NCBI GenBank assembly: GCA_964592105.1
Contig: CAZQBL010000013.1
Location: forward strand, 17,706-81,705
Source: an uncultured Gammaproteobacteria bacterium
GTDB lineage: Bacteria; Patescibacteriota; Patescibacteriia; UBA10025; JAHIVO01
Length of the DNA stretch: 64,000 bases
Direction: 5' to 3'
Part shown: one piece after another, positions 1 through 64,000 of the stretch
How positions within the stretch are numbered: position 1 is the first letter of the stretch
Layout of the letters: the number at the start of each line of letters is the position of its first letter
The notes under the pieces: generated by a model
What the model was told of the DNA's origin: nothing
The model's database searches: none
Seen by the model: the letters and a program-made list of their open reading frames with translations, nothing else
Position numbers and translations under genes: made by a program

Positions 1-274
1 AGTAACCGGGTTCGGGAAAGACAAACAGCATACCCTTTGCCACGCTCAAATAGTCCCGACCAGCCAGACCCTTTGCCTGAGCGTGTTTTGACTTTACTAC
101 TTCAGCCTGGATAATCCCCTTGCCGATCTGGACTTCAGCCGTCTGTCCTAAAACCTTTTTTACATAATAAGGAGCTAAATCTTTGACACGTGAACCACCG
201 ATAAACCAAAAAGTCATGCCCAAAATGATTGCGATAGTGAACATAGCCGCCAATGGATGTTTTCTTTCAAACAT
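1..274 (-). CDS. DUF192 (COG1430) domain protein, 3' end outside window (partial)
   Basis: Minus-strand ATG at 272-274; translation MFERKHPLAAMFTIAIILG...EVQIGKGIIQAEVVKSKHAQAKGLAGRDYLSVAKGMLFVFPEPGY matches DUF192 signature (RxxGLmgR...GMLFvF); ORF open to window edge. Confidence 0.45.
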   Translation of the reverse strand, partial: MFERKHPLAAMFTIAIILGMTFWFIGGSRVKDLAPYYVKKVLGQTAEVQIGKGIIQAEVVKSKHAQAKGLAGRDYLSVAKGMLFVFPEPGY

Positions 275-294
275 ATAAATTACTTTGCCTTAGA

Positions 295-1407
295 TTATTT
301 TCTTTTTTTTCTATACAAAATGATAACGGTCACACCCAGAACCAACATCAGACCCAAAAGCGTACCCAAAGCCAACAATTTCTGACTACTACCTAAAAAT
401 AGCGCCGCCACTCCGAAGATCAAACTGATACAATAGAGAAAAAGAACCGCCCCGCGATGAGAAAAACCAGCGTCCAGCAAGCGGAAGTGCAAATGTTTGC
501 GATCAGCCGTTTTAAAAGGCGACTTCTTTTCCCAAAATAATCTCCTTAAAATAACCCAGATCACGTCCAAAATGGGTATGCCCATGATTAACAGTGCCGT
601 GGCGATTTTGGCGCCCGAAATTATGGACAAAACTCCCAAAAAAAACCCCGCAAACAGGCTACCGCCTTCCCCCAAAAAAATCTTGGCTGGATGCCAGTTA
701 AAAAACAAAAAACCCACAAAAGACCCGGCTAAAATTACTGATAACAAAGCGGTTTCGGGCTGGGCCACTTCCTTGTTTAAACTTAATAAAAACAGTACCA
801 CTGCTCCAATTGTCGTTATGCCCGAAACCAGACCATCCAGACCGTCCAGAAACTTGGTAGTATACATCATACCCAATAACCAGACCAAAGCGAACAAATC
901 GGCCCACACTACAATATGGTAAGGCAAGCCACCCCAAGTAAAAAGTTTCACTTTCAGCGTGTCCAAATAAATTGTTCCGCCCAAAGGGTTAGTAATGTAA
1001 TCGATGCCAATACCCGAAATAATAATCACTAGAACTGCCAGGATTGGCCAAATTATCTGCTGGTGTGGCTTCAAATTGAATTTATCATCCAAAAAACCGC
1101 CAATCATGAGCAAAGCCCCAGCCAAAAGAATACCTAGCAAATGCTTAGGCAAAAGATAACCACCTAGAAGTCGCTCGGTAAATAAAGCGTAATAACATAC
1201 CACTATCAGAACCGATAAAAAAATTGCCACTCCGCCCAGCAGGGGCACTGGCATTGTTTGTATTTTTCGTTCGGGAAAGTTTTCCGGCCTATCAACAATG
1301 TTAAAACATCTGGCCAGCTTGCTCACTCCAAAAGTCGAAACAAGCGAAATGCCCAGAGCCGCGAGAAAAGGCACAATATAGTTGTTAATAGACAAAGGAT
1401 CAGACAT
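295..1407 (-). CDS. MraY/WecA-family polyprenyl-phosphate sugar-1-phosphate transferase (glycosyltransferase family 4)
   Basis: 10 TM-like hydrophobic segments, FLDDKFNL and DGLDGLVSG motifs typical of MraY/WecA; track ORF extends to 1461 but that would overlap ruvX by 62 nt, so Met at 1407 preferred. Confidence 0.6.
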   Translation of the reverse strand: MSDPLSINNYIVPFLAALGISLVSTFGVSKLARCFNIVDRPENFPERKIQTMPVPLLGGVAIFLSVLIVVCYYALFTERLLGGYLLPKHLLGILLAGALLMIGGFLDDKFNLKPHQQIIWPILAVLVIIISGIGIDYITNPLGGTIYLDTLKVKLFTWGGLPYHIVVWADLFALVWLLGMMYTTKFLDGLDGLVSGITTIGAVVLFLLSLNKEVAQPETALLSVILAGSFVGFLFFNWHPAKIFLGEGGSLFAGFFLGVLSIISGAKIATALLIMGIPILDVIWVILRRLFWEKKSPFKTADRKHLHFRLLDAGFSHRGAVLFLYCISLIFGVAALFLGSSQKLLALGTLLGLMLVLGVTVIILYRKKRK

Positions 1408-1819
1408 TATTTTTCTTATCCAAAAAAGTTTGTAAAATGATTCTAGCGGAATCCTGATCAACCAAGGGGCGAATCTTTTTGGTATTTTTGCCAGCCGCTT
1501 TCAGCAAGGAACTAGCCAGGGTCGTGGAGAATCTCTCATCTTCAAAAAAAATTTTGACTTTTAAATTGTCGCCAAGCAGTTTGGCAAAGTTCTGGACTTT
1601 CCTGGCGGCCGGACCAGGCTGGCCGTCAGGATTTAAGGGCAAACCAATAACAATGGCGCTAACTCGTTCCTTGGTGCAAAATTCGCGAATTACGGCAACG
1701 ACATTTTTTGCCTGATCGTTTATAAGCGCCGCGCGGGAAAATGCAAATTTTTTCTCTTCGTCAGAAATTGCCAAACCAATCCTTCTTTCGCCATAATCAA
1801 TACCCAAAATCTTCGACAT
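1400..1819 (-). CDS. ruvX: Holliday junction resolvase-like RuvX/YqgF
   Basis: N-terminus MSKILGIDYGERRIGLAISD is the YqgF/RuvX signature. Confidence 0.8.
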   Translation of the reverse strand: MSKILGIDYGERRIGLAISDEEKKFAFSRAALINDQAKNVVAVIREFCTKERVSAIVIGLPLNPDGQPGPAARKVQNFAKLLGDNLKVKIFFEDERFSTTLASSLLKAAGKNTKKIRPLVDQDSARIILQTFLDKKNNV

Positions 1820-1824
1820 AATAT

Positions 1825-2571
1825 TTATTGAGTAATAACCTCCGCCCCTTTTTCAGTAACCACTATCGTATCCTCAAAATGAGCAGACAACGAACCGTCA
1901 ACCGTGGCAATAGTCCAGCCGTCCTCTAAAGTAGCTACCTCGTGGCTACCGATATTGACCATCGGTTCCAAAGCTAGGGTCATTCCGGCTTGAAAAACAG
2001 TGCCGGTTCCTTTAGTTCCGTAATTGGGTATTGGCGGCCCCTCATGGACAGAATAACCGACCCCATGGCCGACCAAACTTCGGACTACGGAAAAACCATG
2101 TTTCTCAGCATAATGCTGAACAGCATGACCATAATCACCCGTGGTTGCACCGGCCCGAATTTGCTTGATGCCAAGGCGCAAAGCTTTCTTTGTAACCTCG
2201 ACTAATTTTTTCACGCGGCTGGTAACTTTTCCTACCAGCGCGGTCCGCGCCATATCAGTGTACATACCCTCGTATTCCAATCCAATATCAATGCCCACAA
2301 TATCCCCGTCATGTAAAATCTTCCCCGGTCGCGGAATGGTATGAACCACTTCATTATTCACCGAAAGACAAGTGGCCGCCGGGTATCCTTTATAACCCTT
2401 GAATGATGGCTGACCGCCTGCTTTGCTAATGAGCTTCTCCGCCAGTTCATCAAGCGCCACGACGGAAACGCCTGGTTTGGCAGCCTTGACCACTTCCTTG
2501 ACGACTTTGGCTAATATCTGGCCACCCTTACGCATTTTTTTTATTTCTTCCGGTGTTTTTATGGTAATCAT
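1825..2571 (-). CDS. map: methionine aminopeptidase type I
   Basis: MetAP-I fold motifs (HGIGxxxHE, metal-ligand D/D/H/E/E pattern), 248 aa. Confidence 0.9.
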   Translation of the reverse strand: MITIKTPEEIKKMRKGGQILAKVVKEVVKAAKPGVSVVALDELAEKLISKAGGQPSFKGYKGYPAATCLSVNNEVVHTIPRPGKILHDGDIVGIDIGLEYEGMYTDMARTALVGKVTSRVKKLVEVTKKALRLGIKQIRAGATTGDYGHAVQHYAEKHGFSVVRSLVGHGVGYSVHEGPPIPNYGTKGTGTVFQAGMTLALEPMVNIGSHEVATLEDGWTIATVDGSLSAHFEDTIVVTEKGAEVITQ

Positions 2572-3248
2572 TTAGATCGCATTAAAAAATCATTCAATCT
2601 ATCGTTAATTTCGGAAAAAACATCTTCAACTGTTTGCTCTCCATTGATGCGCAATAAACATCCTTTCTCATAATAAAATTGTTTCAACGCCTGCATGCGT
2701 TCCAGATACTGACGATAACGCCGACGAACCACTTCTGGTTTGTCGTCTGGTCTGGTGATCAGTTCAATTCCGCAGACATCACATTTATTGCTGTCATAAT
2801 TCGGCGAAAGCGGATAAAAAACCCTCTTGCACTGGGAGCATAATTTACGTTTAGATAAACGTTCAACCGATTCGTTTTCGGTTATATCGACATAAAAAAC
2901 AATTGGTTTGGGCAAGTTAAATTCTTTGACTAAATCTTCCAGACCCTCAGCTTGAGCCAAAGACAGGGGAAAGGCGTCAAAAATTACGCCCCGGGATAAA
3001 TCCAGAGATGACAACTTCCGGCGAACCGCTTCGATTACCACATCATCCGGCTGGGGAATTCCCTGATCGTATCTTTTTTTAATTTCTATGGCTAGCTGAT
3101 CACCGTCAACCGCTTTGGCCCTCAGCTCGCGGATTAAATCCCCGGTCACCACTGTTTCCAGATTATATTTGTTCTGCAGTAATTCGCGTTGGGTGCCCTT
3201 ACCCGCGCCTGGCGGACCAATCATTACAAAATCAAATCTTTTTTCCAT
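2568..3248 (-). CDS. adk: adenylate kinase (zinc-lid type)
   Basis: P-loop GPPGAGKGTQ; CxxC...CxxC lid zinc motif (CSQCKRVF...CDVCG). Confidence 0.9.
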   Translation of the reverse strand: MEKRFDFVMIGPPGAGKGTQRELLQNKYNLETVVTGDLIRELRAKAVDGDQLAIEIKKRYDQGIPQPDDVVIEAVRRKLSSLDLSRGVIFDAFPLSLAQAEGLEDLVKEFNLPKPIVFYVDITENESVERLSKRKLCSQCKRVFYPLSPNYDSNKCDVCGIELITRPDDKPEVVRRRYRQYLERMQALKQFYYEKGCLLRINGEQTVEDVFSEINDRLNDFLMRSK

Positions 3249-3337
3249 AATTGACTTTATTATACATTATTTAAACATAAAAAAACACCTTTCTAAAAAC
3301 AAAAGTGTTCAACTAATTTGTTCCTGGACAAAAAACA

Positions 3338-4612
3338 TCAAAAACCCTCGTAATCCCTCATCACCAACTGTGATTCAATCTGTTTAACAGTTTCAATGAC
3401 CACACTGACGACTATCAGCAAGCTGGTGCCGCCTACTACTAAAGCAGTAGTATTCGTCGCGGCTTGAACGATGTTGGGTAAAATAGCAATAACACCCAAA
3501 AACAGCGCCCCACCAAGAATAATACGATTGCTAACGTAGCTTAAAAAATCAGAGGTTGGTTTGCCCGGTCTGATTCCGGGAATAAATCCACCCTGCTTCT
3601 GTAAATTTTCCGCAATTTGCGTGGGATGAAAAACAACAGCCGTATAAAAATAAGTAAATGCCACCACTAAAATAAAATATAAGGCGGCGTAAAAAACCTG
3701 ATTCTTAAAAATGTCCACTACCCAAGTTGCCAAAGTCGCCAACCAAACAATGGTTGAATTGACAAAAAACTGCGCCACCATGGGTGGAAACAAAACAATC
3801 GAAACGGCAAAAATAATTGGTATCACGCCAGCTTGATTAACTCGTAATGGCAGATGTGTATCCACCCCGCCATACATGCGCATTCCCCTGATACGTTTGG
3901 CGTAGGAAACAGGCACATTGCGCTGACCTTCGGTAATAAAAACAACGGCCGCTACCGTAATAATTCCGATGACTATAAAAATTATGACACCGCCGATTTT
4001 CGAGAAGTCAAATGTGGCCAATGTCTGTTGCACGGTTTGGGGCACCCGCGCCACTATACCAGCGAAGATTATCAGGGAAATACCATTACCGATATGTTTT
4101 TCTGAAATTAATTCACCGATCCACATCAGGAAAACCGTACCCGCAGTAATGGTAATAATGGTGCTGATCAATTGAAATAGCGACATATCGCCGATGATTC
4201 CCTGTCCGGACTGTTTTAGCAGTGTAATCATGCTATAAGCCTGTAAAGCCGCAAGGGGGATGGTTAGCAAGCGCTGATACTGATTGATCTTGGCTTGACC
4301 AGCCTCCCCTTCTTTTTGTATTTCCTCCAGTTTAGGAATAATCATGGTCAAGAGCTGAAAAATAATTGAGGAGGTGATAAATGGTGCCACGCCCAACATA
4401 ACGACTGAAAAATTTTCCATGCCGCCGCCGGAAAAAATGTTCAAAAGGCCCAGCAACTGGTTGGACTGAAAAAAATTTTTTAGATTTTCCACATTAATAC
4501 CGGGTATGGGAATATGGGCAGCAAACCGAAAAACAAAAAGCATGCCCAGCACAAATAAAATCTTGTATCGAAGCTCCTTAACCATCCAAATTTGTCTGAT
4601 TTTCTCCCACAT
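3338..4612 (-). CDS. secY: preprotein translocase subunit SecY
   Basis: 424 aa, 10 TM, position after rplO, SecY-conserved segments. Confidence 0.9.
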   Translation of the reverse strand: MWEKIRQIWMVKELRYKILFVLGMLFVFRFAAHIPIPGINVENLKNFFQSNQLLGLLNIFSGGGMENFSVVMLGVAPFITSSIIFQLLTMIIPKLEEIQKEGEAGQAKINQYQRLLTIPLAALQAYSMITLLKQSGQGIIGDMSLFQLISTIITITAGTVFLMWIGELISEKHIGNGISLIIFAGIVARVPQTVQQTLATFDFSKIGGVIIFIVIGIITVAAVVFITEGQRNVPVSYAKRIRGMRMYGGVDTHLPLRVNQAGVIPIIFAVSIVLFPPMVAQFFVNSTIVWLATLATWVVDIFKNQVFYAALYFILVVAFTYFYTAVVFHPTQIAENLQKQGGFIPGIRPGKPTSDFLSYVSNRIILGGALFLGVIAILPNIVQAATNTTALVVGGTSLLIVVSVVIETVKQIESQLVMRDYEGF

Positions 4613-4628
4613 AGACGGCTTAATCTCG

Positions 4629-5072
4629 TTATTTAATTAGCTGAGCGGTGCCGCCGGCTTTAATTATGGCATCTTTTGCGGTTTTTGAAAAACCATGCGC
4701 CTGTACGTTTAATTTTTTGGCTAATTGGCCGTCGCCCAAAATTTTCACCTCGCCCTGTTGGCTAGCCACCAAACCAACCTGGACCAGTCGGGAAGGATTA
4801 ACCAACGACCCGTCAGCAAACCTGCTCTCTAAATCTTTCAAATTAACTACAAAGGGTCTTTGTTTCAAACCTTTAAAGCCTTTCCTTTTGGGGATTTGCA
4901 AAAGGAAAAGTTTCAGACCGCGTCTTTTTAATTTTTTTCGGCCGCCGGTACGGGCCCGTTGACCTTTTTGGCCACGGGTAGAATAGGTACCGTGCCCGGT
5001 AGCATCACCGCGACCAAGACGTTTGATCTTTTTATGTTTTACCGATTTTAACTGAGAAAGGGATAATGACAT
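4629..5072 (-). CDS. rplO: 50S ribosomal protein L15
   Basis: LGRGDATGHGTYSTRGQKGQRARTGG motif; directly follows rpsE with no rpmD (L30) between. Confidence 0.85.
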   Translation of the reverse strand: MSLSLSQLKSVKHKKIKRLGRGDATGHGTYSTRGQKGQRARTGGRKKLKRRGLKLFLLQIPKRKGFKGLKQRPFVVNLKDLESRFADGSLVNPSRLVQVGLVASQQGEVKILGDGQLAKKLNVQAHGFSKTAKDAIIKAGGTAQLIK

Positions 5073-5073
5073 A

Positions 5074-5583
5074 TTATGACCGTAATTCTTTAATTTGTCT
5101 AATATCTCGTAGCTTGGCCAAAGCCAGCAAAGTTGCCCTAACGTTATTTATCTTACTTTTCGAGCCAAGCATCTTGGAAACCACGTTTTTCACCCCGGCC
5201 ATTTCGAGAACTGACCTTACTGCTCCACCGGCAATAATACCGGTACCTTTGGGAGCCGGCTTTAGCAATACTACAGAGGCACCGTATTTTTGCCTAATCT
5301 GGCAAGGTATGGTCTCATTAACCATTCTAACCTTAATCATGTGTTTCTTGGCCGCGGTCACCGACTTATTAATGGCAACAGAAACATCAGCTCCTTTACA
5401 CAAACCCATACCCACTCGACCAGCTCTATCGCCAATAACTACACAGGTTCTGAAGCTCATTCTTTTGCCGCCAGCCATGACACGGGTCACCCTGGCGATA
5501 TCGATCAAAGCCTGATCAAACTCTTCGCTATGTCTATCCTGATTACCAAATTTATTATCTTCTCTTTTTCTTGATTTAACCAT
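5074..5583 (-). CDS. rpsE: 30S ribosomal protein S5
   Basis: S5 dsRBD and C-terminal domain motifs (VTRVMAGGKRMSFRTCVVIGD...). Confidence 0.85.
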   Translation of the reverse strand: MVKSRKREDNKFGNQDRHSEEFDQALIDIARVTRVMAGGKRMSFRTCVVIGDRAGRVGMGLCKGADVSVAINKSVTAAKKHMIKVRMVNETIPCQIRQKYGASVVLLKPAPKGTGIIAGGAVRSVLEMAGVKNVVSKMLGSKSKINNVRATLLALAKLRDIRQIKELRS

Positions 5584-5593
5584 AAATAATAAA

Positions 5594-5956
5594 TTAAAAT
5601 TCTAAACCCTTACTGCGCAGGCCTTCGGCGGCAGCCTTAACCCGGCCATGATATTTATTGGCACGACGGTCGAAAACAATTTTTTTAACCCCCAACTTCA
5701 GTGCTTTATCGCCCAATAATTCCCCTACGGCCTTGGCAATTTCGATTTTCTTCATACCCTTTTTGGTTTTTAGTTCGCGATCATTGACTTGGGCTAGTGT
5801 TGTGCCTTGTTCATCATTAATAAGCTGAATGGAAAAATGTTTATGACTGCGAAAGACAGCCGCCCGGGGCCTTTGATCCGTACCGAATACTCGGGCTCGA
5901 ACCCTGCGTAATCTTATCTGCTTTTTTTTCAGTTTAGCCTTCTGAAAATTTTTCAT
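5594..5956 (-). CDS. rplR: 50S ribosomal protein L18
   Basis: RLRVFRSHKHFSIQLIND... L18 signature, operon position. Confidence 0.85.
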   Translation of the reverse strand: MKNFQKAKLKKKQIRLRRVRARVFGTDQRPRAAVFRSHKHFSIQLINDEQGTTLAQVNDRELKTKKGMKKIEIAKAVGELLGDKALKLGVKKIVFDRRANKYHGRVKAAAEGLRSKGLEF

Positions 5957-5969
5957 ATGCTTTTATCTT

Positions 5970-6518
5970 TTAACCAGCCGCGGTTTTGACCACCTTGCCG
6001 GCCTTGCGTCTAATAACCTCATCAATGTATTTAATACCCTTGCCTTTATAAGGCTCTGGTTTTTTTATAGCTCTGATTCTTGCGGCCGTCTCGCCCACCA
6101 ATTGTTTGTCTATCCCGCTTACTATTATTATATTTTTTTCAACCTTGATTTCTATTCCCTCTGGAATAGAAAATTCAACCGGATGAGAAAAACCTACCTG
6201 CAATGTCAATTTCTTACCGCTGATGGCCGCCCGGAATCCGACACCGCTGATTTCCAATTTTTTTTCAAAACCTTTGGTGACACCTTCGATCATATTAGCT
6301 AGTAGCACCCGGGAAGTGCCCCACAATTCCCGCGATCTCTTTTCATCTTCTTTACGAACCTTAACCAAAATCTGGTTGTCTTTCTTTTCAAAAACTACAC
6401 GATGGTGAAAATCAAACTTCAAGGTACCTTTTGGCCCTTTGACCGTCACGCTTTGGCCATCAATAATAACTTCCACCTCCGCTGGCATTATCACTGGTTT
6501 TTTTCCTATTCTGGGCAT
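5970..6518 (-). CDS. rplF: 50S ribosomal protein L6
   Basis: MPRIGKKPVIMPAEVEV... two-domain L6, operon position. Confidence 0.85.
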   Translation of the reverse strand: MPRIGKKPVIMPAEVEVIIDGQSVTVKGPKGTLKFDFHHRVVFEKKDNQILVKVRKEDEKRSRELWGTSRVLLANMIEGVTKGFEKKLEISGVGFRAAISGKKLTLQVGFSHPVEFSIPEGIEIKVEKNIIIVSGIDKQLVGETAARIRAIKKPEPYKGKGIKYIDEVIRRKAGKVVKTAAG

Positions 6519-6532
6519 ACTATAAACTAAAT

Positions 6533-6928
6533 CTAATTAACTTCACAAATTATCTCTCCCCCCAGTTTTTCCTTCTTGGCTTCAATATTTGTCATTAATC
6601 CACGAGAGGTGGAAACAATCATCATCCCCAAAGAAGGAAGTATAGTGGGTATATCCCGATAGCTGTAGTAAACTCTCCGTCCCGGGGTACTAACTCTCTT
6701 AATCCCTCTCAAGGCTGGTTCTCCTTTTTTGTATTTCAAAACAATCCGCAACTTGGCCTGAACTTCGCCGGCTTTTTCTATTTTTTCTGTTCCAGCGATA
6801 AAACCTTCACGAACTAATATTTTGGCAATAGCGAATTTAATTTTGGAAAATGGCAATAAAACCTCCGCTTTTTTTACCATAACCGCATTGCGCATTCTTG
6901 TTAGCATATCGGCAATAGGATCTGTCAT
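6533..6928 (-). CDS. rpsH: 30S ribosomal protein S8
   Basis: MTDPIADMLTRMRNA signature. Confidence 0.85.
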   Translation of the reverse strand: MTDPIADMLTRMRNAVMVKKAEVLLPFSKIKFAIAKILVREGFIAGTEKIEKAGEVQAKLRIVLKYKKGEPALRGIKRVSTPGRRVYYSYRDIPTILPSLGMMIVSTSRGLMTNIEAKKEKLGGEIICEVN

Positions 6929-6959
6929 AGTCTCTTGAAAAAAATTAGATAATTATTAT

Positions 6960-7145
6960 TTACCAACTAGACTTGGTTATACCGGGGATTTCACCGTTGT
7001 TGGCCAACTCGCGGAAACAAATACGACAAAGATTGAAAGATCTCATATAACCGCGACGGCGACCGCATCTCCAGCAACGTCTGACGATTCTGGTGGAATA
7101 TTTCGGCTTCTTTTTCGATTTGGCTATTTGTGCTTCGGTGGCCAT
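6960..7145 (-). CDS. rpsN: 30S ribosomal protein S14 type Z (zinc-binding)
   Basis: 61 aa, CWRCGRRRGYMRSFNLCRICFRE zinc ribbon. Confidence 0.85.
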   Translation of the reverse strand: MATEAQIAKSKKKPKYSTRIVRRCWRCGRRRGYMRSFNLCRICFRELANNGEIPGITKSSW

Positions 7146-7155
7146 ATATTTTTAT

Positions 7156-7698
7156 TTAATTCTTTTTAAAAGGAAAACCCAGCAGGGAAAATAATTCAAC
7201 TCCTTCCTTATGAGATTTAGCACTACTAGTAATGGTCACCGCCAGTCCATGTATCCGCTCAACTTCATCTGATCTAATTTCCGGAAAAACAATATGTTCT
7301 TTAAAGCCGATAGTAAGATTGCCTTTCTGATCTACGTTTTTTTCATCAAGCCCCTGAAAATCCCTGACGCGTGCTAAAGCAACATTTATTAGTTTATCCA
7401 CAAAATCATACATCCTAGTTCCCCGTAAGGTCACCGCTACACCGATCACCATGCCTTTTCTTATTTTGAAGGCAGAAATGGATTTCTTGGCTCTGGTCAG
7501 AATTGGTTTTTGTCCGGAAATTCTGGAAATAGTGCTCACCACCGTGTCCAAAAACTTTTCGTCCTTCAAAGCTTTACCAGTACCACAGTTTAAAACTACC
7601 TTCAGTATCCTAGGAACCGCCAAACTATTCTTATAACCCAAGGACTTCATCATAAATGGCACGATCTCCTTTTGGTATTTTGATTTTAGCCTGTTCAT
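7156..7698 (-). CDS. rplE: 50S ribosomal protein L5
   Basis: MNRLKSKYQKEIVPFMMKSLGYKN L5 N-terminus; longer track ORF (to 7755) would overlap rplX by 28 nt, internal Met preferred. Confidence 0.8.
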   Translation of the reverse strand: MNRLKSKYQKEIVPFMMKSLGYKNSLAVPRILKVVLNCGTGKALKDEKFLDTVVSTISRISGQKPILTRAKKSISAFKIRKGMVIGVAVTLRGTRMYDFVDKLINVALARVRDFQGLDEKNVDQKGNLTIGFKEHIVFPEIRSDEVERIHGLAVTITSSAKSHKEGVELFSLLGFPFKKN

Positions 7699-7727
7699 AT
7701 ATTTCAATAACTGAGAATAATGTTTAA

Positions 7728-8036
7728 TTAAATGGCCTGCTTGCATTTTCGACAAATTCGGATTTTTTTACCAGCCTTGTCTTCTAAAATGCCTATCTTG
7801 ACTGGCCGACGGCAGGCCGAGCAGTATATTAGGGCATTGGAACAGTCAATCGGAGCGTTATATCGCACCACCTGGCCCTTTTCACCCATCTTTTTCGGTC
7901 TGACATTTTTAGCCATCATGTTTATCCCCTCAACGACTATTTTATTGTCTTTAGGGAAAACCTGCAAAACTTTTCCTTTTTTGCCTCGGTCTTTTCCATG
8001 AATTATCTGAACTATATCGTTCTTTTTTATCTTCAT
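7728..8036 (-). CDS. rplX: 50S ribosomal protein L24 with C-terminal CxxC...CxxC extension
   Basis: KOW motif [23 protein letters not shown]; tail CSACRR...CRKC. Confidence 0.8.
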
Positions 8037-8059
8037 ATTAAAATTCCAACTTTTACATT

Positions 8060-8431
8060 TTATAATACTTCCGGTGCCAACGAAATAATTTTCATAAAAC
8101 CCCTGGTGCGCAACTCCCTGGCCACTGGTCCGAAAATGCGGGAACCCACCGGTTCTTTTGTTTTCATATCAATAATCACGCCGGCGTTATCATCAAAACG
8201 TATGTAAGATCCATCGACCCGACGAAACTCTTTGCGCTGTCTGACGATTACCATGTGAACTACTTGTCCCTTTTTTACCATGGCGTGGGGCATGGCTTCT
8301 TTAATGGTCACAGTCACAATATCGCCAATCTGGGCGTATCTTTTTTTATTTCCGCCCAGAACTTTGATAACCATAACGGTTCGTGCTCCGGTATTATCCG
8401 CGATAACTAATTTTGTTCGAGGTTGAATCAT
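8060..8431 (-). CDS. rplN: 50S ribosomal protein L14
   Basis: [17 protein letters not shown] signature. Confidence 0.9.
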
Positions 8432-8434
8432 ATT

Positions 8435-8710
8435 TTAAATTTCTTTAGAATTGGCGCTACTGGTTTTAACCTTACTTACGAACTGCCAACGTTTTTCACG
8501 ACTTATCGGTCTGACTTCCCGAAAAATGACCACATCGCCAGTATGATATTCATTGCGGGGGTCATGAACTTTATATTTCTTCCGAGTAGTATATTGTTTC
8601 AAATACTTAGAATAGGTTTTGGTACGTCGCACCACCACAACTCTAGTTTTGTCCATTTTATCGCTAACCACGGTGCCCTTAAACAATCGGTATTTTTTCT
8701 CTGGGTTCAT
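8435..8710 (-). CDS. rpsQ: 30S ribosomal protein S17
   Basis: OB-fold S17 motifs (KTRVVVVRRTKTYSKYLKQY...HD). Confidence 0.85.
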   Translation of the reverse strand: MNPEKKYRLFKGTVVSDKMDKTRVVVVRRTKTYSKYLKQYTTRKKYKVHDPRNEYHTGDVVIFREVRPISREKRWQFVSKVKTSSANSKEI

Positions 8711-8711
8711 A

Positions 8712-8942
8712 TTATTTAACTTTGTCTTTATTAGTCTTGAGTGAATGTTGTTTGACCATTTTCTTTTCTTTTAAAACCGTCAAAATTCTGGCAATCGTTT
8801 TTTTCACCTCGCGAATTTCCCTCACATCTTTGTGTTGTTTAGATATTATTTTAAAACGTAAATCTCGAAAAATTTCCCTGCTGGAAGCCAGCAATTTTTG
8901 TAACTCACTCTCCTGTTTTAGTCTCAATTCTTTCAATTTCAT
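8712..8942 (-). CDS. rpmC: 50S ribosomal protein L29
   Basis: MKLKELRLKQESELQKLL L29 helical signature, operon position. Confidence 0.75.
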   Translation of the reverse strand: MKLKELRLKQESELQKLLASSREIFRDLRFKIISKQHKDVREIREVKKTIARILTVLKEKKMVKQHSLKTNKDKVK

Positions 8943-8944
8943 AA

Positions 8945-9355
8945 TTAGTCTCCCTTTTGAACAAACTTGGTTTTCACGGATAATTTGTGGGCCGCCAAGC
9001 GCATGGCTTCTTTGGCACCGCTTTCTGGCACACCATCCATTTCAAATAGTACGGTACCGCGCTTGACTGTGGCCACATAGTGGTCCACCGAGCCCTTGCC
9101 GCCGCCCATACGAACTTCCGAGCCGTGCAGGGTAACCGGTTTGTCGGGAAAAATCCTGATCCAGATTTTACCACCTTTTTGCACAAAACGGGTCATAGCT
9201 CGTCTGGCCGCTTCAATCTGACGCGAAGAAATCATCCCATTTTCCATGGATTTTAAACCATAGCTGCCAAAATCTATCATGGTTTTGGAAGTAGCGCTTC
9301 CCTTAATACTTCCTCGCTGCCATTTTCGATGTTTTACTTTTTTAGGTATTAACAT
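8945..9355 (-). CDS. rplP: 50S ribosomal protein L16
   Basis: [19 protein letters not shown] signature. Confidence 0.9.
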
Positions 9356-9370
9356 AAAAATAAAATCTAT

Positions 9371-10033
9371 TTATTTATTGATCGGGGACTCGTCAGCTTT
9401 CTTAAAAACTTCACCACGATTTATCCAAACCTTCACACCAATCACCCCGTAAGTTGTCTGCGCTCCGCCACGACAATAGTCAATATCGGCTCGTAATGTA
9501 TGCAAAGGTATGCTTCCCTGAGAAAACTTTTCCTGCCTGGCTATTTCAGAGCCGCCCAAACGGCCACCAATTATGATCTTAACACCCTTGGCCCCAGCCT
9601 GCATAACTTGTTCCATGGCTCTTTTGGCAATACGCCGGAAAGGCATACGTTTTTCCAACTGCTCAATTATCCCTTGGCACACAATCGCCGCATTCAAGTC
9701 TGGCTTGTTAATCTCGTGTATGTTTATATTAAGTTGAGTTTTTTTAGGCAAGAATTTACTTTTTATCTCTTTTTTCAATTCATCAGCTCCGGCTCCACCC
9801 CGGCCAATAACCACACCCGGCTTGGAAGTGTGCAAATTTATCGTTACCTTATCCCCGGATCTTTCCACTTCAATCAAAGCCACACCAGCTTCTTTAAGTT
9901 TTTTTGCCAGCCATTTACGGATTCGGACGTCCTGCTCTAAAAACTTAGCATAATCTTTTTTGGCAAACCATTTTGATTTCCAATTAGCCGTAGTGACTAT
10001 TCTAAATATTCGCGGATGCACTTTTTGTCCCAT
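9371..10033 (-). CDS. rpsC: 30S ribosomal protein S3
   Basis: MGQKVHPRIFR, KH domain. Confidence 0.9.
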   Translation of the reverse strand: MGQKVHPRIFRIVTTANWKSKWFAKKDYAKFLEQDVRIRKWLAKKLKEAGVALIEVERSGDKVTINLHTSKPGVVIGRGGAGADELKKEIKSKFLPKKTQLNINIHEINKPDLNAAIVCQGIIEQLEKRMPFRRIAKRAMEQVMQAGAKGVKIIIGGRLGGSEIARQEKFSQGSIPLHTLRADIDYCRGGAQTTYGVIGVKVWINRGEVFKKADESPINK

Positions 10034-10035
10034 AA

Positions 10036-10617
10036 CTATCTTTCTCCTAAGCGACGGGTAAATTTATCTTTAATATTTTTAAAATCTAAAAATGATTTCT
10101 TCTTCTGTTCTTCGGGTTTTGTCAAGATCTCGGTCTTACCTTTAGACTCATGCTTAATTTCTTTGAAATCAACCACTGGCCGGGCAGTTTCCTTTTCCTT
10201 TGTCGGCGTAGTATGGACTGACGACTTGGCTACTGATTTGACCGTCTTTATCTTGCCCTTCACTTTGGTCTTAGGTGGTGTAACTTTGAGCTCGTCTAAA
10301 ATAATAGTGATGTGCGAGGATCTTTTTAAAATCGGAGTGGCCCGTCCAAAGGCCCGAGGTCTCCAGCGCTTCAACTTTGGCCCTTCGTCAACCATTATCC
10401 TTTTTATAAAAAGATTATCTTTCTTTAATTTAAAATTGTTTTCTGCGTTAGCCACGGCAGAATTCAAAAGTTTCAGCATTGGCCTGGCCGAACCTTTGGA
10501 CAGGAACAACAACTGACTTTCAGCAGCCACCACTGTTTTAGATCTAATAAGATCAGCTACTAATCTGACTTTACGCGGGGCAATTCTTAAAAATCTCAAT
10601 TTGGCCTTAACTTCCAT
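10036..10617 (-). CDS. rplV: 50S ribosomal protein L22 with long Lys-rich C-terminal extension
   Basis: MEVKAKLRFLRIAPRKVRLVADLIR L22 N-terminus; 193 aa vs ~115 typical. Confidence 0.8.
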   Translation of the reverse strand: MEVKAKLRFLRIAPRKVRLVADLIRSKTVVAAESQLLFLSKGSARPMLKLLNSAVANAENNFKLKKDNLFIKRIMVDEGPKLKRWRPRAFGRATPILKRSSHITIILDELKVTPPKTKVKGKIKTVKSVAKSSVHTTPTKEKETARPVVDFKEIKHESKGKTEILTKPEEQKKKSFLDFKNIKDKFTRRLGER

Positions 10618-10632
10618 AGTTCAAAAAAATTT

Positions 10633-10995
10633 TTATTCGCTCTTAAGAGTCTTAGCGCCGGTCGTTGAGGCTTTCTCCTGAGCCGAAGCTAATTCTTTTT
10701 TCTGATTTTCAGCTGCTGCCATTTCAGCTTCGCGTTGCATACGACCACCATGTTTGACGAACTTGCGCGTTGGGGCAAATTCTCCCAGACGATGCCCAAC
10801 CATATTCTCCACAACATAAACCGAAATGTGATCTTTACCATTATGGACACCAAAGGTAAACCCGACCATTTCCGGCGTCACGACTGAATCTCGCGACCAA
10901 GTTTTAATAATTGTCTTGTCGCCAATTTTAAGCTTTGATACTTTCTTCAACAGCTTGGGATCAGTGAATGGACCTTTTTTTATACTCCTGGACAT
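10633..10995 (-). CDS. rpsS: 30S ribosomal protein S19 (C-terminal extension)
   Basis: [19 protein letters not shown] signature; 120 aa. Confidence 0.85.
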
Positions 10996-11036
10996 ATATT
11001 ATTATAAATTACTACTTTTAAAGTTAATTAGTTTGC

Positions 11037-11867
11037 CTAGATCCGTTTTTTAATAATAAATTTATCCGAATATTTACCTGTCTTCCTAGTTTTGACACCC
11101 AGCGCCGGCTTACCCCACGGGGTTTTCGGGTGTTTCATGCCGATCGGATTGTGACCCTCGCCACCGCCATGCGGATGATCAACCGGATTCATGGCTTTGC
11201 CGCGGACCGATGGTTTTATGCCCATCCACCGCTTTTTCCCGGCCTTGCCTAATCTAATATTAAAATGATCCGCATTGGAAACTTGACCAATAGTAGCACA
11301 ACAATCCTTGTGGAATAACCTAACTTCTCCTGAAGGCAATTTTATCTGGGCATAATCCCCCTCCAAGGCCTGAATAATAGCCCCAGCACCGGCGGAACGA
11401 ACCATTTGCGCCCCCGAGCCTGGCTGGATTTCCAAATCATATACCATTATACCTATTGGCATTTTAGACAGGGGCAGGCGGTTGCCAATTTTTATTTCTG
11501 CCCTTTCCAAAGAAGATAAAATTTTATCCCCAACTTTTAGGCCTTCTGGTGCGACAATGTAGCTTTTATCTCCATCAGAATACTGAATCAGCGCCAGATG
11601 GGCAGTTCGGTTAGGATCATACTCCAGAGCCATGACTGTAGCCGGATCATTGTAATGCCGGCGAACATTATCAATGATTCTGACAAAACGTTTGTGACCA
11701 CCGCCTCTATGTCTAACCGTAATTTTACCTTTGTTATTGCGGCCGGCTGGCCGTTTCTTTGAAACTAAAAGATTTTTCTCGGGTCGTTTCTTTGAAAGAT
11801 GCGAAGTGTCTATGACAGAAGCATGTCGGCGACCTGGAGTGGTGGGTTTGTAAGATTTTATCGACAT
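11037..11867 (-). CDS. rplB: 50S ribosomal protein L2
   Basis: 276 aa, GGGHKR and RNxxG motifs. Confidence 0.9.
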
Positions 11868-11880
11868 AAGCTTAATTTTT

Positions 11881-12387
11881 TTATAATCCTTCCTGAATAT
11901 CTATCTTTTCTCCTTGATTCAGGGTAATGATGGCCTTTTTCCAGCTTTTAGTGCGCCCTTCAGTGCGACCATATCTAATTTTTTTTCCGGAAAAATTCAT
12001 TATATTAACTTTAATGGGATCAACACCGTAAACTTTGCGTATGGCTTTGCGTACCTCCACTTTATTGGTTTCGGGAGCAACGGCAAAAACATACTGATTG
12101 GCCGAGCTTAAATAAGAACCTTTTTCGGTAATTAAAGGATGCGTCAGTACCTTGTAAGCATCACCGGTTTCTTCCTTTTTCTGTTTGGCTTTTTTGGACT
12201 TGACCTCGGCTTTTTTCGTAGTTTCCACCAGTTTGCCGTCAGGGGTCACTACCATCTGTCGTTTTGTCTCGGTTACCGTTTTTGGCTGTTCTTTTTTCTC
12301 GACCTTCGACAGCTTGGAAGTCGTCTCTTTTTTTTGTGGAGTTTTGGCCGAAGTTTCTTTTTTCTTAAAAACGTCTAATAGTCCCAT
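11881..12387 (-). CDS. rplW: 50S ribosomal protein L23 with ~75-aa Lys/Thr-rich N-terminal extension
   Basis: core [16 protein letters not shown]...; extension precedes. Confidence 0.75.
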
Positions 12388-12393
12388 AAAAAA

Positions 12394-13020
12394 TTACAAA
12401 TATGTTTGACTAATCACCTTTAAACTGTCCTGGGGGCATAAAATAAATTCGTGGGCCACTACTTCATAAACATTCAAACTATCGGCGGAAATTGATTTAG
12501 CGTACGGTAAATTCCTAACTGATTTAATAATCTTGTGATCAGTCTTAGGCAGGATCACAAGAATTGTTCCTTTCAAAGGTAATTTCGAAATTACATTTAA
12601 AAACGATTTAGTTTTTATGGCCGACAATTCCAGCTTATCCAAGACAACTAATTTTTTATTAATAGCCTTGTCGGCCAAAGCCATAAACAGGGCGAGTCTT
12701 TTGGCTTTTTTATTCATGCCCAAGGAAAAATTACGATTTTTTCTAGGACCAAACGTCACTCCACCACCTTTCCATATCGGTGAGCGGATGGAGCCATGTC
12801 TGGCTCGGCCAGTGCCTTTCTGACGCCACGGTTTTTTACCGCCGCCACGAACCTCAGCCCTAGTCTTAGTATGGGCCAAAACCAAGCGACTATTGGCCAG
12901 CTGCGTGCGAATCGCCTGCTGGACCAAAGTCGGCTTAACTTTAACGCCGAAAATTTTCGGTTCCAAAGTTAATTCACCAACTTCCTTGCCCATCATATTG
13001 TAAACTTTTGTCTTCTGCAT
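12394..13020 (-). CDS. rplD: 50S ribosomal protein L4
   Basis: RGGGKKPWRQKGTGRARHGS motif. Confidence 0.85.
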   Translation of the reverse strand: MQKTKVYNMMGKEVGELTLEPKIFGVKVKPTLVQQAIRTQLANSRLVLAHTKTRAEVRGGGKKPWRQKGTGRARHGSIRSPIWKGGGVTFGPRKNRNFSLGMNKKAKRLALFMALADKAINKKLVVLDKLELSAIKTKSFLNVISKLPLKGTILVILPKTDHKIIKSVRNLPYAKSISADSLNVYEVVAHEFILCPQDSLKVISQTYL

Positions 13021-13077
13021 AATTATTTACTTTTTACCTCTTCCTTACTCTCTTTCGGGGTCTTCGGCCTCACGACT

Positions 13078-13761
13078 TTATTTTATTTTTTCCTTCTGCT
13101 CCGGGCTAACCACGGTCGGTTCTGCCTCGGCTGAGGCCGCGACCATCTCGCCAGTTGTGCGGATCATTAAAAGTCCTCTATTGCTACCTGGCAGTGCGCC
13201 TTTGACATACATAAGGTTATTTTCCTTATCAATCTCCACTACTTCCAAATTATCAATAGTAACTCTTTGATTGCCCATATGGCCGGCCATACGGCGACCT
13301 TTTGGCACGCGCTGAGGGGCCGTGGCGCCGACAGAACCCGGCATCCGCAGTTGATCTTTGTGTCCGTGGGAAGCGGGTGATCCGCCGAAACCATGACGCC
13401 TGACCACACCCTGAAAGCCCTTACCTTTAGAGTAGCCGGTAACAGTCAGTTTGTCCCCGACCTGAAAATTTTCTACGGTTATCTTATCGCCACGTTTAAC
13501 AGTGGCCGGCTTATCTATTTTGACTTCTTTTAAAAATTTAAGTGGTACAAGCCCCTTGAGATGGCCCCGCACTGGTTGGCTTATTTTGCGGACTTTCTGG
13601 AAGCCCAGCTGAATGGCATCATAACCATCCTTAGCCTTGGTTTTAACCTGAGTAACGAAACATGGCCCGGCCATAACAACAGTTACAGGCAAGACGCGTC
13701 CGTCTTCTTTGAACCTTTGAGTCATTCCAATTTTTGTAGCCAAGATAAATTTCATAGACAA
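13078..13761 (-). CDS. rplC: 50S ribosomal protein L3
   Basis: ATKIGMTQ..., GKGFQGVVRRHGF motif. Confidence 0.9.
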   Translation of the reverse strand: MSMKFILATKIGMTQRFKEDGRVLPVTVVMAGPCFVTQVKTKAKDGYDAIQLGFQKVRKISQPVRGHLKGLVPLKFLKEVKIDKPATVKRGDKITVENFQVGDKLTVTGYSKGKGFQGVVRRHGFGGSPASHGHKDQLRMPGSVGATAPQRVPKGRRMAGHMGNQRVTIDNLEVVEIDKENNLMYVKGALPGSNRGLLMIRTTGEMVAASAEAEPTVVSPEQKEKIK

Positions 13762-14100
13762 AATAAAAATCCGGTGTATGAATTAACGCCAGAGTTCATT
13801 AAATTCCGGCGCCAAACTACCGGTCTTTTAGTATACTACTGGCAAATCGTTATCTAAGGATTACCCTATCTATAAACCTAAGAATTTTCATCCTTAGAAC
13901 CTATCTACCTATTAAATTTTTAAAAATATATATACACCACTCACTCCACTAATCCATATATCGCGCATGCCCCGCGAAACTTAACGGGCGAAGCGGGGAA
14001 TCCAACGAATAATCACGAATAATCTTAAAAAAATCTGAATGAATTATTTTGTGGGTTTTTATTGATATTAGAAAGTGATAATAAATTCGTGATTATATTA

Positions 14101-14571
14101 CTACATTTTAATTTCCACGTCAACCCCTGAAGGCAAATTTAGACTCATCATGGCATCTATAGTTTTTGGGGTGGGATTTATGACTTCTATCAGACGCTTG
14201 TGAATGCGCATTTCATATTGCTCGCGAGCATTCTTATGGACAAAAGTCGAGCGATTCACCGTGTACTTCTTTTTTTCCGTGGGCAATGGAATTGGTCCCT
14301 TGGTTTGCGCGCCGGTACGTTTAGCCGTATCCAAGATTGTCCGCGTCGACTGATCAATTATTTTATGATCATAAGCGCGAATTCTGATACGAATGCGCTG
14401 CTGTGTTTCTTCGTTACTGTTGGCTGGCGCAACGGCAGCGGTCGGTTTGTTGTCCGCCAAGTCTTCGATTTTCTTATTTTCCTGTTTTAGCATGTCAGTA
14501 TTAATGTGAGAATTAATCCCAAGCCCGCACCGCCAAGCCTGATCAGCTGAAAGCAAAGAGTCAAGGTGCAA
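14101..14571 (-). CDS. rpsJ: 30S ribosomal protein S10 (start uncertain; alternative Met at 14493)
   Basis: [17 protein letters not shown]...[36 protein letters not shown]. Confidence 0.85.
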
Positions 14572-14613
14572 GGCAACTTACTAACTAAAAAATGTTTTTT
14601 AAAGAAGAAAAAA

Positions 14614-15798
14614 CTATTTAATGATCTTGGAAACCACGCCCGCACCGACAGTACGTCCACCCTCGCGGATGGCAAAATTCTGCTGTTCTTCCAAAGCAAT
14701 TGGTACGATCAATTTAATTTTAAGTTTGACACTGTCCCCCGGCATGACCATTTCGGTTTTTTCCGGTAATTCAACCTCTCCGGTAACATCAGTAGTTCGA
14801 ATATAAAATTGGGGTTTATAGCCTTTGAAAAACGGGGTGTGCCGGCCGCCTTCCTCTTTAGTCAAAACATAAACCTCTCCCTCAAATTCAGTATGAGGCG
14901 TTACCGACCCAGGTTTAGCGATAACCTGGCCCCTCTCCACATCATCTTTCTTGATGCCTCTAAGCAGAATGCCAGCATTGTCCCCGGCTCGACCTTCATC
15001 CAAAGATTTGTTGAACATTTCAATGCCGGTCACCACGGTTTTAGTTGTCGGCTTGAGACCAACAATTTCAACTTCGTCATTTAATTTAACTACCCCTCGA
15101 TCAATCTTACCGGTAACCACGGTACCGCGACCTTCAATGGAAAAGATGTCTTCGATAGGCATAAGAAACGGCTTATCGACATCGCGCTTCGGCTCAGGAA
15201 TAAATTCATCCAGTGCTTTAGCCAATTCCATAATCGCTTCTTTGTGCTTTTCATCGCCTTCCAAAGCTTTCAAAGCGGAACCTTTGATGATCGGGGTGGT
15301 ATCACCTGGATAATTGTATTTCTTCAATAAATCACGAACTTCAACTTCAACTAGATCAATCAGTTCTTTATCATCAACCATATCAACTTTATTCAAAAAG
15401 ACAATGATGTTCGGCACGCCAACTTGGTGAGCCAAAAGAATATGTTCACGGGTCTGAGGCATGGGTCCGTCGGCAGCAGAAACCACCAAAATAGCTCCAT
15501 CCATCTGGGCGGCGCCGGTAATCATGTTTTTGACATAATCAGCATGACCCGGACAATCAATATGAGCATAATGTCTTTTTTCAGTTTCATATTCCACGTG
15601 AGCAGTAGCAATGGTAATACCACGCTCTTTTTCTTCGGGAGCATTGTCAATTTGATCAACGGATTTTTCCTGAGCATTAAAACCCTTTTCTTTTAAAACT
15701 TTAAGTATAGCCGCAGTTAACGTGGTCTTTCCGTGGTCAACATGGCCAATAGTACCAACGTTGACGTGCGGTTTTGTTCTTTCGAATTTAGCTGCCAT
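14614..15798 (-). CDS. tuf: elongation factor Tu
   Basis: [22 protein letters not shown] motifs; 394 aa. Confidence 0.95.
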
Positions 15799-16043
15799 AG
15801 TGATGTATTTCCTTAAAATTTAAACTTTTTAAATGAATTATATTAAATTGCACTATCGATTATAGCAATGTTCGCCCATTTAAGCAAGATGACCCCATAA
15901 TCCAATATAATTAATCCTTAAAAACCATTTAAAAAAACGAGTATTTTAGCGAAAATATGGTTTTTAACGTTTTTTCCCAAGTTCGTGGAAAATAACCGAT
16001 AAAAACTTATCCCCAAGAGGTGTGGATATCGACTGACTGCGAT

Positions 16044-18137
16044 TTATCTTCCCTTTGGCGCACCATTTGTTTTCGCCCCGATGATCTGTTCCGTGACATT
16101 GCGCGGCACGATCTGATAGTTAGAAAATTCCATGGAATACGAAGCTCGGCCTTGTGACATGGAGCGGAGCTGAGTGGCATAGCCGAACATCTCTGCCAAC
16201 GGAACTGTGGCATCGATTATCTTCATCATACCGCGTTCGCGCATCTCATTGATGCTAGCGCGCTTTGAATTTAAATCACCAATAATATCCCCCATGAATT
16301 TTTCCGGGGTGACTACTTCAACCTTCATAATCGGCTCCAAAAGTACCAGGCCCGCGCGTCGTGATGCTTCTTGAAGGGCTATTGAACCGGCAATTTTAAA
16401 AGCCGCTTCTGACGAATCAACTTCATGATAACTACCATCAAGCAGTGTCGCCTTAATATCAACCAACGGGTAATGAGCCAAAACACCTCGCTCCATGGCT
16501 TCTTTGATGCCTTTTTCAATCGGAGCAATATATTCCCTGGGTATGTTGCCACCCTTGACTTCATCAACGAATTCAAAACCTTCACCGCGATTCTTAGGCT
16601 CCACCCGAATTATACAATGACCGTATTGACCGCGACCGCCGGACTGACGAATGTATTTACCTTCGGCCTCGGCAATTTTGGTAATAGTCTCTTTATAAGC
16701 AACCTGGGGCCGACCAACATTGGCTTCAACTTTAAACTCTCGCCTCATACGGTCGACAATAATATCCAAATGCAACTCGCCCATGCCGGAAATGATTGTC
16801 TGATTAATTTCCTCGTCGGATTTAATGCGAAAAGTCGGGTCTTCCTCAGCCAGTTTAGCCAGGGCCAAGCCCATTTTTTCCTGATCTGCCTTGGTCTTGG
16901 GCTCGATGGCCACGGAAATGACCGGCTCGGGAAAAGTAATTGATTCTAAAACAATAGGGTTGTCAGGATCACACAAGGTATTACCAGTAGTCGTATTTTT
17001 CAAACCAACAGCAGCAGCAATCTCCCCAGCAAAAACCTCCTTAACTTCCTCGCGATGGTTTGCGTGCATACGCACAATGCGACCCACGCGTTCTTTGAAA
17101 TCCTTCGTGGTATTCAGAACATAGGAACCAGCATCAATTTTTCCTGAATAAACTCGGAAAAAAGTCAACGTACCTACGTAGGGGTCCGTAGCCACTTTGA
17201 AAGCCAGAGCGGAAAATGGCTGATTATCGTCTGCCAAACGCTCAATTTCCCCCTTTGTCTTGGGATCAATTCCTTTAACCGGCGGTATGTCCAAAGGTGA
17301 AGGCAAATATTCAACCACCGCGTCCAACAAAAACTGAATTCCCTTATTTTTCAACGCCGAACCCACTAAGATAGGCATAATCTTATTTTCAATTGTAGCC
17401 CGTCTCAGCACGCGCCGCAACTCTTCATTGGAAATATCCTGATTGTCCAGATATTTTTGCAAAAGCGCGTCGTCCTGTTCAGCTATTTTTTCTACCATGG
17501 CGTGGCGGTATTCCTCAACTTTATCCTTCATATCCTCCGGAATGGTCGTTTCTTCAAATTCCTTACCTAAATCATCTTTATAAATAACTGCTTTTCGCTC
17601 GAATAAATCAATAATTCCTTTAAAATTTACTTCGGCGCCAATAGGTAATTGAATTGGTACGGCGTTGGGGGTAAGACGCTCTTTGATGGCTGTCACATCA
17701 GCATAAAAATCAGCTCCTGTTCTGTCCATTTTATTTATAAAACCCATCAGCGGAACCTTAAACTTTTCCGCCTGATGGAAAACAGTCTCTGACTGTGGTT
17801 CCACACCGGCCACGCCGTCAAAAACAATAAAACCGCCGTCCAGCACACGCAAACTACGCTGCACCTCAACGGTAAAATCAATATGCCCTGGAGTATCGAT
17901 CAAATTCAGACGATGACCCTTCCAGAAACAGGTCGTGGCCGCGGAAGTAATGGTAATACCGCGTTCTTTTTCTTGTTCCATCCAGTCCATTTCCGCCGCA
18001 CCCTCATGAACCTCTCCAATCTTGTGCTTTTTTCCGGTATAAAAAAGTATCCGCTCGGAGACGGTAGTCTTACCGGCGTCAATATGAGCTATCACGCCGA
18101 TATTTCTGGTCTTTTCTAAACTGTATTCACGAGGCAT
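16044..18137 (-). CDS. fusA: elongation factor G
   Basis: [17 protein letters not shown]; 697 aa. Confidence 0.95.
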
Positions 18138-18357
18138 ATTATTTACTTGTTTTATCTAATAATTTATTAATTTTCTCATTTATTTCATTAAGTTTTTGAT
18201 CGAAATTTCTCAAATATTCGCAAATTTTTTATCATTCAATTCAGATAATTTTAATTTTTCCAAATTTTCTGCGATATTATTTAATTCGTTATATATCTTT
18301 ACTAGAGACTAGATACTCAATCCACTCCCAGCACTCAATCGCTTTGGCTCGCCTCAA

Positions 18358-18612
18358 TTAAACTTCATCATTGATGGTTAGTTTTTTCTTTCCTTGTTCT
18401 GTCTTTTGAACCGAAGTCGATTTTGTTTCCCGAGCTGTCGATGGCGTTGGTACGCCCAAGACCAATTTTAGATATTCATCAATCTCCTTTTCCTGATCAG
18501 CCCAGGTAATTTTTCCGGAACGAACATCAGCTTTGAATTGTTCCATCAGATCTTCTGCACTCTTGTGAGCTTTTTCTTGCTGCCTCAACAAATTCTTATT
18601 TACATCCTGCAT
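18358..18612 (-). CDS. hypothetical 84-aa charged protein inserted between rpsG and fusA
   Basis: ORF only; no recognisable motif; sits in a 675-bp gap inside the normally contiguous str operon. Confidence 0.35.
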   Translation of the reverse strand: MQDVNKNLLRQQEKAHKSAEDLMEQFKADVRSGKITWADQEKEIDEYLKLVLGVPTPSTARETKSTSVQKTEQGKKKLTINDEV

Positions 18613-18812
18613 CTATTCCTCAAAATCGTGCCGACCTCGGGAACGCCCTAGTGTTAGTGATGCTCGACTCTATGTTTTTGCCAATCATCATATTCCTTCT
18701 GTACTACCTCAATATTCTCTACTACTAAAACAGGATGGTCGGTAGCGTGAGCGCCTCTCGGTTAGTCACATTTTTCGCAGATTGATTGTGACTCATGTTC
18801 CACCATATTGAT

Positions 18813-19277
18813 TCATGCAAAATGAGCAAAAGCACGATTGGCTTCGGCCATCCGATGCACGTCTTGACGTTTTTTCATGGCTTCGCCCTGTTTAGTAGAA
18901 GCGTCAATCAATTCCTGGGCAATTTTTTCCCTCATCGGCGCGCCTTTGCGACGCCTGGCCGCTTCAATTATCCAGCGCATGGCCAGGGTCAATTGCCTAT
19001 CGCCTCTAACTTCAACCGGTACCTGATAATTAGCACCACCGATACGACGAGACTTAACCTCAAGTATCGGGGCCACATTCTTTATAGCTTGCTCAAAAAC
19101 GGCTAAACTATCTTTTTTTGTCTTGGCAGCAATAATATCCAAAGCCCCATAAACCACGCTTTCGGCCACTGTTTTTTTGCCGCGCCTCATAACGTGGTTA
19201 ATGAACTTGGCTAGGGTTAAATTATTGAATTTAGAATCACCGGGTATTTTTCTTTTGGGTGCTGGTTTGCCTCGCAT
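18813..19277 (-). CDS. rpsG: 30S ribosomal protein S7
   Basis: S7 N-terminal and core motifs, operon position after rpsL. Confidence 0.9.
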
Positions 19278-19280
19278 ATA

Positions 19281-19697
19281 TTATTTTTCCTTTTTAACTC
19301 CGTACAGACTTCGGCCTTGTTTACGGTCAGCCACGCCTTGGGTATCATAAACACCCCTGACAACATGGTACCTGACACCAGGCAGGTCTTTAACACGACC
19401 GCCACGGATCAAAACTATGGAGTGTTCCTGCAAATTGTGACCAATTCCAGGAATATAAGCGGTAACCTCCATCCCATTGGAAAGTCTGACTCTAGCAATT
19501 TTTCTCAAGGCTGAATTAGGTTTCTTGGGCGTGGTGGTAGTAACTTTGACGCAAACACCGCGCTTGAATGGCGAACCCTTTGGCAATTCGGTCCGCTTCC
19601 GGCATATGGTATTCAAAACAGGAGCCAAGGCCGGAGTTTTTGATTTTTTACCGATAGTTTTTCGGCCTTTTCTGATTAGTTGATTAATGGTAGGCAT
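19281..19697 (-). CDS. rpsL: 30S ribosomal protein S12
   Basis: [13 protein letters not shown]..., [10 protein letters not shown] motif. Confidence 0.95.
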
Positions 19698-19963
19698 ATT
19701 TTCTCATAAATATTTAGTCACAAATCTCACTAAATCCTTTAAACGACTGTTTCGCAAATAAACGTGTTGATTCCCCACTTCGCAAGCAGGTTTCGCGGGG
19801 TAAGCGTGATAATTGATTAGTGGTATTTAATTTTTTAATGAATTAACTCAAATAAAAAAGTATCATAATGACGATACCCGAGTTCGGCTTCATACTAACA
19901 CGGGCATCAAACAATGTCAAGATTCATCGGGTAATAAGTAAAATCATTCGGAAAATGAACCTC

Positions 19964-20584
19964 TCAGCCAAAAATCCTTATAACAAATGAATAGAGTATC
20001 CGAAACAATGAGTAAAAAAGCGAGCCGCCGAAAATCACAAAAGTCAAAAGTATCCATGGTCCATAAACTTCGAATCTAACTATCAAGTCCTGCCTGGCTG
20101 GCGGAATAACGGCATAAAGCAGCTTGGAGCCGTCTAGTGGCGGTAGAGGCAACAAATTAAACACGGCTAAAACGAAATTAATGTAAATAAGAACTCCCAG
20201 AAAATTAATCAATAAGTTTTCCGGTCCAAGAACATTATTGATCGTCAGAATTTTCAGAGCAAAACCAAAGATCACGAAACTTAAGATATTTGACGCCGGT
20301 CCGGCTAAAGAAACGAGCACTGGCCCCCATTTTTTATTTTTCAAATTATATGGATTAAAAGGCACCGGCTTGCCCCAGCCAAACCCGGCTAACAACAAAA
20401 CCATGAAACCTACAGGGTCAAGGTGAGCCAAAGGATTAAAAGTCAGCCGTCCCTGGTTAGCGGCTGTCCGATCGCCCTGAAGATAGGCGGCATAAGCATG
20501 CGAAAATTCATGGACGGTAATGGCGTAGATAATAGCCACCAACCAGACAATCAGCAGTTCGGGTTGCGTGATAAGTTGCCACAT
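19964..20584 (-). CDS. site-2 protease family (peptidase M50) membrane zinc metalloprotease
   Basis: HEFSHA (HExxH) in TM helix, multi-TM, LDGG-like motif. Confidence 0.7.
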   Translation of the reverse strand: MWQLITQPELLIVWLVAIIYAITVHEFSHAYAAYLQGDRTAANQGRLTFNPLAHLDPVGFMVLLLAGFGWGKPVPFNPYNLKNKKWGPVLVSLAGPASNILSFVIFGFALKILTINNVLGPENLLINFLGVLIYINFVLAVFNLLPLPPLDGSKLLYAVIPPARQDLIVRFEVYGPWILLTFVIFGGSLFYSLFRILYSFVIRIFG

Positions 20585-20659
20585 AAATATCTAAGACCTT
20601 GACCAAGGTAAAAAAATAAAGTACACTAAGTATACCAAAAATACTAATATCTTCAAGCT

Positions 20660-20839
20660 ATGGCAAAAATCTGTGACATCTGCGGTCGTGGTCCGGCCTC
20701 AGGACACTCCCGAAGCCATTCCAACATCGCCACAAAACGTAAGCACCATCTGAATCTCCAAAACACCACCTACTTGGGCAAGCGAATCAGGATTTGTGTG
20801 AATTGTCTGAAAGCCTTGACCAAAAAGGCTAAAAAATAA
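20660..20839 (+). CDS. rpmB: 50S ribosomal protein L28
   Basis: Hand-translated 59 aa MAKICDICGRGPASGHSRSHSNIATKRKHHLNLQNTTYLGKRIRICVNCLKALTKKAKK; below the 60-aa cutoff of the ORF track. Confidence 0.8.
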   Translation: MAKICDICGRGPASGHSRSHSNIATKRKHHLNLQNTTYLGKRIRICVNCLKALTKKAKK

Positions 20840-20854
20840 CCATTCAAAAAACAC

Positions 20855-20890
20855 AAAACTCCTTTTTACAAATTAAGGAGTTTTTGTTTT
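20855..20890 (+). terminator. rho-independent terminator after rpmB
   Basis: AAAACTCCTT / AAGGAGTTTT 10-bp stem followed by TTTTTGTTTT. Confidence 0.6.
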
Positions 20891-21371
20891 GCTGAATAAC
20901 TACTCGAATTTTTCCAGAGCTTCTCGGGCGTAAAAATGATATCCGGCTGAAGCGCATATTCCGGTATGACTAAAAAACTTTTTTCTGGAAAACAATAAAA
21001 ACCACAGCCGTAAAATCTATCAGTTCATGAATGAGTGACATAAGATTTCCCATAGCAGATTAATTATCATAAAGCGCCTGGTCTTAACAAATAAGTTAGA
21101 AACACAAGGTATTGTAGAAAATGTGTCTGGGGCGTCGCTAAGTGATACTATAAGGTAATATGGTAGATTGAACCCTGGCCTTGACCTCCCGGCAGTTTCA
21201 TTTTGGCTTCGCTCAGGGCTAGCTTTGGTTATTTATCATGCCTGCCCGGCTAACTACGTCAGCAAACGGGCGGGCTTGCCAAGAAAAGTGAAAAAATCAT
21301 TCTGATTAAAGACCAGAGCGCAGGTGCGGAGGCCTTCGCTCGGGTATTATAAAATGATAAAAACTGCCTAT

Positions 21372-22097
21372 TTATTGCCCGAATCTCCTCTGCCTCCGAC
21401 CAAATTCCTCTATGGCTTCATCCAAATCTTTTTCTGAAAAATCCGGCCAATATTTTTTACAAAAATACAATTCTGAATAGGCCGCTTCCCAGAGCAAAAA
21501 ACCGGAAGTGCGCAGTTCTCCGGAAGTGCGAATAATTAAATCTGGATCGGGTATTTCCGGTGCGTACAAAAATTTTCCAAAAAACTCTTCAGTAATTTGT
21601 TCCAGTTTCACTCCTGTGGCGATTATTTTTTTGACGGCGTCAACTATCTCGGCCCGGCCACCGTAGTTAAGAGCCAAGCTAAATATGGCCTTAACATTAC
21701 TTTTCGTCTTAGCCATGGCCCGGCGCATCTCCTCCTGCAATACTTTGGGAAAGCCCTCAAGGCGCCCCAAGACATTAAAACGCACCCCTTTTTTATCTAA
21801 GGCGTCAATCTCATTTCGCAAAATGGACTTAAAAAGCTTCAGTAAATAATTGATCTCGTTTTTGGGACGATTCCAGTTTTCAGTGGAAAAAGTAAAAACA
21901 GTAAGATATTTAATACCGCGATCCAGACACCATTGCCCAACTTTCTTGAATGTTTCCACTCCCGTGCGGTGGCCCTCAAAGGTCGGAAGACCCCTTTCCC
22001 TGGCCCACCGCCGGTTGCCATCCATAATAATACCAATGTGTTTTGGCGACTTATCTTGCATGCAATAAATTGTACCAAGTTTATCCAAAAAAATCAA
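21372..22097 (-). CDS. uppS: undecaprenyl diphosphate synthase
   Basis: IGIIMDGNRRWA motif; cis-IPPS fold. Confidence 0.9.
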   Translation of the reverse strand: MIFLDKLGTIYCMQDKSPKHIGIIMDGNRRWARERGLPTFEGHRTGVETFKKVGQWCLDRGIKYLTVFTFSTENWNRPKNEINYLLKLFKSILRNEIDALDKKGVRFNVLGRLEGFPKVLQEEMRRAMAKTKSNVKAIFSLALNYGGRAEIVDAVKKIIATGVKLEQITEEFFGKFLYAPEIPDPDLIIRTSGELRTSGFLLWEAAYSELYFCKKYWPDFSEKDLDEAIEEFGRRQRRFGQ

Positions 22098-22347
22098 CTC
22101 TCAATAAGAAAAGGTCATAACACAGAATGACATTATGACCTATGGCGCCGCTAGAAGCGGCTGCTTGGCTAGTTTTAGCCACCATCAGTTGGACAAGGCA
22201 ATAAGAAAATTTTTTTTAATTACCTTATCCTCCTGCACCTTCTTAGAGGATCAATCTGGGTTCCGTATCACCCTCCAACTCTTTCCAGAAACGTTAGGCT
22301 ACGCCTATATCCTCACTAAAAGTGCCGATTTTGACCATGTACAAAAC

Positions 22348-22905
22348 CTATGTTGAGAATTTTTTCAATAAATTATTAAAATCCTCGCTTCGATTCAATA
22401 GCTGAACTTCCTCCACGCACCAGGGCGACCAATTTTGGGGATGGTCCGAAATTTCCTGAACAAACTCGGCCCAGGACAACCAGCGCACTTCCTCAACCTC
22501 TTCCTTGTTTAATTCGGGCTGGCTGTCGGTAAAACCGACAAAAACCGGACACAATTCATTTTCCACTACGCCATCTTTCTCCGCTCGATAACGAAAGTCG
22601 GGCAGAACTTCATGGACCTCGGACAATTCCAGGCCTAATTCGTCTTTTAATCTTCTTAAAACCGCCTGGGCCGTCGGCTCTTCCAGCTGCGGATGGCCGC
22701 AGCAAGTATTGGTCCAAACCAGTGGCCAGGTTTTCTTTTTATGACTGCGCTGCTGCAATAAAATCTCCCCTCGACTATTAAAAATAAATGAGGAAAATGC
22801 CCGATGCAGCGGCGTATTTCCGGTATGGACCGTGGCCTTAGGCGCCGTACCCAAAACTTCATTTTTGTCGTTGATCAAAACGACGTGCTCTTCTGTCTTA
22901 CTCAT
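22348..22905 (-). CDS. idi: isopentenyl-diphosphate delta-isomerase type 1 (Nudix)
   Basis: HRAFSSFIFN...LLQQRS..KK.WP..WTNTCCGHP signature. Confidence 0.8.
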   Translation of the reverse strand: MSKTEEHVVLINDKNEVLGTAPKATVHTGNTPLHRAFSSFIFNSRGEILLQQRSHKKKTWPLVWTNTCCGHPQLEEPTAQAVLRRLKDELGLELSEVHEVLPDFRYRAEKDGVVENELCPVFVGFTDSQPELNKEEVEEVRWLSWAEFVQEISDHPQNWSPWCVEEVQLLNRSEDFNNLLKKFST

Positions 22906-23069
22906 GCTCTTCCTCCTTTCCTATTTTTTATTTTGTTAATTATAATACAAAACAAAAAAAATAAAAAGGAACGCCCGATATATATTTTTTATCCATAAAA
23001 AAAGACCCGGTTTTTTGCCGGAGTCGTTTTTAGAAGGGGGGTAATGTAATATTGATAATTTTTATTTTT

Positions 23070-23621
23070 TTAAAAATCCATCATATGACGCCAACCGCGA
23101 AAACCTCTCATGCCTCTCATCATATAACCACCATCGTTCTCGTCAAAATTCCGCAACCTTTCCTGCATCTGCTCCTGAGTGATCTCTCCGTCATCAACCA
23201 TGGTCTGCAAATGCTGGGTCATCCGCTCCTTCATCTGTGACTTAATTTTTTCTCGCAACTGAACATGTCCAATCCCTTTCTCATCCAATAATTGAGGAAA
23301 AGTTTTACCGTCGTCTAGCTCTTTTTTATAATCATCCAGCGACATGCCCAGAATATCCGATTGGAACTGAAGTCTGGCGTCTTCTTTCAAAATATAAAGT
23401 TGCTGATGGGTAATACCTTTATCATCCAGAAGCTTGGGTAAAGTTTTATTCTGAACCTGGACTTTTAACTCATCTGTGGAAATACCAAGTAGTTTGGCCA
23501 GTCCTTCGGAAAACTGTCCGTTGGACCAGAAACCATGACCAACACTAGCCCAGGCCACTCCCCCGCCAAAAAGGATAAGGACGCCTAAACCGATTAACGT
23601 GCCGTATATGTATTTTCTCAT
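23070..23621 (-). CDS. secreted/anchored hypothetical protein with internal repeats and Met/Arg-rich tail
   Basis: N-terminal TM/signal; repeats KTLPKLLDDKGITHQQL / KTFPQLLDEKGIGHVQL; tail GGYMMRGMRGFRGWRHMMDF. Confidence 0.5.
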   Translation of the reverse strand: MRKYIYGTLIGLGVLILFGGGVAWASVGHGFWSNGQFSEGLAKLLGISTDELKVQVQNKTLPKLLDDKGITHQQLYILKEDARLQFQSDILGMSLDDYKKELDDGKTFPQLLDEKGIGHVQLREKIKSQMKERMTQHLQTMVDDGEITQEQMQERLRNFDENDGGYMMRGMRGFRGWRHMMDF

Positions 23622-23714
23622 AATTTGAAAGTATTATCTGAATTAAATAGACCTTGCATTACTTCATACGCGGCCGGGCGACTATATCTTTCAATCACCC
23701 ATCTGTGGCTAATC

Positions 23715-24380
23715 TTAGCGGCCATAAATTCTACCGTCTTTCAATTCGACAATATGGCTGGTGTATTTTCTTATATAATCGGAGTGAGTAATGACAATGA
23801 CAGTTTTTTTATTATTTTTATTAAGACTGTCAAGTATGGAAAAAATCTCCTCGCCGGTCTTGCTGTCCAAATTTCCAGTTGGCTCATCGGCTAAAATAAT
23901 GTCGGGCTCGTTGATCAGAGCTCTAGCCATGGCCACCCGCTGCTGTTCTCCACCAGAGAGCAGATTCGGCAAATGATTGACTCGTTCCTCCAAGCCTAGC
24001 TGCTTTAAAGCGGCCAAAGATTTTTTTCTATCCTGGGATGAGCGTTTAGCAATCACTGCTTCCACATTTTGGGCGGCGGTCAGCGTGGGAATCAAATTAA
24101 AATTCTGAAACACAAAGCCAATCTTATTGCGACGCAGGTCTGTTAATTTGGCTTCGCTGATTTTATTGATATTAACGTCGTCAATGAATACTTCACCGCT
24201 GGAAGGCCTATCCAGTCCGCCAAGCAACTGCAAAAGAGTGCTCTTACCTGAACCGGACTGGCCCAAAACCGCCAAAAAGTCACCTCTTTCTACCTCTAAA
24301 TTTACGCCGTCAATGGCCTTAACCACTCGCGCGCCCTGGAAAAAATATTTTTTTACGTTTTTGGCTTTAATTATTTTCAT
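23715..24380 (-). CDS. ABC transporter ATP-binding protein (MacB/LolD/FtsE type)
   Basis: Walker [10 protein letters not shown], signature [15 protein letters not shown], Walker [12 protein letters not shown]. Confidence 0.9.
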
Positions 24381-24397
24381 AAATTTTGTATTAACAC

Positions 24398-26053
24398 TTA
24401 CTCAATATTACGGAGAGCTTCCTGGGGCTTCATTTTCGATGCTTTGATAGCCGCCAAAGTTCCGGCAAAAATTGAACCAATAACAGCCACTAGTGAACCT
24501 AGCAAAAAAACCATATTTGAATAGATAATTTTCAAAGGTACTTGCGTGGAAACCGTGGTGTTAGTACCGTTACCGCCCAGGAAAAATCTTCGCGCAAAAC
24601 TAAATCCCTGGTTCTGGCTGGCACTGGCGATTGTGGCCGAGAGAGAGATATCAAAATGGTTGAGCAACGCGATAGCTCCCGCGGCCAAGCCAAGTCCCAA
24701 GACCGCACCTATCACTCCCAATACTAAATTTTCGGCGATAATTTGCCTGATTATTATAGCGTTGCCCCAACCAATTGCTTTCAATGTTCCAATTTCACGT
24801 ATCCTTTTATTTACCGAGAGTATGGTGAGCAAACTAACAATGATAAAAGCCGCGGAAATAACAATAACACTGGTTACTCCAATAAATTTATTGGTTAGGT
24901 TCGCGACGTTTACTAGACTACCACTAACTTCCTGAGCAGTATCTTTAGAATTAGTAACTACAGCTCCGATAAAAGCGTCCTCAAGTTTTTTACTCGTATC
25001 CTCAACCGATTGAGCATTGGTCGACTTGATAAGCATAATATTAATTTTCCCATCTCGTTCGGCGATAGCTTGCAAATCGGTAAGCGGCAAATACAAATCG
25101 GCCGTGTTGGTATACAGTTTCGGCTCGACAATACCAACCAAGGTCCAGTTTTTACCGCCAAGATTTATTGTCCCACCAAGAACGTAATTCTGTTTATCGG
25201 CGTAGGATTTATTGGCGATTATCTGGTTATCACCGTTAAACCAGGTACCGCTGGTAATATGATCCGGTAAAATCAGACCGATGTCCGTTTTTGACATATC
25301 CACACCGGCCACCGTCAAACTATTCGAACTGATATTAGTTTCTATTGGCCCTACATGCTGGGTATATGTTCGTTCCGGAGCGGTAAACCTAAAAGACTGA
25401 TTTTTAAAACGTTCGGGCATGGCCTCATCCATGGCTTTACGCATAGATTCCATCCCTTCCGGCGACCGCGGATCAATACCCTTCACCTTCAGCTCCTCTT
25501 CAACCTTTTTCCGGGCAGAATCTTGAGCCGCCCGTTCTTCATCGGTCATTGGTTCAATTTTCTGATTAACCTCAAAAGTTTCGCCTCCGGTAGTTACTTC
25601 CGTTGTTACGTCAGGTATCGTACCTTCCTGGTGTATTACTTGCATAATCAGTCCGGCTGCTGCCTTGGCAACCAATGACTTATTAAGGTTGTCAATTTCC
25701 TTCTGATCAAAAGTCATCAGCGATCCCGGCAAGAAAGTATCATAAGAAAATGTCTCTCCCGGATTACCTAGATTAGCTAAATTAAGGCCAATCCTATTAT
25801 CCTGCATCAATTCATTACGGGAAGTCTCGTCGAGTGAAACCATACTTTCGTTATCAACGGATCTCGTAACCATTATATCTGTCCCCACATTTTGTAAAGG
25901 ATTCAATACCTTATCCTGGGCAGTGGATAAACTTTGCGACACGGAAATAATAACGATAATCACAGAGCTGGCCATGGCCAGACCCAAGGAAATCGTCAAA
26001 GTTTTTCCAAAACGACGAATCAGCTCCGCCCCCAAATAACGCAAATAGAACAT
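24398..26053 (-). CDS. ABC transporter permease, FtsX/MacB family with large extracytoplasmic domain
   Basis: N-terminal TM, ~330-aa periplasmic domain, C-terminal 3-TM FtsX-like bundle; adjacent to ATPase. Confidence 0.8.
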   Translation of the reverse strand: MFYLRYLGAELIRRFGKTLTISLGLAMASSVIIVIISVSQSLSTAQDKVLNPLQNVGTDIMVTRSVDNESMVSLDETSRNELMQDNRIGLNLANLGNPGETFSYDTFLPGSLMTFDQKEIDNLNKSLVAKAAAGLIMQVIHQEGTIPDVTTEVTTGGETFEVNQKIEPMTDEERAAQDSARKKVEEELKVKGIDPRSPEGMESMRKAMDEAMPERFKNQSFRFTAPERTYTQHVGPIETNISSNSLTVAGVDMSKTDIGLILPDHITSGTWFNGDNQIIANKSYADKQNYVLGGTINLGGKNWTLVGIVEPKLYTNTADLYLPLTDLQAIAERDGKINIMLIKSTNAQSVEDTSKKLEDAFIGAVVTNSKDTAQEVSGSLVNVANLTNKFIGVTSVIVISAAFIIVSLLTILSVNKRIREIGTLKAIGWGNAIIIRQIIAENLVLGVIGAVLGLGLAAGAIALLNHFDISLSATIASASQNQGFSFARRFFLGGNGTNTTVSTQVPLKIIYSNMVFLLGSLVAVIGSIFAGTLAAIKASKMKPQEALRNIE

Positions 26054-26327
26054 AGTTTTCTATATATCATGATTTAATTAATCCGAAAATTTTTTACACA
26101 TCCTTTAAAAAAATATTCTAGAAAATTATTAAAAATTCTCTATTAATTACAATACTTTTGCCATAAAAGATTTACACTACATTATCTTATACGCGCCCCT
26201 TCTGATTATTATTTCAAAAATTTCACTGAAGCTGCAGTCAATCAGACCATTTAAAAAAATCACCAAGAAAACAGACGAGAGAGTCTACTTTCCGGTAAGG
26301 TACGCGAATATTAAGGGTAGTAAATAT

Positions 26328-26717
26328 TTACGCCAAGGGCGGCCCCCTGACGCCAAAGTCGGGCCTATGCTGATTATCGACTTTAGCATAGGATTGGTCG
26401 ACCAAAGTAAAAAGCTGATTGACTTGATCATCTGTTATGGTGCCCTGGTTATCAATGAAAACTCCGGCCAGCGTGGCTAACGAAATCTCCGCGGCGGGCT
26501 TTGGAAAACTTTTATGATCCGACTGTTCGTCAATAGTGGCAGCGGGCGTTATTTGGTCTATAAACGCAACATCACTTTTACGCGCTAACATGGTAAAATC
26601 AGAATAGCCTTTTATCTTCAACTGATTATCCACTAAATTGCCAGCCACGACCATGGCGCTCAGAAATAATAACAGACTAATCATACCGAATAATATTGGA
26701 GTGAAAATATTAAACAT
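26328..26717 (-). CDS. hypothetical exported protein (N-terminal TM)
   Basis: ORF plus hydrophobic N-terminus only. Confidence 0.4.
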   Translation of the reverse strand: MFNIFTPILFGMISLLLFLSAMVVAGNLVDNQLKIKGYSDFTMLARKSDVAFIDQITPAATIDEQSDHKSFPKPAAEISLATLAGVFIDNQGTITDDQVNQLFTLVDQSYAKVDNQHRPDFGVRGPPLA

Positions 26718-26844
26718 AAATTGTTAATCCTCTGCTTTTGGCCTCGCATTACTTAATACGACTGATAATTAATAATCATTTCATTTACCAAAAACCCCGT
26801 TTTTTCATCGGGGTTATGGTTCATCTAGTAATAAAAACGAATTG

Positions 26845-27627
26845 TTATCGCCTAAAAGGTTTGACTCCCGGTGGTCGGGCAGCATTAAACGGCATAACAT
26901 GTATCCTGCCTCTGATCTCGCCCGGACCCACAAAAAATGGCATCACTCTGATAGCGCTGAAAATATGTTCATTAGCTGACCGCAAATCACCTATAATCCT
27001 GACCAACTGCCCCTCTTCGAAGGAAAATATGGTTGGCTGGTAAGTGTTCGCTTCAACCACGATCCAATTCTGACCGGAAAAATCCTCTAACTCAAACAAC
27101 TGAGGCTTGGCAAGCTCCTTGATTACTTCTCCGGCTAGTAAACCTCTCTCCGGCTGGACCAATAACTGCTCGCGGTCATGCATCAGCACCCCATAAAAAG
27201 GCACCTGACGATTGAGAAAATAGTGTATTTGGGACGCCAAACCAAAACAGTAAACAGTGCCGCCCAAAACTAAACTCAACGCTAAGCTACCAATGACAAC
27301 CCAGTAGGCATGATATTTATAGCCTTCTTTGGTATGGCGGGCGTTGTAATAAGCCAACAACACAAATAAGGCCATGATGACTATCCACAGATATGGCATG
27401 GTGTCCAAAAAATGCTGAAAAGGAGTGCGCGGCAGATATTCTAGTACCTCCCAATCGGAATTGACAAATTCGAACAATATTACACTAAAAGCCAAACTAC
27501 CGATCAGAACTGAAACCGCTGCTGCCGCCCAAACCAACCAGTGTTTAAGCAAAAACTGCCAGCGAGGCTTAGGCTTGATGCCCGCTTCCTTAATTGTCTG
27601 GATGATTTTTTCGCTAATGTCGTTCAT
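26845..27627 (-). CDS. multi-TM membrane protein, putative anti-sigma factor partner
   Basis: 4-nt overlap (ATGA) with upstream ECF sigma gene; cytoplasmic N-terminus then TM segments; inference from context. Confidence 0.45.
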   Translation of the reverse strand: MNDISEKIIQTIKEAGIKPKPRWQFLLKHWLVWAAAAVSVLIGSLAFSVILFEFVNSDWEVLEYLPRTPFQHFLDTMPYLWIVIMALFVLLAYYNARHTKEGYKYHAYWVVIGSLALSLVLGGTVYCFGLASQIHYFLNRQVPFYGVLMHDREQLLVQPERGLLAGEVIKELAKPQLFELEDFSGQNWIVVEANTYQPTIFSFEEGQLVRIIGDLRSANEHIFSAIRVMPFFVGPGEIRGRIHVMPFNAARPPGVKPFRR

Positions 27628-28217
27628 ATTCCTATATTTCCATTTTTTATTGCTTCACGTAATTTTTCCTTGGCCCTACTCAATAAAGTCCCCACCGTAC
27701 CGATGGGTTTTTTTAAAATATCCGATATTTCCTGATAATCCCTTTCCTCTAAATACTTTAACACCAGAACTTCTTTATATTTTGAATCTAACTCGGCCAA
27801 TAGTTTACGCACAACTTCGCCTGTCAATCGGCTGCTGATTTTTTCATGTAAGTCTTTACCGTCTTTTATCAGGGCCAAAATTTTCTCACCCTCTTCGCCG
27901 TTGATTGTCTGGGTCCTGGCCTGATTACTACGATAATAACTGATAACTTTGTTATGAGTTATACGATAAATCCATGAAGAAAATTTCAAACTTTGATCAA
28001 AATCGTTTAAATTTCGATATACGGTCAAAAAAATTTCCTGCAACAAATCCTCGATATCTTCTCTGGCCAGACCGGAAATACGAAAAATATACCTTGTCAG
28101 TTTGTGTTCGTATCTTTTCACCAGCCCCCCATACCAATCGGGGTTTTGAATGGTCAATTTAACCAGCTCCTCGTCTGATTTATTTTGGAAATCCTCAATG
28201 GGTATCATAAAAAACAA
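27624..28217 (-). CDS. RNA polymerase ECF-type sigma-70 factor
   Basis: region 2 (IEDLLQEIFLTVYRNLNDFD...FSSWIYRITHNKVISYYR) and region 4 HTH (YQEISDILKKPIGTVGTLLSRAKEKLR). Confidence 0.85.
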   Translation of the reverse strand: MFFMIPIEDFQNKSDEELVKLTIQNPDWYGGLVKRYEHKLTRYIFRISGLAREDIEDLLQEIFLTVYRNLNDFDQSLKFSSWIYRITHNKVISYYRSNQARTQTINGEEGEKILALIKDGKDLHEKISSRLTGEVVRKLLAELDSKYKEVLVLKYLEERDYQEISDILKKPIGTVGTLLSRAKEKLREAIKNGNIGI

Positions 28218-28731
28218 CCGTCAATTAAGTAGTACGTATTATAACATGAATTTATTTTGAAAACACCACCAATCAATCAAAGTTGTTGACTGCCCGGCCG
28301 TCAGTTCAGATCTTCTGCAATTTTATAACAACTCCCTCGGAACACTGGTCCTCAAAAAACGGCCTACAAAAGTGAAAATAAAACGAATGCGCTACACTGT
28401 GTCGGCATATAAACGGAGTCGAGGGGCTGGGTAATCACGTTGACGCAATAGTTCTGAAAATTTTGGCAATTCGAGAATCTATGGCTACTCCCGCCGGAGT
28501 GAACAATAATAAAATAACGCTTTGCAAAAACTCGGACCGACTTAACACATTAAACTGGCTGGTTTATTTATCCACGATAATCCGAAAAAATCTAAAAATT
28601 AAGCAGCGATAACGCCTGGTTAATGACAGCGCTGAGATCAGTAACCATAACAAAATCTATTTATATTGTTTAAGATAAGGCCTGGGTTATTTTGTGGTGG
28701 AAGAAGTATATCATTCATATCCACCCCTACT

Positions 28732-30939
28732 TCAACCCCGCCACCGTTTTAAAAGTAGTGAATTGGCTACCACTGAAACGCTAGATAATGCCATGGCCGC
28801 TCCGGCAATCTCGGGTCGCAGCTGCCAGCCGAAAATCGGAAAAAACGCTCCGGCGGCAATGGGAATGCCGGCAACATTATAGATAAGTGCCCAAAAAAAG
28901 TTCTGCACAATTTTACGAAATGTGGCACGTGACAGACTGATCGATTTCACCACATCCATCAGATCATTTTTTACCAGCACAATCTGTCCGGTCTCCAGGG
29001 CCACATCCGTACCCGAACCAATAGCAATGCCGAGGTCAGCGCTGGCTAAAGCCGGGGCGTCATTGATGCCATCGCCGACAAAGGCAACTTTCTTGCCTTC
29101 AGCCCGAAGTTTCTTGACTTCATTGGCTTTTTCCCTCGGTAACACTTCAGCTAACACGCGATCAATGCCAAGCTGTCGGGCAATGGCCTGGGCCGTCCGT
29201 TTATTATCGCCGGTGATCATCACTACTTCAATGCCTTTTTTCTTTAACGCTTCTATAGCCGGCACGGCGCTCGGCTTGGCTTGGTCAGCCACCGCAATCC
29301 AGCCGACAATTTTCTTATTCACGCCGATAATCATGACTGTTTTACCGGTCCGCTCCATGGTTTCAATATCGCCGGAGATTGCCGTCAAATCAACCCTCTC
29401 CCGTTCGAATAATTTCCGATTTCCTAAAATAACATTACGGCCATCGATGATGCCTTTAACGCCATGTCCAGGTACCGCGGAAAAGCTAACTACTTCTGAT
29501 AACTGAAGATTTTGCTCCTGAGCTTTTTTGATAATCGCGGATGCCAAGGGATGCTCTGACTTTTTTTCAATTGAGGCAGCCAGGCGTAGTATTTCGTTGC
29601 TCGAACCTTCATCCTTTGCCCCAATATCTGTTACCTCCGGTTTGCCATTGGTCAATGTACCGGTTTTATCAAATACCACCGCAGAAATTTTTCGCGCCGC
29701 CTCCAGCGCCTCCCCACCCTTAATTAAAATACCTTGTGAGGCTCCTAGACCAGTGCCCGTAATAATGGCGGTTGGTGTGGCTAACCCAAGAGCGCACGGA
29801 CAGGCGATAACCAGCACGGCCACAAACGCCAGCAGACTCGGAACAAGCGGCTGTAACGCTAAAAAATACCAAGCCACAAACGTAATCAACGCCAGGGCAA
29901 TTACTATCGGTACAAAATACGCGGACACCCGATCGGCCAACCGCTGGATCGGCGCCTTGGACGCCTGGGCATCCTCCACCAGCTTGATAATGCCGGCCAA
30001 CAATGTATCCCTGCCGACTTTGGTGGCTTTGAACAAAAATGAACGGTGCATATTAATCGTGCCACCGATGACGACATCACCCTTATTTTTTTCGACCGGA
30101 ATACTTTCTCCGGTAACCATTGACTCGTCAACCGAAGATGTACCGTCCTCAATCGTTCCATCAACCGGAATCTTGGTACCGGGTTTAACGCGGATCAAAT
30201 CACCTGCCACAATCTGTTCTAGGGGCACTTCTTGTTCAACTCCGTCGCGCAACACAATGGCAGTCTTGGGCGCCAAACCTATCAGCTTTTTAATCGCTTC
30301 CCCGGCCTTCCCCTTTGCTCGCGCTTCCAGCCATTTACCTAGCAAAACTAAAGTGATAAGAATGCTACCAATCTCAAAGTAAACTTCGCCATCAACCAGC
30401 CCGAAAACTACCAATATTGAATACAGATAGGCCGCAGACGTGCCAATAGCAATCAAACTGTCCATGTTGGCGGTCCGGGCCTTCAGCGCCCCCCAGAAGC
30501 CGCGGTAAAATTGCCACCCAGCCCAGAACTGGATCGGCGTAGCAAATAAAAATTGTAACCACCCGCGGTATGGAATTTCCTCTATCTGTGGAATGACATT
30601 CATACCCATACTTAAAATAAGAACCGGAAGCGCCAATAAAACACTGATGATAAATTTTACTTTGACGCTGCTGATTTCCTTGGCTCGTGCCATATCCTCG
30701 GATTGACGTGCCTGGCTGTCATCTTTTAGCTCACTGGCGTTATACCCGATTTCCTGGACGCGCTGTATTAACTTATCGATGGTAGCCTGCGACTGGTCAT
30801 GAATCACGTGCGCCCGCTCAGTGCCATAATTAACACTCGCCTTCTCGACGCCCGGCGTTTTATTCAATTGCCGCTCAATCAGCTGGGCGCATGAAGCACA
30901 GTGCATCTTACGTAATGATAATGTTGTTTGTTGAGTCAT
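28732..30939 (-). CDS. copA: copper-translocating P1B-type ATPase with N-terminal HMA domain
   Basis: MHCASCA (CxxC), CPC in TM6, [15 protein letters not shown]. Confidence 0.9.
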
Positions 30940-31010
30940 AATGTTCTTTGATTAACACCGCGTTTGTCGTATGGGCAACACCCCACTCTTCAGTCATGTC
31001 GAGTAAAACC

Positions 31011-31056
31011 GAGACGTCTCTATTGCAGTGGTCACCGTTATTAACTGAGACGTCTC
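31011..31056. promoter_or_regulatory. two copies of perfect 10-bp palindrome GAGACGTCTC (31011-31020, 31047-31056) in copA upstream region
   Basis: Seen directly; located 72-117 bp upstream of copA start; candidate metalloregulator operator. Confidence 0.4.
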
Positions 31057-31083
31057 GATTCCCTCGACGTCACAAACGCGGAA

Positions 31084-31455
31084 TTATTTAACGATCACCT
31101 TCCCCTGATACATCCCCATATCACAGGTAAAAGAGATCTCGCCGGTTTGGGCGGGAGTAAATTTCACATCTGTAACACCAAAAGGTTTCAGGTCCTTCCG
31201 GACATTTTGTCCTTCAAACGTGACAAACCGCGAACACGAAGTATCTTCCTGTCGGTTAAAATGTACAACCAGCGGTACGCCGGCTTTGGCCGTAATCACA
31301 TTTGGATCATATGCCCCTTTCACCAGGATAGTGACCTCCTGCTTGCCGCCTTGTTCCATAGCCTGTTCCTGCTTGCGCTGAAACCGGAGCCAAAGGAAGA
31401 ACAATCCGACGATAATTGCGATAAGTACAATACCGACAATTTGAATTATTTGCAT
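31084..31455 (-). CDS. membrane-anchored cupredoxin-like putative copper-binding protein
   Basis: N-terminal TM; C-terminal beta-rich domain ending FTCDMGMYQGKVIVK, paralogous to C-terminus of the 499-aa protein (FSCTMGM). Confidence 0.55.
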   Translation of the reverse strand: MQIIQIVGIVLIAIIVGLFFLWLRFQRKQEQAMEQGGKQEVTILVKGAYDPNVITAKAGVPLVVHFNRQEDTSCSRFVTFEGQNVRKDLKPFGVTDVKFTPAQTGEISFTCDMGMYQGKVIVK

Positions 31456-31466
31456 ACGATTATTAA

Positions 31467-31682
31467 TTAAGAAATTGGTAATTCAACCGAATATGACCCC
31501 GCTCTCTCAATTTCCTCCTTTAGTCGCTGCCAGTCAAGATGCTCATCATGTTCAATGACCGTCTGACCCGAATGATAGTCAACACTGCACGACTGTATTT
31601 CCGGAAAATCACGACAGACGTCCTCAAGTAAGGCTTTGCATGACGGACAATGAGTTCCTCCAATGGTTATGGTTGTTTTCAT
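31467..31682 (-). CDS. heavy-metal-associated (HMA) domain copper chaperone, CopZ-like
   Basis: 71 aa, GGTHCPSC metal-binding loop. Confidence 0.75.
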   Translation of the reverse strand: MKTTITIGGTHCPSCKALLEDVCRDFPEIQSCSVDYHSGQTVIEHDEHLDWQRLKEEIERAGSYSVELPIS

Positions 31683-31685
31683 AAA

Positions 31686-33185
31686 TTAATCGGTTAAACA
31701 CATAGCCGTGGCCGGATCGCACTCGCTTAAATCCTGCGGTCCGGCGGCGGTGTTAGTATTAGCTGTCTTGTCTACGTCAATACCAGATTCCACCACGGTG
31801 AAGGCGGCGCCAGGCGTAGTCATACCCATAGTACAACTGAAGTTAAGAGTACCGGTTTTGGTGGGGGTAAATTTGATTGTTTTAATGCCCTGACGAGGCA
31901 GCATTTCGGTGATGCCCATTTCAGGCATGGTAATAACTCTAGCACAACCAGCCGCCTGGCTGGCGTCAATTTGCCACTCCACTGTAATCCCTTTCTTCAC
32001 CGTAAAACGGGACGGATAATAGTCGTACCCTTTGACCATCATCTTAACCACCTGCACCCCGTTCGCCTCCTCTGAACTGCCAAGCGCGCCACTACTCTGT
32101 TCAACTGTACTAGTTCGGGACGACCCAGTACCGACTACCGTAATGCCGGCCATAGCAAAACCCCGGCTGATGTTAAAAATACCTACCAGAATCACCACTA
32201 CTCCTGCAAACTGGAAAAAGCGTTTTTGCCAGGCTGCTTTCAAAAAACTGGATACCGCACTAACAGAAAGCAAGGCTGGTAGTGTTCCAAGGGAGAAAAT
32301 CAACATGGTCAGTGCGCCGGTCACCATATCGCCCTTGCTCAAAACATAGAGCTGCAATGCCTGGGTAAACCCGCACGGCAGAAAAAAAGTCAGTGCTCCG
32401 AACAAAAAGGGGGCTATTTTTCCACGGCTGTGACCACCGGCATCATAAATCTTATGAGCGATAAATTTCGGCATCCGGGGCTGGAAACGTGATAGCCAGG
32501 GAAAAACATTCAACAACTGTAAGCCCAAAATAACCATTACCGCGCTGATGACAATGGTTACAATGCCGTTGACCGTCGCGGATAAACTAAGCACCGAACC
32601 CAGTAGCCCAACCGCTCCGCCTAAAACCATATAAGACACAATTCGTCCAGCGTTAAAATACAGATGGACCCGGAACCGTTGCTTACCAGTCAATTCTGGG
32701 TGTTGCTCATTATACCTGGCCGCCACTGCTAATAACAATCCGCCAGTAACCGCCATACAGGTGGAGACGGCGGCTACTAAACCAATCATTAGTACCACGC
32801 CGTAACTCATGTTTTCCGAAACGCCAATATCCGGGAGAATCTGCAACCGACGCAAAATTAAATAAACAGCTACCACAATCAGGGAAATTGCCCCAATTTG
32901 AAAATAGTCTTTTCTTGAATGCTTGACCAAGGCTTCGCCGGAAATAGTATATCCGTGGGTCTGAATCAGACTTTCCAATTCATGAATTTCGGGTCGTCGC
33001 GAGCAAACCAATTCCGCTTTACCCGACGCGTAATTGACTTTTACTTTTTCCACGCCCGGTACCAACCTGAACTGCCGCTCAATCAACACTTCACAGGCGG
33101 CACAATGCATCCCTTTTATTTTTAATTCTATTTTTTGGAAATTATTTGATGACATAATAAAAAACCTAACATTATTAAAATCCAT
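31686..33185 (-). CDS. three-domain fusion: N-terminal HMA domain, multi-TM permease-like core with intramembrane Cys (CcdA/DsbD_2- or TauE-like), C-terminal cupredoxin-like domain
   Basis: GMHCAACEV (HMA); ~8 TM incl. AVSTCMAVTGG and FFLPCGFTQ; C-terminus KTIKFTPTKTGTLNFSCTMGM. Confidence 0.6.
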   Translation of the reverse strand: MDFNNVRFFIMSSNNFQKIELKIKGMHCAACEVLIERQFRLVPGVEKVKVNYASGKAELVCSRRPEIHELESLIQTHGYTISGEALVKHSRKDYFQIGAISLIVVAVYLILRRLQILPDIGVSENMSYGVVLMIGLVAAVSTCMAVTGGLLLAVAARYNEQHPELTGKQRFRVHLYFNAGRIVSYMVLGGAVGLLGSVLSLSATVNGIVTIVISAVMVILGLQLLNVFPWLSRFQPRMPKFIAHKIYDAGGHSRGKIAPFLFGALTFFLPCGFTQALQLYVLSKGDMVTGALTMLIFSLGTLPALLSVSAVSSFLKAAWQKRFFQFAGVVVILVGIFNISRGFAMAGITVVGTGSSRTSTVEQSSGALGSSEEANGVQVVKMMVKGYDYYPSRFTVKKGITVEWQIDASQAAGCARVITMPEMGITEMLPRQGIKTIKFTPTKTGTLNFSCTMGMTTPGAAFTVVESGIDVDKTANTNTAAGPQDLSECDPATAMCLTD

Positions 33186-33229
33186 CTTAAAAACAGGATA
33201 TTCGTGTTAGGCAAAGATGCGCGGCTGAA

Positions 33230-33643
33230 TTACGCCCCGAGCCAGAGCCGCAAGCAAAAAATTGAACAACTTACTTTCCGATTCCCTATTTTTTCATTAC
33301 GCCAGTGCTGCCACGGTGGTGAATAGCCGGCCATAACCTTCTTCACTCCCAGAATTATTGAAACGACCAGTAAAGTCAGAACCAAGAAGACAAGCGGCTC
33401 TTGGTTCAAAATTGCCGCGGAAAAACTCTGCCAAAAAGCCAAATGACCACTCACCCCCATGGGACAGAGCGTGGCACCGCGTTGCCTGAACGGACAATCG
33501 GCCATCAGGTCGTCGGTGCTTATAGTCATGCTTACCAGTAACACAAAAACGCCAGTACCGAAAAAACCGAGCAGACATACTAACGCTGTCAGCGCAAATA
33601 ATTTATTCAGTTGTGATATATGTAAAAATGATAGAAATGGCAT
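33230..33643 (-). CDS. hypothetical Cys-containing membrane protein
   Basis: TM segments plus DCPFRQRGATLCPMG; ORF only. Confidence 0.35.
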   Translation of the reverse strand: MPFLSFLHISQLNKLFALTALVCLLGFFGTGVFVLLVSMTISTDDLMADCPFRQRGATLCPMGVSGHLAFWQSFSAAILNQEPLVFLVLTLLVVSIILGVKKVMAGYSPPWQHWRNEKIGNRKVSCSIFCLRLWLGA

Positions 33644-33730
33644 GATAATGGATATTATATAAGTATATCACAACCGTTATCCCTGCCAAGACGGGCATTT
33701 GCTGTCAACAAATCCTTCACAAAAACGCGC

Positions 33731-33856
33731 CTACTTGCTAACCTTCCAGCGCAAATACTCGGCCATGGTCATTTTTTTCGCCCGAGCTTTTTTGGTAATT
33801 ATCTTCTTGTCCCGAGGGGTCAGGCGTAATGTAAATTTGATAAAATACTTTCCCAT
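33731..33856 (-). CDS. small ribbon-helix-helix (CopG/MetJ-type) DNA-binding protein, 41 aa
   Basis: Hand-translated MGKYFIKFTLRLTPRDKKIITKKARAKKMTMAEYLRWKVSK; matches RHH pattern (beta-strand xRLTxxx, helix, ...SEYIR); not in ORF track. Confidence 0.4.
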   Translation of the reverse strand: MGKYFIKFTLRLTPRDKKIITKKARAKKMTMAEYLRWKVSK

Positions 33857-33924
33857 TTTTTTAAATTAAATTAATTGCAATAATCGTTTATGACCGACAA
33901 TAATTTCGAAGAATTTTTATTGTA

Positions 33925-34260
33925 TCACTGATCTAATTCTTCCATATCCGCGGATCTACGGCAATTTTCTTGAAACAAACCATTCACTTCTCCCTGGGTC
34001 ATTGTCTCAACAATGGAACTCTGAATTTGGCTATCGGGTTCATACAGCCCAGCCAGTGGCTCTTCCGTCGGCACCAGTTTTTCGGCATAAGCCCCTAGCA
34101 CGCGCGGTTGGCGACCAGACACCTGTACCGTCTGGGGCTGGACCTGGATGGCGCCCAGATACGTCCAGGAAAAAACACCGGCCCCTAGGCCGACTACAAC
34201 GATTAAAATCAGATATAATATTACCTGAAAATTTGGTTTGTCCATACTCTTATCTATCAT
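33925..34260 (-). CDS. hypothetical protein with single N-terminal TM
   Basis: ORF plus hydrophobic segment. Confidence 0.35.
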   Translation of the reverse strand: MIDKSMDKPNFQVILYLILIVVVGLGAGVFSWTYLGAIQVQPQTVQVSGRQPRVLGAYAEKLVPTEEPLAGLYEPDSQIQSSIVETMTQGEVNGLFQENCRRSADMEELDQ

Positions 34261-34561
34261 ACTCTACTCAATTATTCAAAAATGTCAAGTCTGTTGACTA
34301 ATAACTTAGGGCTGCGCTTAGCTCTGGAATATGGTCAGAAAAATCCAACATAAAAGCATGGCGATAATAATTACCAGGAATATTTTTAGCTTTGCCGGAG
34401 AAACGTGGTGAGGCTTCTCTGGTCCCGAAGAAAAAATTTTTAAGGCCATTTCAATAAATTTTTAAAACTCAATGTAATGTATTTTTAAGATTGCCTTTAG
34501 CTTTAGCCATTGAGTATTTCTACTCATTTGTCCTTCATCTTCTTGGCTTCTTGGCGAAAGC

Positions 34562-34821
34562 CTAATCCAAATCCACTCTCGAGATGTTCCCCAGCGACAG
34601 CAAGCCAAACAAAACACCAGCCATCTCATCGCTGATTTCCTCCTTGTGGGTGGCGACGTATTCTTTCAACTCATCACCTTTTTTCCACTGGAAATATTCG
34701 ACTATTTCACTGGCTTCAACAATGATATCAATGGCGTCATCTTTTGGCTCGCGACCCTTGTCCCATTCGCGATCAGACTAAATTTCGCTACTTGTTCAGT
34801 TAATTCTTTTAGTTCGTTCAT
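34562..34821 (-). pseudogene. MazG-like nucleotide pyrophosphohydrolase gene interrupted by a -1 frameshift
   Basis: Frame A MNELKELTEQVAKFS then stop; overlapping frame continues SDREWDKGREPKDDAIDIIVEASEIVEYFQWKKGDELKEYVATHKEEISDEMAGVLFGLLSLGNISRVDLD (MazG-type EExxE/ FQW motifs). Confidence 0.45.
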
Positions 34822-34848
34822 ATTTTCTTTTCTAAACACAATTATTAA

Positions 34849-35460
34849 TTACTGAAGCTGGCCCGCCAACTCACGGGTGATAAAATCTTTCAATTTTCTG
34901 AAAGCCAGGCCGCGGTGGCTTAAACTGTTTTTTTCCTCACTGGACATTTCCGCAAATGTCTTATTATGGCCATCGGGGATAAATATCACGTCATAAGGCA
35001 TTAGCGGTCTGACCGGACCATGAGGTTCGGTGGTCAAAAAACCATTTATAGTTCCTGAAAAAATCCAGTACTGCCCTTCCGGCGACACCAAGGCCACCGT
35101 ACAAACGAACTTAGCTTGGCGTTTTTCGGGCGGCAGACCCTCGGTCTTGGCCAAAACTTTTTCGACCAATTGCATACCGCCGGATCCCGCACCCGCATAG
35201 CGCGCCGAATAAACTCCCGGCTCGCCGTTTAAAGCCTCCACGCATAAACCAGAATCATCGGCCACGGCCCATTGCCCGGATCTCTCCGAAACAAACCTAG
35301 CTTTTTTCAAAGCATTAGCCTCAAAGGTTTCCCCATCCTCTTCAACATCATCACTCACGCCCGCCTCATCCGCGCTGACTATATCCAGCGATAAACCACT
35401 TAATATCTGGCGCATTTCTATAATTTTCCCCGAATTATGAGTGGCAAAGACCAATTTCAT
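34849..35460 (-). CDS. rdgB: non-canonical purine NTP pyrophosphatase (Ham1/RdgB)
   Basis: KLVFATHNSGKIIEMRQIL N-terminus, Ham1 fold length. Confidence 0.85.
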   Translation of the reverse strand: MKLVFATHNSGKIIEMRQILSGLSLDIVSADEAGVSDDVEEDGETFEANALKKARFVSERSGQWAVADDSGLCVEALNGEPGVYSARYAGAGSGGMQLVEKVLAKTEGLPPEKRQAKFVCTVALVSPEGQYWIFSGTINGFLTTEPHGPVRPLMPYDVIFIPDGHNKTFAEMSSEEKNSLSHRGLAFRKLKDFITRELAGQLQ

Positions 35461-36017
35461 ATTTTATTTTTTCCAGCCAAGGACACTGCCCTGGTTATTA
35501 GTTTATGAAGTTGTTGAAAAGTCTTGGAATCGACCAGTGATCCATCTGGATTAAAAGCTTTGTCGGCAAAACGGACTGTCACTTGGGGCTGGGGCACTAC
35601 TATGACATTCAGAGAAGCCAAAATCTGACGCAGTTGCGGTTGCATGCGGGCAGTACCGTAGGGACCATCGGAGGCCCCACAAATTACTGCCACTTTACCA
35701 GCAAACGAATTGTCACTCCGCGACGCCCAGTCTATAGCGTTTTTTAGCACACCGGAAACTGAATGGTTGTACTCCGGCGAAGCAATCAGCAGAAGATCGG
35801 CATCAGCAATTAATGATTTAAGCTTTATAACCGGCTCGGGTAAGATCGGTCGCTCAAGGTCTTCATTATATAAAGGCAAAACCAATTCTCTCAAATCGGC
35901 TTCATTAACCCGAGCATCTAAGTCTTCCGCTATTTTTCGTGCTACGCTCAAAAGCCGGCGATTATACGAATTCCGCCGTAAACTGCCGCAGATCGCCAAT
36001 ACTTTTAGATGTTCCAT
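35457..36017 (-). CDS. NAD(P)H-dependent FMN reductase (flavodoxin-like)
   Basis: KVLAICGSLRRNSYNRRLL motif. Confidence 0.75.
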   Translation of the reverse strand: MEHLKVLAICGSLRRNSYNRRLLSVARKIAEDLDARVNEADLRELVLPLYNEDLERPILPEPVIKLKSLIADADLLLIASPEYNHSVSGVLKNAIDWASRSDNSFAGKVAVICGASDGPYGTARMQPQLRQILASLNVIVVPQPQVTVRFADKAFNPDGSLVDSKTFQQLHKLITRAVSLAGKNKI

Positions 36018-36649
36018 GGTTCTAGCAAATTATTTTATTTCATGCAGATTAAAATTAACTACTTCGTCTTTTTCGTTAAAGAGAAAAATGCCGAAAAATT
36101 ATTTAGGCTGCCAAAGGAACGGCAACTCATACCTGCCACTTGACCAAGTCTCCGCATCGGGAGGGCGTCAACCTCAAACCACCTAAGCCTCATTTCTTCA
36201 GATTAATCGGGCTGACCGATAAATTCCGGATATATTCACTCAAACACGTCTGAATTATTTTGAAAACGGAAACTGACGAAGCCATGCTTCGTCACCCGAC
36301 TAACCGCAATACTCGCCTCTTCCATCATCACTACCCACCCGATCGCAATTTCCCAGATTTCCCCGGGCTTAACCTTACCCCCGAAGCCGCTCCAGTGGAC
36401 CGCGCTTTTTCAAACTAAGCATGATCCGTAGGAGCTGATAAACATAACAAAGGGTAAGTAAGGCCCTCATGACACACGTATCCACGTATCAATTATACTA
36501 TACTGCGATATCAGCCGGCTCCATCGAATTTCAATGGCCCGGGTATTGCCAAAATGTTTCTGTAGATTTTACTTCAATAGCTGGCATAGTTGAATCATTA
36601 TAACACTTTTCTGGCTGGCGGACAACTAGATACCTTGATAGTCAAACAG

Positions 36650-36973
36650 TCAGCCACCAGATGCCCAAATAAACTTCGCGTCCTCACCGCTCAAACCGGC
36701 GTCCAACCAGCCGAATTTATTGCTCGTATCGATTCTGGTTAGCGACCATTCATCCGAATCAAAATTAGTAATAATACCTGAAGATTTGCTGCAATTCGCA
36801 TTAGTACCGCATGACTCTGTTAACTTAGCGCTGAGGGGATTTTCATACTCGACCCACTGGCCATTATCGCAGATCCCGTTGTCCTTCGTCGTTAAAACTC
36901 TCAAAAATAACAACAGCCAGCCGCAACAATAATGGCCGCTTCCCAAAATAATATCGCTTTTTCTTTTTTCCAC
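36650..36973 (-). CDS. small secreted Cys-containing hypothetical protein
   Basis: signal-peptide-like N-terminus; ORF only. Confidence 0.35.
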   Translation of the reverse strand: MEKRKSDIILGSGHYCCGWLLLFLRVLTTKDNGICDNGQWVEYENPLSAKLTESCGTNANCSKSSGIITNFDSDEWSLTRIDTSNKFGWLDAGLSGEDAKFIWASGG

Positions 36974-37083
36974 GCTTAATTATCTAATGTTTTCATTTTA
37001 GCGCAAGTCTTACGCCAGGACTTGTGCGCAAAATAAATAAAAGAAGGCTCGTGCAAGACGAGCCATTTTTATGTTTTTTATAA

Positions 37084-37389
37084 TTATTCCCAGGGCCAGG
37101 GTCGCTTCGGAATTTTTATGGAAAATAATGAGCTTTCGAGACGCTGATAACCTAGCGCAATTTCCAAAAAATTCTCCCGATCAACGGTCTTGGGCGCGAA
37201 ACAAACTCGGTTTGAATAATCGACAGCCACCAGAAGCCCGTCCACGGAAAAATAACAGTTGCTAAACTGCGCCGGGGCAGTATTAGCACCAGGCAAAGGC
37301 CAAAACTTTCGCCCAACACCCCAAGTATCTCTGGTGATGTCCCACTGACTTTTTTGCAAAATCCGCGCTGGTTCAAAGCCAAAAGCCAT
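37084..37389 (-). CDS. hypothetical protein
   Basis: ORF only; alternative overlapping frame 37152..37400 exists. Confidence 0.25.
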   Translation of the reverse strand: MAFGFEPARILQKSQWDITRDTWGVGRKFWPLPGANTAPAQFSNCYFSVDGLLVAVDYSNRVCFAPKTVDRENFLEIALGYQRLESSLFSIKIPKRPWPWE

Positions 37390-37503
37390 TTTACCTCCAT
37401 TTTTTGACTTGGTATAAAAAAATGAGCTACTTAAAATAACTTAATGCTTTAAGAAAAAAAGTCAAGACAAACAGCCGTTTGATCCTGTCAAATTAATAAA
37501 TTA

Positions 37504-37779
37504 TTACTTTTTATTATCGGTCTTGTCTGCAAACTTCATTAAAGACATGCTGATCCACACCACTACCACCGTAATAATAATAGCGTAAATAAACTTGGCC
37601 CAAATACTGTTCTTGTCTAAAGGGAAGACAAGGTCAATCAAGTGCCTAATCGCCTCGTTCCAGGCCAGACCGGCCACCAAGCCCAAAGCGCCAATAATAT
37701 AGCCGAGCATCCTGGAGCGGATCTCCCGTCGTAAACTCTTTTTTTCCTCAATCTCTTTCTCACGGTTTTGATTGGCCAT
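37504..37779 (-). CDS. small two-TM membrane protein (DUF5654-like)
   Basis: charged N-terminus then two hydrophobic helices. Confidence 0.45.
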   Translation of the reverse strand: MANQNREKEIEEKKSLRREIRSRMLGYIIGALGLVAGLAWNEAIRHLIDLVFPLDKNSIWAKFIYAIIITVVVVWISMSLMKFADKTDNKK

Positions 37780-37918
37780 ATTAATTTTTTAAATTCTTTT
37801 CATTAACAATTATACACCAGTTTTCTTACCAAACCAAGGCTTGACATAGATGTGGATAATCTGATAAAAATACAAAAAAGAAACGATAAAGTCGCCAGAT
37901 GCTTAAGAAGGAGGGTAA

Positions 37919-38146
37919 ATGAACCAGAAACAGCCCCTTGGTTTTGATGCTTTCGGCCGGCAGTGCATCATCAATATGCTTCTTTCACCCGAAATCATGA
38001 CCCAGAATGAAATTGAGGAAGTCATTAACAAAATGGCTTCGCCAAAATTTGCTGATGCCGAAAAGACTCAACAATTCATAGAACGATTGAATTTGATGGG
38101 AAAAACTCACGCCGCCATTTATGTGGCGAAAATCACGGCCTCATAA
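37919..38146 (+). CDS. hypothetical protein
   Basis: ORF only. Confidence 0.3.
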   Translation: MNQKQPLGFDAFGRQCIINMLLSPEIMTQNEIEEVINKMASPKFADAEKTQQFIERLNLMGKTHAAIYVAKITAS

Positions 38147-38233
38147 CGCTACAGCCGCTCTTTGAAAGAAGAGTGGCAATTTTTTTACTAAAAAACGGCC
38201 GTTGTTTTACAACGACCGTTAGACTTGAAAAAA

Positions 38234-39046
38234 CTAATGAGGACTGCTCTCCTTGGAGTCCTCCACTACGTCCGTTTTGGCTTCCACAGACTCACCGGTA
38301 ACTGGTTCGGTCGCCTTGACTTCGGCTGGGGTTGGCGAAAAAAGTTTAGGTAAGTACCCGATAGGCAAACGTGAGCGGTCGCCAAAGTCGCCGACACCGG
38401 GCCTGATAAAACCGTTCTGGTCAAGTTCACGATCGACTATTACCAGGACAAGATTCACCAGTGGGAATTCTTCCTGAACATGAGCCACGCCTTCGGGTGC
38501 TGCGAACATGGAACAAAAATAAATATTATGCTCCGAGGCGCCATTGTCAATCAAATTCTTAATGGCCAAACATGCAGTATTTCCCGTGGCTAGCATCGGA
38601 TCAAGAACAAAAATCACATCATCCGCAGACGGCGCATAATCATCGCCGAGTTGAGCAACCCAACGAACTTCCAATGTAGTCTCATCACGTTTTGGCCAGA
38701 CATAATGGGTTCGGCTACGCGGAAATTCGTTCTCAAAAGGCCAGCGCATGTCATCGCCGGCCTGCAATACCGGAATCAACACCGGATCAGCCGGACGCTG
38801 CTCGCGTATTTCTTCCAATACCCCCTGAAATGAATACTGTTCCGTACCCAAAAATCTCCGGCAGAACTTAGCCATCAAGGTAGCTAAACACCAGGCGGCT
38901 TTGTTGAAATCAGCCTTATCGGTCTGCGCTTCTCGCAACGTATTAACCAACGTCTGCACTTTTTGACTCAATTTAAGACCATGGATTCTTTCCCAATTGA
39001 ATTTGACACCGTGAATCTGTTCGTACATGCACAAATTGACAAACAT
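38234..39046 (-). CDS. upp: uracil phosphoribosyltransferase (with terminal extensions)
   Basis: PRPP-binding VLDPMLATGNTA and UPRT signature GVGDFGDR. Confidence 0.8.
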   Translation of the reverse strand: MFVNLCMYEQIHGVKFNWERIHGLKLSQKVQTLVNTLREAQTDKADFNKAAWCLATLMAKFCRRFLGTEQYSFQGVLEEIREQRPADPVLIPVLQAGDDMRWPFENEFPRSRTHYVWPKRDETTLEVRWVAQLGDDYAPSADDVIFVLDPMLATGNTACLAIKNLIDNGASEHNIYFCSMFAAPEGVAHVQEEFPLVNLVLVIVDRELDQNGFIRPGVGDFGDRSRLPIGYLPKLFSPTPAEVKATEPVTGESVEAKTDVVEDSKESSPH

Positions 39047-39469
39047 GTTATTCCCTCCTTAAACAGGCGGTTTTTTATTGTTAAATTACCATTTTATTTT
39101 CACCCCATCTTATCACATCCAAAAAATAATGCAAACAAATATTTTTGGCAATAAAAGTTTGGACAAATTTTTGTAAATGATAAATTTTTTTGATTTGTAA
39201 TGGATCTTCATTAAATACGAAAAACATCCAGAAAAACCCAGAATAAATAAAAAATTTTATAAGAAATAGGCCCGGTTAGGTTGAAAAAATCTTCATTGTC
39301 CATTCGGAACCCACGTCCGCCCAAGTTTTTTGGAAAAAATAAAAAATTCTGAACATCGAAATGTCTTTGTCTCTCAAACGGGTCAGAATTTCGTTCTTTA
39401 ATCTTCGGATAAAACAAATCCAAGTTGCGATTTTCGTAGCTGGGATTTAATTTAAAGATTTGCCGTTTA

Positions 39470-39667
39470 TTATCTAACGAGCTCTACTGTAACCACCGCG
39501 ATTACTTCATTTACTCCGACTACGACAAAAGATCTTTCTGCCTTGTTAATCAATATCTTCAACTCCTGACCTTTTGGTGGCGGGAGTTCCAAATCGACAT
39601 AGTCAAGCGTCGTATCCCCGTGAAGGGGATGAATCAAGCGAACGCGCCATTCTAATTTTTCTGCCAT
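39470..39667 (-). CDS. hypothetical protein
   Basis: ORF only. Confidence 0.3.
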   Translation of the reverse strand: MAEKLEWRVRLIHPLHGDTTLDYVDLELPPPKGQELKILINKAERSFVVVGVNEVIAVVTVELVR

Positions 39668-39798
39668 TACGGCCCTCCTTGAAATTTAAAACTACCGATA
39701 ATGAACTTTTTTGTATTCGTCAGAATACAACAAACCAACTTGACTAGTCAGCAAAAAACGTCCAGCGCGTCAAAAAGACCGGCAAAATTTCCCTTAGT

Positions 39799-40497
39799 TT
39801 ACCGAAGTCTTAAATAATGGCTTCTCCTGGCCGGGCCGAACTTCTCAATGGCGTATCGCAACATCGTGCGCGGCATTTTCCTGGCGTATCTATCCAAAAA
39901 TTTTACTTCCAAATTTTGATCGCGTTTGCCAGCTTCGCGCAACATCCAGCCCACGGCTTTGTGCATCAGGTCGTCTTGGTCATTTAACAATATCTCGGCC
40001 AATTTATAAGTATCGCTAAATTCATTATTTCTGATAAAAGCCAAAGTGGCCAAAATAGAAATGCGTCTGTCCCACAGTAATTTTGATTTGGCCAGTTTGT
40101 ACAGAATCTGACGCGGTTTATTCAATAAATAGTTTCCCACAATGTTCGGGGCAGACAGGTCAACCAAATCCCAATTATTGATATTCCGAGTATTGCTCAG
40201 ATACAAATCAAAAATCTTTTGCTTAACCCGAAGATCGCCCTTCTCATACTGTTTGACCAAAATTAACAGGGCCACCAGGCGATGCTCGTGTATTTTACTT
40301 CTTAAAAGCTGCTGAATTTCTGAAAATGTCAGATCCAGATATTTTTTAGCCACCGATCTCTGGACTGGAACTTTTATACCCAGAAAAATATCGCCCTCGC
40401 CGTATTCACCCGGACCGGTTTTGAAAAACCGCTGGAGAATTTTGGCTTGCTGGGGGTTGGCTAAACCTCGAAGTTCTTTTTTAAGTTTAAAAAGCAT
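39799..40497 (-). CDS. DNA alkylation repair protein (AlkC/AlkD-like HEAT-repeat glycosylase)
   Basis: NNWDLVDLSAPNIVGNYL and overall helical-repeat pattern. Confidence 0.7.
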   Translation of the reverse strand: MLFKLKKELRGLANPQQAKILQRFFKTGPGEYGEGDIFLGIKVPVQRSVAKKYLDLTFSEIQQLLRSKIHEHRLVALLILVKQYEKGDLRVKQKIFDLYLSNTRNINNWDLVDLSAPNIVGNYLLNKPRQILYKLAKSKLLWDRRISILATLAFIRNNEFSDTYKLAEILLNDQDDLMHKAVGWMLREAGKRDQNLEVKFLDRYARKMPRTMLRYAIEKFGPARRSHYLRLR

Positions 40498-40576
40498 AAT
40501 TTATTTAATGCATCTAATACTCTTACTAATTTCGTTTTTGCTTTATTTACCTTTTTCACATATAATGAAAATCTAT

Positions 40577-40653
40577 CGGGGTATGGCGCAGTTGGCTAGC
40601 GCGCATGCATGGGGTGCATGAGGCCGTGGGTTCAAGTCCCACTACCCCGACCA
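40577..40653 (+). tRNA. tRNA-Pro (anticodon GGG), CCA encoded
   Basis: Cloverleaf folded by hand: acceptor CGGGGTA/TACCCCG, D-stem GCGC/GCGC, anticodon stem CATGC/GCATG with loop ATGGGGT, T-arm GTGGG-TTCAAGT-CCCAC. Confidence 0.85.
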
Positions 40654-40697
40654 AGTTAGACTTTTTTGAAATTCAGAGGCGATTGGTTGCTCGCTCG

Positions 40698-40761
40698 CCG
40701 CGCCTTTGGCGCGGAAAGCAGACGGGCAAAAATTCCTTCCCCCCAACCCCCTCTTTCCGCC
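40698..40761. repeat. left GC-rich flank repeat: hairpin CCGCGCC-TTT-GGCGCGG plus motif GGGCAAAAATTCCTTCC
   Basis: Imperfect inverted copy of 48005-48098 (17/17 core match, ~75% over ~65 nt). Confidence 0.5.
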
Positions 40762-40921
40762 ACGTCCTCGCTTTGAATGCCGTCGGAATTTGTATTTTGT
40801 TTCGCAAAATGCGTCGCAAGAAAAAGAAGTATTGCCCTTGCCCCAGCCCACCCGTGCGCGGGCGACAACAAGAAACTTCCTATTTGTTGACTAAACAAAT
40901 TAAATTGTGTACTATAATGTT

Positions 40922-40972
40922 AGTATTAGTCATCTAATTGTAGATAAATTATTGTATTTTAATACTAATACT
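40922..40972. promoter_or_regulatory. 9-bp inverted repeat AGTATTAGT...ACTAATACT upstream of XRE regulator gene
   Basis: Seen directly, ends 12 bp before the XRE start codon; candidate autoregulatory operator (C-box-like). Confidence 0.35.
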
Positions 40973-40983
40973 ATCATACCATA

Positions 40984-41196
40984 ATGTCAATGAAAAAAAC
41001 AACAATAGCAAAGAATATAAAGAAGTTGCGAAAGCAACGGGGTTTGTCGCAGGACAAATTGTCCAAATTGGCTAATATTTCCCATAATACGATCATAAAA
41101 ATTGAGTCCGGCGCCATACAAAGCCCGACAATGGACACGGCAAGCAAAATCGCCAAAGCCCTTGGCGTTTCGCTTGATGATTTAGTCAACAAATAA
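40984..41196 (+). CDS. XRE-family helix-turn-helix transcriptional regulator (possible R-M controller protein)
   Basis: IKKLRKQRGLSQDKLSKLANISHNTIIKIESG HTH_3 motif; 70 aa; 4 nt before hsdR. Confidence 0.8.
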   Translation: MSMKKTTIAKNIKKLRKQRGLSQDKLSKLANISHNTIIKIESGAIQSPTMDTASKIAKALGVSLDDLVNK

Positions 41197-41200
41197 AATT

Positions 41201-43705
41201 ATGCAAAAAGAAGCCAAGGCCAGAATAAAAATCAATGAGTTGCTTCAAAATGCCGGCTGGAGATTTTTTGATGATGAAAACGGAAAAGCAAATATTGTTT
41301 TGGAAAACAACGCCAAAATCACAAAGCAAGCCATTGATGAATTTGGCAACGATTTTGAAAAAACCAAAAAAGGATTTATTGATTTTTTATTGCTTGATGA
41401 CAAGGGATTTCCACTGGTAGTTTTAGAGGCAAAATCGGAAGACAAAGACCCGCTTGACGGCAAAGAGCAGGCCCGCCGTTATGCCCAATCTCAAAACGCT
41501 CGCTTTATTATACTTTCAAACGGCAATCTTCATTACTTTTGGGATTTGGAACGAGGCAATCCGGCAATTATTACTACTTTCCCAACTTATGAATCTTTGA
41601 AGCATTTGGAAACTTTCAAACCGAGCTTTTCAATTCTTTCAGAGGAAAAAGTTGAAAGCGATTATATTGTTCAAACGCAAAACCCGACTTATCAAAAAGA
41701 TCCTCGATGGATTGATGAAACGCAAAGAGCAGATTTTATCAAAGAGCAAGATTTGAAATTTTTGCGCCCCTATCAATTAGCTGCAGTTCATGCTTTGCAA
41801 AATTCGGCGAAGAAAGGAAATGACCGCTATCTTTTTGAAATGGCGACCGGAACAGGCAAGACACTTGTTTCAGCCGGTGTGATTAAACTTTTTTTGAAAA
41901 CAGGAAACGCTAAAAGAATTTTGTTTTTGGTTGACCGGTTAGAATTGGAAGACCAAGCGTACAAAAATTTCAAAAAAATCCTGCATAACGATTTTAACAG
42001 TGTGATTTACAAAGAAAATCGCGATGACTGGCGAAAGGCGGAAATTGTTGTTTCAACTGTGCAAAGTTTATCGTTTGACAATAAATACAAAAAACTTTTT
42101 TCGCCCACTGATTTTGACTTGATAATTTCTGATGAAGCCCATCGCTCCATTGGCGGAAACAGCCGCGCTGTTTTTGAGTATTTTGTCGGCTATAAATTAG
42201 GGCTTACGGCAACACCGAAAGATTATCTCAAAAACATTGACCCGCAAAAAATCAGCGAAAAAGACCCGCGAGCGTGGGAACGTCGCCAGCTTTTAGACAC
42301 TTACACAACTTTTGGCTGTCCTTCCGGCGAGCCGACTTTCCGTTATAGTTTGCTGGACGGCGTAAAAGACGGCTATCTTGTCAATCCGGTTGTCGCAGAC
42401 GCGAGAACTGAAATCACCACCGAGCTTTTATCCGAAAAAGGTTATGCCTTGATGGTTGAAAATGAGGAAGGCATAGAGGAAGAACAAACCTTTTTTCAAA
42501 AAGATTTCGAACGAAAGTTTTTTTCAGAAAAAACCAATCAGATTTTCTGCAAAACATTTTTGGAAAACGCGCTTAAAGACCCAATCAGCGACGAAATCGG
42601 CAAGAGCATTGTTTTTTGCGTCAACCAAAAACATGCTTCAAAAGTTACCCAAATCTTAAACCAGTTTGCTGATCAACTTTGGCCCGGCAAATATAATTCC
42701 GATTTTGCCGTGCAAGTTACCTCCAATATCAAAGACGCACAGCAATTTACTATCAATTTCGCAAACAACAACTTAAACGGCCAAACAAAATGGCTAGCGG
42801 GCTATAAATCCAGCAAAACCAGAGTTTGCGTAACTGTCGGCATGATGACGACCGGCTACGACTGCCAGGATATTTTGAATCTTTGTTTGATGCGTCCGAT
42901 TTTTTCACCGACTGATTTTATCCAAATTAAAGGACGAGGCACAAGAAAATATACATTTAAATACAAAGATGCTGATAGTGAAGAAATAATAGCAGAAAAA
43001 GAAACTTTTAAACTTTTTGATTTCTTTGCTAATTGTGAATATTTTGAAGAAAAATATAATTATGACCAAGTTTTGCAATTACCGATTAAAACTGGAACAC
43101 GAACGGAGGGCGGCGAAGGTGTTGATATTGACGAGGTGAGCATTTTTAATCCTGATCCGCTCAAAACTTTTTCGGAAAAAGCCGTCGGCCTTGCCGGCAT
43201 GAAAGTTGACTGGAAGCTGTTTGAAAAGTTTGAACAAACTGTAAAAAATGATCCAATAGTTAAGCAAAAATACGAACAAGGAGATATTCAAGGCGTTGAA
43301 GAATATGTCAAAGGGGAAATTTTTGAAAAGCCTGAGGATTACTTCAATCTGGAAAAGCTGCGCAAAGCAGTTAAGGCCGACCGACGCATCACACTTAGAG
43401 AATTTATTGAAAAAATTTTTGGCGGTATAAAGAAATTTAAAACCAAAGACGAGCTTTTGGAAGAAGAATTTGAAAAGTTTGTTGCGATTTACAAGCCAGA
43501 TAATAAATATGCACTGCTTATCAAAAATTATCTCAAGGCGTATATCACTGATCCGGAAATCCGCGACATTGTGGAAACCAAAGAATACAGCCGTTTTGCC
43601 ACTAATCCAAAAGTTACGATGAAAGACTTTCGCGACCTAAACGGCTGGCGAGAAGTTGTGCCGGAATACGTCAAAGATTATGTGTCGCTTAATACTTTTA
43701 TGTAA
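41201..43705 (+). CDS. hsdR: type I restriction enzyme R subunit (HsdR; PD-(D/E)xK N-domain + SF2 helicase + EcoEI_R_C-like tail)
   Basis: N-terminus NELLQNAGW, DFLLLDD...VVLEAK nuclease motif; ATGTGKT (motif I), DEAH; 834 aa. Confidence 0.85.
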   Translation: MQKEAKARIKINELLQNAGWRFFDDENGKANIVLENNAKITKQAIDEFGNDFEKTKKGFIDFLLLDDKGFPLVVLEAKSEDKDPLDGKEQARRYAQSQNARFIILSNGNLHYFWDLERGNPAIITTFPTYESLKHLETFKPSFSILSEEKVESDYIVQTQNPTYQKDPRWIDETQRADFIKEQDLKFLRPYQLAAVHALQNSAKKGNDRYLFEMATGTGKTLVSAGVIKLFLKTGNAKRILFLVDRLELEDQAYKNFKKILHNDFNSVIYKENRDDWRKAEIVVSTVQSLSFDNKYKKLFSPTDFDLIISDEAHRSIGGNSRAVFEYFVGYKLGLTATPKDYLKNIDPQKISEKDPRAWERRQLLDTYTTFGCPSGEPTFRYSLLDGVKDGYLVNPVVADARTEITTELLSEKGYALMVENEEGIEEEQTFFQKDFERKFFSEKTNQIFCKTFLENALKDPISDEIGKSIVFCVNQKHASKVTQILNQFADQLWPGKYNSDFAVQVTSNIKDAQQFTINFANNNLNGQTKWLAGYKSSKTRVCVTVGMMTTGYDCQDILNLCLMRPIFSPTDFIQIKGRGTRKYTFKYKDADSEEIIAEKETFKLFDFFANCEYFEEKYNYDQVLQLPIKTGTRTEGGEGVDIDEVSIFNPDPLKTFSEKAVGLAGMKVDWKLFEKFEQTVKNDPIVKQKYEQGDIQGVEEYVKGEIFEKPEDYFNLEKLRKAVKADRRITLREFIEKIFGGIKKFKTKDELLEEEFEKFVAIYKPDNKYALLIKNYLKAYITDPEIRDIVETKEYSRFATNPKVTMKDFRDLNGWREVVPEYVKDYVSLNTFM

Positions 43706-43736
43706 GTTAGTATGAAAATTATCTAACGGACTAAAT

Positions 43737-46181
43737 ATGCTCACTCAAGAAACCAAAAGAAAAATTGACTCCGCCCGCGATATTTTGGTCGGCAAAGTGC
43801 CGGACCCCAAAGCGCAAGTTGAGCAAATCACCACCGCTTTAATTTACAAGTTTATGGACGATATGGACAAAGAAGCGCAGGAGCTTGGCGGCAAAGCGCG
43901 CTTTTTTACCAACGGCTACGAAAAATACGCGTGGACAAAATTGATGGACGCCAAACTTGGCGGACACGAGCGTCTTGATTTATATCTTGAAGCGATTACT
44001 TTTTTATCTCGCAATCCGCATATCCCCCAGCTTTTCCGCGACATTTTCAAAGACGCATTTTTGCCGTATCGCGACTCCGAAACTCTGAATTTATTTTTGA
44101 AAGAAATTAACGGATTTACTTATGACCATAGCGAAGATTTAGGCGATGCTTTTGAATATCTGCTTTCAATTCTTGGCTCACAAGGCGACGCTGGACAATT
44201 CCGCACGCCACGCCATATTATTGATTTTATTGTGGCGGCGGTTGCTCCGAAAAAAGACGAAACAATATGCGACCCCGCTTGCGGAACGGCTGGATTTTTA
44301 ATTTCTGCCTATAAGCATATTCTGAAAACAAATAAAGAAAAACCCTTGACTCCGGACGAGCGGAAAAAATTGATGGATCATTTTGTCGGCTATGATATTT
44401 CGCCTGATATGGTGCGGCTTTCCAAAGTCAATTTATATCTGCACGGTTTTCCAAACCCAACCATTTTTGAATACGATACACTCACGAGCGAAGAAAAATG
44501 GGAAGACAATTTTGACGTGATGCTGGCCAATCCGCCGTTCATGTCGCCCAAAGGCGGCATCCGCCCGCATAAGAGGTTTTCGGTGCAAGCCAATCGCGCG
44601 GAAGTCCTGTTTGTTGATTATATTTTAGAACATCTAAAACCCAACGGCCGAGCCGGCATTATCGTGCCGGAAGGGATAATTTTTCAATCTGCCAATGCTT
44701 ACAAACAATTGCGTAAAAACTTGATTGAAGACGGCCTTTTTGCCGTTGTCTCTCTGCCGCCGGGCGTCTTTCAGCCGTATTCAGGAGTAAAGACTAGCGT
44801 TTTGCTTTTTGATAATGCTTTAGCTAAGAAAACAAAAGACCTTTTATTTTTGAAAATTAAAAACGACGGCTATGACCTTGGCGCGCAAAGGCGGGAAATA
44901 GATAAAAATGATTTGCCGTTAGCGTTAGAAATAATCAAAAAATACAAAAACGCATTAAAAGAAAGCAATGAATTTAAATTGAACGAGAAGCAGGCAAAAA
45001 TCGCTCATCTTGTTGCCAAAGAAAAAATTGCTCAAAGTGGTGATTATAATCTTTCTGGAGATAGATACATAGAAACTGTGAATTTCGTCAATCAAAAATG
45101 GCCATTGGTGGAGTTGCAAAAAGTTACTAAGATTGATTGGGGTAACACTGAACTAACGAAGAAATCTTATATTAAGAATGGTGAATTTCTCGGTGTGAGC
45201 GCTACCGGCGCTGATGGTCGAATTAATCATTTTGAGCACGAAGTTGGTGTTACTGTTCTGTCTGCAATCGGCGCAAATTGTGGTAAGGTATTTTATCCGA
45301 CCGAAAAATTTACTGCTATAAAAAATACAATCACTATTACGCCTGATAGTAAGAAATTGAAGCCAAAATTTCTGTTCTACATAATGAAAAGTAATACCTT
45401 GCCTAAACGAGGTGGCGGTCAACCTTTTATGTCAAAAGGTGATGTTGAAAAGTATAAAATCCCCCTTCCGCCGCTTGAAGTTCAAAAAGAAATCGTTGAG
45501 CAAATTGAAGTAAAACAAAAAGCCATTGAAGCCGCCAAAGCGGTAATTGAAAATCTTGAGAGAGAGAGACGCTATTTTGGCCAGTCACTTAGGAAATTAG
45601 AAGATGTTGAGTGGGTAGAGTTAGAAAAAGTTGCTAACTTTTTTGAAGATGGTAATTGGATTGAGAGCAAGGATCAAGCAGACAACGGTATAAGACTTAT
45701 TCAAACTGGAAATATCGGCATAGGCGAGTATTTAGATAAAGCAGAAAAATCGCGCTTCGTTTCCGAAAATACATTCAAGAAATTAAAGTGTACAGAAATT
45801 TTTGAAGGTGATATTTTAATTTCGCGATTACCCGATCCAGTTGGTCGTGCTTGTTTGCTACCAAAATTAGAAACAAGAGCGATCACAGCAGTTGATTGTA
45901 CTATTGTTAGATTTGACAATAAAAAAGTTATTCCGAAATTCTTCCTATTATATTCAATGACTGGTGATTATTTTAGTAGTCTTGCTCAATACTTAACCGG
46001 TGCAAGTAGGCAAAGGATAAGTCGTCTTAATTTAGGAAAGGTTAAAATCCCACTCCCACAGCTTGAAGTCCAAAAACAGCTGGTTGCAGATATGGAAGAG
46101 CAGGAAAAAATCATTGAGGTGAATAAAAAATTGATAAAGATATTGGAGCAAAAAATTTCTGATGTTTTAAGAGAAATATAG
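43737..46181 (+). CDS. fused type I R-M methyltransferase-specificity protein (HsdM N6-adenine MTase + two HsdS target-recognition domains)
   Basis: GQFRTPRHII, DPACGTAGFL (motif I), NPPF (motif IV); C-terminal half has two TRDs each followed by conserved coiled-coil spacer (PLPPLEVQKEIV... / IPLPQLEVQKQLV...). Confidence 0.85.
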   Translation: MLTQETKRKIDSARDILVGKVPDPKAQVEQITTALIYKFMDDMDKEAQELGGKARFFTNGYEKYAWTKLMDAKLGGHERLDLYLEAITFLSRNPHIPQLFRDIFKDAFLPYRDSETLNLFLKEINGFTYDHSEDLGDAFEYLLSILGSQGDAGQFRTPRHIIDFIVAAVAPKKDETICDPACGTAGFLISAYKHILKTNKEKPLTPDERKKLMDHFVGYDISPDMVRLSKVNLYLHGFPNPTIFEYDTLTSEEKWEDNFDVMLANPPFMSPKGGIRPHKRFSVQANRAEVLFVDYILEHLKPNGRAGIIVPEGIIFQSANAYKQLRKNLIEDGLFAVVSLPPGVFQPYSGVKTSVLLFDNALAKKTKDLLFLKIKNDGYDLGAQRREIDKNDLPLALEIIKKYKNALKESNEFKLNEKQAKIAHLVAKEKIAQSGDYNLSGDRYIETVNFVNQKWPLVELQKVTKIDWGNTELTKKSYIKNGEFLGVSATGADGRINHFEHEVGVTVLSAIGANCGKVFYPTEKFTAIKNTITITPDSKKLKPKFLFYIMKSNTLPKRGGGQPFMSKGDVEKYKIPLPPLEVQKEIVEQIEVKQKAIEAAKAVIENLERERRYFGQSLRKLEDVEWVELEKVANFFEDGNWIESKDQADNGIRLIQTGNIGIGEYLDKAEKSRFVSENTFKKLKCTEIFEGDILISRLPDPVGRACLLPKLETRAITAVDCTIVRFDNKKVIPKFFLLYSMTGDYFSSLAQYLTGASRQRISRLNLGKVKIPLPQLEVQKQLVADMEEQEKIIEVNKKLIKILEQKISDVLREI

Positions 46182-46183
46182 TT

Positions 46184-47914
46184 ATGTTTATCAAATCCCT
46201 TACAATCAAAAATTTTCGCTGTTTCGGAAAAGGAACGGACGAAAAAGGCACAACAATAAACTTAAATAATGGCTTAACCGCTTTTATCGGCAGAAACGGA
46301 AGCGGCAAAACTGCTATTTTGGAAGCGTTGAATTTTTTAATCGGCTCGGATTATTTGCCGACAAAAATTAATGAGAAAGATTTTAACAGTGACGCAAAAG
46401 ATATAAAAGACGAGATTGTAATTGAGGGCGAGACGGAAAAGCCGTTTTTTGCAACACTTGATGTTCGCTCAAACACCAATCAGCTTGAAACAATTATTAT
46501 TCCCTGCAATAAAATCAAGCTCACGATTAAGCGGCGAGAAAAACCGGAAAAGGTTTTAGACGATCCTTTTATCATCAATAAGTATGTTTTGCCGATTGTT
46601 GGCGATATTGATGAGAGTATTTTTGAAGAAGATGAAAAAGCGCGCAAAGCCTCTAGGATTGACCAAATCAAAGAAGGTTATACCGTTTTTTACAAACTTA
46701 AAGACGGGCAAGAGCGTAATGCCAAAGTAATAAGTTATCAGCTTACTTACAATCCAAATCGCCTGACAAAATGTCCAAAATCTTACTATCTCTCAAAGGA
46801 CAGAGACGATGATGTTGCCGGCAATTATTCTCTTATCGCGAAAATTTTAACCGACCTGCATTGGAAGTATAAGAAAAAGCAGGCAGGCGGCGAAAATACG
46901 ATTTCCTGCGAATATAACACGCTTGCCGGATCGTTACGGGGCATTGTGGACGAAAAGAGCATATTGATTAACAGAATAAACGAAAAAGTAAAAGCGATTT
47001 GTTGCGATGACAAAAATTTTCAGATTGATTTTATTGATATTGACCAACCTTACAAATCAGCTTTTGTCGCAAAAAAGGAAGGCAAAAAATTGCTTTTGCC
47101 TGACAATCTTGGCTCTGGTTTTAACATCTTGATTGCTTACGCTCTTTTTGCGTATGTCGCCGACCAAGAGAAAATCCCTATTGTTTTGATTATTGACGAG
47201 CCGGAACTGCATATGCATAGCGACTGGCAAAAGAAAATGTATGAGGTTTTTACCAAACAAACCGATCTGCAATTCGTTTATTCCACCCAATCTGAAAATT
47301 TTATTTCGTTGAAAAACTGGAAACAAATCCGTTCAATTTCAGATTTTCAAGTTTTTCCAAAAAAGGAGATTTTACAAGAGCAGATCACCGCAACAGATGG
47401 ACAAAATGGAACAAGGGCGGATTATCTTGATGATTACGCAACAAAAAATTTGCATATCAGTACAATATTGCGCGAAAATCTTGAGTTATTTTTTGCCAAA
47501 AAATGCGTTTTGGTCGAAGGCCCGTCGGAAAAATATGGCTTGCCGAAACTTTTGAAACTTTCCAGCTGTGATGTTGATAATTTTTCTGTTTCAATAATTC
47601 CGGCGTGGGGCAAAACGAAAATCAAAAATTATCAAATGATTTGTAAAGTTTTTGGCATAGATTACTTTACGATTTATGACAATGATAAAGCGGAAGACGA
47701 TGAACCGACAAACGAAAACACAGCGATTGAAAATAACGCCGAAAATGGAAAGAAGACAAGATTTTCAACAAGTTTTGAGGCAAAACTGGGAGTAACCGGG
47801 GAGAGTAAATTTCAAAAGTTGGTGAAAAAGATTGATGAGATAACCGATACAAACTCTTTGGATCAAGAAATTAAAACTTGTTTGAGCAACCTAAAAACCT
47901 TTATTGAAAGCTAA
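46184..47914 (+). CDS. OLD-family nuclease (N-terminal ABC/AAA_15-type ATPase + C-terminal Toprim)
   Basis: Walker A GRNGSGKTAILEAL; Toprim VLVEGPSEKYGLPKLL ... YDNDKAED; start 3 nt after hsdMS stop. Confidence 0.8.
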   Translation: MFIKSLTIKNFRCFGKGTDEKGTTINLNNGLTAFIGRNGSGKTAILEALNFLIGSDYLPTKINEKDFNSDAKDIKDEIVIEGETEKPFFATLDVRSNTNQLETIIIPCNKIKLTIKRREKPEKVLDDPFIINKYVLPIVGDIDESIFEEDEKARKASRIDQIKEGYTVFYKLKDGQERNAKVISYQLTYNPNRLTKCPKSYYLSKDRDDDVAGNYSLIAKILTDLHWKYKKKQAGGENTISCEYNTLAGSLRGIVDEKSILINRINEKVKAICCDDKNFQIDFIDIDQPYKSAFVAKKEGKKLLLPDNLGSGFNILIAYALFAYVADQEKIPIVLIIDEPELHMHSDWQKKMYEVFTKQTDLQFVYSTQSENFISLKNWKQIRSISDFQVFPKKEILQEQITATDGQNGTRADYLDDYATKNLHISTILRENLELFFAKKCVLVEGPSEKYGLPKLLKLSSCDVDNFSVSIIPAWGKTKIKNYQMICKVFGIDYFTIYDNDKAEDDEPTNENTAIENNAENGKKTRFSTSFEAKLGVTGESKFQKLVKKIDEITDTNSLDQEIKTCLSNLKTFIES

Positions 47915-48004
47915 ATTTTGATAGAATGATAGCTAGCTGAACCCACCCACTGTCCAATTTAAAGTCCCGCCGCCGTCCGAAAAAACGCTTTCGGGTTTCC
48001 AGCA

Positions 48005-48098
48005 GGCGGGCAAAAAGGAAGGGGGTCTGGAGGAAGGAATTTTTGCCCGCCCGCCGTTTCTGGGTGGGGGTGGGTGTGCGCCGCCGAAGGCGACGCAC
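48005..48098. repeat. right GC-rich flank repeat incl. 11-bp-stem hairpin GCGGGCAAAAA...TTTTTGCCCGC (loop with GGAAGG x2) and hairpin GTGCGCCGCCGAAGGCGACGCAC
   Basis: Inverted imperfect copy of left flank 40698-40761. Confidence 0.5.
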
Positions 48099-48264
48099 AA
48101 GTCAGTCAAAGTTTTGCTCAAAATAGGTTCGCACCTCGTCCAATAATTGCGACCAAGTTAAACATTGCGAAATTGAAAAACTTTACTTATTTTATTATAT
48201 TATAGAAATATTACAAAATTTTACCAATACGAAACCCGCTTATAATTTAGCGGGTTTTAAAAAA

Positions 48265-48300
48265 TTATAAAAAATACCGCCCGTAAAATTAACAGGCGGT
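48265..48300 (-). terminator. rho-independent terminator downstream of 48318..48503 gene
   Basis: minus-strand CCGCC-loop-GGCGG followed by TATTTTTT. Confidence 0.45.
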
Positions 48301-48317
48301 AAATTAGCTGAAATGAA

Positions 48318-48503
48318 CTATTTATCCAGTACTACCTCCACTTTGAAATTGCAAGAATTTGCCCCTGAACATCGTAATTCAACTTTGTTGCCAGCCATTG
48401 GGTCGTGATACGCCAACACGTACTCTATCACGCCTTTTTGGCACTTGGGACAAATTCTTCCCACGAACTTCCTGGCTTTGACTGCGCTCATTTGACTACA
48501 CAT
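48318..48503 (-). CDS. small zinc-ribbon protein
   Basis: 61 aa, CPKC...CSGANSC spacing. Confidence 0.35.
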   Translation of the reverse strand: MCSQMSAVKARKFVGRICPKCQKGVIEYVLAYHDPMAGNKVELRCSGANSCNFKVEVVLDK

Positions 48504-48741
48504 TGCTGGCCTCCTTATCTAATGTTTATTTGGATAAAAATGTACGAAAATACAAAAAAACTAGCCGCATGATGGCTAGTCGGTGTCTTACTAAAAAACT
48601 ACTGGCTAACCATCAGGCAGCTAGATAATAATAATGGCCAAAATAAGCCCTGATTTGGGAAAATTTTCCATTCCTATTTTATTTTGGGGCTTATTTTCAT
48701 CCATATTACATATTAATTATAAACAAATAAAATAATAAGTC

Positions 48742-48775
48742 AAAAAAATACCCATGAAATAGCATCCATGGGTAT
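48742..48775 (-). terminator. rho-independent terminator
   Basis: minus-strand ATACCCATG-loop-CATGGGTAT followed by TTTTTTT. Confidence 0.55.
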
Positions 48776-48789
48776 TTAAAGAGCAAAAA

Positions 48790-49461
48790 TTAATATTTAC
48801 GCAGACGAAACGTCTCGAAATAGGGCAGATAGTAGTCGTCAAGACACATTTTTATGTCGTAATTATCGACGCCCGTCTCTGGTGTTTGTTGATAAATTCG
48901 TACGTCCGTGTTACCCAACAGCAATCTAACCCACCAGCTGGTCGAATACCACTTCAACATCGGGGCAAGCTGATTGATGCTTTCGTTATGCCTACCAAAT
49001 AAAAGCTCAACATGTAGTCGTCATCATCTGTTCCGCAGTCATCACCAGGAGCATCCATATAGCAATTCGGTCCGACTTCATAAAGTAAACCGCTTTGCGT
49101 ATCACGTTGCTCGACTATTTCATGCAACCAATATTGAGTCCAGTAAACCCCCACAGTCAGGCAAAGAAAGCAATAAAGGCGGCGGATCGACAGGTTTTAC
49201 GTCAAACGGGTAGATTTTCTTCCCAACTATATCTTGCCTAACTAAGTCCTGTAACTCTTCGGAAAGAGAGTAGAAATAGACAGTATCACTTTTCAGTAGG
49301 CGATCCACCGCATAAGAAACTTTTTCTGCGGCCGTTTTTGAATCGGCCGTTGAAGCAACAAGGTTGCTGTCGTTATCTTTGTTATTACATCCGATGAATA
49401 TAATAACAAAAGTTGACAGAAATAAACCAAAAACTGCTTTCGCGTGCTGAAACACGGCCAA
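48790..49461 (-). pseudogene. lipoprotein gene apparently split into three frames
   Basis: Signal peptide + lipobox-like FIGCNN at 49461 frame; two further overlapping ORF segments (49154..48954; 48960..48790) in other frames, same strand, ending at a terminator. Confidence 0.3.
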
Positions 49462-49569
49462 TCCTCCAATAATTTTTGTTTAAAAACGTTTCACGCATTA
49501 CCTCCAACAAATTTTTCCTTTCACCTCCTTTCATTTACTGTCAAATCAAAGAACAACAAAAAATAATAA

Positions 49570-50109
49570 TCACATATCCCAGCCTGTATATCCCGTATCG
49601 CCAAAAACAGATTCAGCTTCGGACAAATTATCTTCTGTCGAGTATTCTGGGTATAATCCTGACTGGGTAATAACAATTATTATCAAATTCTGATCGGCTT
49701 TTGAAAGATTATTAAAACTTTCGAGCTCTTTTCGTTTAATCAAGTCGTCGGCAATTGCGCTCACCTGCTGATCCGTCAACGTGGTCTTCAGAAGTGATAA
49801 AGACTCCGAATCTAAATTAATTTTCCTTTCAACAATTTTGTCTACTACAAAATCACGATCTGCTTTTGCCAATAAATAAAACTCGGTCGCATTATTTTTT
49901 AAAAGTTGATCGATAACCTTTTGAGCACTTTCATCAGACAAAGTAATATCACTAGACGCATTCTGGTTAAAACGGTAATAAGCACTTACGGATAAAAAAA
50001 CTACAATAATTACCAAAATTAGTGTCCACAATTTTCGAGGATTCCCTTGTTTTATAACATTTTTAAACTTGTTTGAGCTCATATTTGATAATTCAATTAT
50101 AAACATCAC
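49570..50109 (-). CDS. secreted/anchored hypothetical protein
   Basis: N-terminal TM; ORF only. Confidence 0.4.
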   Translation of the reverse strand: MMFIIELSNMSSNKFKNVIKQGNPRKLWTLILVIIVVFLSVSAYYRFNQNASSDITLSDESAQKVIDQLLKNNATEFYLLAKADRDFVVDKIVERKINLDSESLSLLKTTLTDQQVSAIADDLIKRKELESFNNLSKADQNLIIIVITQSGLYPEYSTEDNLSEAESVFGDTGYTGWDM

Positions 50110-50169
50110 CGTAAATTTATCAAAAAAACCGCCACGGAGATAAATACCGTGGCGTTTTTTAAAAAAATT

Positions 50170-50394
50170 TCAATCGGTTTTAGAACCAAGATCCTTGGAG
50201 TCCATTAACGGTATACCGCATTTTTTGCAAATAAGTCCGGTGCCAAATTCGAATCTTTTATCGCCGGGGCTCTTTGATAAAAAGGCAACCTCCGTTTCAA
50301 TGGGCTGGTGCCGGTCACTAACTGGACACTCACCAGCGGGATCAAATGAATAATGAACCGACTGTCCTTCAGGATTTGAATGTTCTTCGAGCAA
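50170..50394 (-). CDS. hypothetical small protein with C-terminal CxxC
   Basis: ORF only. Confidence 0.3.
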   Translation of the reverse strand: MLEEHSNPEGQSVHYSFDPAGECPVSDRHQPIETEVAFLSKSPGDKRFEFGTGLICKKCGIPLMDSKDLGSKTD

Positions 50395-50469
50395 TTTCCC
50401 TCCTCCTTATCCTAAAATATTCTTGCAAAATACATCTCTATTATCAACGAACAGTAGAAAAAATTAATA

Positions 50470-51066
50470 TTAATACATAATATCTTCATCCACCCTTTTA
50501 TAGTCGTGAATCTCATTGTCACGAAACCACAGCTGGGATTCAAATTGCGCTTCCTCAACGTTGCCTGAAGCATGAATCATATTTTTTACCGGTCTTTTAT
50601 CCAGATTAGCCAGTATCGGCGAATCCATGGAATAATCGCCGCGAATCGTGCCCGGCTCGGCAAACCTTGGCAAGGTGTGCCCAACCATCAAACGCACATT
50701 ATCAACGGCGTGCAAACCCTGCAAAAGAATGGCTACCACCGGTCCGGAGCTCAAAAAATCCATATTCCACTTCCTGACCATTGCCCCAATCTCATACGGA
50801 TCTTTGGTGCCCAATTCCTCGCCTGGATCTTTTCCGTATTCGGCATAACTTTTCAAAGTCTTATTACCCACCGCGATCAAATAGTCTCGGTTATCCGGAT
50901 AGTGCTTAGCCACCAAATCTTGGTCTACCCAGACCATTTTCAGGGCAACAATTTTTAAGCCAACTTTTTCAAAACGCGAAATGATTTCGCCGATTATTCC
51001 GCGCTTAACCGTATCCGGTTTTAATAAAACAACCGTTCGTTCTTTTCTCGGGTCTTGACTGGCCAT
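50470..51066 (-). CDS. ndk: nucleoside diphosphate kinase (long variant)
   Basis: TVVLLKPDTVKRGIIGEIISRFEKVGLKIVALK, active-site region NMIHASGNVEEAQ. Confidence 0.8.
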   Translation of the reverse strand: MASQDPRKERTVVLLKPDTVKRGIIGEIISRFEKVGLKIVALKMVWVDQDLVAKHYPDNRDYLIAVGNKTLKSYAEYGKDPGEELGTKDPYEIGAMVRKWNMDFLSSGPVVAILLQGLHAVDNVRLMVGHTLPRFAEPGTIRGDYSMDSPILANLDKRPVKNMIHASGNVEEAQFESQLWFRDNEIHDYKRVDEDIMY

Positions 51067-51072
51067 AAATTT

Positions 51073-51480
51073 TTATTTCTTCATTTTATTAGCTAACAGG
51101 TATTTGACTTTAGCGACTATTTCCGCCGGCGTGTGATTGGCCTTAATAAAATAATCATCCGCTCCGAGTTGCTTGCCCTTTTCCACGTCTTCGGACTGGC
51201 CTAAATTGGTCAATAGCAGAATATGCGTATCGGACATGCCGGGATCTTTTTTCAATTCTTTCAAAACGGCGAAACCATCAAGTTTGGGCATGATAATATC
51301 CAGAAGAATCAGGTCCGGCTTTTCTTTCTTGGCCATCTCCAGGCCTTTAGCGCCGTCTTCGGCTTTTAATATTTCCATGCCCTCTCTGGAAAATTTGGTG
51401 ACATACATATCCGCCAGCATTTTGTCATCCTCGACCAATAATACTTTTGACTTAAATTTGGAATCCTGCTTAGTAGTCAT
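51073..51480 (-). CDS. single-domain response regulator (CheY-like receiver)
   Basis: KVLLVEDD...DLILLDIIMPKLDG (phospho-acceptor Asp), K near C-term. Confidence 0.85.
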   Translation of the reverse strand: MTTKQDSKFKSKVLLVEDDKMLADMYVTKFSREGMEILKAEDGAKGLEMAKKEKPDLILLDIIMPKLDGFAVLKELKKDPGMSDTHILLLTNLGQSEDVEKGKQLGADDYFIKANHTPAEIVAKVKYLLANKMKK

Positions 51481-51539
51481 AATAAAAAATTACTTTACCT
51501 TTTATGATCTAATTATACCAAAAAATGCCAAATCGTCAA

Positions 51540-53006
51540 TCAGGTAAATGGCGGCTTCTTGAGGTGCCATTGAGTGACTTGCTCATAATGCCAGCCCACA
51601 CGGAAAAGCGTTTGCTCATCCAAGGGCTTAGCCAAAAGCTGCAAACCCGCCGGCAGACCTCCCACAAAACCACAGGGTAGAGATAAACCGCAAATACCGC
51701 CGATATTGGCAGGACAAGTATAAATATCGGACAAATACATCATCAGCGGATCACTAAACTTCTCTCCCAGTTTGAAAGCGACGCTGGGCGCCGTCGGTGT
51801 CAGTAAACAATCAACCTTTTTGAATATTTTCTGAAACTCTTGGGTGATCAGCGCCCGAACTTTTTGGGCTTTGAGATAATACCGATCATAATATCCAGCC
51901 GACAAAGCGAAAGTGCCCAGAATAATCCGTCGCTTAACCTCATCGCCAAATCCCTTGGCCTTTGATTTCATATAGGTTTCCAATAATGTCTTGGCCCCGT
52001 CTTTTTCCGAAAAACCATACCGTATCCCGTCATAACGGGCCAAATTAGCCGAGATCTCGGAGGTTACGGTCAGCTGATAAACTGCCAAGGCGTATTTTGT
52101 CAGCGGCAAATTCACTTTGATTATCTTGGCGCCTAGTTTTTTCAGCTGCTCGGCGGCTTTCTCTACCAAGTCACGCACCCGCTCGTCCATGCCCTCGACG
52201 AAATACTCATGCGGTAATCCAATTGTCAAACCCTCAATACCCTGCTCAATTTTTTTAATATCAACGGCCGGTGCCTCGACGGTCGTGGAATCATTTTCGT
52301 CACGTCCGGCAATGACCCGAAACATCAGAGCATTATCTTTGATTGTTTTGGTCAGAGGGCCAATCTGATCCAGTGATGAAGTCATGGCCAAAAGACCGAA
52401 ACGGGAAACGCGGCCGTAGGTCGGCTTTAGTCCAACCACACCACAGAAAGCCGCCGGCTGGCGGATGGACCCCCCTGTATCAGAACCCAAGGCGCCCAAA
52501 CACAAATCTGCGGCCACAGCTGCGGCCGAACCGCCAGAGGAACCGCCGGGCGTGCGGGTACGATCGTGCGGGTTCGCCGTTTTGGCATAGGCGGAATTTT
52601 CAGTCGATGAACCCATGGCAAATTCATCCATATTGGTTTTACCCACAAAAACCGCGCCAGCTTTCTTTAATCTAGTAATGACCGTGGCGTCGTATATTGC
52701 TGTATAATTATCCAAAATCTTAGAGCCACCGGTAGTGCGCACGCCATCAATGACGATATTGTCCTTAACGGCTATAGGGATGCCGGTTAGCGGCCCCGCC
52801 TCTCCCGAATGAATTCTTTTGTCTGCCTCCACAGCTTGTTGAAGAGCCAGCTCATCCGTAACAGTCAAGAAAGCGTGCAATTCATCATCGCGCTTTTTTA
52901 TCTCGGCCAAACAGGCCTCGGTTAATTCGCGCGAGGAAAATTCTTTATTTATCAGGCCTTGGTGCGCTTTCTCTATAGTTAATTCAGACAATTGCATAGA
53001 CATCAT
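51540..53006 (-). CDS. gatA: Glu-tRNA(Gln)/Asp-tRNA(Asn) amidotransferase subunit A
   Basis: amidase signature GGSSGGSAAAVAA, 488 aa. Confidence 0.9.
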   Translation of the reverse strand: MMSMQLSELTIEKAHQGLINKEFSSRELTEACLAEIKKRDDELHAFLTVTDELALQQAVEADKRIHSGEAGPLTGIPIAVKDNIVIDGVRTTGGSKILDNYTAIYDATVITRLKKAGAVFVGKTNMDEFAMGSSTENSAYAKTANPHDRTRTPGGSSGGSAAAVAADLCLGALGSDTGGSIRQPAAFCGVVGLKPTYGRVSRFGLLAMTSSLDQIGPLTKTIKDNALMFRVIAGRDENDSTTVEAPAVDIKKIEQGIEGLTIGLPHEYFVEGMDERVRDLVEKAAEQLKKLGAKIIKVNLPLTKYALAVYQLTVTSEISANLARYDGIRYGFSEKDGAKTLLETYMKSKAKGFGDEVKRRIILGTFALSAGYYDRYYLKAQKVRALITQEFQKIFKKVDCLLTPTAPSVAFKLGEKFSDPLMMYLSDIYTCPANIGGICGLSLPCGFVGGLPAGLQLLAKPLDEQTLFRVGWHYEQVTQWHLKKPPFT

Positions 53007-53296
53007 TCAAAAACTTTTTTTACTTTATTAAGATTGCCGAATTTTTCAGGAAACTGGGCGATAATTTTAGCCGCGCCCGGATACGACTTGACCGAGTCTG
53101 GACGCAAAATATTGACCAGTTGGCCGTGAAAGCCGCTGGCAGTTACCCGGCTGGTGTCAACTTCTTCTATCTGTTTTACGTATTCCAAAATAGAAGAAAT
53201 TTGTCCGGCGAATTTTTCTTTTTCTGCTTCATTAAGACCGATTCTAGCCAGCTGAGCCAGCTTGACAACGTCTTTTTTTGTAAATTCCATATACAA
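53003..53296 (-). CDS. gatC: aminoacyl-tRNA amidotransferase subunit C
   Basis: 97 aa, VKLAQLARIGLNEAEKEKFAGQISSILEYV; 4-nt overlap with gatA. Confidence 0.8.
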   Translation of the reverse strand: MYMEFTKKDVVKLAQLARIGLNEAEKEKFAGQISSILEYVKQIEEVDTSRVTASGFHGQLVNILRPDSVKSYPGAAKIIAQFPEKFGNLNKVKKVFE

Positions 53297-53523
53297 AAAT
53301 TATATCATCAAAGTCAAAGATTAACAATCAATCCAGAGTCGATATCTTGACAAATATTAACAGATTATTTAGTATTTGCTTGCCGAACGCTAATATTTTT
53401 AATTATTTTAGCCGAGCAATGGGCGGGCCAACCTTCCTGACCTTAACTGTCTAGTATTCCCCTCCGCTAGATGGATTCAGGCCGGAGAATGCCCGCCCGT
53501 AATAACCTGGCGTGGCAGTAGCT

Positions 53524-53550
53524 AAAAAATAAGTGGAAGCATCCCCACTT
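53524..53550 (-). terminator. rho-independent terminator inside ligA-gatC spacer
   Basis: minus-strand AAGTGG-GGATGCTT-CCACTT followed by ATTTTTTAG. Confidence 0.45.
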
Positions 53551-53887
53551 ACCTCTACTCCCACCAGTATAGCCAAGCCCGGGCAAGTAAGTCATCCCTC
53601 CTCCTTTCATATATTTTGGGGGCTCCATTGATGACTGAACACCCGGGATTTTTGTTTACTTAACAAAATTTTCGAACCGAAATAAATACTTTGGACTGCA
53701 AAAATCGGTGATGAAAATTGAGCTAAGTAAATAACCCTCACACCATTTAAGTTTTAAAATAATTAAACTCCTATAGTTATAAATTAAAAATACCAACCTA
53801 GCTGATTTTAATGAACATTCGTACTTTTTCATAAATGGTGTGGGGGATCTTAAGTAAGTTTTTCGGCCTTACAGTGTATACTAAATT

Positions 53888-53924
53888 AAAAAAAATGGAA
53901 GCGCCGGCACAAAGACTTGCGCTT
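53888..53924 (-). terminator. rho-independent terminator of ligA
   Basis: minus-strand AAGCGC-14nt-GCGCTT followed by CCATTTTTTTT, 29 nt after ligA stop. Confidence 0.5.
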
Positions 53925-53952
53925 GAAACATATCTTATGAGTCTATGATCAA

Positions 53953-56046
<2,094 letters not shown>

Positions 56047-56105
56047 CTACTATTGAAGGCGACAAAATGCGCACGATTTGCTCATTCTCCAAATATTATA
56101 TTAAA

Positions 56106-57599
56106 TCACGGGCAATCCGGAAATATCTTATAAGTGCTCAATTGATACCAGTCAACCAGAACCTTTTCTCCGTCATCCCAGCCGCTGGGAGAACCAACCC
56201 CGGCTAACGGCTCAATGGTAAATTTTATTGTCCGGCTGGCCGGCTCCATCAGATTGCCGATGGTGAAACTCTCAGGTATGGTGCAGGTCTGCCAAACCGT
56301 GTCAGATATGTCGTTGTCGTGATCTCCAACAATAGATGATTGTCCGTTAATTTCCACAGCGATTCTTCGTCCGCAATCACCTGAAGCGCAAGACTTGTCT
56401 CCGGAATATAAAGCCCTCATGGATACATAGTAATTATCTCCAGCGGGAACATGGTCAGGAATCGGTAGGGTCCAACCCCAATACTTATTGCCTTCCGCCT
56501 GCATTACACAATGACCTTTACTAAACGTTGTTTCGGTATTACACTTGACAAAAGTTTCGCCACCAAACATATCTGAATCAGAAAAACATACCTCGCCATT
56601 CCACTTACCTTTGGGTCTTTGACATTGAACACATTCACTATCACATTGCTCTGGTATATCATAATCCAGATCCGCCTCCACCTGTATCACCCCGGATGAA
56701 TAAACCGGTTGGCTCAAAATCGTGGTCTTGGCGATTTCACCTTCGCTAAACAGCACATAATCGTACAAACCAAACAAGGGCAGCTTCCATGGCAAAATCG
56801 CGGTCAGGGCCTGCTTAAACTTATTCCTTTCGCCTACGGATTTTATGACAATTTGCGAGGCCAGATTAGTCACCTTGCTACCTCCCTGATACGGCCCGCC
56901 AACCTGATCATAAGGTGTCACGGAAATATTGGATAAATCGCCAAAAAGCGCCTTGATCCTGACGCGGTAACCAGACGGTACAAAACCACTTCCGAAAGTG
57001 TTTAAATTTATAGGCCAGCCTTCACTCTGAATTTCATCCGGCTGTAAATCTGTGGGGCCGACAACCTTGCGCGCACTGGTGGATTCACCCAGGGTACCGT
57101 TTTCATTCCAGGCAATCCAAGAAACTTCCGCCCAGGAAGCGGTATCAGGGTTTGACGCCCGGGTACCGTTCTGCACAGTTATAGATTTAACCACCGACGG
57201 CGCCAAAGGATTATCAACATTATAATAATCCGCCTGAAGATATTGGTTTTCTTTTAGCACTTGATGCGATATCTCCGAGGACTGAGTGGCGCTGCCCGCG
57301 TCAGTATAGGTACTGTTGTTCACAAAATCATTTGAATCCGCGTAACCCTGAATCTTACTCAAAGCCTCGGTCAGGGTAACACCGCTCTCCCGCATGACTC
57401 TGACGCCGTACAAACCTCTTTCCAATCCGGCTTCGGCGGCATAATAGGCCATGGTCGCATCAACCACACTCGTAGTCAATTTCAGTTCATTAATGATAAT
57501 CACCGAAACCGTCAAAGCAATAGCCGTGATCAAAGAAATAATTAAAAGCACATAAACCAAAATCGATCCTGAATTTTTTTTACCGTAATGGTTAATCAT
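56106..57599 (-). CDS. large Cys-rich pilin-like protein (PilX/PilY-type minor pilin or tip adhesin candidate)
   Basis: N-terminal hydrophobic helix after Gly (NSGSILVYVLLIISLITAIAL), 497 aa, >15 Cys in C-terminal half. Confidence 0.5.
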   Translation of the reverse strand: MINHYGKKNSGSILVYVLLIISLITAIALTVSVIIINELKLTTSVVDATMAYYAAEAGLERGLYGVRVMRESGVTLTEALSKIQGYADSNDFVNNSTYTDAGSATQSSEISHQVLKENQYLQADYYNVDNPLAPSVVKSITVQNGTRASNPDTASWAEVSWIAWNENGTLGESTSARKVVGPTDLQPDEIQSEGWPINLNTFGSGFVPSGYRVRIKALFGDLSNISVTPYDQVGGPYQGGSKVTNLASQIVIKSVGERNKFKQALTAILPWKLPLFGLYDYVLFSEGEIAKTTILSQPVYSSGVIQVEADLDYDIPEQCDSECVQCQRPKGKWNGEVCFSDSDMFGGETFVKCNTETTFSKGHCVMQAEGNKYWGWTLPIPDHVPAGDNYYVSMRALYSGDKSCASGDCGRRIAVEINGQSSIVGDHDNDISDTVWQTCTIPESFTIGNLMEPASRTIKFTIEPLAGVGSPSGWDDGEKVLVDWYQLSTYKIFPDCP

Positions 57600-58302
57600 A
57601 AAATAAATTCTGGACTTTGCTATTAATAAGACGAGAAGAGACTAATGTCTGTATGACAATACGGGCCTGCCCCGCCGGCAAATCGCCAGTGCCCTCCGAT
57701 TTCATAATAATCCTGACTTTTGGCTGAAAATTACCACCATCGCTGAAATATTCACAGCGTTGCTGGACAGTATCGCATCTATAAGAATTATAATCAGCAT
57801 CGCAGTCCGCATCGCTGGCACATCTTTTTTCAGCGACTTCAGAAAAAGGGTCGGCACTGGGAGTAATAATAAACCTAAGTTCATCAACTATCGCCCCGAC
57901 GGGCGTAACTACCTGCCACTCCTGGCAATCAGCCGACGTATCATTTTTGCAAAATTCCAGATTGTTACCGTTTTTCCGATAATAAACGAACTCCCCTGAC
58001 TGATTGATGACCGCCAAAGGATAATCAATAACCGCGGACTCGGGATGTAAATCGATATTTTCCGTCACGTAATAATCATAATTAATCCTGCCCAAACGTA
58101 TCTCCTGGGCCATGGCTTCCAGACTATAACGCACGTCATCTTGTAATTTCTGTAAGTTGGCTACACGCCGTTGACTGTGGTTAATGACCACGAAAATATT
58201 ACTAACCATCAATACAACCAGCACAAAAATAGATAAAGCAATAATCATCTCAATTAGGGTGAAACCGGAGTTACGGGCAGTTTTTTTCTGGAAATTATAC
58301 AT
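57592..58302 (-). CDS. type IV pilin-like protein with prepilin N-terminal methylation motif
   Basis: G|FTLIEMIIALSIF. Confidence 0.7.
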   Translation of the reverse strand: MYNFQKKTARNSGFTLIEMIIALSIFVLVVLMVSNIFVVINHSQRRVANLQKLQDDVRYSLEAMAQEIRLGRINYDYYVTENIDLHPESAVIDYPLAVINQSGEFVYYRKNGNNLEFCKNDTSADCQEWQVVTPVGAIVDELRFIITPSADPFSEVAEKRCASDADCDADYNSYRCDTVQQRCEYFSDGGNFQPKVRIIMKSEGTGDLPAGQARIVIQTLVSSRLINSKVQNLFYD

Positions 58303-58319
58303 GATAAATTAAAAATTTA

Positions 58320-58919
58320 TTAGAGGACCTGCCAATCATATAGACGATCTTCTATAATCACCTTTTTATCGGAAGTTTCCGAAGGCCAATGCACCTCGGA
58401 AATGACGCGCAAACCGACTTTCTCATAGCCAGAACCGATGGAAGTGCAGTCGTCAGTGGAATCTTTATCCACGATCTGCTCATCCCCGGTCGTATTTAAA
58501 CAAATATCATTGAGATACATAAGGCGGTAAAATTCCGTAGCTAAACCCGGCACGCCACGGCCCTGCAAATAAACGTTGTTATGAAGAAATAATCTCGTCT
58601 GGTCCTGCGAATCAGTCGAATAATACAACACTGTCGGCGTCGACAAGCCCACAAAAGGTATGACGGGATTTGGGCCAACTAAACCCGAATCCCAGGCCGG
58701 TGAAGTAGGGTCAACCCAGTTGCTATCACGTATATTTCTCACTATCTCAATACCTTCCCGGGCCAAACTGGCAGCAATAAGCTTATTTCTGCTTTCTCGG
58801 CCGGCGTTAATGCTGGTCACAATCAAAGTGATAGTGGCGGTAACCACCATCACTAAAATTAGGATTGCAACTAATAGTTCTAATAAGCTCTGGCCCTTTT
58901 GATTAAATATTTTCGGCAT
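58320..58919 (-). CDS. type IV pilin/pseudopilin-like protein
   Basis: KG|QSLLELLVAILILV. Confidence 0.65.
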   Translation of the reverse strand: MPKIFNQKGQSLLELLVAILILVMVVTATITLIVTSINAGRESRNKLIAASLAREGIEIVRNIRDSNWVDPTSPAWDSGLVGPNPVIPFVGLSTPTVLYYSTDSQDQTRLFLHNNVYLQGRGVPGLATEFYRLMYLNDICLNTTGDEQIVDKDSTDDCTSIGSGYEKVGLRVISEVHWPSETSDKKVIIEDRLYDWQVL

Positions 58920-58927
58920 AATAAATA

Positions 58928-59605
58928 TTACAAACTACAGCCGCTCGTTAACTCGCTGATCTGACCAGAAACCCGATTAATTATCACCTGTCGGCAGTTA
59001 TTGGTCAGATAATCGCTTTTTAAAAGTAAAGTCAAGGTCGTTTCTGTACTCTCGGCGCCGCTGGCTCCTTCATAAAAATGCACCGTACCTTCGGGCGGGC
59101 TGAACCGGACGACAATAAATTTTTCTGCCGAAGGTTCGATCTCTGGACCGCTGGCCGAACCGAATTTGTAGCGGCTGATGTGTATACCTTTTAAAAATAT
59201 ATTTTTTTCAATAACTCTATAGTCTGGATTGCTTAAAACCCCATTTGCGTCAGTATCGCCAAATAACTGATAATTTTCTGTTGAAGCCACATTGATAGCA
59301 TAGCCACCCAAAGGAACACCATTATGGCAGCTATCATCCTCACCACCGCACGAAGAATCATCAATACAAACGCCGTACTCATTACTTTTGCTGCCGGCAA
59401 GGCAGTAGTTAATACTGTTACCGCCAATAGTATATTGCTGGGCCAAACGCAAATTCTGTAAAAGCTCGGTGCTGGCCTGTTTTAGATCATTAACAAGATT
59501 GCCGTGGCGAAAGTTAACTACGACAATTATGGTCAAAACTCCCATGATAAACATGACGATCAGCAATTCCATTAATGTAAATCCGCGACGATCGGCAATT
59601 TTCAT
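58928..59605 (-). CDS. type IV pilin-like protein
   Basis: RRG|FTLMELLIVMFIMGVL. Confidence 0.7.
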   Translation of the reverse strand: MKIADRRGFTLMELLIVMFIMGVLTIIVVVNFRHGNLVNDLKQASTELLQNLRLAQQYTIGGNSINYCLAGSKSNEYGVCIDDSSCGGEDDSCHNGVPLGGYAINVASTENYQLFGDTDANGVLSNPDYRVIEKNIFLKGIHISRYKFGSASGPEIEPSAEKFIVVRFSPPEGTVHFYEGASGAESTETTLTLLLKSDYLTNNCRQVIINRVSGQISELTSGCSL

Positions 59606-60405
59606 AAAATAAACAATCCTTGATAATAATAATCAATTACCGACGGACCAAAAATAAAAGCGGCAAAAGTGCCGGCACTTAGAAAAGTTCCGAATGGCAC
59701 CTGGCTTGTCCAGCCCTTTTTACCAAAAATAATAAGCAGAATTCCGATTAAGGAACCCAAAACATAAGCCGCGAAAAGAGCCACTAATAAATACTTGTAC
59801 CCCAGCATCAAACCCATCAAGGCGCCCAAACGAATATCGCCTCCGCCCACCCATTTACCTTTTGAAACCAAAAATTGCAACAGAAAAAAACCGCCGCCCA
59901 AAAAAAAGCCGTACAACAGGTGCCAACCGCTGATTTTTAAAACAAAAACTGAAAGAATCAAAGCCACCACCATCGCCGGAACGGTAATTTTGTCTAATAT
60001 CAGATAATAACGGTAATCATAAGTAAAAATTACAATCAGAAAACAGGAGAAAACCGAATAAACAAAAAACTCCGGGGCTAATCCATAACGCAAATAAATA
60101 ATGAGAAAAGCCAGGGCCGTGGCCGCTTCAACCAGGGGATACTGCCAGGAGATCGGTTTACGGCAATAATGGCATCGGCCACGCAAAAAAATAAAACTAA
60201 AAAGAGGCAACAAATCCCAAAAACCTAGAGTGTGTTGGCAAAAAGGGCAATAAGACCGCCCGCCTAAGAAACTAACCTCCTTATGCAAACGACAAATCAC
60301 CACGTTCAGAAAGCTGCCTACCACCAGGCCTAAAATTATTATCAAAACTGGTGCCATAACTTTACAATTATAGCAAAAAAAGGCCAAAACATAAAGTGGG
60401 GGCAT
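59602..60405 (-). CDS. prepilin peptidase (A24 family; CxxC...CxxC N-terminal domain)
   Basis: CPFCQHTL...CHYCRKPISWQYPLVE, multi-TM, conserved Asp-containing loops. Confidence 0.85.
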   Translation of the reverse strand: MPPLYVLAFFCYNCKVMAPVLIIILGLVVGSFLNVVICRLHKEVSFLGGRSYCPFCQHTLGFWDLLPLFSFIFLRGRCHYCRKPISWQYPLVEAATALAFLIIYLRYGLAPEFFVYSVFSCFLIVIFTYDYRYYLILDKITVPAMVVALILSVFVLKISGWHLLYGFFLGGGFFLLQFLVSKGKWVGGGDIRLGALMGLMLGYKYLLVALFAAYVLGSLIGILLIIFGKKGWTSQVPFGTFLSAGTFAAFIFGPSVIDYYYQGLFIL

Positions 60406-60509
60406 TAAAATTTATCATGACGAATGTCTAAATCTAATTAATGTCCAAGGAGACAATGTCTAATGCCCAATTGGGTTTGAAGTTTAATTAGTAATTAAAA
60501 ATTCAATTT

Positions 60510-60923
60510 CTATTTAATTCCCGACTGACTTAAAGTATGCTTGCCGGCGACAAGGCTGCCGTAACTTTTCTCCAGGTTAAAAGTGATTTCAAAACCTTCC
60601 TGGGAAGGTACCCGAGTCACTCTATAGGAATATCGGCCCGGATCTTTGACTTGAGCAATGGTGGGAATATAATTTGCCAAGTTGCAAGTACTGACCAAAA
60701 CACCGACTTGATCGCAGCCGCCCTGACTGGCCTGCTGGTAACTGGCAGTTTCGTTATACAGAAGCTGAAAAGCGGCCTGCAATCGGGAAATATCCGAGAG
60801 CCTTTTAGCGTCCCTGGTCTTGGCTTTTTCGTTATTCAGCATCAAAAATGCCCCGCCGATAATGACACAAGTTACGGCCATGACTATCAGCAACCTGACT
60901 AATGACAATCCTTTTTGGTTCAT
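60510..60923 (-). CDS. pilin-like protein with non-canonical prepilin motif (lacks Glu5)
   Basis: KG|LSLVRLLIVMAVTCVIIGG. Confidence 0.4.
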   Translation of the reverse strand: MNQKGLSLVRLLIVMAVTCVIIGGAFLMLNNEKAKTRDAKRLSDISRLQAAFQLLYNETASYQQASQGGCDQVGVLVSTCNLANYIPTIAQVKDPGRYSYRVTRVPSQEGFEITFNLEKSYGSLVAGKHTLSQSGIK

Positions 60924-60941
60924 ACTGATTGAAATATTTAA

Positions 60942-61460
60942 TTAGGTTGTGGGCAGCAAGGGACACTCATTGCCTTCCCCATAAACCCCAGTTGAGTAAA
61001 AATAAAACCATTTGCGATTCCCGCCCTCCTTATGAAAGCAAAAAACGTACTGCTTATGGGCATTATTTTGATTGGTATCGTACTGATAGTAAAGATCGCT
61101 TCCTGGTTTATTGAACGGATCTTTTAAAACTCGACTGATGTACCCGGGGAAAAGTGGATTTCTCTCTTGGGAAAAAATCGTACCGTTCATTAAAGTCGTG
61201 CTGATATCCGGACCCTCTCCAGGATTGACGGCACTCATAACCGGTGCGGGATAATAATTATTATCGTCATAATACATATTTAGCGCCAAACGTATCTGAG
61301 CCAAATCCGACATCCTAATGGCGTCACGAGCCGACTCTTTTGTCCCGCGCAATTCAGCTAGACCCATAATCGACAAAATACCGATGATAGCCACCACCAC
61401 CAACATTTCTATCACCGTGAAGCCATAAACGATATATGATCTTTCTCTGACCATGACCAC
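60942..61460 (-). CDS. type IV pilin (major-pilin-like)
   Basis: YG|FTVIEMLVVVAIIGIL. Confidence 0.7.
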   Translation of the reverse strand: MVMVRERSYIVYGFTVIEMLVVVAIIGILSIMGLAELRGTKESARDAIRMSDLAQIRLALNMYYDDNNYYPAPVMSAVNPGEGPDISTTLMNGTIFSQERNPLFPGYISRVLKDPFNKPGSDLYYQYDTNQNNAHKQYVFCFHKEGGNRKWFYFYSTGVYGEGNECPLLPTT

Positions 61461-61511
61461 AATTAATTTACAAAAATTAAAAGTTGAAGGTAACTATATT
61501 ATAATTATAAT

Positions 61512-63560
61512 TTACTGCCCCAATTTATTCAACTCATCCCAAGCCAGCTGAAAGCCCGGCATCAATCGCAAAGACTCCTGCCAATGATTCCGTGCCTGCT
61601 CAATATTACCCCGTTGTTGATAGGCCTGACCGACTAAAAAATTCTGCCAGGCCAACTGGTTGGGCAAATACGGATTGCTGGACACGGACACATCTTTATA
61701 ACGATCAATAACCGGTTGCAAAGTATCGATAACCAGTTCATATTTATCCTGGGAATAATAGAGAAAGGCCAAATCATAATAAAAATCCGGATGAAAAATC
61801 GGATCAAGCTCTATGGCGCGCTGGTAGGCCGCCTCTGCTTGGCTATACTCCTTTAACATGAAATACATCTTACCGGCTTCATAAAAAGAGAAATAATCTC
61901 CGGGATTATACTTAGAAATATTTTGAAATATTTTTTCGGCCTGGGCCGACAATTCGGGCAGTCTATCTTTGTCCGCGGCACCCTGCTGAAATAAGGCCTG
62001 GGCATAAGCGCGCTGCTTTTTTGGAGCCGGATCTAGTTTTACTGCCAAACTGTAAAACTCCGACGTGGCCGCTAAATCACCTTCAATTTTTTTCAATTCG
62101 GCACGATCCTCATAAGATTGGGACAAAAATAAAGTCAGACCGCGGACCAGGATAAAAAGACTGACAATCACCAAAGTTAATTTACTGATTATTTTTATAA
62201 TTGACCTAGTTGGTTTTTCTTCAGATATTTTTTCTGTTTCCGCAACGCTCTTTTGGCCCATGAATATTCCGCCGCTTATCCAGAAAAGCAAAAATACAGC
62301 CGGAAACTGCCAACCAAAATCAAACAAAGAATGGAAGCAGGAGCCCAGGAGACCCAAGGCCAACCCGAGTAAATAAGGACGCCGGCTATCATCAGTCCAA
62401 AATTTCTTTGTCGCCCGATAAACAACCACCAGCAAAGATATTATAAAACCCATCAAAGCCAAAAAACCGGCGATACCTGTCTCGGCCGCCGTCTGCAAAT
62501 AATAATTGTGGGCATAGCGGGGCTGTTCTAAGACAGAAAAAGCGTGCCGTGGATAGACCTGCTGAAAAGTCGCCAGTCCGGTGCCGGCTATGGGATTCTT
62601 CATGAAAATATCTAGAGCAGAATTAATAAAATTCCAGCGCTGCTCAAAGCTATAATTCAAATGAAAACTGGAAATTGTTTTGTGGAGCTGGACGGCCTGT
62701 TTGAAATCCCTGGAGTTTAAATAGCGCACTCCCACGGTTGCCACCAACAAGATGATTAAGACCCCCAAAAAAATTAAAATATTCTTTTTAGTAAACAATG
62801 ACTTCCAATAATAACCGATGATAATCGCTAATGGAATTACGAAGCTTACCCAAGCAGTAAGTGAAAAAGTCAGAACAAAGCCCAAAAGTATTATAACCGT
62901 ACCTAGCATCATAACACCCTTTAGTTTTTTATTTTCTTCGTCAAGGGTGAGGATAAGACCCAGTGGTGCGGCAAACAATAAATAACTACCCAGAGCGTTG
63001 GCATTTTGTAACAACCCGGCGGTTCTTTCGGCATGATCTTTTACGAATAAAAACAAACTGATCAGCGAGGCTGCCAGGCCGGTGAAAAAAATAGCCAGAG
63101 CAATAATTTTGATCTTCGAGAAATTCCTAAAAACGACACTGCCAACCCAGAATATTACGGCCAAAGACGTCAACAAAACCAGATAATGCCCACTATTGTA
63201 TTGCATTTGAGAAAAAAACGTCGTGACTAGTCCAACCCCCAGGAAAACCAATAAATAAAAAAATGGCGATTTAAAGTTAAAAATTACATCCCGGCTCTGT
63301 TGGCCATCACGCAGTAATAATAAAGTATAAAAAACTAAGGGAAAAACGACCACTAAGATAACAGCCATTAGCCAATTATTCCATTCACCGGAGAAAAACG
63401 ATGAAAAGACGATTAAAAATAAAAAAATGCCCAGAATAATGTTCTGGCGGAAAGAGGTGATATTTTGAGAAAGCTTATCTAAAAACATGAAATTATTATA
63501 CCAGAAAAATCCCAAAAACGCATCATTTAAATTAATTCTAACTGGCTTTAGTCGGGTCAA
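61512..63560 (-). CDS. O-antigen ligase/Wzy_C-domain membrane protein with C-terminal TPR repeats (PglL/PilO-type O-oligosaccharyltransferase candidate)
   Basis: ~12 TM; YAHNYYLQTAAETGIAGFLAL (Wzy_C signature); C-terminal TPR-like repeats (AYAQALFQQG..., AEAAYQRAIELDP...). Confidence 0.7.
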   Translation of the reverse strand: MTRLKPVRINLNDAFLGFFWYNNFMFLDKLSQNITSFRQNIILGIFLFLIVFSSFFSGEWNNWLMAVILVVVFPLVFYTLLLLRDGQQSRDVIFNFKSPFFYLLVFLGVGLVTTFFSQMQYNSGHYLVLLTSLAVIFWVGSVVFRNFSKIKIIALAIFFTGLAASLISLFLFVKDHAERTAGLLQNANALGSYLLFAAPLGLILTLDEENKKLKGVMMLGTVIILLGFVLTFSLTAWVSFVIPLAIIIGYYWKSLFTKKNILIFLGVLIILLVATVGVRYLNSRDFKQAVQLHKTISSFHLNYSFEQRWNFINSALDIFMKNPIAGTGLATFQQVYPRHAFSVLEQPRYAHNYYLQTAAETGIAGFLALMGFIISLLVVVYRATKKFWTDDSRRPYLLGLALGLLGSCFHSLFDFGWQFPAVFLLFWISGGIFMGQKSVAETEKISEEKPTRSIIKIISKLTLVIVSLFILVRGLTLFLSQSYEDRAELKKIEGDLAATSEFYSLAVKLDPAPKKQRAYAQALFQQGAADKDRLPELSAQAEKIFQNISKYNPGDYFSFYEAGKMYFMLKEYSQAEAAYQRAIELDPIFHPDFYYDLAFLYYSQDKYELVIDTLQPVIDRYKDVSVSSNPYLPNQLAWQNFLVGQAYQQRGNIEQARNHWQESLRLMPGFQLAWDELNKLGQ

Positions 63561-63620
63561 CCAACCATCTCACGCCACTGAAGTGGTTAGGACGATTGGA
63601 AAGTGGCTGTGAAAATAATA

Positions 63621-63650
63621 CAAAAAGCGCCCCCCCGCTTGCCGCGGGGG
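63621..63650 (-). terminator. rho-independent terminator
   Basis: minus-strand CCCCCGC-GGCAA-GCGGGGG followed by GGCGCTTTTTG. Confidence 0.55.
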
Positions 63651-63675
63651 AGACGCTTGTCAATAAACTTACATA

Positions 63676-64000
63676 TTATGAATTACAAGTCACGTTTGCT
63701 CCAGTATAGTCTTCATTGCTTGTACCATCACCTTTGATGAAATACCAGTGAGTACCACTTCCTTTACCTTCGATCTGAGCATAGAGCACCCAATACGGAG
63801 TAGCGGCCCCCCCATTACATGCAGCATAATAATAGTGCTTAGGTGTTGCGGCTGTGGATTGAGGATCATCAGGAATTCTAGAAATATAATCTGGAGAAAG
63901 AGCGGCTAAAACAGTCGCGGCAACACCTGAACCTGTGGGATAAGTTGAGCCATAGTCGTCGGAATATAACACCAAACCGCTGCGGATCTGGCCTAGGTCT
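63676..64000 (-). CDS. hypothetical (possible pilin C-terminal domain), 5' end may lie beyond window
   Basis: ORF open to window edge in same frame; Gly/Tyr/Thr-rich, 2 Cys near C-term. Confidence 0.3.
   Translation of the reverse strand, partial: DLGQIRSGLVLYSDDYGSTYPTGSGVAATVLAALSPDYISRIPDDPQSTAATPKHYYYAACNGGAATPYWVLYAQIEGKGSGTHWYFIKGDGTSNEDYTGANVTCNS

Follow-up and report, generated by a model that had tools for sequence, protein, structure and literature searches.

A putative copper-detoxification operon of a CPR bacterium encodes a DsbD/CcdA-like membrane protein fused to HMA and CupA-type cupredoxin domains

In the 64,000-nucleotide stretch of DNA analysed here (the window), four co-oriented minus-strand genes and a fifth small gene upstream of them make up a copper module, which is best explained as the copper-detoxification operon of a CPR bacterium with the gene order orf137, fusion, copZ, cupA-like and copA (Table 1). 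The fusion gene encodes a 499-aa protein with three conserved sulfur stations: C28/C31 in an N-terminal HMA domain, C143/C271 in a membrane core that sequence comparison assigns to the DsbD/CcdA superfamily, and C414/C451/M453/M455 in a CupA-type cupredoxin domain. We propose, with a confidence that falls only a little short of even, that Cu(I) may be handed along these stations independently of ATP, from CopZ to the HMA domain, then to the membrane cysteine pair and finally to the outer cupredoxin.

All three minus-strand ORFs that the original prediction had described upstream of copA lie where it placed them, and each motif that it quoted (AVSTCMAV, FFLPCGF, FSCTMGM and FTCDMGM) is present. 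Its domain calls, namely an HMA domain, a DsbD_2-like core, a cupredoxin-like domain, a free paralogue of the latter and CopZ, agree with both Pfam and the models, and the Pfam matches of the three ORFs are far beyond chance.

Table 1. Positions in the window of the genes, domains and sites of the copper module
Feature	Position	Strand	Evidence or location
CopA, 735 aa	28732-30939	minus	Pfam and NCBIfam
Palindrome pair GAGACGTCTC	31011-31056	not assigned	cupA-copA intergenic region
Putative CupA-type membrane-anchored Cu(I) chaperone, 123 aa	31084-31455	minus	ORF, PDB sequence match, AF2 and Foldseek
CopZ-type HMA chaperone, 71 aa	31467-31682	minus	ORF, Pfam HMA
Fusion, 499 aa: HMA, 7 TM helices (predicted DsbD/CcdA-superfamily core), CupA-type cupredoxin	31686-33185	minus	
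Nearly invariant Cys pair of the fusion, C489-D-P-A-T-A-M-C496	31698-31721	minus	homologue alignment
CupA-type cupredoxin domain of the fusion, residues 368-465	31791-32084	minus	Pfam Cupredoxin_1, profile search, Foldseek
Membrane region of the fusion, residues 91-345	32151-32915	minus	Pfam DsbD_2, AF2 helices
HMA domain of the fusion, residues 17-86	32928-33137	minus	Pfam HMA
orf137, small two-TM protein	33230-33643	minus	ORF, homologues
Promoter-like site	33662-33689	minus	consensus scan only

Domains and topology of the fusion protein

Pfam recognises the three parts of the fusion as HMA (residues 21-79, E 2e-8), DsbD_2 (PF13386, residues 131-336, E 8e-40) and Cupredoxin_1 (PF13473, residues 368-460, E 2e-9), and the Cys and Met residues are invariant across 58 homologues. 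Among these are C28 and C31 of the HMA motif, G-M-H-C28-A-A-C31. The model of the HMA domain has pLDDT values above 90 and the expected secondary-structure elements, its CxxC is invariant, and Foldseek matches the HMA domain to domains of CopZ, PacS and ATP7B. The NCBIfam models for MerP, MerTP and MerA also match the HMA part, the MerTP model covering the HMA domain only.

Seven TM helices are found by the AF2 model and by hydropathy, not the eight or so first predicted: an extra helix, TM0, and a six-TM core, in which C143 lies in core TM1 and P270-C271 at the kink of core TM4. S141, C143, P270, C271, G272, F273 and T274 are invariant in the 58 homologues, and their conservation across 150 representatives is 90% or higher. 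The core also has family-specific invariant polar or soft residues (N178, R181, M217, Q275, Q278 and M294); two of these positions, N178 and M294, were checked in one alignment with E. coli DsbD and are unmatched there. The K+R bias puts the HMA domain inside and the cupredoxin outside in 58/58 homologues, and the former is predicted to be cytoplasmic and the latter extracytoplasmic. This topology agrees with the DsbD core, which starts and ends in the periplasm, given the alignment of C271 with DsbD Cys285.

That alignment comes from hhalign, which pairs the fusion core with E. coli DsbD at an E of 1.9e-4 and a probability of 47%, placing P270-C271 on the S-P-C of the redox-active Cys285 and leaving the first half unaligned. 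The first Cys motif of the fusion, S-T-C, does not have the flanking prolines of the DsbD P-C-x-x-P. Some homologues of the fusion additionally match DsbD_TM (PF02683), and the NCBIfam DsbD match of the fusion itself is weak. Searched against PDB chains, the core sequence gave a chance match only, and the full-length profile matched only HMA and CupA-type chains. The score of an internal 3+3 repeat test by hhalign, intended to set C143 opposite C271, was uninformative (E 0.32); the pTM of the AF2 model of the fusion is 0.54.

NCBI and JGI name the homologues "sulfite exporter TauE/SafE family protein", and a TauE-like core had been among the options first put forward. That the fusion exports sulfite or an organosulfonate, as these names would have it, can hardly be right: there is no TauE match in Pfam (E <= 0.1) or NCBIfam, as against the 8e-40 for DsbD_2, the genes around it are copper genes, and both fused domains are copper-binding. 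The absent Pfam match and the copper gene context effectively refute a TauE/SafE identity, and the misleading database name should be replaced.

For the cupredoxin domain, a profile search finds CupA (1e-10) and the metal-binding domain (MBD) of pneumococcal CopA (4e-10), and Foldseek finds 4F2F (TM 0.87) and 4F2E (TM 0.83). AF2 and Foldseek return the cupredoxin fold that had been expected. The expectation that C-x-M-x-M forms a Cu(I) Cys/Met site and not a His2CysMet site has also held up: the motif equals the binuclear site of CupA, its ligands (C414, C451, M453 and M455 in the fusion) are conserved, and no His is conserved in the fusion cupredoxin (58 homologues) or in the 123-aa protein (36 homologues), which rules out a type 1 blue-copper His2-Cys-Met site in either domain.

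The beta domain does not end at FSCTMGM, as had been supposed. A further 44 residues follow the motif, including the nearly invariant C489-D-P-x4-C496, a pair that in most relatives links to a second cupredoxin domain and here has no second domain behind it. The fusion gene is not a pseudogene truncated from the form with two cupredoxins, since close relatives end at the same place: P0002-P0004 and P0018, which are 60-73% identical, likewise stop after C-D-P-x4-C.

The CupA-type protein, CopZ and CopA

The 123-aa protein matches Pfam Cupredoxin_1 (E 6e-18), retrieves CupA (2MRY/4F2E) from the PDB by phmmer with an E of 7e-14 and is 37% identical to S. pneumoniae CupA by BLASTP. Its AF2 model has eight strands and a helix at residues 3-35, and the best PDB match of the model by Foldseek is 4F2E (TM 0.83, rmsd 1.8 Å, 36% identity). 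The four CupA ligands align with C74, C111, M113 and M115; of these, the two Cys do not vary among 36 homologues, and the conservation of the two Met is at least 90%. On average there are 0.03 K+R residues ahead of the TM helix and 3.5 behind it, and a single N-terminal membrane anchor is predicted, with the cupredoxin domain toward the cytoplasm. Sequence and model together suggest a CupA-type membrane-tethered Cu(I) chaperone, which would bind Cu(I) and transfer it to CopA.

CupA holds a binuclear Cu(I) site, formed by C74/C111 and by C74/M113/M115 (PMC5646241, PMC5552934), in which CxMxM is a defined Cu(I) site and through which, by way of C74/C111, Cu(II) can be reduced, the source of the electrons for resetting being unidentified (PMC5646241). 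The Cys/Met site of the module is of this already described kind, so that finding it here is recognition and not discovery. Reviews, however, confine CupA to a few streptococci (PMC7558416, PMC5646241), and the CupA-type Cu(I) site is more widely distributed than the literature says, occurring in a free chaperone in CPR bacteria and also as a predicted outward-facing domain in hundreds of CPR/DPANN protein clusters.

The likeness to the pneumococcal proteins extends beyond the cupredoxin fold shared with CupA and the CopA MBD (4F2E, 2MRY and 4F2F; TM-score 0.83-0.87, rmsd 1.4-2.1 Å): CupA and the 123-aa protein have the same ligand residue numbers, the same length of 123 aa, an N-terminal membrane anchor and a gene adjoining copA. 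Unlike CupA, the proteins described here belong to CPR bacteria and coexist with CopZ, and whereas CupA acts in the cytoplasm, the CupA-type domain of the fusion is predicted to lie outside the cell.

CopZ, the 71-aa protein, is recognised by Pfam as HMA (E 2e-7) and has the motif G-T-H-C-P-S-C; 3 nt separate its gene from the end of the fusion gene upstream. CopA is a P1B-type Cu(I)-exporting ATPase with one N-terminal HMA domain and a CPC motif (ACPCALG). Pfam and NCBIfam find in it the E1-E2 ATPase and HAD domains, the membrane CPC and the N-terminal HMA domain that define the P1B-1 type, and it scores 660 bits against NCBIfam TIGR01511, for which the cutoff is 397. Pfam gives no Cupredoxin_1 match in the CopA of the window, whose N-terminal domain is HMA where that of pneumococcal CopA is a cupredoxin, which leaves no counterpart to the pairing of two cupredoxins in pneumococcus.

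Distribution and genomic neighbourhood

Clustered at 50% identity, proteins with the fusion architecture make up hundreds of clusters, from CPR bacteria and from DPANN archaea, and we found no description of this architecture in the literature. The module, which the original prediction had called unusual, is therefore so only in being unstudied and not in being rare. Of 44 related loci, 37 have copA within 5 kb and 34 have copZ; in 28, copZ immediately follows the fusion, and in 8 of these the two genes overlap by 4 nt. The genes are paired, copZ with the fusion and the free cupA-like gene with copA, and CsoR or ArsR regulators head the gene clusters. About 80% of the 149 best representatives have the HMA domain; like Cu-ATPases, they carry between one and three copies of it. 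No related locus has merA or merR, and no recurring cuproenzyme gene was found in the fusion neighbourhoods. That the fusion family is kept beside copA and copZ in very small genomes argues that it matters, and so large an unstudied family could show how CPR/DPANN cells handle copper.

Two representatives, P0160, the core of which is 59% identical, and P0297, carry C-terminal ScsC_N and DSBA domains, and, of 46 loci, about 10 have a DsbA-like gene right beside the fusion (L005, L012 and L047) or in its vicinity (seven others). ScsC- and DsbA-like proteins are reduced by DsbD-family proteins. The 64-kb window has no thioredoxin-fold gene and no DsbA-like ORF, and a thioredoxin-fold gene is likewise missing from most related loci.

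Possible mechanisms

The copper shuttle, importer or exporter distinct from CopA that the original prediction put forward is a hypothesis. In the proposed hand-over, CopZ would load Cu(I) onto the HMA domain of the fusion, from which it would move by ligand exchange to C143/C271, a pair that would be exposed to each side of the membrane in turn; alternating access of this kind is known from the structures of CcdA. The outer cupredoxin would receive the Cu(I) and hold it, or release it after oxidation, away from the cytoplasm, and the flux could be coupled to the proton gradient if, on the outer side, protons displace Cu(I) from the thiolates. The fusion would act beside CopA, which the cytoplasmic CupA-like protein of CPR bacteria would serve as CupA does in pneumococcus.

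The HMA domain found in some four fifths of the representatives and repeated up to three times and the pairing of copZ with the fusion are pointers to copper and not electrons as the cargo. We also count in favour of Cu(I) transfer the family-specific core residues and the fact that, in the LysE superfamily, which includes DsbD, every other family is a secondary carrier of amino acids, lipids or heavy-metal ions, and several of them are metal-ion carriers (PMC4608589). Counting against it are the homology of the core to electron transporters, with a Cys at the DsbD catalytic position, the ScsC_N and DSBA fusions and DsbA-like neighbours, and the position of the cupredoxin just where the gamma domain of DsbD, its direct electron acceptor, would be. 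Export, moreover, has no evident energy source, and CopA already exports. That the fusion represents a new class of Cu(I) translocase, one that works independently of ATP and is built on the DsbD/CcdA electron-transporter fold with an HMA donor and a CupA-type cupredoxin acceptor on the two sides of the membrane, is something we hold only tentatively, as somewhat less than an even prospect. If true, it would be the first DsbD-family protein to carry a metal ion, and not a disulfide, on its membrane Cys pair, and would provide a new transport mechanism. In CPR bacteria and DPANN archaea alike, it would be the conserved, standard companion of CopA and CopZ.

A serious alternative, absent from the original prediction and one that we on the whole doubt, is that the fusion conducts electrons as ScsB and CcdA do. 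The membrane Cys pair would then move reducing equivalents outward instead of copper and keep the Cys ligands of the cupredoxin reduced, plus a ScsC/DsbA-like partner where there is one; the outer domain would take up the Cu(I) that CopA pumps out, act as a Cu(II) reductase or mend disulfides damaged by copper, and the HMA domain would serve as a gate that senses copper or as a dithiol donor of an unusual kind in the cytoplasm. The DsbD_2 and weak NCBIfam DsbD matches speak for this, as do the alignment of P270-C271 with the S-P-C of Cys285 and the ScsC/DsbA-like extensions (P0160, P0297) and genes (adjoining in L005, L012 and L047, near in seven more). ScsC is reduced by ScsB in copper resistance (PMC3322552, PMC10907172), the reduction of Cu(II) by CupA through C74/C111 calls for resetting electrons (PMC5646241), and Cys-based Cu sites outside a single-membrane cell would need a reductant. 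Yet the characterised DsbD-family cores all feed a thioredoxin-fold domain (PMC3322552), where the fusion has a cupredoxin, and neither the window nor most related loci offer a thioredoxin-fold gene; the HMA domain, at times in two or three copies, has no known electron-transfer role, copZ is translationally coupled to the fusion, and S-T-C is without the prolines of the DsbD motif. A DsbD-fold reductase dedicated to a copper site outside the cell would likewise be new, and it would explain how the cysteines of CupA-type sites become reduced again.

Copper might also travel from outside to inside, captured by the cupredoxin, possibly after reduction of Cu(II), and delivered over the membrane Cys pair to the HMA domain and CopZ, a direction that seems to us improbable. 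The three stations would serve either direction, and there is a precedent in Hg(II) import by MerP-MerT-NmerA, in which an HMA domain works with a membrane Cys pair. Reduction of Cu(II) is possible at CupA-type sites (PMC5646241). Against uptake, the fusion gene nearly always shares its operon with that of the exporter CopA and is under copper or metal repressors of the detoxification type (CsoR, ArsR), and no cuproenzyme gene recurs in the neighbourhoods; the known copper demand of CPR and DPANN organisms is also small. That the same stations pass on another soft metal, or that the fusion is mainly a membrane copper sensor or buffer without transport, we consider very unlikely. Bis-thiolate sites do bind Ag(I), Au(I) and Hg(II), and the HMA part scores with the MerP, MerTP and MerA models, but the loci are devoid of merA and merR, the partner ATPase is of the CPC-containing P1B-1 copper type, CxMxM is a Cu(I) site (PMC5646241), and a buffer would not need an invariant Cys pair in mid-membrane.

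Relation to known transport systems

With DsbD, CcdA and ScsB (TC 5.A.1), the fusion shares DsbD_2 Pfam membership, a six-TM core that starts and ends outside, a putatively equivalent Cys in core TM1, a Pro-preceded Cys in core TM4 that aligns with DsbD Cys285, and a C-terminal extracytoplasmic domain with a Cys pair; ScsB-ScsC resembles the module in its link to copper resistance and in the ScsC/DsbA-like proteins fused or adjacent to some fusion relatives. In those systems, however, the outer acceptor has a thioredoxin fold, whereas the fusion has a Cu(I) cupredoxin. The extra N-terminal TM helix places the HMA domain at the cytoplasmic side, where thioredoxin docks on DsbD, and the core differs in its proline-free first Cys motif and in invariant Asn, Arg, Gln and Met residues of its own.

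MerP-MerT-NmerA is alike in principle, a soft metal passing between an HMA CxxC, a membrane Cys pair and a further Cys site across the membrane. It is unlike the fusion in that the membrane parts have no sequence homology, the NCBIfam MerTP match being to HMA only. The two HMA domains also face different sides of the membrane, the relays are presumed to run in contrary directions, and their metals differ. CopZ/CopA export has in common with the fusion the HMA-to-HMA delivery from CopZ, a variable number of N-terminal HMA domains and the same operon, and the Pro-preceded Cys in a kinked TM helix recalls the CPC motif of CopA. Unlike CopA, the fusion has no ATPase domains and an unrelated membrane fold, and it has an extracytoplasmic acceptor domain, which CopA has not.

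orf137 and candidate regulatory sequences

The gene directly upstream of the fusion, orf137, is probably the first of the operon. Its product has a loop with a conserved C-P-[FL]...C-x-M...H...W and no match in Pfam or NCBIfam; homologues occupy the same place upstream of the fusion in loci L001, L002, L007 and L013, and C50, P51, C60 and W71 are invariant among them.

Between the cupA-like gene and copA, a 10-bp palindrome, GAGACGTCTC, occurs in two copies 36 bp apart (2 observed, 0.01 expected), a candidate pair of operators or RNA hairpins. The palindrome is in none of the 47 related loci, which rules out an operator conserved throughout the family. About 20 nt upstream of orf137, a consensus scan finds TTGGCA-16-TATACT with a TG, a weak candidate for the promoter.

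Organization of the copper gene cluster

Five consecutive ORFs, all on the minus strand, form a copper gene cluster in the window. Among the neighboring genes are those for a ribosomal-protein operon, EF-Tu/EF-G, GatCA, LigA, and type IV pilins, which, taken with the source names of homologues, assign the window to a genome of the candidate phyla radiation (CPR; Patescibacteria). The 735-aa protein is a P1B-type copper ATPase (CopA) with one N-terminal HMA domain, the motif ACPCALG, and a TIGR01511 score of 660 bits (Pfam, NCBIfam). All of the motifs cited in the original prediction of an HMA-permease-cupredoxin fusion, a free paralog, and CopZ are present in the ORFs, so that observation stands.

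Copper genes and other features in the window
Feature	Position	Strand	Description
orf137	33230-33643	-	ORF
Fusion, 499 aa	31686-33185	-	ORF; Pfam HMA, DsbD_2, Cupredoxin_1
71-aa protein	31467-31682	-	ORF 3 nt downstream of fusion; Pfam HMA
123-aa protein	31084-31455	-	ORF 11 nt downstream of 71-aa ORF; Cupredoxin_1, E 6e-18
CopA, 735 aa	28732-30939	-	ORF after 144-nt gap; E1-E2_ATPase and HAD domains
Palindrome GAGACGTCTC, two copies	31011-31020, 31047-31056		Perfect, 10 bp; copies 36 bp apart
ECF sigma factor and multi-TM protein	26845-28217	-	SigW-like, 197 aa; 4-nt overlap with 260-aa protein; ~500 nt downstream of copA
NADPH-dependent FMN reductase and Ham1-type NTP pyrophosphatase	35457-36017, 34849-35460	-	4-nt overlap; ~2 kb upstream of copper genes
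tRNA-Pro(GGG) block	40577-47914	+	tRNA-Pro(GGG), then HsdR-like helicase (834 aa), N6-methylase/specificity fusion (814 aa), OLD-family AAA-TOPRIM nuclease (576 aa)

Predicted structure and topology of the fusion

Pfam places HMA at residues 21-79 of the fusion, DsbD_2 at 131-336 (E 8e-40), and Cupredoxin_1 at 368-460 (E 2e-9). The TauE-like option once offered for the core falls away, as neither Pfam nor NCBIfam gives a TauE match, and the database name “TauE/SafE sulfite exporter” for the family is likewise unsupported. The AlphaFold model, built on 58 homologues (mean pLDDT 75.9, above 90 in the HMA and beta domains and 70-88 in the membrane part; pTM 0.54), has an HMA fold, then seven long helices (91-113, 128-161, 167-198, 203-224, 257-283, 287-314, and 317-345), the fifth broken at P270-C271, and then a beta domain at 372-465. 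Its top Foldseek match in the PDB is 4F2F (TM 0.87, rmsd 1.4 Å), followed by 4F2E (TM 0.83) and CopZ-type HMA domains, and the family profile matches CupA at 1e-10 and 4F2F at 4e-10. The C-terminal domain is thus cupredoxin-like, as originally proposed, and the Cys/Met motif noted there proves invariant: C414, C451, M453, and M455, which correspond to the CupA ligand set when aligned with the 123-aa protein, are unchanged in all 58 homologues, as are C28 and C31 of the HMA domain, S141 and C143, and P270-C271-G-F-T. C489-x-P-x4-C496 is nearly invariant, and across a more distant set of 150 representatives the conservation of both membrane cysteines stays at 90% or above.

Counts of Lys+Arg per loop favor HMA inside and cupredoxin outside in 58/58 sequences, with a mean of 6.7 in the TM3-TM4 loop versus 0.7-1.4 in the putative outer loops. 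Profile comparison aligns residues 174-339 with E. coli DsbD 210-377, weakly and over the second core half only (E 1.9e-4, probability 47%), setting P270-C271 on the S-P-C of the redox-active Cys285 (precursor C304). The two positions checked, N178 and M294, are unmatched in this sole DsbD alignment obtained; the fusion core contains invariant Asn, Arg, Gln, and Met residues particular to the family. Both ends of the DsbD core face the periplasm, so the extra N-terminal helix of the fusion is just what a cytoplasmic HMA and an outer C-terminal domain would require. On this predicted topology, the fusion would carry three sulfur stations: cytoplasmic, mid-membrane, and outer.

The 123-aa protein is a CupA-type chaperone

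Searched with phmmer against all PDB chains, the 123-aa protein matches Streptococcus pneumoniae CupA (2MRY/4F2E, E 7e-14) and, at E 8e-9, 4F2F, the metal-binding cupredoxin domain of the pneumococcal CopA; identity to CupA is 37% across 94 residues (BLASTP). The binuclear Cu(I) site of CupA consists of a high-affinity site, C74 and C111, and a low-affinity site, C74, M113, and M115 (PMC5646241), and all four ligands match exactly, with identical residue numbers. None of the 36 homologues, all from CPR bacteria, departs from C74 or C111, and conservation of D112-M113-G-M115 is 90% or higher. The AlphaFold model has a long N-terminal helix (3-35) and then eight strands, with 4F2E as the best solved structure (TM 0.83, rmsd 1.8 Å) and 4F2F next. 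Because positive charges lie only after the helix (essentially none before, mean 3.5 just after), an N-out, C-in orientation is predicted, which would leave the copper domain cytoplasmic, in line with the proposal for CupA. The strongly conserved stretch W-L-R-F-Q-R-K-Q-E following the helix resembles a docking element on the inner face of the membrane.

CupA has been described as confined to a few streptococci (PMC7558416, PMC5646241), and a Rhizobiales survey turned up PF13473 proteins without the CupA motif (PMC5552934); the CPR proteins therefore count as real CupA-type sites in a new lineage, and the 123-aa protein extends the CupA kind to a further phylum. The systems differ in one defining feature, CopA, whose N-terminal domain is a cupredoxin in pneumococcus and an HMA in the window (Pfam).

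Distribution, architectures, and gene neighborhood

With a cutoff of E ≤ 1e-5, a word-indexed search gave 5371 proteins; 117 of the best 120 matches have HMA, DsbD_2, and Cupredoxin_1, and the remaining three are without one fused domain. An exhaustive HMMER search of 50%-identity cluster representatives with the membrane core alone found 5209 at E ≤ 1e-3, of which 455 reach E ≤ 1e-30. HMA-TM-CUP is the commonest architecture in the best 149 of these (78), followed by HMA-TM (17), HMA-TM-CUP-CUP (15), TM-CUP (14), and TM only, partly fragments (12); a few have two or three HMA domains. Most CPR homologues are ~585 aa long, with a second cupredoxin (G-G-C-M...C-S-M-G) after a C-D-P-x4-C linker, just past which the window fusion and its closest relatives (P0002-P0004, P0018) stop. 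This shared end rules out a truncation; the window fusion is a natural short form. Among the unusual relatives, P0030 carries a C-terminal DUF3105, and in P0279 the C-terminal half of a CopA runs into a DsbD_2 core without an intervening HMA.

Of the 44 genome loci, all but one belong to CPR bacteria (Kerfeld-, Pacei-, Peri-, Gottesman-, and Buchananbacteria) or DPANN archaea (Woesearchaeota, Nanoarchaeota); the exception is an Oscillospiraceae locus at 35% identity. The CPR and DPANN fusions share 47-55% identity and similar operons, which suggests that the whole module was transferred between them. Many loci labeled “uncultured Methanosarcinales” show the DPANN-type gene order.

copA lies within 5 kb of the fusion in 37/44 loci, the exceptions being mostly at contig ends, and copZ is present in 34/44, directly downstream of the fusion in 28 and with a 4-nt overlap in eight of those. 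The DPANN order is ArsR, (methyltransferase-like gene), copA, fusion, copZ, and the CPR order (orf137 or DsbA-like), fusion, copZ, (cupA-like), copA. In each of the five CPR loci with a free cupA-like gene, that gene immediately precedes copA, often with an overlap; from these positions, copZ pairs with the fusion and cupA with copA. One locus, L046, has a split form: CsoR, copA, HMA-DsbD_2 (340 aa), and Cupredoxin_1 (158 aa). This neighborhood of copA, copZ, and repressors, split form included, marks a putative copper-detoxification module under metal-responsive repressors.

ArsR-type regulators head 17 clusters. A membrane-anchored winged-helix regulator of ~167 aa (DUF7343/MarR-like; L009:5454-5957 and 13 other DPANN loci), its N-terminal part reading TM, C-x(9,10)-C-P, TM, is found repeatedly next to the fusion/copA genes, in many cases with a DsbA-like partner gene; it may act as a one-component sensor in the membrane for copper or thiol stress. 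In L035, L037, L023, and L042, a ~200-aa family with His-rich motifs (HLHP...PLHTHDESG) separates the DsbA-like gene from the fusion or else directly follows the fusion.

What passes along the three stations

We regard as firm that this is a copper module with a CupA-type chaperone, predicted to be cytoplasmic, and that the fusion, whose membrane part belongs to the DsbD superfamily, has three cysteine pairs, which the predicted topology places in the cytoplasm, in mid-membrane, and outside; what passes along these stations we infer. Our preference, held tentatively, is for a Cu(I) relay, in which the HMA domain would exchange Cu(I) with CopZ, the purpose of HMA domains, each station could hold Cu(I) between two thiolates, and protons driving Cu(I) off the outer-face thiolates might supply the driving force. 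HMA occurs in ~80% of the family (best 149 representatives), its copy number of one to three recalling that of copper ATPases; the translational coupling of copZ to the fusion also counts toward a relay, as do the core's own invariant polar and Met residues. In the Mer relay, an HMA site gives up Hg(II) to a membrane Cys pair, from which it moves on to another HMA site, an outline resembling that proposed here.

The main rival, which we rate as only somewhat less likely, is an electron conduit like ScsB/CcdA. The outer cupredoxin occupies the position of DsbD-gamma, its Cys ligands would oxidize outside the cell, and CupA can reduce Cu(II), its own reductant not being established (PMC5646241). 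Hard to account for otherwise are the ScsC/DsbA fusions and neighbors: P0160 (core 59% identical) and P0297 read HMA-DsbD_2-Cupredoxin_1-ScsC_N-DSBA, L005, L012, and L047 have a membrane-anchored DsbA-like gene as the one directly preceding the fusion (L047 also a second after copA), and seven further loci have one nearby. ScsC is a copper-tolerance oxidoreductase kept reduced by the DsbD-family ScsB (PMC3322552, PMC10907172). Most loci, however, are without a thioredoxin-fold acceptor, and HMA has no known electron-transfer role; no DsbA-like ORF was found in the 64-kb window. Import, other soft metals, or sensing are minor alternatives.

Taken singly, the parts (CopA, CopZ, a CupA-type cupredoxin, and a DsbD-superfamily core) are all familiar in kind; no description of their combination was found in the literature searched. 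Distinctive are the three fused parts, with HMA and the CupA-type site on predicted opposite sides, and the near-universal association with copA and copZ in CPR and DPANN. Since it is widespread, the module is not peculiar to the window genome, and experiments on it could uncover either a copper transport mechanism of a new kind or the agent that reduces CupA-type sites.

Other features near the copper genes

The small orf137 protein, without a family in Pfam or NCBIfam, has two TM helices and a predicted outward-facing loop with a conserved C-P-[FL]-x8-C-x-M...E-H-[LI]..W; in four CPR loci (L001, L002, L007, L013) a homologue directly precedes the fusion gene, and orf137 may be a further extracytoplasmic thiol or copper component of the operon. 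Both copies of the palindrome fall in the gap between the cupA-like gene and copA, with none elsewhere in the 64 kb (two found, 0.01 expected) and none in 47/47 related loci; it could be a regulator's operator or an RNA structure. In contrast to related loci, no metal repressor (CsoR, CopY, ArsR) is encoded beside the window's module. The 260-aa partner of the ECF sigma factor may be its anti-sigma factor. The FMN reductase/Ham1 pair showed no tie to the copper module in other loci. The plus-strand block, with a G+C of 0.37-0.40, lower than the rest of the window, and opposite GC skew, looks like a defense island inserted next to tRNA-Pro(GGG).

What the first reader, a model, noticed from the sequence alone, without database searches (positions are those of the whole stretch)
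40577..48160. Integrase-less defence island inserted at the 3' end of tRNA-Pro(GGG)
Directly 3' of tRNA-Pro the composition and gene content change. The 11-mer CGACCAAGTTA from the tRNA 3' end (40648-40658) recurs at 48150-48160. The second copy is preceded by a degenerate T-arm copy (GGTTC..GTCC..CGACCAAG), the classic attL/attR signature of site-specific integration into a tRNA gene. The ~7.5-kb cargo is AT-richer than the flanking housekeeping DNA. It encodes XRE regulator, HsdR, fused HsdM-S and OLD nuclease as one tightly spaced plus-strand operon. No recombinase is present, so the element is either a decayed remnant or is mobilised in trans.
Basis: partly seen in the sequence, partly recalled or inferred. 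Interest (0 to 1): 0.8.

Follow-up and report, generated by a model that had tools for sequence, protein, structure and literature searches.

The report
Integrase-less restriction/OLD defence cassette beside tRNA-Pro
A 7.5-kb block of anti-phage genes (a type I restriction-modification system plus an OLD nuclease) was inserted just after a proline tRNA gene of a Patescibacteria genome. It belongs to a family of recombinase-less cassettes that sit at the 3' ends of different tRNA/tmRNA genes in unrelated bacteria, so it is a real but fairly ordinary kind of genomic island.

Summary
tRNA-Pro(GGG) lies at 40577-40653. The 11-mer CGACCAAGTTA occurs exactly twice (40648-40658, 48150-48160). Between the copies is one tight plus-strand operon: XRE, HsdR, fused HsdM-S, OLD. 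No recombinase was found among the window ORFs tested.

The 11-mer alone is weak (about 5% by chance), and the "degenerate T-arm copy" is not tRNA-derived. Comparison makes the case. The same cassette (about 85% nt identity; HsdR and OLD 90-94% aa) lies directly 3' of tRNA-Ala(GGC) in another Patescibacteria genome. It also lies between tRNA-Pro(TGG) and tRNA-Gly in a third genome. An OLD-only derivative lies 3' of the tmRNA gene in Thermodesulfovibrio.

In three of these cases the direct repeats (11, 42 and 26 nt) all start exactly 6 nt before the RNA's 3' end. The right end of the element is conserved up to that point. The element also carries long imperfect inverted repeats, 57 nt at 95% in the best copy.

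The host's flanking proteins tested have no relatives at 90% identity or above, whereas HsdR and OLD have dozens across phyla. The tetranucleotide signature peaks on the island.

Best reading: a horizontally acquired, integrase-less, CIME-like defence cassette at the tRNA 3'-end sublocation. It is either mobilised in trans or now fixed. No empty site was found.

The parts
40577..40653 (+). tRNA-Pro(GGG) with encoded CCA; the insertion target (attL side)
   Evidence: ARAGORN and Rfam RF00005 at 63.4 bits. It is on the opposite strand to every neighbouring host gene.
40648..40658 (+). Left direct repeat CGACCAAGTTA: the last 6 nt of the tRNA plus 5 nt downstream
   Evidence: Exact 11-mer with two copies in the window. 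Its start is 6 nt before the tRNA 3' end, the same offset as in L115 and L130.
40659..40880 (.). Left non-coding GC-rich block (55% GC). It holds a decayed left inverted repeat (TTTTTTGAAATTCAGAGG..CGATTG) and the inner inverted-repeat core at 40718-40752.
   Evidence: It aligns in pieces with the 57-nt inverted repeat of L115. No special RNA fold (z = -1.1).
40834..40979 (+). Conserved promoter-proximal module: GC hairpin motif (GCCCTTGCCCCAGCCCACCCGTGCGCGGGCGAC), a sigma-70-like promoter at 40887-40915, and an operator-like palindrome at 40909-40928/40960-40979
   Evidence: The motif and the -35/-10 boxes are conserved in four elements. Promoter scan. Palindrome I22. The regulatory role is inferred.
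40984..41196 (+). XRE/HTH_3 regulator (70 aa), probably a controller (C-protein-like) of the operon
   Evidence: Pfam HTH_3 1e-19. PADLOC Control_protein 1e-10 and capH 9e-14. Present in L115 (69% identity) and in L123 (a 68-aa HTH_3 ORF in the same position; no alignment to the window XRE was obtained).
41201..43705 (+). HsdR, type I restriction subunit of the EcoAI/type IB kind (834 aa)
   Evidence: ResIII 1e-40 and HSDR_N. NCBIfam EcoAI/FtnUII R 1e-71, below its cutoff. PDB 3h1t 5e-33. D..EAK nuclease motif, GTGKT and DEAH read directly in the sequence. Belongs to a 74-member 90% cluster.
43737..46181 (+). Fused HsdM-HsdS (814 aa): N6-adenine methyltransferase plus a specificity part with two target-recognition domains
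   Evidence: N6_Mtase 1e-54 and Methylase_S in two stretches. PADLOC MTase_I 2e-99 and Specificity_I. PDB 5ybb and 7eew. NPPF motif. Internal 88-nt repeat 45442/46030, taken as the two conserved regions of the S part. The TRD region is the part that diverges between copies.
46184..47914 (+). OLD-family nuclease (576 aa): N-terminal ABC-type ATPase plus C-terminal TOPRIM
   Evidence: AAA_15 2e-21 and OLD-like_TOPRIM 6e-18. PADLOC GajA 2e-32, Old 3e-29, AriA 8e-23. PDB 6p74, deposited as 'putative ATP-dependent endonuclease of the OLD family', 1.5e-19. Follows a type I R-M gene in 6 of 7 contexts.
47935..48110 (.). Right non-coding GC-rich block (60% GC) with the inner inverted-repeat core at 48020-48054
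   Evidence: About 85% identical to the L115 right block. No special fold (z = -0.6).
48110..48149 (+). Conserved right end of the element: TTTTGCTCAAA (outer part of the right inverted repeat), then an 18-nt spacer containing TCGTCCAATA that abuts the repeat
Evidence: Conserved in the window, L115 and L130.
48150..48160 (+). Right direct repeat CGACCAAGTTA (attR side)
48232..48301 (.). Two hairpins in host flank DNA between the island and the 61-aa gene (48232-48257 and 48275-48301). The second is a terminator for the minus-strand gene.
   Evidence: Sequence and terminator scan. Not part of the element; it marks the host side of the junction.

Best explanation
Window 40648-48160 is a horizontally acquired, non-autonomous integrative defence cassette of about 7.5 kb. 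It was inserted at the extreme 3' end of the tRNA-Pro(GGG) gene of a Patescibacteria genome.

Shown:
- It is one member of a family with conserved ends. These comprise a promoter-proximal module, GC-rich inverted-repeat blocks, and a right end of the form TTTTGCTCAAA-N13-TCGTCCAAYA.
- Family members sit on the same strand directly 3' of different tRNA/tmRNA genes.
- Flanking direct repeats start 6 nt before the RNA 3' end, at C[G/C]ACCA.
- No copy carries a recombinase inside the repeats.

Inferred:
- Insertion was by site-specific recombination at the 'asymmetric 3'-end' tDNA sublocation, catalysed by a tyrosine recombinase supplied in trans. This is CIME-like (cis-mobilizable-element-like) hitch-hiking or tandem accretion.
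- The window copy has partly decayed inverted repeats and may no longer move.

Cargo (inferred from domains):
- The XRE protein controls the operon from a palindromic operator.
- The HsdM-S fusion methylates a bipartite target at adenine N6.
- HsdR, an SF2 translocase with a PD-(D/E)xK nuclease, cuts unmethylated DNA.
- The OLD ATPase-TOPRIM nuclease, translationally abutted to hsdMS and co-conserved with type I R-M genes, acts as a second layer. It probably works as a back-up or abortive nuclease when restriction fails or is inhibited.
For: Anatomy of the island:
- Anatomy and gene content.
- The island genes and the tRNA are the only plus-strand genes among 60 ORFs of at least 110 aa.
- The tetranucleotide distance peaks on the island.

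Recent horizontal transfer:
- AlkD, h61 and NDK are 90% singletons; UPRTase and the response regulator sit in 2-member clusters. HsdR sits in a 74-member 90% cluster.
- OLD has more than 15 clusters at 90-94% identity, including Magasanikbacteria and Thermodesulfovibrio.
- Host EF-G falls to 83% by the fifth hit, and all named hits are Patescibacteria.

Independent insertions of the same cassette:
- L114-L122: tRNA-Ala(GGC), then the cassette, then a SurA-like gene. There is a 42-nt direct repeat (93%) and a 57-nt inverted repeat (95%).
- L128: tRNA-Leu, tRNA-Pro(TGG), the cassette, then tRNA-Gly, Arg and His.
- L130-L133: tmRNA, then an OLD-only derivative. There is a 26-nt direct repeat, the same right end, and a frameshifted Xer/integron-like tyrosine recombinase 340 bp beyond the right repeat.
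- The right end is conserved up to the repeat in three copies.
- NDK-anchored relatives lack the four genes.

OLD linked to type I R-M:
- The linkage recurs down to 62% OLD identity.

Literature:
- A Patescibacteria genomic island with type I R-M plus an 'ATP-dependent endonuclease' has been reported (PMC12455944).
- CIME definition (PMC6323972).
- The 3'-end sublocation used by one integrase subfamily on tRNAs of several identities (Williams 2002, NAR 30:866) is cited from my own knowledge; the paper is not held in the library.
Against: - No empty site or island-free variant was found, so insertion at this exact site rests on comparison with other genomes only.
- The 11-nt repeat alone is marginal.
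- Repeat lengths differ (11, 26 and 42 nt), and most of each repeat lies downstream of the tRNA. A simple shared attP does not predict this.
- No cognate integrase-bearing element with the same ends was identified. The one nearby integrase (L130) is a pseudogene outside the repeats.
- The L128 copy has no detectable repeats.
- In NDK relatives, tRNA-Pro(GGG) lies on the same strand as NDK and has a very different sequence. The local history therefore includes a rearrangement that I cannot reconstruct.
- The functional coupling of OLD to the R-M system is only a gene-neighbourhood inference.
Confidence: 0.75

Rival explanations
1. Decayed remnant of a once larger, integrase-bearing tRNA island. 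The integrase and mobility genes were deleted in this lineage, leaving cargo between the old attL and attR.
For: - No recombinase lies between the repeats.
- The inverted repeats of the window copy are eroded compared with L115.
- There is a faint 13-nt identity between 40807-40819 and the box-II (SFATH) coding part of the L130 integrase.
Against: - The same compact, integrase-less architecture, with conserved ends running right up to the repeats, is seen at three other independent tDNA sites. The lack of an integrase is therefore ancestral to the family, not a local deletion.
- The integrase-like match is not significant; tblastn finds nothing.
Confidence: 0.15
2. A transposon-like mobile insertion cassette. 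Cargo is bounded by terminal inverted repeats and moved by a DDE-type (or other) transposase encoded elsewhere. The direct repeats would then be target-site duplications at a preferred target, the tRNA CCA end.
For: - L115 has a 57-nt inverted repeat at 95% (125 nt at 84%) inside its direct repeats.
- Inverted-repeat remnants lie at both window ends.
- The window's 11-bp perfect duplication abuts the left inverted repeat.
Against: - The duplications are 11, 26 and 42 nt, not a fixed length.
- The right inverted repeat is always separated from the repeat by a conserved 18-nt spacer. In L115 the left one is 30 nt away.
- L130 lacks the left inverted repeat altogether.
- No other copy of the repeat occurs in the window or in 1.8 Mb of fetched loci outside the family.
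Confidence: 0.08
3. No insertion at this site. The cassette is simply a variable 'defence hotspot' exchanged by homologous recombination through conserved flanks, or the 11-mer is chance and the genes are long-resident.
For: - The 11-mer has about a 5% chance probability.
- The region between NDK and the copper-ATPase genes is variable in all relatives.
- AlkD next door is also patchily distributed.
Against: - Flanks differ completely between the four contexts, so flank-mediated homologous exchange cannot explain cross-phylum spread.
- The repeats start at the same tRNA position in three contexts.
- Composition, strand and 90-94% identity to copies in other phyla also argue against long residence.
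Confidence: 0.02

Closest known systems
tRNA/tmRNA-integrated genomic islands at the asymmetric 3'-end sublocation (Williams 2002; Islander database, PMC4383910)
   Same: - An intact tDNA lies at one end and a direct repeat of its 3' terminus at the other.
- The cargo is foreign.
- Related elements use tRNAs of several identities and the tmRNA gene.
   Different: - There is no integrase between the repeats, which Islander requires.
- The repeat covers only 6 nt of the tRNA and runs into the downstream spacer.
- The element carries long inverted repeats.
CIMEs (cis-mobilizable elements; ICEberg 2.0, PMC6323972)
   Same: Both have attL- and attR-like repeats, lack integration and transfer genes, and carry cargo only. 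The L130 context resembles tandem accretion next to an integrase-bearing island.
   Different: No cognate ICE or IME with the same att sites is known. The hosts are Patescibacteria, where no conjugative element was identified in this analysis. Mobilisation is untested.
Tycheposons of Prochlorococcus (bioRxiv 10.1101/2020.12.28.424599)
   Same: Both are cargo elements in streamlined genomes that build islands next to tRNA-Pro(TGG), tRNA-Ala(GGC), tmRNA and similar genes. Both leave degenerate, integrase-less remnants.
   Different: Tycheposons carry their own tRNA-specific tyrosine recombinase and are flanked by partial tRNAs of about 40 nt. Here there is no recombinase and only 6 nt of the tRNA is repeated.
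Type I restriction-modification systems (EcoAI/type IB-like HsdR; HsdM; HsdS)
   Same: All three activities are present, with the expected domains and motifs.
   Different: - M and S are fused in one 814-aa protein.
- The gene order is R then M-S, behind an XRE controller.
- The HsdR score is below the EcoAI equivalog cutoff.
- The R plus fused M-S pair is itself widespread at 55-68% identity.
OLD-family nucleases: Class 1 (P2 Old, Ts OLD, Vc OLD; PMC12392090, PMC12445682) and PARIS AriA/AriB (PMC11464382)
   Same: A single polypeptide with an ABC ATPase and a TOPRIM domain, and no UvrD partner. The best solved match is the OLD-family endonuclease 6p74.
   Different: It is not a stand-alone gene. 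It is operonic with, and co-conserved with, a type I R-M system. Its trigger and substrate (DNA nicking or tRNA cleavage) are unknown.
Genomic island of Patescibacteria nzgw456 with type I R-M plus an 'ATP-dependent endonuclease' (PMC12455944)
   Same: The host phylum and, as described, the gene set are the same.
   Different: That paper predicts the island from composition only. It does not describe tRNA linkage, repeats or cross-phylum copies. Sequence identity to the window island was not checked.

Membership tests
tDNA-integrated genomic island (Islander criteria) | Intact tRNA/tmRNA gene at one end | tested here: met
   tRNA-Pro(GGG) at 40577-40653
tDNA-integrated genomic island (Islander criteria) | Displaced fragment of the same tDNA in direct orientation at the other end | tested here: inconclusive
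   Only an 11-nt repeat, of which 6 nt is tRNA, with about a 5% chance probability. The upstream 40 nt are not tRNA-like (z = 0.0). Homologous elements have 26-nt and 42-nt repeats at the same offset.
tDNA-integrated genomic island (Islander criteria) | Integrase gene inside the island | tested here: not met
   No recombinase domain in any of the four proteins, and there are no other ORFs of note.
tDNA-integrated genomic island (Islander criteria) | Absent from related genomes (empty site) | tested here: inconclusive
   The four genes are absent from all 24 NDK-anchored loci. Those relatives are only 55-82% identical in NDK, and the region is rearranged. All assemblies of the same organism carry the island.
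CIME (cis-mobilizable element) | Retains attL and attR but lacks integration and transfer genes | tested here: met
   Repeats at both ends and no recombinase or relaxase. The same holds in L115 and L130.
CIME (cis-mobilizable element) | A cognate autonomous element uses the same att site and can mobilise it | tested here: inconclusive
   The only lead is a frameshifted tyrosine recombinase just beyond the right repeat in L130. No third repeat occurs within 8 kb. None was found among the window ORFs tested.
Type I restriction-modification system | HsdR with an N-terminal nuclease and an SF2 ATPase | tested here: met
   HSDR_N, ResIII and DEAD domains. PDB 3h1t. Motifs read.
Type I restriction-modification system | HsdM N6-adenine methyltransferase and HsdS with two TRDs | tested here: met
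   N6_Mtase 1e-54 and two Methylase_S stretches in one fused protein.
Type I restriction-modification system | Activity: methylation of a bipartite site and ATP-dependent cleavage at a distance | not testable with these tools
   Needs cloning, methylome sequencing and restriction assays.
EcoAI/FtnUII (type IB) HsdR equivalog | Score above the NCBIfam NF046051 cutoff (550 bits) | tested here: not met
   242 bits. It is related to this family but is not a member of the equivalog.
Class 1 OLD nuclease | Single polypeptide with an N-terminal ABC ATPase and a C-terminal TOPRIM | tested here: met
   AAA_15 at residues 1-374 and OLD-like_TOPRIM at 436-501. PDB 6p74.
Class 1 OLD nuclease | Single-gene system with no obligate partner gene | tested here: not met
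   It starts 2 nt after hsdMS and follows a type I R-M gene in 6 of 7 contexts. The one stand-alone copy (L130) keeps a 43-codon hsdMS remnant.
Gabija (Class 2 OLD, GajA+GajB) | UvrD-like helicase GajB adjacent | tested here: not met
   No helicase gene follows OLD; the next feature is the island end.
DDE-type transposon / mobile insertion cassette | Inverted repeats at the very termini and target duplications of fixed length | tested here: not met
   Inverted repeats exist. However, they are separated from the repeats by an 18-nt spacer on the right in all copies and by 30 nt on the left in L115 (about 3 nt in the window). The duplications are 11, 26 and 42 nt.

The most novel reading that the evidence does not exclude
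The cassette represents an undescribed class of non-autonomous element. It is bounded by long inverted repeats plus a conserved right-end sequence. It homes to the C[G/C]ACCA 3' terminus of essentially any tRNA or tmRNA gene, using a recombinase it does not encode: a host Xer-like enzyme or an unlinked helper, in the manner of IMEX elements at dif. By this route it ferries a type I R-M/OLD two-layer defence module between phyla, from Patescibacteria to Nitrospirota.
Probability: 0.15. Interest if true: 0.75.

Novelty: new member of a known kind. Interest (0 to 1): 0.45.

Why it matters
- It gives a concrete, sequence-defined example of how ultra-small Patescibacteria genomes acquire defence. 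The vehicle is a compact, self-regulated R-M plus OLD operon that travels without its own recombinase and lands at tRNA 3' ends.
- Near-identical copies occur in a different phylum: the OLD gene is 95.7% nt identical between a Patescibacteria contig and a Thermodesulfovibrio contig.
- The recurrent OLD/type I R-M linkage is a testable lead for what triggers single-polypeptide OLD nucleases.
- The conserved ends and the fixed junction offset would let such cassettes be found systematically. Integrase-dependent island finders miss them.

Tried and rejected
- **Empty site.** AlkD as an anchor in representative genomes gave only relatives of 67% identity or less in scattered taxa. NDK as an anchor in metagenomes gave relatives at 55-82% whose tRNA-Pro region is rearranged. 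Exact-protein look-ups found only the same organism, always with the island.
- **T-arm remnant.** Rejected.
- **GC-rich end blocks as a known or structured RNA.** There was no Rfam hit, and fold z-scores were -1.1 and -0.6.
- **Inverted-repeat or right-end motif in viral contigs.** One pattern gave no hit. The other gave four chance hits with no homology and no tRNA.
- **Island DNA or OLD protein on known plasmids or phages.** No match. OLD has no relative in IMG/VR. HsdR plus fused M-S pairs occur there at 55-68% identity, without OLD or a tRNA.
- **Recombinase elsewhere in the window.** None among the ORFs tested.
- **tRNA carried by the element.** Rejected. The tRNAs differ between contexts, and the L115-type contigs all share the same sequence upstream of the tRNA.
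- **Left GC block as an integrase fossil.** There is only a 13-nt identity, which is not significant.
- **Third att repeat beyond the L130 integrase.** Not found within 8 kb.


Full report
**What is at the coordinates**

ARAGORN finds one tRNA in the window, tRNA-Pro(GGG) at 40577-40653 on the plus strand, with its CCA encoded. Rfam agrees.

The 11-mer CGACCAAGTTA is exact at 40648-40658 and at 48150-48160 and occurs nowhere else in the window. It comprises the last 6 nt of the tRNA plus 5 nt downstream.

Between the two copies lie four plus-strand genes separated by 4, 31 and 2 nt:
- a 70-aa XRE/HTH_3 protein;
- an 834-aa HsdR (HSDR_N, ResIII and DEAD domains, nearest the EcoAI/type IB family but below its equivalog cutoff);
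- an 814-aa fusion of an N6-adenine methyltransferase with a two-TRD specificity part;
- a 576-aa OLD-family protein (ABC-type ATPase plus OLD TOPRIM).

Catalytic motifs are readable in all three enzymes: D..EAK, GTGKT and DEAH in HsdR; DPACGTAGF and NPPF in HsdM-S; GSGKT, DEPE and the TOPRIM acidic residues in OLD. No recombinase domain is present in the island, in ten further window ORFs, or in the precomputed Pfam lists covering about 29.8-58.5 kb. The ribosomal-protein region at 1.8-20.6 kb was not scanned.

The 11-mer is marginal. About 0.075 such matches are expected in the next 12 kb, and 21 of 400 shuffles produce one.

The GC drop is small, 39.2% against 42.9%. However, the strand-symmetric tetranucleotide distance has its single peak on the island, 0.039 against a mean of 0.017 (z = 3.6).

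The 'degenerate T-arm copy' is not real. The 40 nt before the second 11-mer resemble the local tRNA no better than shuffled sequence (z = 0.0).

Two things were missed. First, every one of the 60 ORFs of at least 110 aa in the window is on the minus strand except the island genes (and one ORF that overlaps the tRNA itself, 40605-40937), and the tRNA is on the plus strand too. Second, both island ends are GC-rich non-coding blocks (55-60% GC) that contain an inverted repeat, 40718-40752 against 48020-48054.

**Host and relatives**

EF-G places the genome in Patescibacteria; the named best hits are 'Patescibacteria group' and Kerfeldbacteria. The same contig occurs in JGI samples 3300010308 and 3300022548, in an NCBI assembly, and in Logan SRR10519663. 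The island is always present.

AlkD, next to the tRNA, has no relative above 67% identity, and its relatives are scattered over archaea and bacteria.

NDK-anchored metagenome loci (55-82% identity) keep LigA-GatC-GatA-RR-NDK and then a tRNA-Pro(GGG). That tRNA is on the same strand as NDK, has a very different sequence, and is followed by unrelated genes. None of these loci has the four island genes.

So the cassette is absent from relatives, but a clean empty site is not available. The opposite orientation of the tRNA in the window remains unexplained.

**Evidence that the cassette is mobile and tRNA-associated**

At 90% identity, AlkD, h61 and NDK are singletons, and UPRTase and the response regulator sit in 2-member clusters. 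HsdR sits in a 74-member cluster. OLD has more than 15 clusters at 90-94% identity, including Magasanikbacteria and Thermodesulfovibrio. By comparison, the far more conserved EF-G drops to 83% by its fifth hit.

Contexts of these homologues:

- **(i) L114-L122, another Patescibacteria genome.** The order is purC, tRNA-Leu(CAA), tRNA-Ala(GGC), then XRE-HsdR-HsdMS-OLD, then a SurA-like gene and mreB. Nucleotide identity to window 41004-48068 is about 85%; HsdR is 93.5% and OLD 92.4% identical at the protein level. The cassette is flanked by a 42-nt direct repeat at 93% (CCACCA[G/A]AAAGTAAGGG...). Just inside the repeat is a 57-nt inverted repeat at 95%, or 125 nt at 84% if the palindromic terminator is included.
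- **(ii) L128/L129.** HsdR-HsdMS-OLD lies between tRNA-Pro(TGG) and tRNA-Gly(TCC) inside a tRNA array. The ends are AT-shifted and decayed, with no detectable repeats.
- **(iii) L130-L133, Thermodesulfovibrio.** The order is smpB, tmRNA, a 43-codon hsdMS remnant, then OLD. This OLD gene is 95.7% nt identical to the L115 OLD. A 26-nt direct repeat (CCACCATATTGAATTAG[T/C]CGCCTCGC) flanks the unit, and the right end is the same as in the other copies. A frameshifted Xer/integron-integrase-like gene lies 340 bp beyond the right repeat.

In the window, L115 and L130 the repeat begins exactly 6 nt before the RNA 3' end (CGACCA or CCACCA). It is preceded by a conserved right end, TTTTGCTCAAA-N13-TCGTCCAAYA plus 4 nt. 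A promoter-proximal module is conserved in four copies: a GC hairpin motif, TTGAC, and 17 nt further on TATAAT. Four independent placements directly 3' of an RNA gene and on the same strand cannot be chance.

**Other contexts**

These show that the modules recombine:
- HsdR plus a fused M-S occurs with an AAA_13 ATPase instead of OLD (L123).
- It occurs with other small genes next to rpsL (L124).
- R-MS-OLD occurs at 80% OLD identity (L135).
- A distant OLD (62%) lies in an HsdM-HsdS-HsdR-YgjP-OLD-GmrSD island with a large serine recombinase 5.5 kb away (L143).
- R plus fused M-S pairs at 55-68% identity occur on IMG/VR contigs, without OLD or a tRNA.

The OLD/type I R-M linkage is therefore recurrent. 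The tRNA-end cassette with conserved ends is a subset of it.

**How it most likely got there**

The fixed junction at the extreme 3' end of tRNAs of different identities, and of tmRNA, matches the 'asymmetric 3'-end' sublocation that one subfamily of tyrosine integrases uses. This point comes from Williams 2002, cited from my own knowledge because the paper is not held in the library.

An element that keeps att-like repeats but has no integration genes fits the definition of a CIME (PMC6323972). The L130 arrangement, next to an integrase-bearing island at the same tmRNA, looks like tandem accretion.

I therefore favour site-specific insertion by a recombinase supplied in trans. The window copy is possibly now immobile, because its inverted repeats are eroded.

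Some facts do not fit neatly:
- Repeat lengths are 11, 26 and 42 nt.
- Most of each repeat lies downstream of the tRNA.
- L115's left copy is extended into a perfect 27-bp-stem palindrome (I3).
- L130 lacks the left inverted repeat.

A DDE-type transposition with target duplication is disfavoured. The inverted repeats are not terminal and the duplications are not of fixed length.

**How the cargo most likely works (inferred from domains and neighbourhood)**

- The XRE protein probably autoregulates the operon from the palindrome overlapping the promoter (40909-40979).
- HsdM-S methylates a bipartite site. Its TRD region is the most divergent part between copies, as expected for specificity swapping.
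- HsdR translocates and cuts unmethylated DNA.
- OLD starts 2 nt after hsdMS and is co-conserved with type I R-M genes, so it is a likely second layer.

Known relatives act in several ways. Vc OLD nicks DNA (PMC12392090). P2 Old cleaves tRNA anticodon arms (PMC12445682). The related PARIS system acts in response to phage proteins that counter restriction (PMC11464382). Which of these applies here is unknown.

**Comparison and novelty**

A compositionally predicted island with a type I R-M system and an 'ATP-dependent endonuclease' has been reported in a Patescibacteria MAG (PMC12455944). tRNA-seeded islands in streamlined genomes are known as tycheposons (bioRxiv 10.1101/2020.12.28.424599).

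The window island is thus a new member of a known kind. What is new is the definition of a recombinase-less family with conserved ends, a fixed junction offset at several tDNAs, and near-identical copies in different phyla.

**Verdict**

Interest is moderate (0.45).

Noticed in passing
window 1-64000: All 60 ORFs of at least 110 aa are on the minus strand except the island genes and one ORF (40605-40937) that overlaps the tRNA. The tRNA is also on the plus strand. The window shows an extreme coding-strand bias and includes the ribosomal protein/EF-Tu/EF-G region at about 2-20 kb.
   Followed up: partly
window 40577-40653 vs L085 7770-7842, L088 4660-4732, L090 11628-11701: In NDK-anchored relatives, tRNA-Pro(GGG) lies on the same strand as NDK. 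Its D-arm, anticodon stem and T-arm differ greatly from the window's tRNA. In the window the tRNA is inverted and lies 7.5 kb further away. No similar tRNA occurs in any fetched locus. This is unexplained; it could reflect an inversion of the tRNA plus island, or a different local history.
   Followed up: partly
window 39799-40497: The AlkD-like DNA-alkylation repair gene next to the tRNA has its best relatives (67% or less) in DPANN archaea, CPR and assorted bacteria. It is probably itself horizontally acquired. The whole stretch from NDK to the copper-ATPase genes is variable among relatives.
   Followed up: partly
window 40920-40971, 47992-48087, 48199-48325: Independent assemblies break at the island borders. 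Logan contigs end at 40920, 40971, 47992 and 48087. Two contigs of JGI 3300022548 overlap at 48200-48325, and one ends with a mismatched base at 48199. This may reflect population heterogeneity or coverage loss in the GC-rich or AT-rich blocks.
   Followed up: partly
L115 10393-10698 (HsdMS 9294-12062): The HsdM-S fusion of the tRNA-Ala copy is 922 aa. It carries an insertion of about 305 nt, annotated as a GIY-YIG nuclease domain, between the methyltransferase and the first TRD.
   Followed up: no
L123 6154-8442; L143 2252-18908: In L123 an AAA_13 ATPase (762 aa) takes the place of OLD behind a related XRE-HsdR-HsdM-HsdS. In L143 a 62%-identical OLD sits in an HsdM-HsdS-HsdR-YgjP-OLD-GmrSD island, with a large serine recombinase 5.5 kb downstream.
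   Followed up: partly
L115 11951-13810 vs L130 9887-11749: The OLD gene is 95.7% nt identical between a Patescibacteria contig and a contig labelled Thermodesulfovibrio (Nitrospirota). This points to very recent cross-phylum transfer or shared vectors in the same habitats. The binning of these contigs was not verified.
   Followed up: partly
L130 12147-12963: The tyrosine recombinase just beyond the right repeat of the tmRNA-associated copy is split by a frameshift into a 236-aa ORF and a 67-aa ORF. The 67-aa ORF holds the HxxR...Y catalytic box.
   Followed up: partly
window 40807-40819: A 13-nt stretch is identical to the box-II (SFATH) coding part of that L130 integrase. The minus-strand frame reads LATHF-x10-IQ. 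The match is not statistically significant. It is a faint hint that the left GC-rich block could be an integrase fossil.
   Followed up: partly
L115 6237-6290: The left direct repeat of the tRNA-Ala copy is extended by ACTTTCTGGTGG. This is the reverse complement of the tRNA end plus 6 nt, and it makes a perfect 27-bp-stem palindrome. The right copy is only the ordinary terminator hairpin. The origin of the palindrome is unknown.
   Followed up: no

Follow-up and report, generated by a model that had tools for sequence, protein, structure and literature searches.

Classical type I restriction-modification enzymes (i.e., EcoKI of type IA, EcoAI of type IB, and EcoR124I of type IC) are R2M2S1 complexes built from separate subunits. 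In the 64,000-nt stretch of DNA analysed here (referred to as the window), a single open reading frame appeared to encode both the methyltransferase subunit HsdM and the specificity subunit HsdS. This raises the question of whether such a fusion is genuine, whether it belongs to a working restriction-modification system, and how a chain with one methyltransferase (M) domain and two target-recognition domains (TRDs) might be assembled into an active enzyme. In 2012, the engineered EcoKI MSFusion was given the name 'Type IMS', which was defined as a fused HsdM-HsdS with one or two TRDs and a separate HsdR (Roberts et al., PMC3510504). [quoted passage not shown]

The hsdMS reading frame (43737–46181; this and all further features lie on the + strand) starts with ATG and runs unbroken over 814 codons, which corresponds to a full-length product of 92 kDa, and its assignment as an M~S fusion protein was based on domain and structure matches. 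The HsdM N-terminal domain (aa 1–130; 43737–44126) was covered by the PADLOC type I methyltransferase model MTase_I, which aligned from residue 1 and spanned aa 1–463 (E 1.7e-99), and by the HsdM structure 2OKC from aa 33 onwards. This domain is nearly invariant across the family in terms of alignment columns, and is probably the region that contacts HsdR. The adjoining gamma-class N6-adenine methyltransferase core (aa 133–448; 44133–45080; Pfam N6_Mtase, E 9.7e-55; 5YBB_A, E 1.5e-43) displayed motif I (DPACGTAGFL, aa 179–188; 44271–44300) ahead of motif IV (NPPF, aa 265–268; 44529–44540), so that the fusion combines the N-domain of gamma-class HsdM-type enzymes with their order of motif I before NPPF/Y. 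The M-tail helix and M-S junction (aa 393–456; 44913–45104) comprise a modelled helix at aa 393–408 and the sequence YNLSGDRY at aa 437–444, with KWPLVEL at aa 454–460.

Beyond the junction, alignments and TRD clustering delineated a hypervariable TRD1 (aa 457–573; 45105–45455) and an equally hypervariable TRD2 (aa 633–769; 45633–46043), separated by a central conserved region (CR1, aa 574–632; 45456–45632) and followed by a C-terminal one (CR2, aa 770–814; 46044–46178). Both conserved regions contain a similar signature (KIPLPPLEVQK in CR1 and KIPLPQLEVQK in CR2), followed by a long helix. Two variable TRDs that alternate with two conserved helical regions are the arrangement of a type I specificity module, and the alignment along the entire fusion follows a conserved-variable-conserved-variable-conserved pattern. 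In agreement with this, PADLOC Specificity_I models matched aa 453–609 and aa 571–805.

An AlphaFold2 model of the 814-aa chain, based on a 120-sequence alignment, reached a mean pLDDT of 82.7 and a pTM of 0.53, an earlier model from 30 sequences having been poorer (pLDDT of 68 for the M part and pTM of 0.43). Since, at a pTM of 0.53, the mutual placement of M and S is unreliable, it was left uninterpreted. Within the model, a beta-rich TRD precedes each long helix (aa 580–619 and 776–813), and aa 446–452 of the junction form the linker of lowest confidence. When the model was submitted to Foldseek, it matched the HsdM chain 2OKC (TMt of 0.75, i.e., the TM-score normalised to the target) as well as the complete two-TRD S subunits 2Y7C_A (TMt of 0.67, rmsd of 3.6) and 1YF2, with the HsdM structures 5YBB, 2OKC, and 2Y7C matching the M part. 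Pfam, PADLOC, AlphaFold2, and Foldseek thus all agreed with the initial annotation, which had described one polypeptide with an HsdM N-domain, a gamma-class core, and two TRDs with helical spacers; the Pfam mapping it had proposed indeed returned N6_Mtase together with Methylase_S in two stretches (E 3.1e-29; best at aa 454–608). Taken together, these matches show that the chain, as judged from its sequence, unites a complete HsdM and a complete two-TRD HsdS via a conserved junction of ~10 residues.

The same annotation had also pointed out what might undo this reading, i.e., a frameshift-joined artefact, the presence of only one TRD, or an assembly error between hsdM and hsdS. However, the identical hsdMS gene, with its identical 814-aa product, was assembled from three independent samples, and over 100 full-length homologues (51–79% identity; 120 aligned) retained the M-S junction (..DYNLSGDRY-x9-KWPxVEL..) without any change of frame. 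Both TRDs are present in the window protein. The source metagenomes are JGI 3300010308, JGI 3300022548, and SRR10519663. Moreover, hundreds of species genomes carry the fusion, so that sequencing, assembly, or frameshift artefacts joining a separate hsdM and hsdS have practically no chance of accounting for it. Scrutiny of the window sequence at the junction revealed neither an internal start with a ribosome-binding site (Shine-Dalgarno sequence) at the S boundary, nor a conserved slippery site or an in-frame stop. A programmed frameshift at this position was considered as well and rejected, as the out-of-frame stops in the window were those given by A-rich sequence. Finally, when the M and S parts were used as tblastn queries, no second hsdM or hsdS was detected in the 64-kb window, nor at a distance of up to 10 kb from hsdMS in 80 related loci.

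The restriction subunit is encoded by a separate gene (hsdR, 834 aa; 41201–43705) that ends 31 nt upstream of hsdMS and specifies a PD-(D/E)xK nuclease, an SF2 motor, and a C-terminal domain. Its product matched Pfam HSDR_N (E 1e-07), ResIII (E 1e-40), and DEAD, as well as PADLOC REase_I (E 2.1e-56), and its closest solved relative was an HsdR fragment from Vibrio vulnificus YJ016 (3H1T, E 5e-33). From established knowledge of such domains, we take D61, E76-x-K78, and Q90xxxY94 (41378–41482), as read off the translation, to be the nuclease motifs. The motor region extends from the Walker A motif MATGTGKT (41840–41863) to DEAH (42131–42142), and a GRGTR motif is present as well. A PD-(D/E)xK nuclease fused to an SF2 DEAD/ResIII ATP motor is the organisation of a type I HsdR, and both parts were shown to be intact as far as their motifs can tell. 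While the earlier observation of a separate 834-aa HsdR upstream of the fusion was thereby confirmed, calling it 'conventional' went too far, as it scored below the curated NCBIfam type I cut-offs (55.6 vs. 284.55 bits for TIGR00348 hsdR, and 242 vs. 550 bits for NF046051 EcoAI/FtnUII HsdR). The fusion likewise remained below the cut-off of TIGR00497 hsdM (66.5 vs. 242.75 bits). Since these cut-offs are not reached, relatives of both proteins only carry the generic PGAP names 'N-6 DNA methylase' and 'DEAD/DEAH box helicase family protein'.

The surrounding genetic context suggests how the operon might be controlled and delimited. An XRE-type HTH gene (70 aa; 40984–41196; Pfam HTH_3, E 1.2e-19), annotated in three assemblies, stops 4 nt before hsdR and has homologues at the equivalent position in three related loci (L011, L013, and L060); its product is a candidate C-protein-like controller of the operon. 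Further upstream, a site (TTGACT-17-TACTAT; 40887–40915) is promoter-like by virtue of its consensus match alone (9/12 in a consensus scan). A perfect 15-nt inverted repeat occurs on both sides of the HTH gene, and was rejected as a conserved operator pair because it was not kept in any of these three loci. Downstream, an OLD-family ATPase-TOPRIM nuclease gene (576 aa; 46184–47914; Pfam AAA_15/AAA_21 and OLD-like_TOPRIM; PADLOC GajA and Old models) begins 3 nt past the hsdMS stop. Among the 80 related loci only L008 carries an OLD gene, and OLD was therefore dismissed as an obligate partner; it is an accessory 'restriction-linked' passenger outside of the core. A tRNA-Pro(GGG) gene (40577–40653; ARAGORN; Rfam tRNA, 63.4 bits) is located ~330 nt upstream of the operon, and its 3′ end (CGACCAAGTTA) recurs at 48150 as an imperfect direct repeat with an 11-nt exact core (48150–48166). 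Between 40 and 48 kb, GC content falls to 0.37–0.40 and GC skew flips. Possibly, the tRNA-Pro gene and the 48150 repeat are the left and right borders of a 7.5-kb island.

Full-length relatives of hsdMS were found in at least 570 species genomes, with a range that includes Patescibacteria, Planctomycetota, Bacteroidota, Proteobacteria, and one archaeon, and IncF plasmids carry the family in 78 of 5426 complete Escherichia coli genomes. Relatives from cultured hosts include that of Thiobacillus denitrificans RG (L073) and the E. coli IncF protein WP_000887497.1, the plasmid-borne forms belonging to the single-TRD branch. Of the 150 top-scoring representatives of clusters at 50% identity (E < 1e-135), most were fused and either ~800 or ~630 aa long. 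Of the 80 related loci, 72 had sufficient flanking DNA to look for the partner gene, and all 72 contained an HsdR homologue (mostly full length and 52–88% identical, though partial in L026 and L049). It was located immediately upstream everywhere except in L050, where it lies downstream on the opposite strand, and the hsdR-hsdMS gap did not exceed 30 nt in 44 of 71 loci. These comparisons show that, at the level of gene order and homology, hsdR and hsdMS are inherited as a pair across many phyla. At 90% identity, the window HsdR falls in a cluster of 74 members while the M~S protein is a singleton, which is the usual type I pattern.

Family members combine a conserved M part and two conserved helices with hypervariable, shuffled TRDs, which is the hallmark of type I specificity modules in working order. 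Clustering of 364 TRDs yielded 77 types, 23 of which occurred in both slots, and 141 distinct TRD combinations were counted in 192 proteins. The TRD2 type of the window protein itself (NWIESKDQ..GIRLIQTGN..) occupies the TRD1 slot in other family members. These alignments show, as far as sequence comparison reaches, that TRDs are exchanged combinatorially between both slots. The family also includes single-TRD forms (19 of 192 members, ~620–670 aa) that terminate in a conserved alternative tail (..NLERERDAILAKRLEK); like the V. vulnificus protein of structure 7EEW (see below), such forms must pair two M domains with two TRDs.

By analogy with the established type I mechanism, TRD1 and TRD2 would each read one half of a bipartite target, with the coiled coil of CR1 and CR2 setting the spacing between both halves, and the M domain would use AdoMet to generate m6A. 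At an unmodified target, HsdR would dock onto M, pump DNA in an ATP-driven fashion, and cut at a distant position. Since the chain supplies a single M to serve two TRDs, with no gene for a free M nearby, the active core would most likely consist of two fusion chains, i.e., R2(M~S)2, an assembly to which we attribute about even odds. The S module bound to DNA would then belong to the first chain and borrow the M domain and M-tail helix of the second, whose own S module would be spare, in agreement with proposals made for the single-chain type IIB enzymes AloI and CjeI.

Data on two engineered fusions speak partly for and partly against (M~S)2. The EcoKI fusion was active in vivo with HsdR alone, but when purified it only cut DNA once free HsdM was added in vitro, and its authors regarded (M~S)2 as the less probable option, leaning instead towards in vivo proteolysis or stalling of translation (PMC3510504). 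The Staphylococcus aureus CC398-1 MSfus, which together with HsdR supported restriction and methylation of both strands, migrated partly at a dimer-like 325 kDa, but co-purified with a 73-kDa fragment composed of M and half of TRD1 and then required no addition of HsdM (Bower et al. 2018, PMC6158711); such a clipped fragment could act as the second M. The same system might therefore operate as R2·M·(M~S), in which a free M fragment stemming from proteolysis at the M-S junction, premature termination, or stalling would restore the classical R2M2S1 ratio, and the low model confidence of the linker at aa 446–452 is in line with such clipping. We regard this possibility as serious though doubtful, given that the window junction lacks the above-mentioned slippery site, stop, or internal start, and that the strong conservation of the junction as protein favours a structured join over a disposable cleavage linker. 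In addition, a family this large would be unlikely to rely on adventitious proteolysis. The simplest view of the gene content, with one M per chain, would instead be a single-motor monomer (R1·M~S) that binds via both TRDs and methylates one adenine on one strand, reminiscent of the single-strand modification that protects the hosts of type ISP and MmeI-family enzymes (PMC3874165; PMC2731913). This is improbable, however, as the free movement of TRDs between slots (i.e., 23 of 77 types) points to equivalent slots that each offer an adenine to an M, as single-TRD members necessarily match one M per TRD, and as the engineered MSfus methylated both strands. Furthermore, a classical motor would encounter one wholly unmodified daughter duplex at each replication.

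Far less probable still is that the locus does not serve restriction, with M~S being an orphan or epigenetic methyltransferase or a MADS- or BREX-like part, and the 'HsdR' a helicase with another role. The best NCBIfam match of the fusion was indeed MADS MAD2, with MAD5 matching as well, the PGAP names of its relatives are generic, and an ATPase gene (OLD, TrlF, or AAA_13) lies downstream in several loci. Yet these MADS scores are far below cut-off (89.3 vs. 720 bits for MAD2 and 33.4 vs. 400 bits for MAD5), and neither other mad genes nor BREX genes are present in the operon; MADS membership was thus discarded, as were BREX and type IIG memberships resting on weak matches (excluded by score cut-offs and gene content). 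Moreover, every informative locus links R to M~S while the ATPase partners vary, and HsdR combines HSDR_N nuclease motifs with a motor and has a type I HsdR as its best solved relative.

The R2(M~S)2 assembly can tentatively be extended to the family, in that two-TRD 'Type IMS' might constitute a widespread natural type I subclass without a free M, acting with two chains per target and with the second S module spare or on a second DNA site; we hold this to be conceivable rather than probable. If it were true, the family would offer a simple two-gene model for the 1(R)M:2TRD puzzle of AloI and CjeI, and would represent, in living organisms, the fused stage that Roberts et al. envisaged as an intermediate between type I families. 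In any case, the system is a real two-gene type I restriction-modification variant and not a new kind, since membership in a large, widespread, and generically annotated family makes it an interesting variant only. The rarity and novelty implied by the initial annotation were overstated, as the family extends over many phyla including E. coli IncF plasmids, and as the 'Type IMS' name, the 7EEW structure, and a natural M2~S fusion had already been reported. Nor did anything point to the 'new specificity arrangement' it had envisaged, the TRD/CR layout being that of ordinary type I enzymes. The unusual stoichiometry that it had predicted is nevertheless a legitimate question. Should our reading be correct, a large two-gene type I family would be hidden under generic methylase and helicase labels, and defence-system censuses that demand three separate subunits may miss it. 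Natural enzymes in which a single M serves two TRDs and no further M gene is at hand could in turn reveal how the EcoKI fusion and the AloI and CjeI types assemble, and the one- and two-TRD forms on a shared M and CR scaffold would document natural steps between type I and type IIG/IIB that were previously reproduced by engineering. The basic picture of restriction-modification would remain unchanged.

The architecture is already partly known from the engineered 'Type IMS' and S. aureus fusions, 7EEW, and Dac11109IV, while no description of a natural fusion in which a sole M is joined to two TRDs was found in the published literature (REBASE lying outside of this search). Reports on 'hsdMS' in Pseudomonas proved to use this name as shorthand, with hsdM (PA2735) and hsdS (PA2734) of PAO1 being separate, and an Anabaena 'hsdRMS' preprint concerned an RM fusion with a separate S, i.e., another layout. 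In line with the 'Type IMS' definition, the window system has a fused two-TRD M~S next to a separate HsdR, and this HsdR is kept in every informative locus. As in the engineered EcoKI and S. aureus fusions, both of which carried out restriction and modification in vivo, the HsdM C-terminus is joined to the N-terminus of a two-TRD HsdS and HsdR is separate. However, those are laboratory constructs of type IA and Sau1, whereas the fusion in the window occurs in nature, is conserved, belongs to another HsdM/HsdR lineage, has a dedicated junction, and is not accompanied by a parental free hsdM.

A natural M~half-S protein has been presented as the 'minimal intact MTase' of V. vulnificus YJ016 (PDB 7EEW; Seo et al. 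2022, as relayed in PMC12429846). It was collinear with aa 112–605 of the window protein, from M core and M-tail to TRD1 and CR1 (phmmer E 9.7e-37), and was the top Foldseek match (E 4.4e-28), at a structural-alignment identity of only ~21%. With its single TRD and single CR helix, two 7EEW chains yield a balanced 2M:2TRD core in a symmetric homodimer, whereas the window protein adds TRD2 and CR2, leading to 1M:2TRD per chain. Another natural fusion is M2.Dac11109IV, an M2~S protein of an m4C/m6A type I system (Morgan et al. 2016, PMC5100572), and here too a type I methyltransferase subunit is fused to an S subunit. In that system, however, a separate M1 gene provides a second methyltransferase, whereas the window and the 80 related loci have no second M; moreover, instead of the NPPF of M1 and NPPY of M2 seen in m4C/m6A systems such as PacII and Dac11109IV, the sole motif IV of the window system is NPPF, which is of the m6A type.

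The type IIB enzymes AloI and CjeI (R~M~S) likewise carry one M domain followed by two TRDs per chain, and the 1RM:2TRD stoichiometry of such single-chain enzymes has been called 'a mystery' (PMC3874165). In agreement with this likeness, the PADLOC type IIG model (1271 positions) matched the fusion at its C-terminal model positions 858–1266, although it covered aa 420–812 only, and the N-terminus of the fusion is an HsdM N-domain. AloI and CjeI, moreover, hold an N-terminal PD-ExK nuclease in the same chain, lack an ATP-driven motor, and make fixed cuts on both sides of their site, whereas the nuclease of the window system resides on a separate, helicase-containing HsdR. Type ISP enzymes (LlaGI type) consist of one polypeptide that houses nuclease, motor, methyltransferase, and one TRD, in contrast to the two genes and two-TRD fusion found here. 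Finally, classical type I systems share all functional modules, motifs, and folds with the window system, as well as the conserved/variable pattern of S and the shuffling of TRDs; instead of separate R, M, and S polypeptides, however, the window system joins M and S into one 814-aa chain with no free hsdM or hsdS nearby, and pairs it with a short HsdR of 834 aa.

The 40.9-47.9 kb block is the sole plus-strand gene block of a minus-strand region, and its GC content is lower than that of its surroundings (0.37-0.40 vs. 0.42-0.46). It holds a 70-aa HTH gene (40984-41196, +), hsdR (834 aa; 41201-43705, +), hsdMS (814 aa; 43737-46181, +), and a gene for a 576-aa OLD-family ATPase-TOPRIM protein (GajA/Old-like, Walker A GRNGSGKT; 46184-47914, +), with gaps of 4, 31, and 2 nt, respectively, the last gene starting 3 nt after the hsdMS stop codon.

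The initial annotation read hsdMS as an HsdM-HsdS fusion (M~S) with an HsdM part, a gamma-class core, and two target-recognition domains (TRDs), and this was confirmed by Pfam, PADLOC, AlphaFold2, and Foldseek. Specifically, Pfam placed N6_Mtase at aa 133-448 (E 9.7e-55) and Methylase_S in two stretches, while the PADLOC type I methyltransferase model spanned residues 1 to 463 (E 1.7e-99) and its specificity-subunit models covered 453-609 and 571-805. The motifs noted originally, DPACGTAGFL (motif I, aa 179-188) and NPPF (motif IV, aa 265-268), were both present. An AlphaFold2 model from 120 homologues (mean pLDDT 82.7) showed both TRDs as beta-rich and a ~40-residue helix after each (580-619 and 776-813), its pTM of 0.53 being too low for M-on-S geometry. 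Foldseek matched not only HsdM chains (2OKC, 5YBB, 2Y7C_B) but also S subunits complete with both TRDs (2Y7C_A, rmsd 3.6 over 411 columns, and 1YF2). The separate 834-aa HsdR claimed upstream is indeed present, with HSDR_N, ResIII, and DEAD domains, nuclease residues D61, E76-x-K78, and Q90xxxY94, and motor motifs MATGTGKT, DEAH, and GRGTR. As judged from their sequences, M, the two-TRD S, and R are all complete with intact catalytic motifs, and the structural reading first proposed is both correct and robust.

The fusion also held against the two artefacts that might have mimicked it. An identical 814-aa product with the same neighbours was found on contigs of three independent samples, which argues against an assembly error between hsdM and hsdS, and the M-S junction (..SGDYNLSGDRY-x9-KWPxVELGEV..) stayed in frame across 30- and 120-sequence alignments, which argues against a frameshift join. 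A search of 5.8 billion proteins yielded more than 100 homologues with full-length coverage and 51-79% identity, all carrying N6_Mtase and Methylase_S. When 1.84 billion cluster representatives (50% identity) were searched, the 150 top matches (E below 1e-135) were mostly fused proteins of ~800 aa, with a second group of about 620-690 aa. Scanning one genome per GTDB species revealed a relative in at least 570 species, and the taxa among the relatives listed include Patescibacteria, Planctomycetota, Bacteroidota, Thermodesulfobacteriota, Cyanobacteria, Thiobacillus denitrificans RG, and an archaeon. The hsdMS family is large and under-annotated.

Across the aligned family, the M part and the conserved helical regions of the S part (CR1 and CR2) were nearly invariant and both TRDs hypervariable. 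When TRDs were excised from 192 family proteins and typed at ≥45% identity, 77 types emerged among 364 TRDs, 23 of which were found in the TRD1 and TRD2 slots alike, and the proteins displayed 141 distinct TRD1/TRD2 combinations. The TRD2 type of the window (NWIESKDQ..GIRLIQTGN..) occurs in slot 1 of family proteins P0027, P0030, P0047, P0105, and P0108, and its TRD1 type in slot 2 of P0012. TRDs are evidently exchanged combinatorially within the family, and the S part appears to behave as a working type I specificity module. Nineteen of the 192 proteins have a single TRD and end in an alternative tail (..NLERERDAILAKRLEK), the conservation of which indicates that they are genuine single-TRD fusions (M~half-S) and not truncations.

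A tblastn search of 80 related loci with the window proteins as queries detected an HsdR homologue in all 72 loci having enough surrounding DNA, the eight loci without a match having <450 nt of upstream sequence. Most homologues were full length and 52-88% identical (partial in L026 and L049), and they lay directly upstream of hsdMS except in L050 (downstream, opposite strand). The intervening gap was ≤30 nt in 44 of 71 loci, and ~23 loci had 0.3-2.7 kb of inserted sequence with unrelated small genes, as is common in type I loci (PMC5100572). Neither the 64-kb window nor the DNA up to 10 kb from hsdMS in the 80 loci contained a detectable second hsdM or hsdS. On this genomic evidence, R and M~S are strictly co-inherited. 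HsdR is, in sequence, conserved far above its M~S partner, since 74 members make up its 90%-identity cluster and M~S forms a singleton.

Inserts between hsdR and hsdMS (L005, L019, L032, L033, L039, L041, L044, L046, L054, L055, L056, L060-L062, L068, L070, L072, L073, L082) encode, among others, a 141-aa PDDEXK_3 protein (6 loci) and proteins of 610 and 350 aa. In L024, the first 27 M~S codons recur as an inverted copy (2-82, minus strand; 81% identical) ~190 nt upstream of the intact gene, which may be a rearrangement scar. In L037 (10001-14542, from an Owenweeksia sp. MAG), M~S runs on without a stop for ~650 residues into a 1513-aa protein, the extension ending in many tandem TPR-like repeats (..AIEDFSQAIKLKPD..AYNNRGNAK..).

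The operon lies 330 nt downstream of a tRNA-Pro(GGG) gene (40577-40653), the 3′ end of which is directly repeated (CGACCAAGTTA, 48150-48166; 11-nt exact, 17-nt imperfect) 236 nt past the OLD gene. Combined with the lower GC and the change of strand, this repeat suggests a 7.5-kb island inserted at tRNA-Pro; no integrase was found inside it. In L011, the homologous HTH gene is preceded by a tRNA-Ser, ~360 nt upstream. Neither the HTH nor the OLD gene is core, since among the 80 loci (tblastn) the former recurs in L011, L013, and L060 and the latter in L008 only; beside the OLD gene, no partner gene for a GajB-like helicase was seen. Elsewhere, the slot after hsdMS is taken by a TrlF ATPase (E. 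coli), an AAA_13 ATPase (3 loci), RadC (6 loci), or a 293-aa protein without Pfam match (11 loci). Restriction-linked ORFs, e.g., PrrC and the Rlo genes, are a familiar pattern of type I loci, and by analogy we read the varying gene after hsdMS as an instance of it.

The two arms of a perfect 15-nt inverted repeat (40881-40895 and 41181-41195) bracket the HTH gene, the TATTTGTTGACTAAA arm overlapping the -35 of a promoter-like site (40887..40915, +; consensus match only) and the TTTAGTCAACAAATA arm ending 5 nt before the hsdR ATG; as L011, L013, and L060 show no conservation of the 15-mer, it is only a putative operator. A further inverted repeat (40909-40930 / 40960-40979) covers the -10 and leader. 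The non-coding leader between tRNA and HTH gene (~40697-40885), without a match in Rfam, is conserved in L060 (2078-2268) and L013 (600-762), i.e., in two other genomes, and therefore moves together with the cassette. Within it is a GC-rich hairpin (~40829-40866) with compensatory changes (C:G to G:C in L060, C:G to A:U in L013), weak evidence from three sequences only.

Relatives also occur in well-studied hosts. An E. coli IncF plasmid cassette (NZ_CP116482.1, 2215-9954) comprises a small ORF, an 849-aa HsdR homologue (60% identical to the window HsdR; labelled "DEAD/DEAH box helicase family protein"), a 677-aa M~half-S (48% identical to the window M~S; labelled "N-6 DNA methylase"), and a 951-aa TrlF-family ATPase. 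At ≥99% identity, 78 of 5426 complete E. coli genomes carry it on plasmids, and it is likely an unrecognised type I system on clinical plasmids. A Paracoccus plasmid carries a two-TRD form (42% identical over its full length) adjoining the same helicase. Automatic pipelines assign generic family names because the NCBI type I models miss their curated cut-offs on both proteins (hsdM 66.5 vs. 242.75 bits; hsdR 55.6 vs. 284.55; EcoAI family 242 vs. 550), and censuses requiring three separate subunits may undercount the family.

Following the type I mechanism, the TRDs would read a bipartite asymmetric target with halves spaced by the CR1/CR2 coiled coil, M would make m6A from AdoMet, and at unmodified sites HsdR would bind M, translocate DNA with ATP, and cut at a distance. 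Each M~S chain offers one M for two TRDs. A monomeric enzyme methylating one strand is improbable and the least likely of the options, and three observations speak for each half-site being served by an M: TRD types are interchangeable between slots, single-TRD siblings built on this scaffold must pair each TRD with one M (cf. V. vulnificus structure 7EEW), and the engineered S. aureus fusion (MSfus) methylated both strands (PMC6158711). As there is no free M gene, the second M would then come from either a second fusion chain or an M fragment of the same gene. We give roughly even odds (about 0.5) to an R2(M~S)2 assembly, in which a second chain would supply its M and leave its S spare. A fragment made from hsdMS itself seems rather unlikely, given that no internal start or obvious recoding signal was seen at the M-S junction of the window gene and that this junction is conserved as protein.

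Comparable fusions have been engineered. Removing the hsdM-hsdS frameshift of EcoKI yielded a fusion named "Type IMS", a name that explicitly takes in one- or two-TRD fusions with a separate HsdR; HsdR alone sufficed in vivo and extra HsdM was required in vitro, and the authors preferred a small free-HsdM pool to (M~S)2 assembly (Roberts et al. 2012, PMC3510504). The same two kinds of fusion, built in a S. aureus system, both restrict with HsdR, and MSfus co-purified with a clipped M-containing fragment and was partly dimer-like in size (Bower et al. 2018, PMC6158711). The 1RM:2TRD stoichiometry of AloI and CjeI was called "a mystery" in a 2014 type I review (PMC3874165). Among natural fusions, the M2~S protein M2.Dac11109IV belongs to a system that has a separate M1 too (Morgan et al. 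2016, PMC5100572); a natural two-TRD fusion as a system's only M was not found described in the papers searched, which is weak evidence of absence. The natural M~half-S of Vibrio vulnificus YJ016 (crystal structure 7EEW), two chains of which reportedly rebuild the M2S1 core, is collinear with the window M~S over aa 112-605 (E 9.7e-37) and its best Foldseek match, and a V. vulnificus HsdR fragment (3H1T) is the closest solved relative of the window HsdR. The most fitting assignment of the locus is to the "Type IMS" layout within type I restriction-modification, of which it is a natural member.
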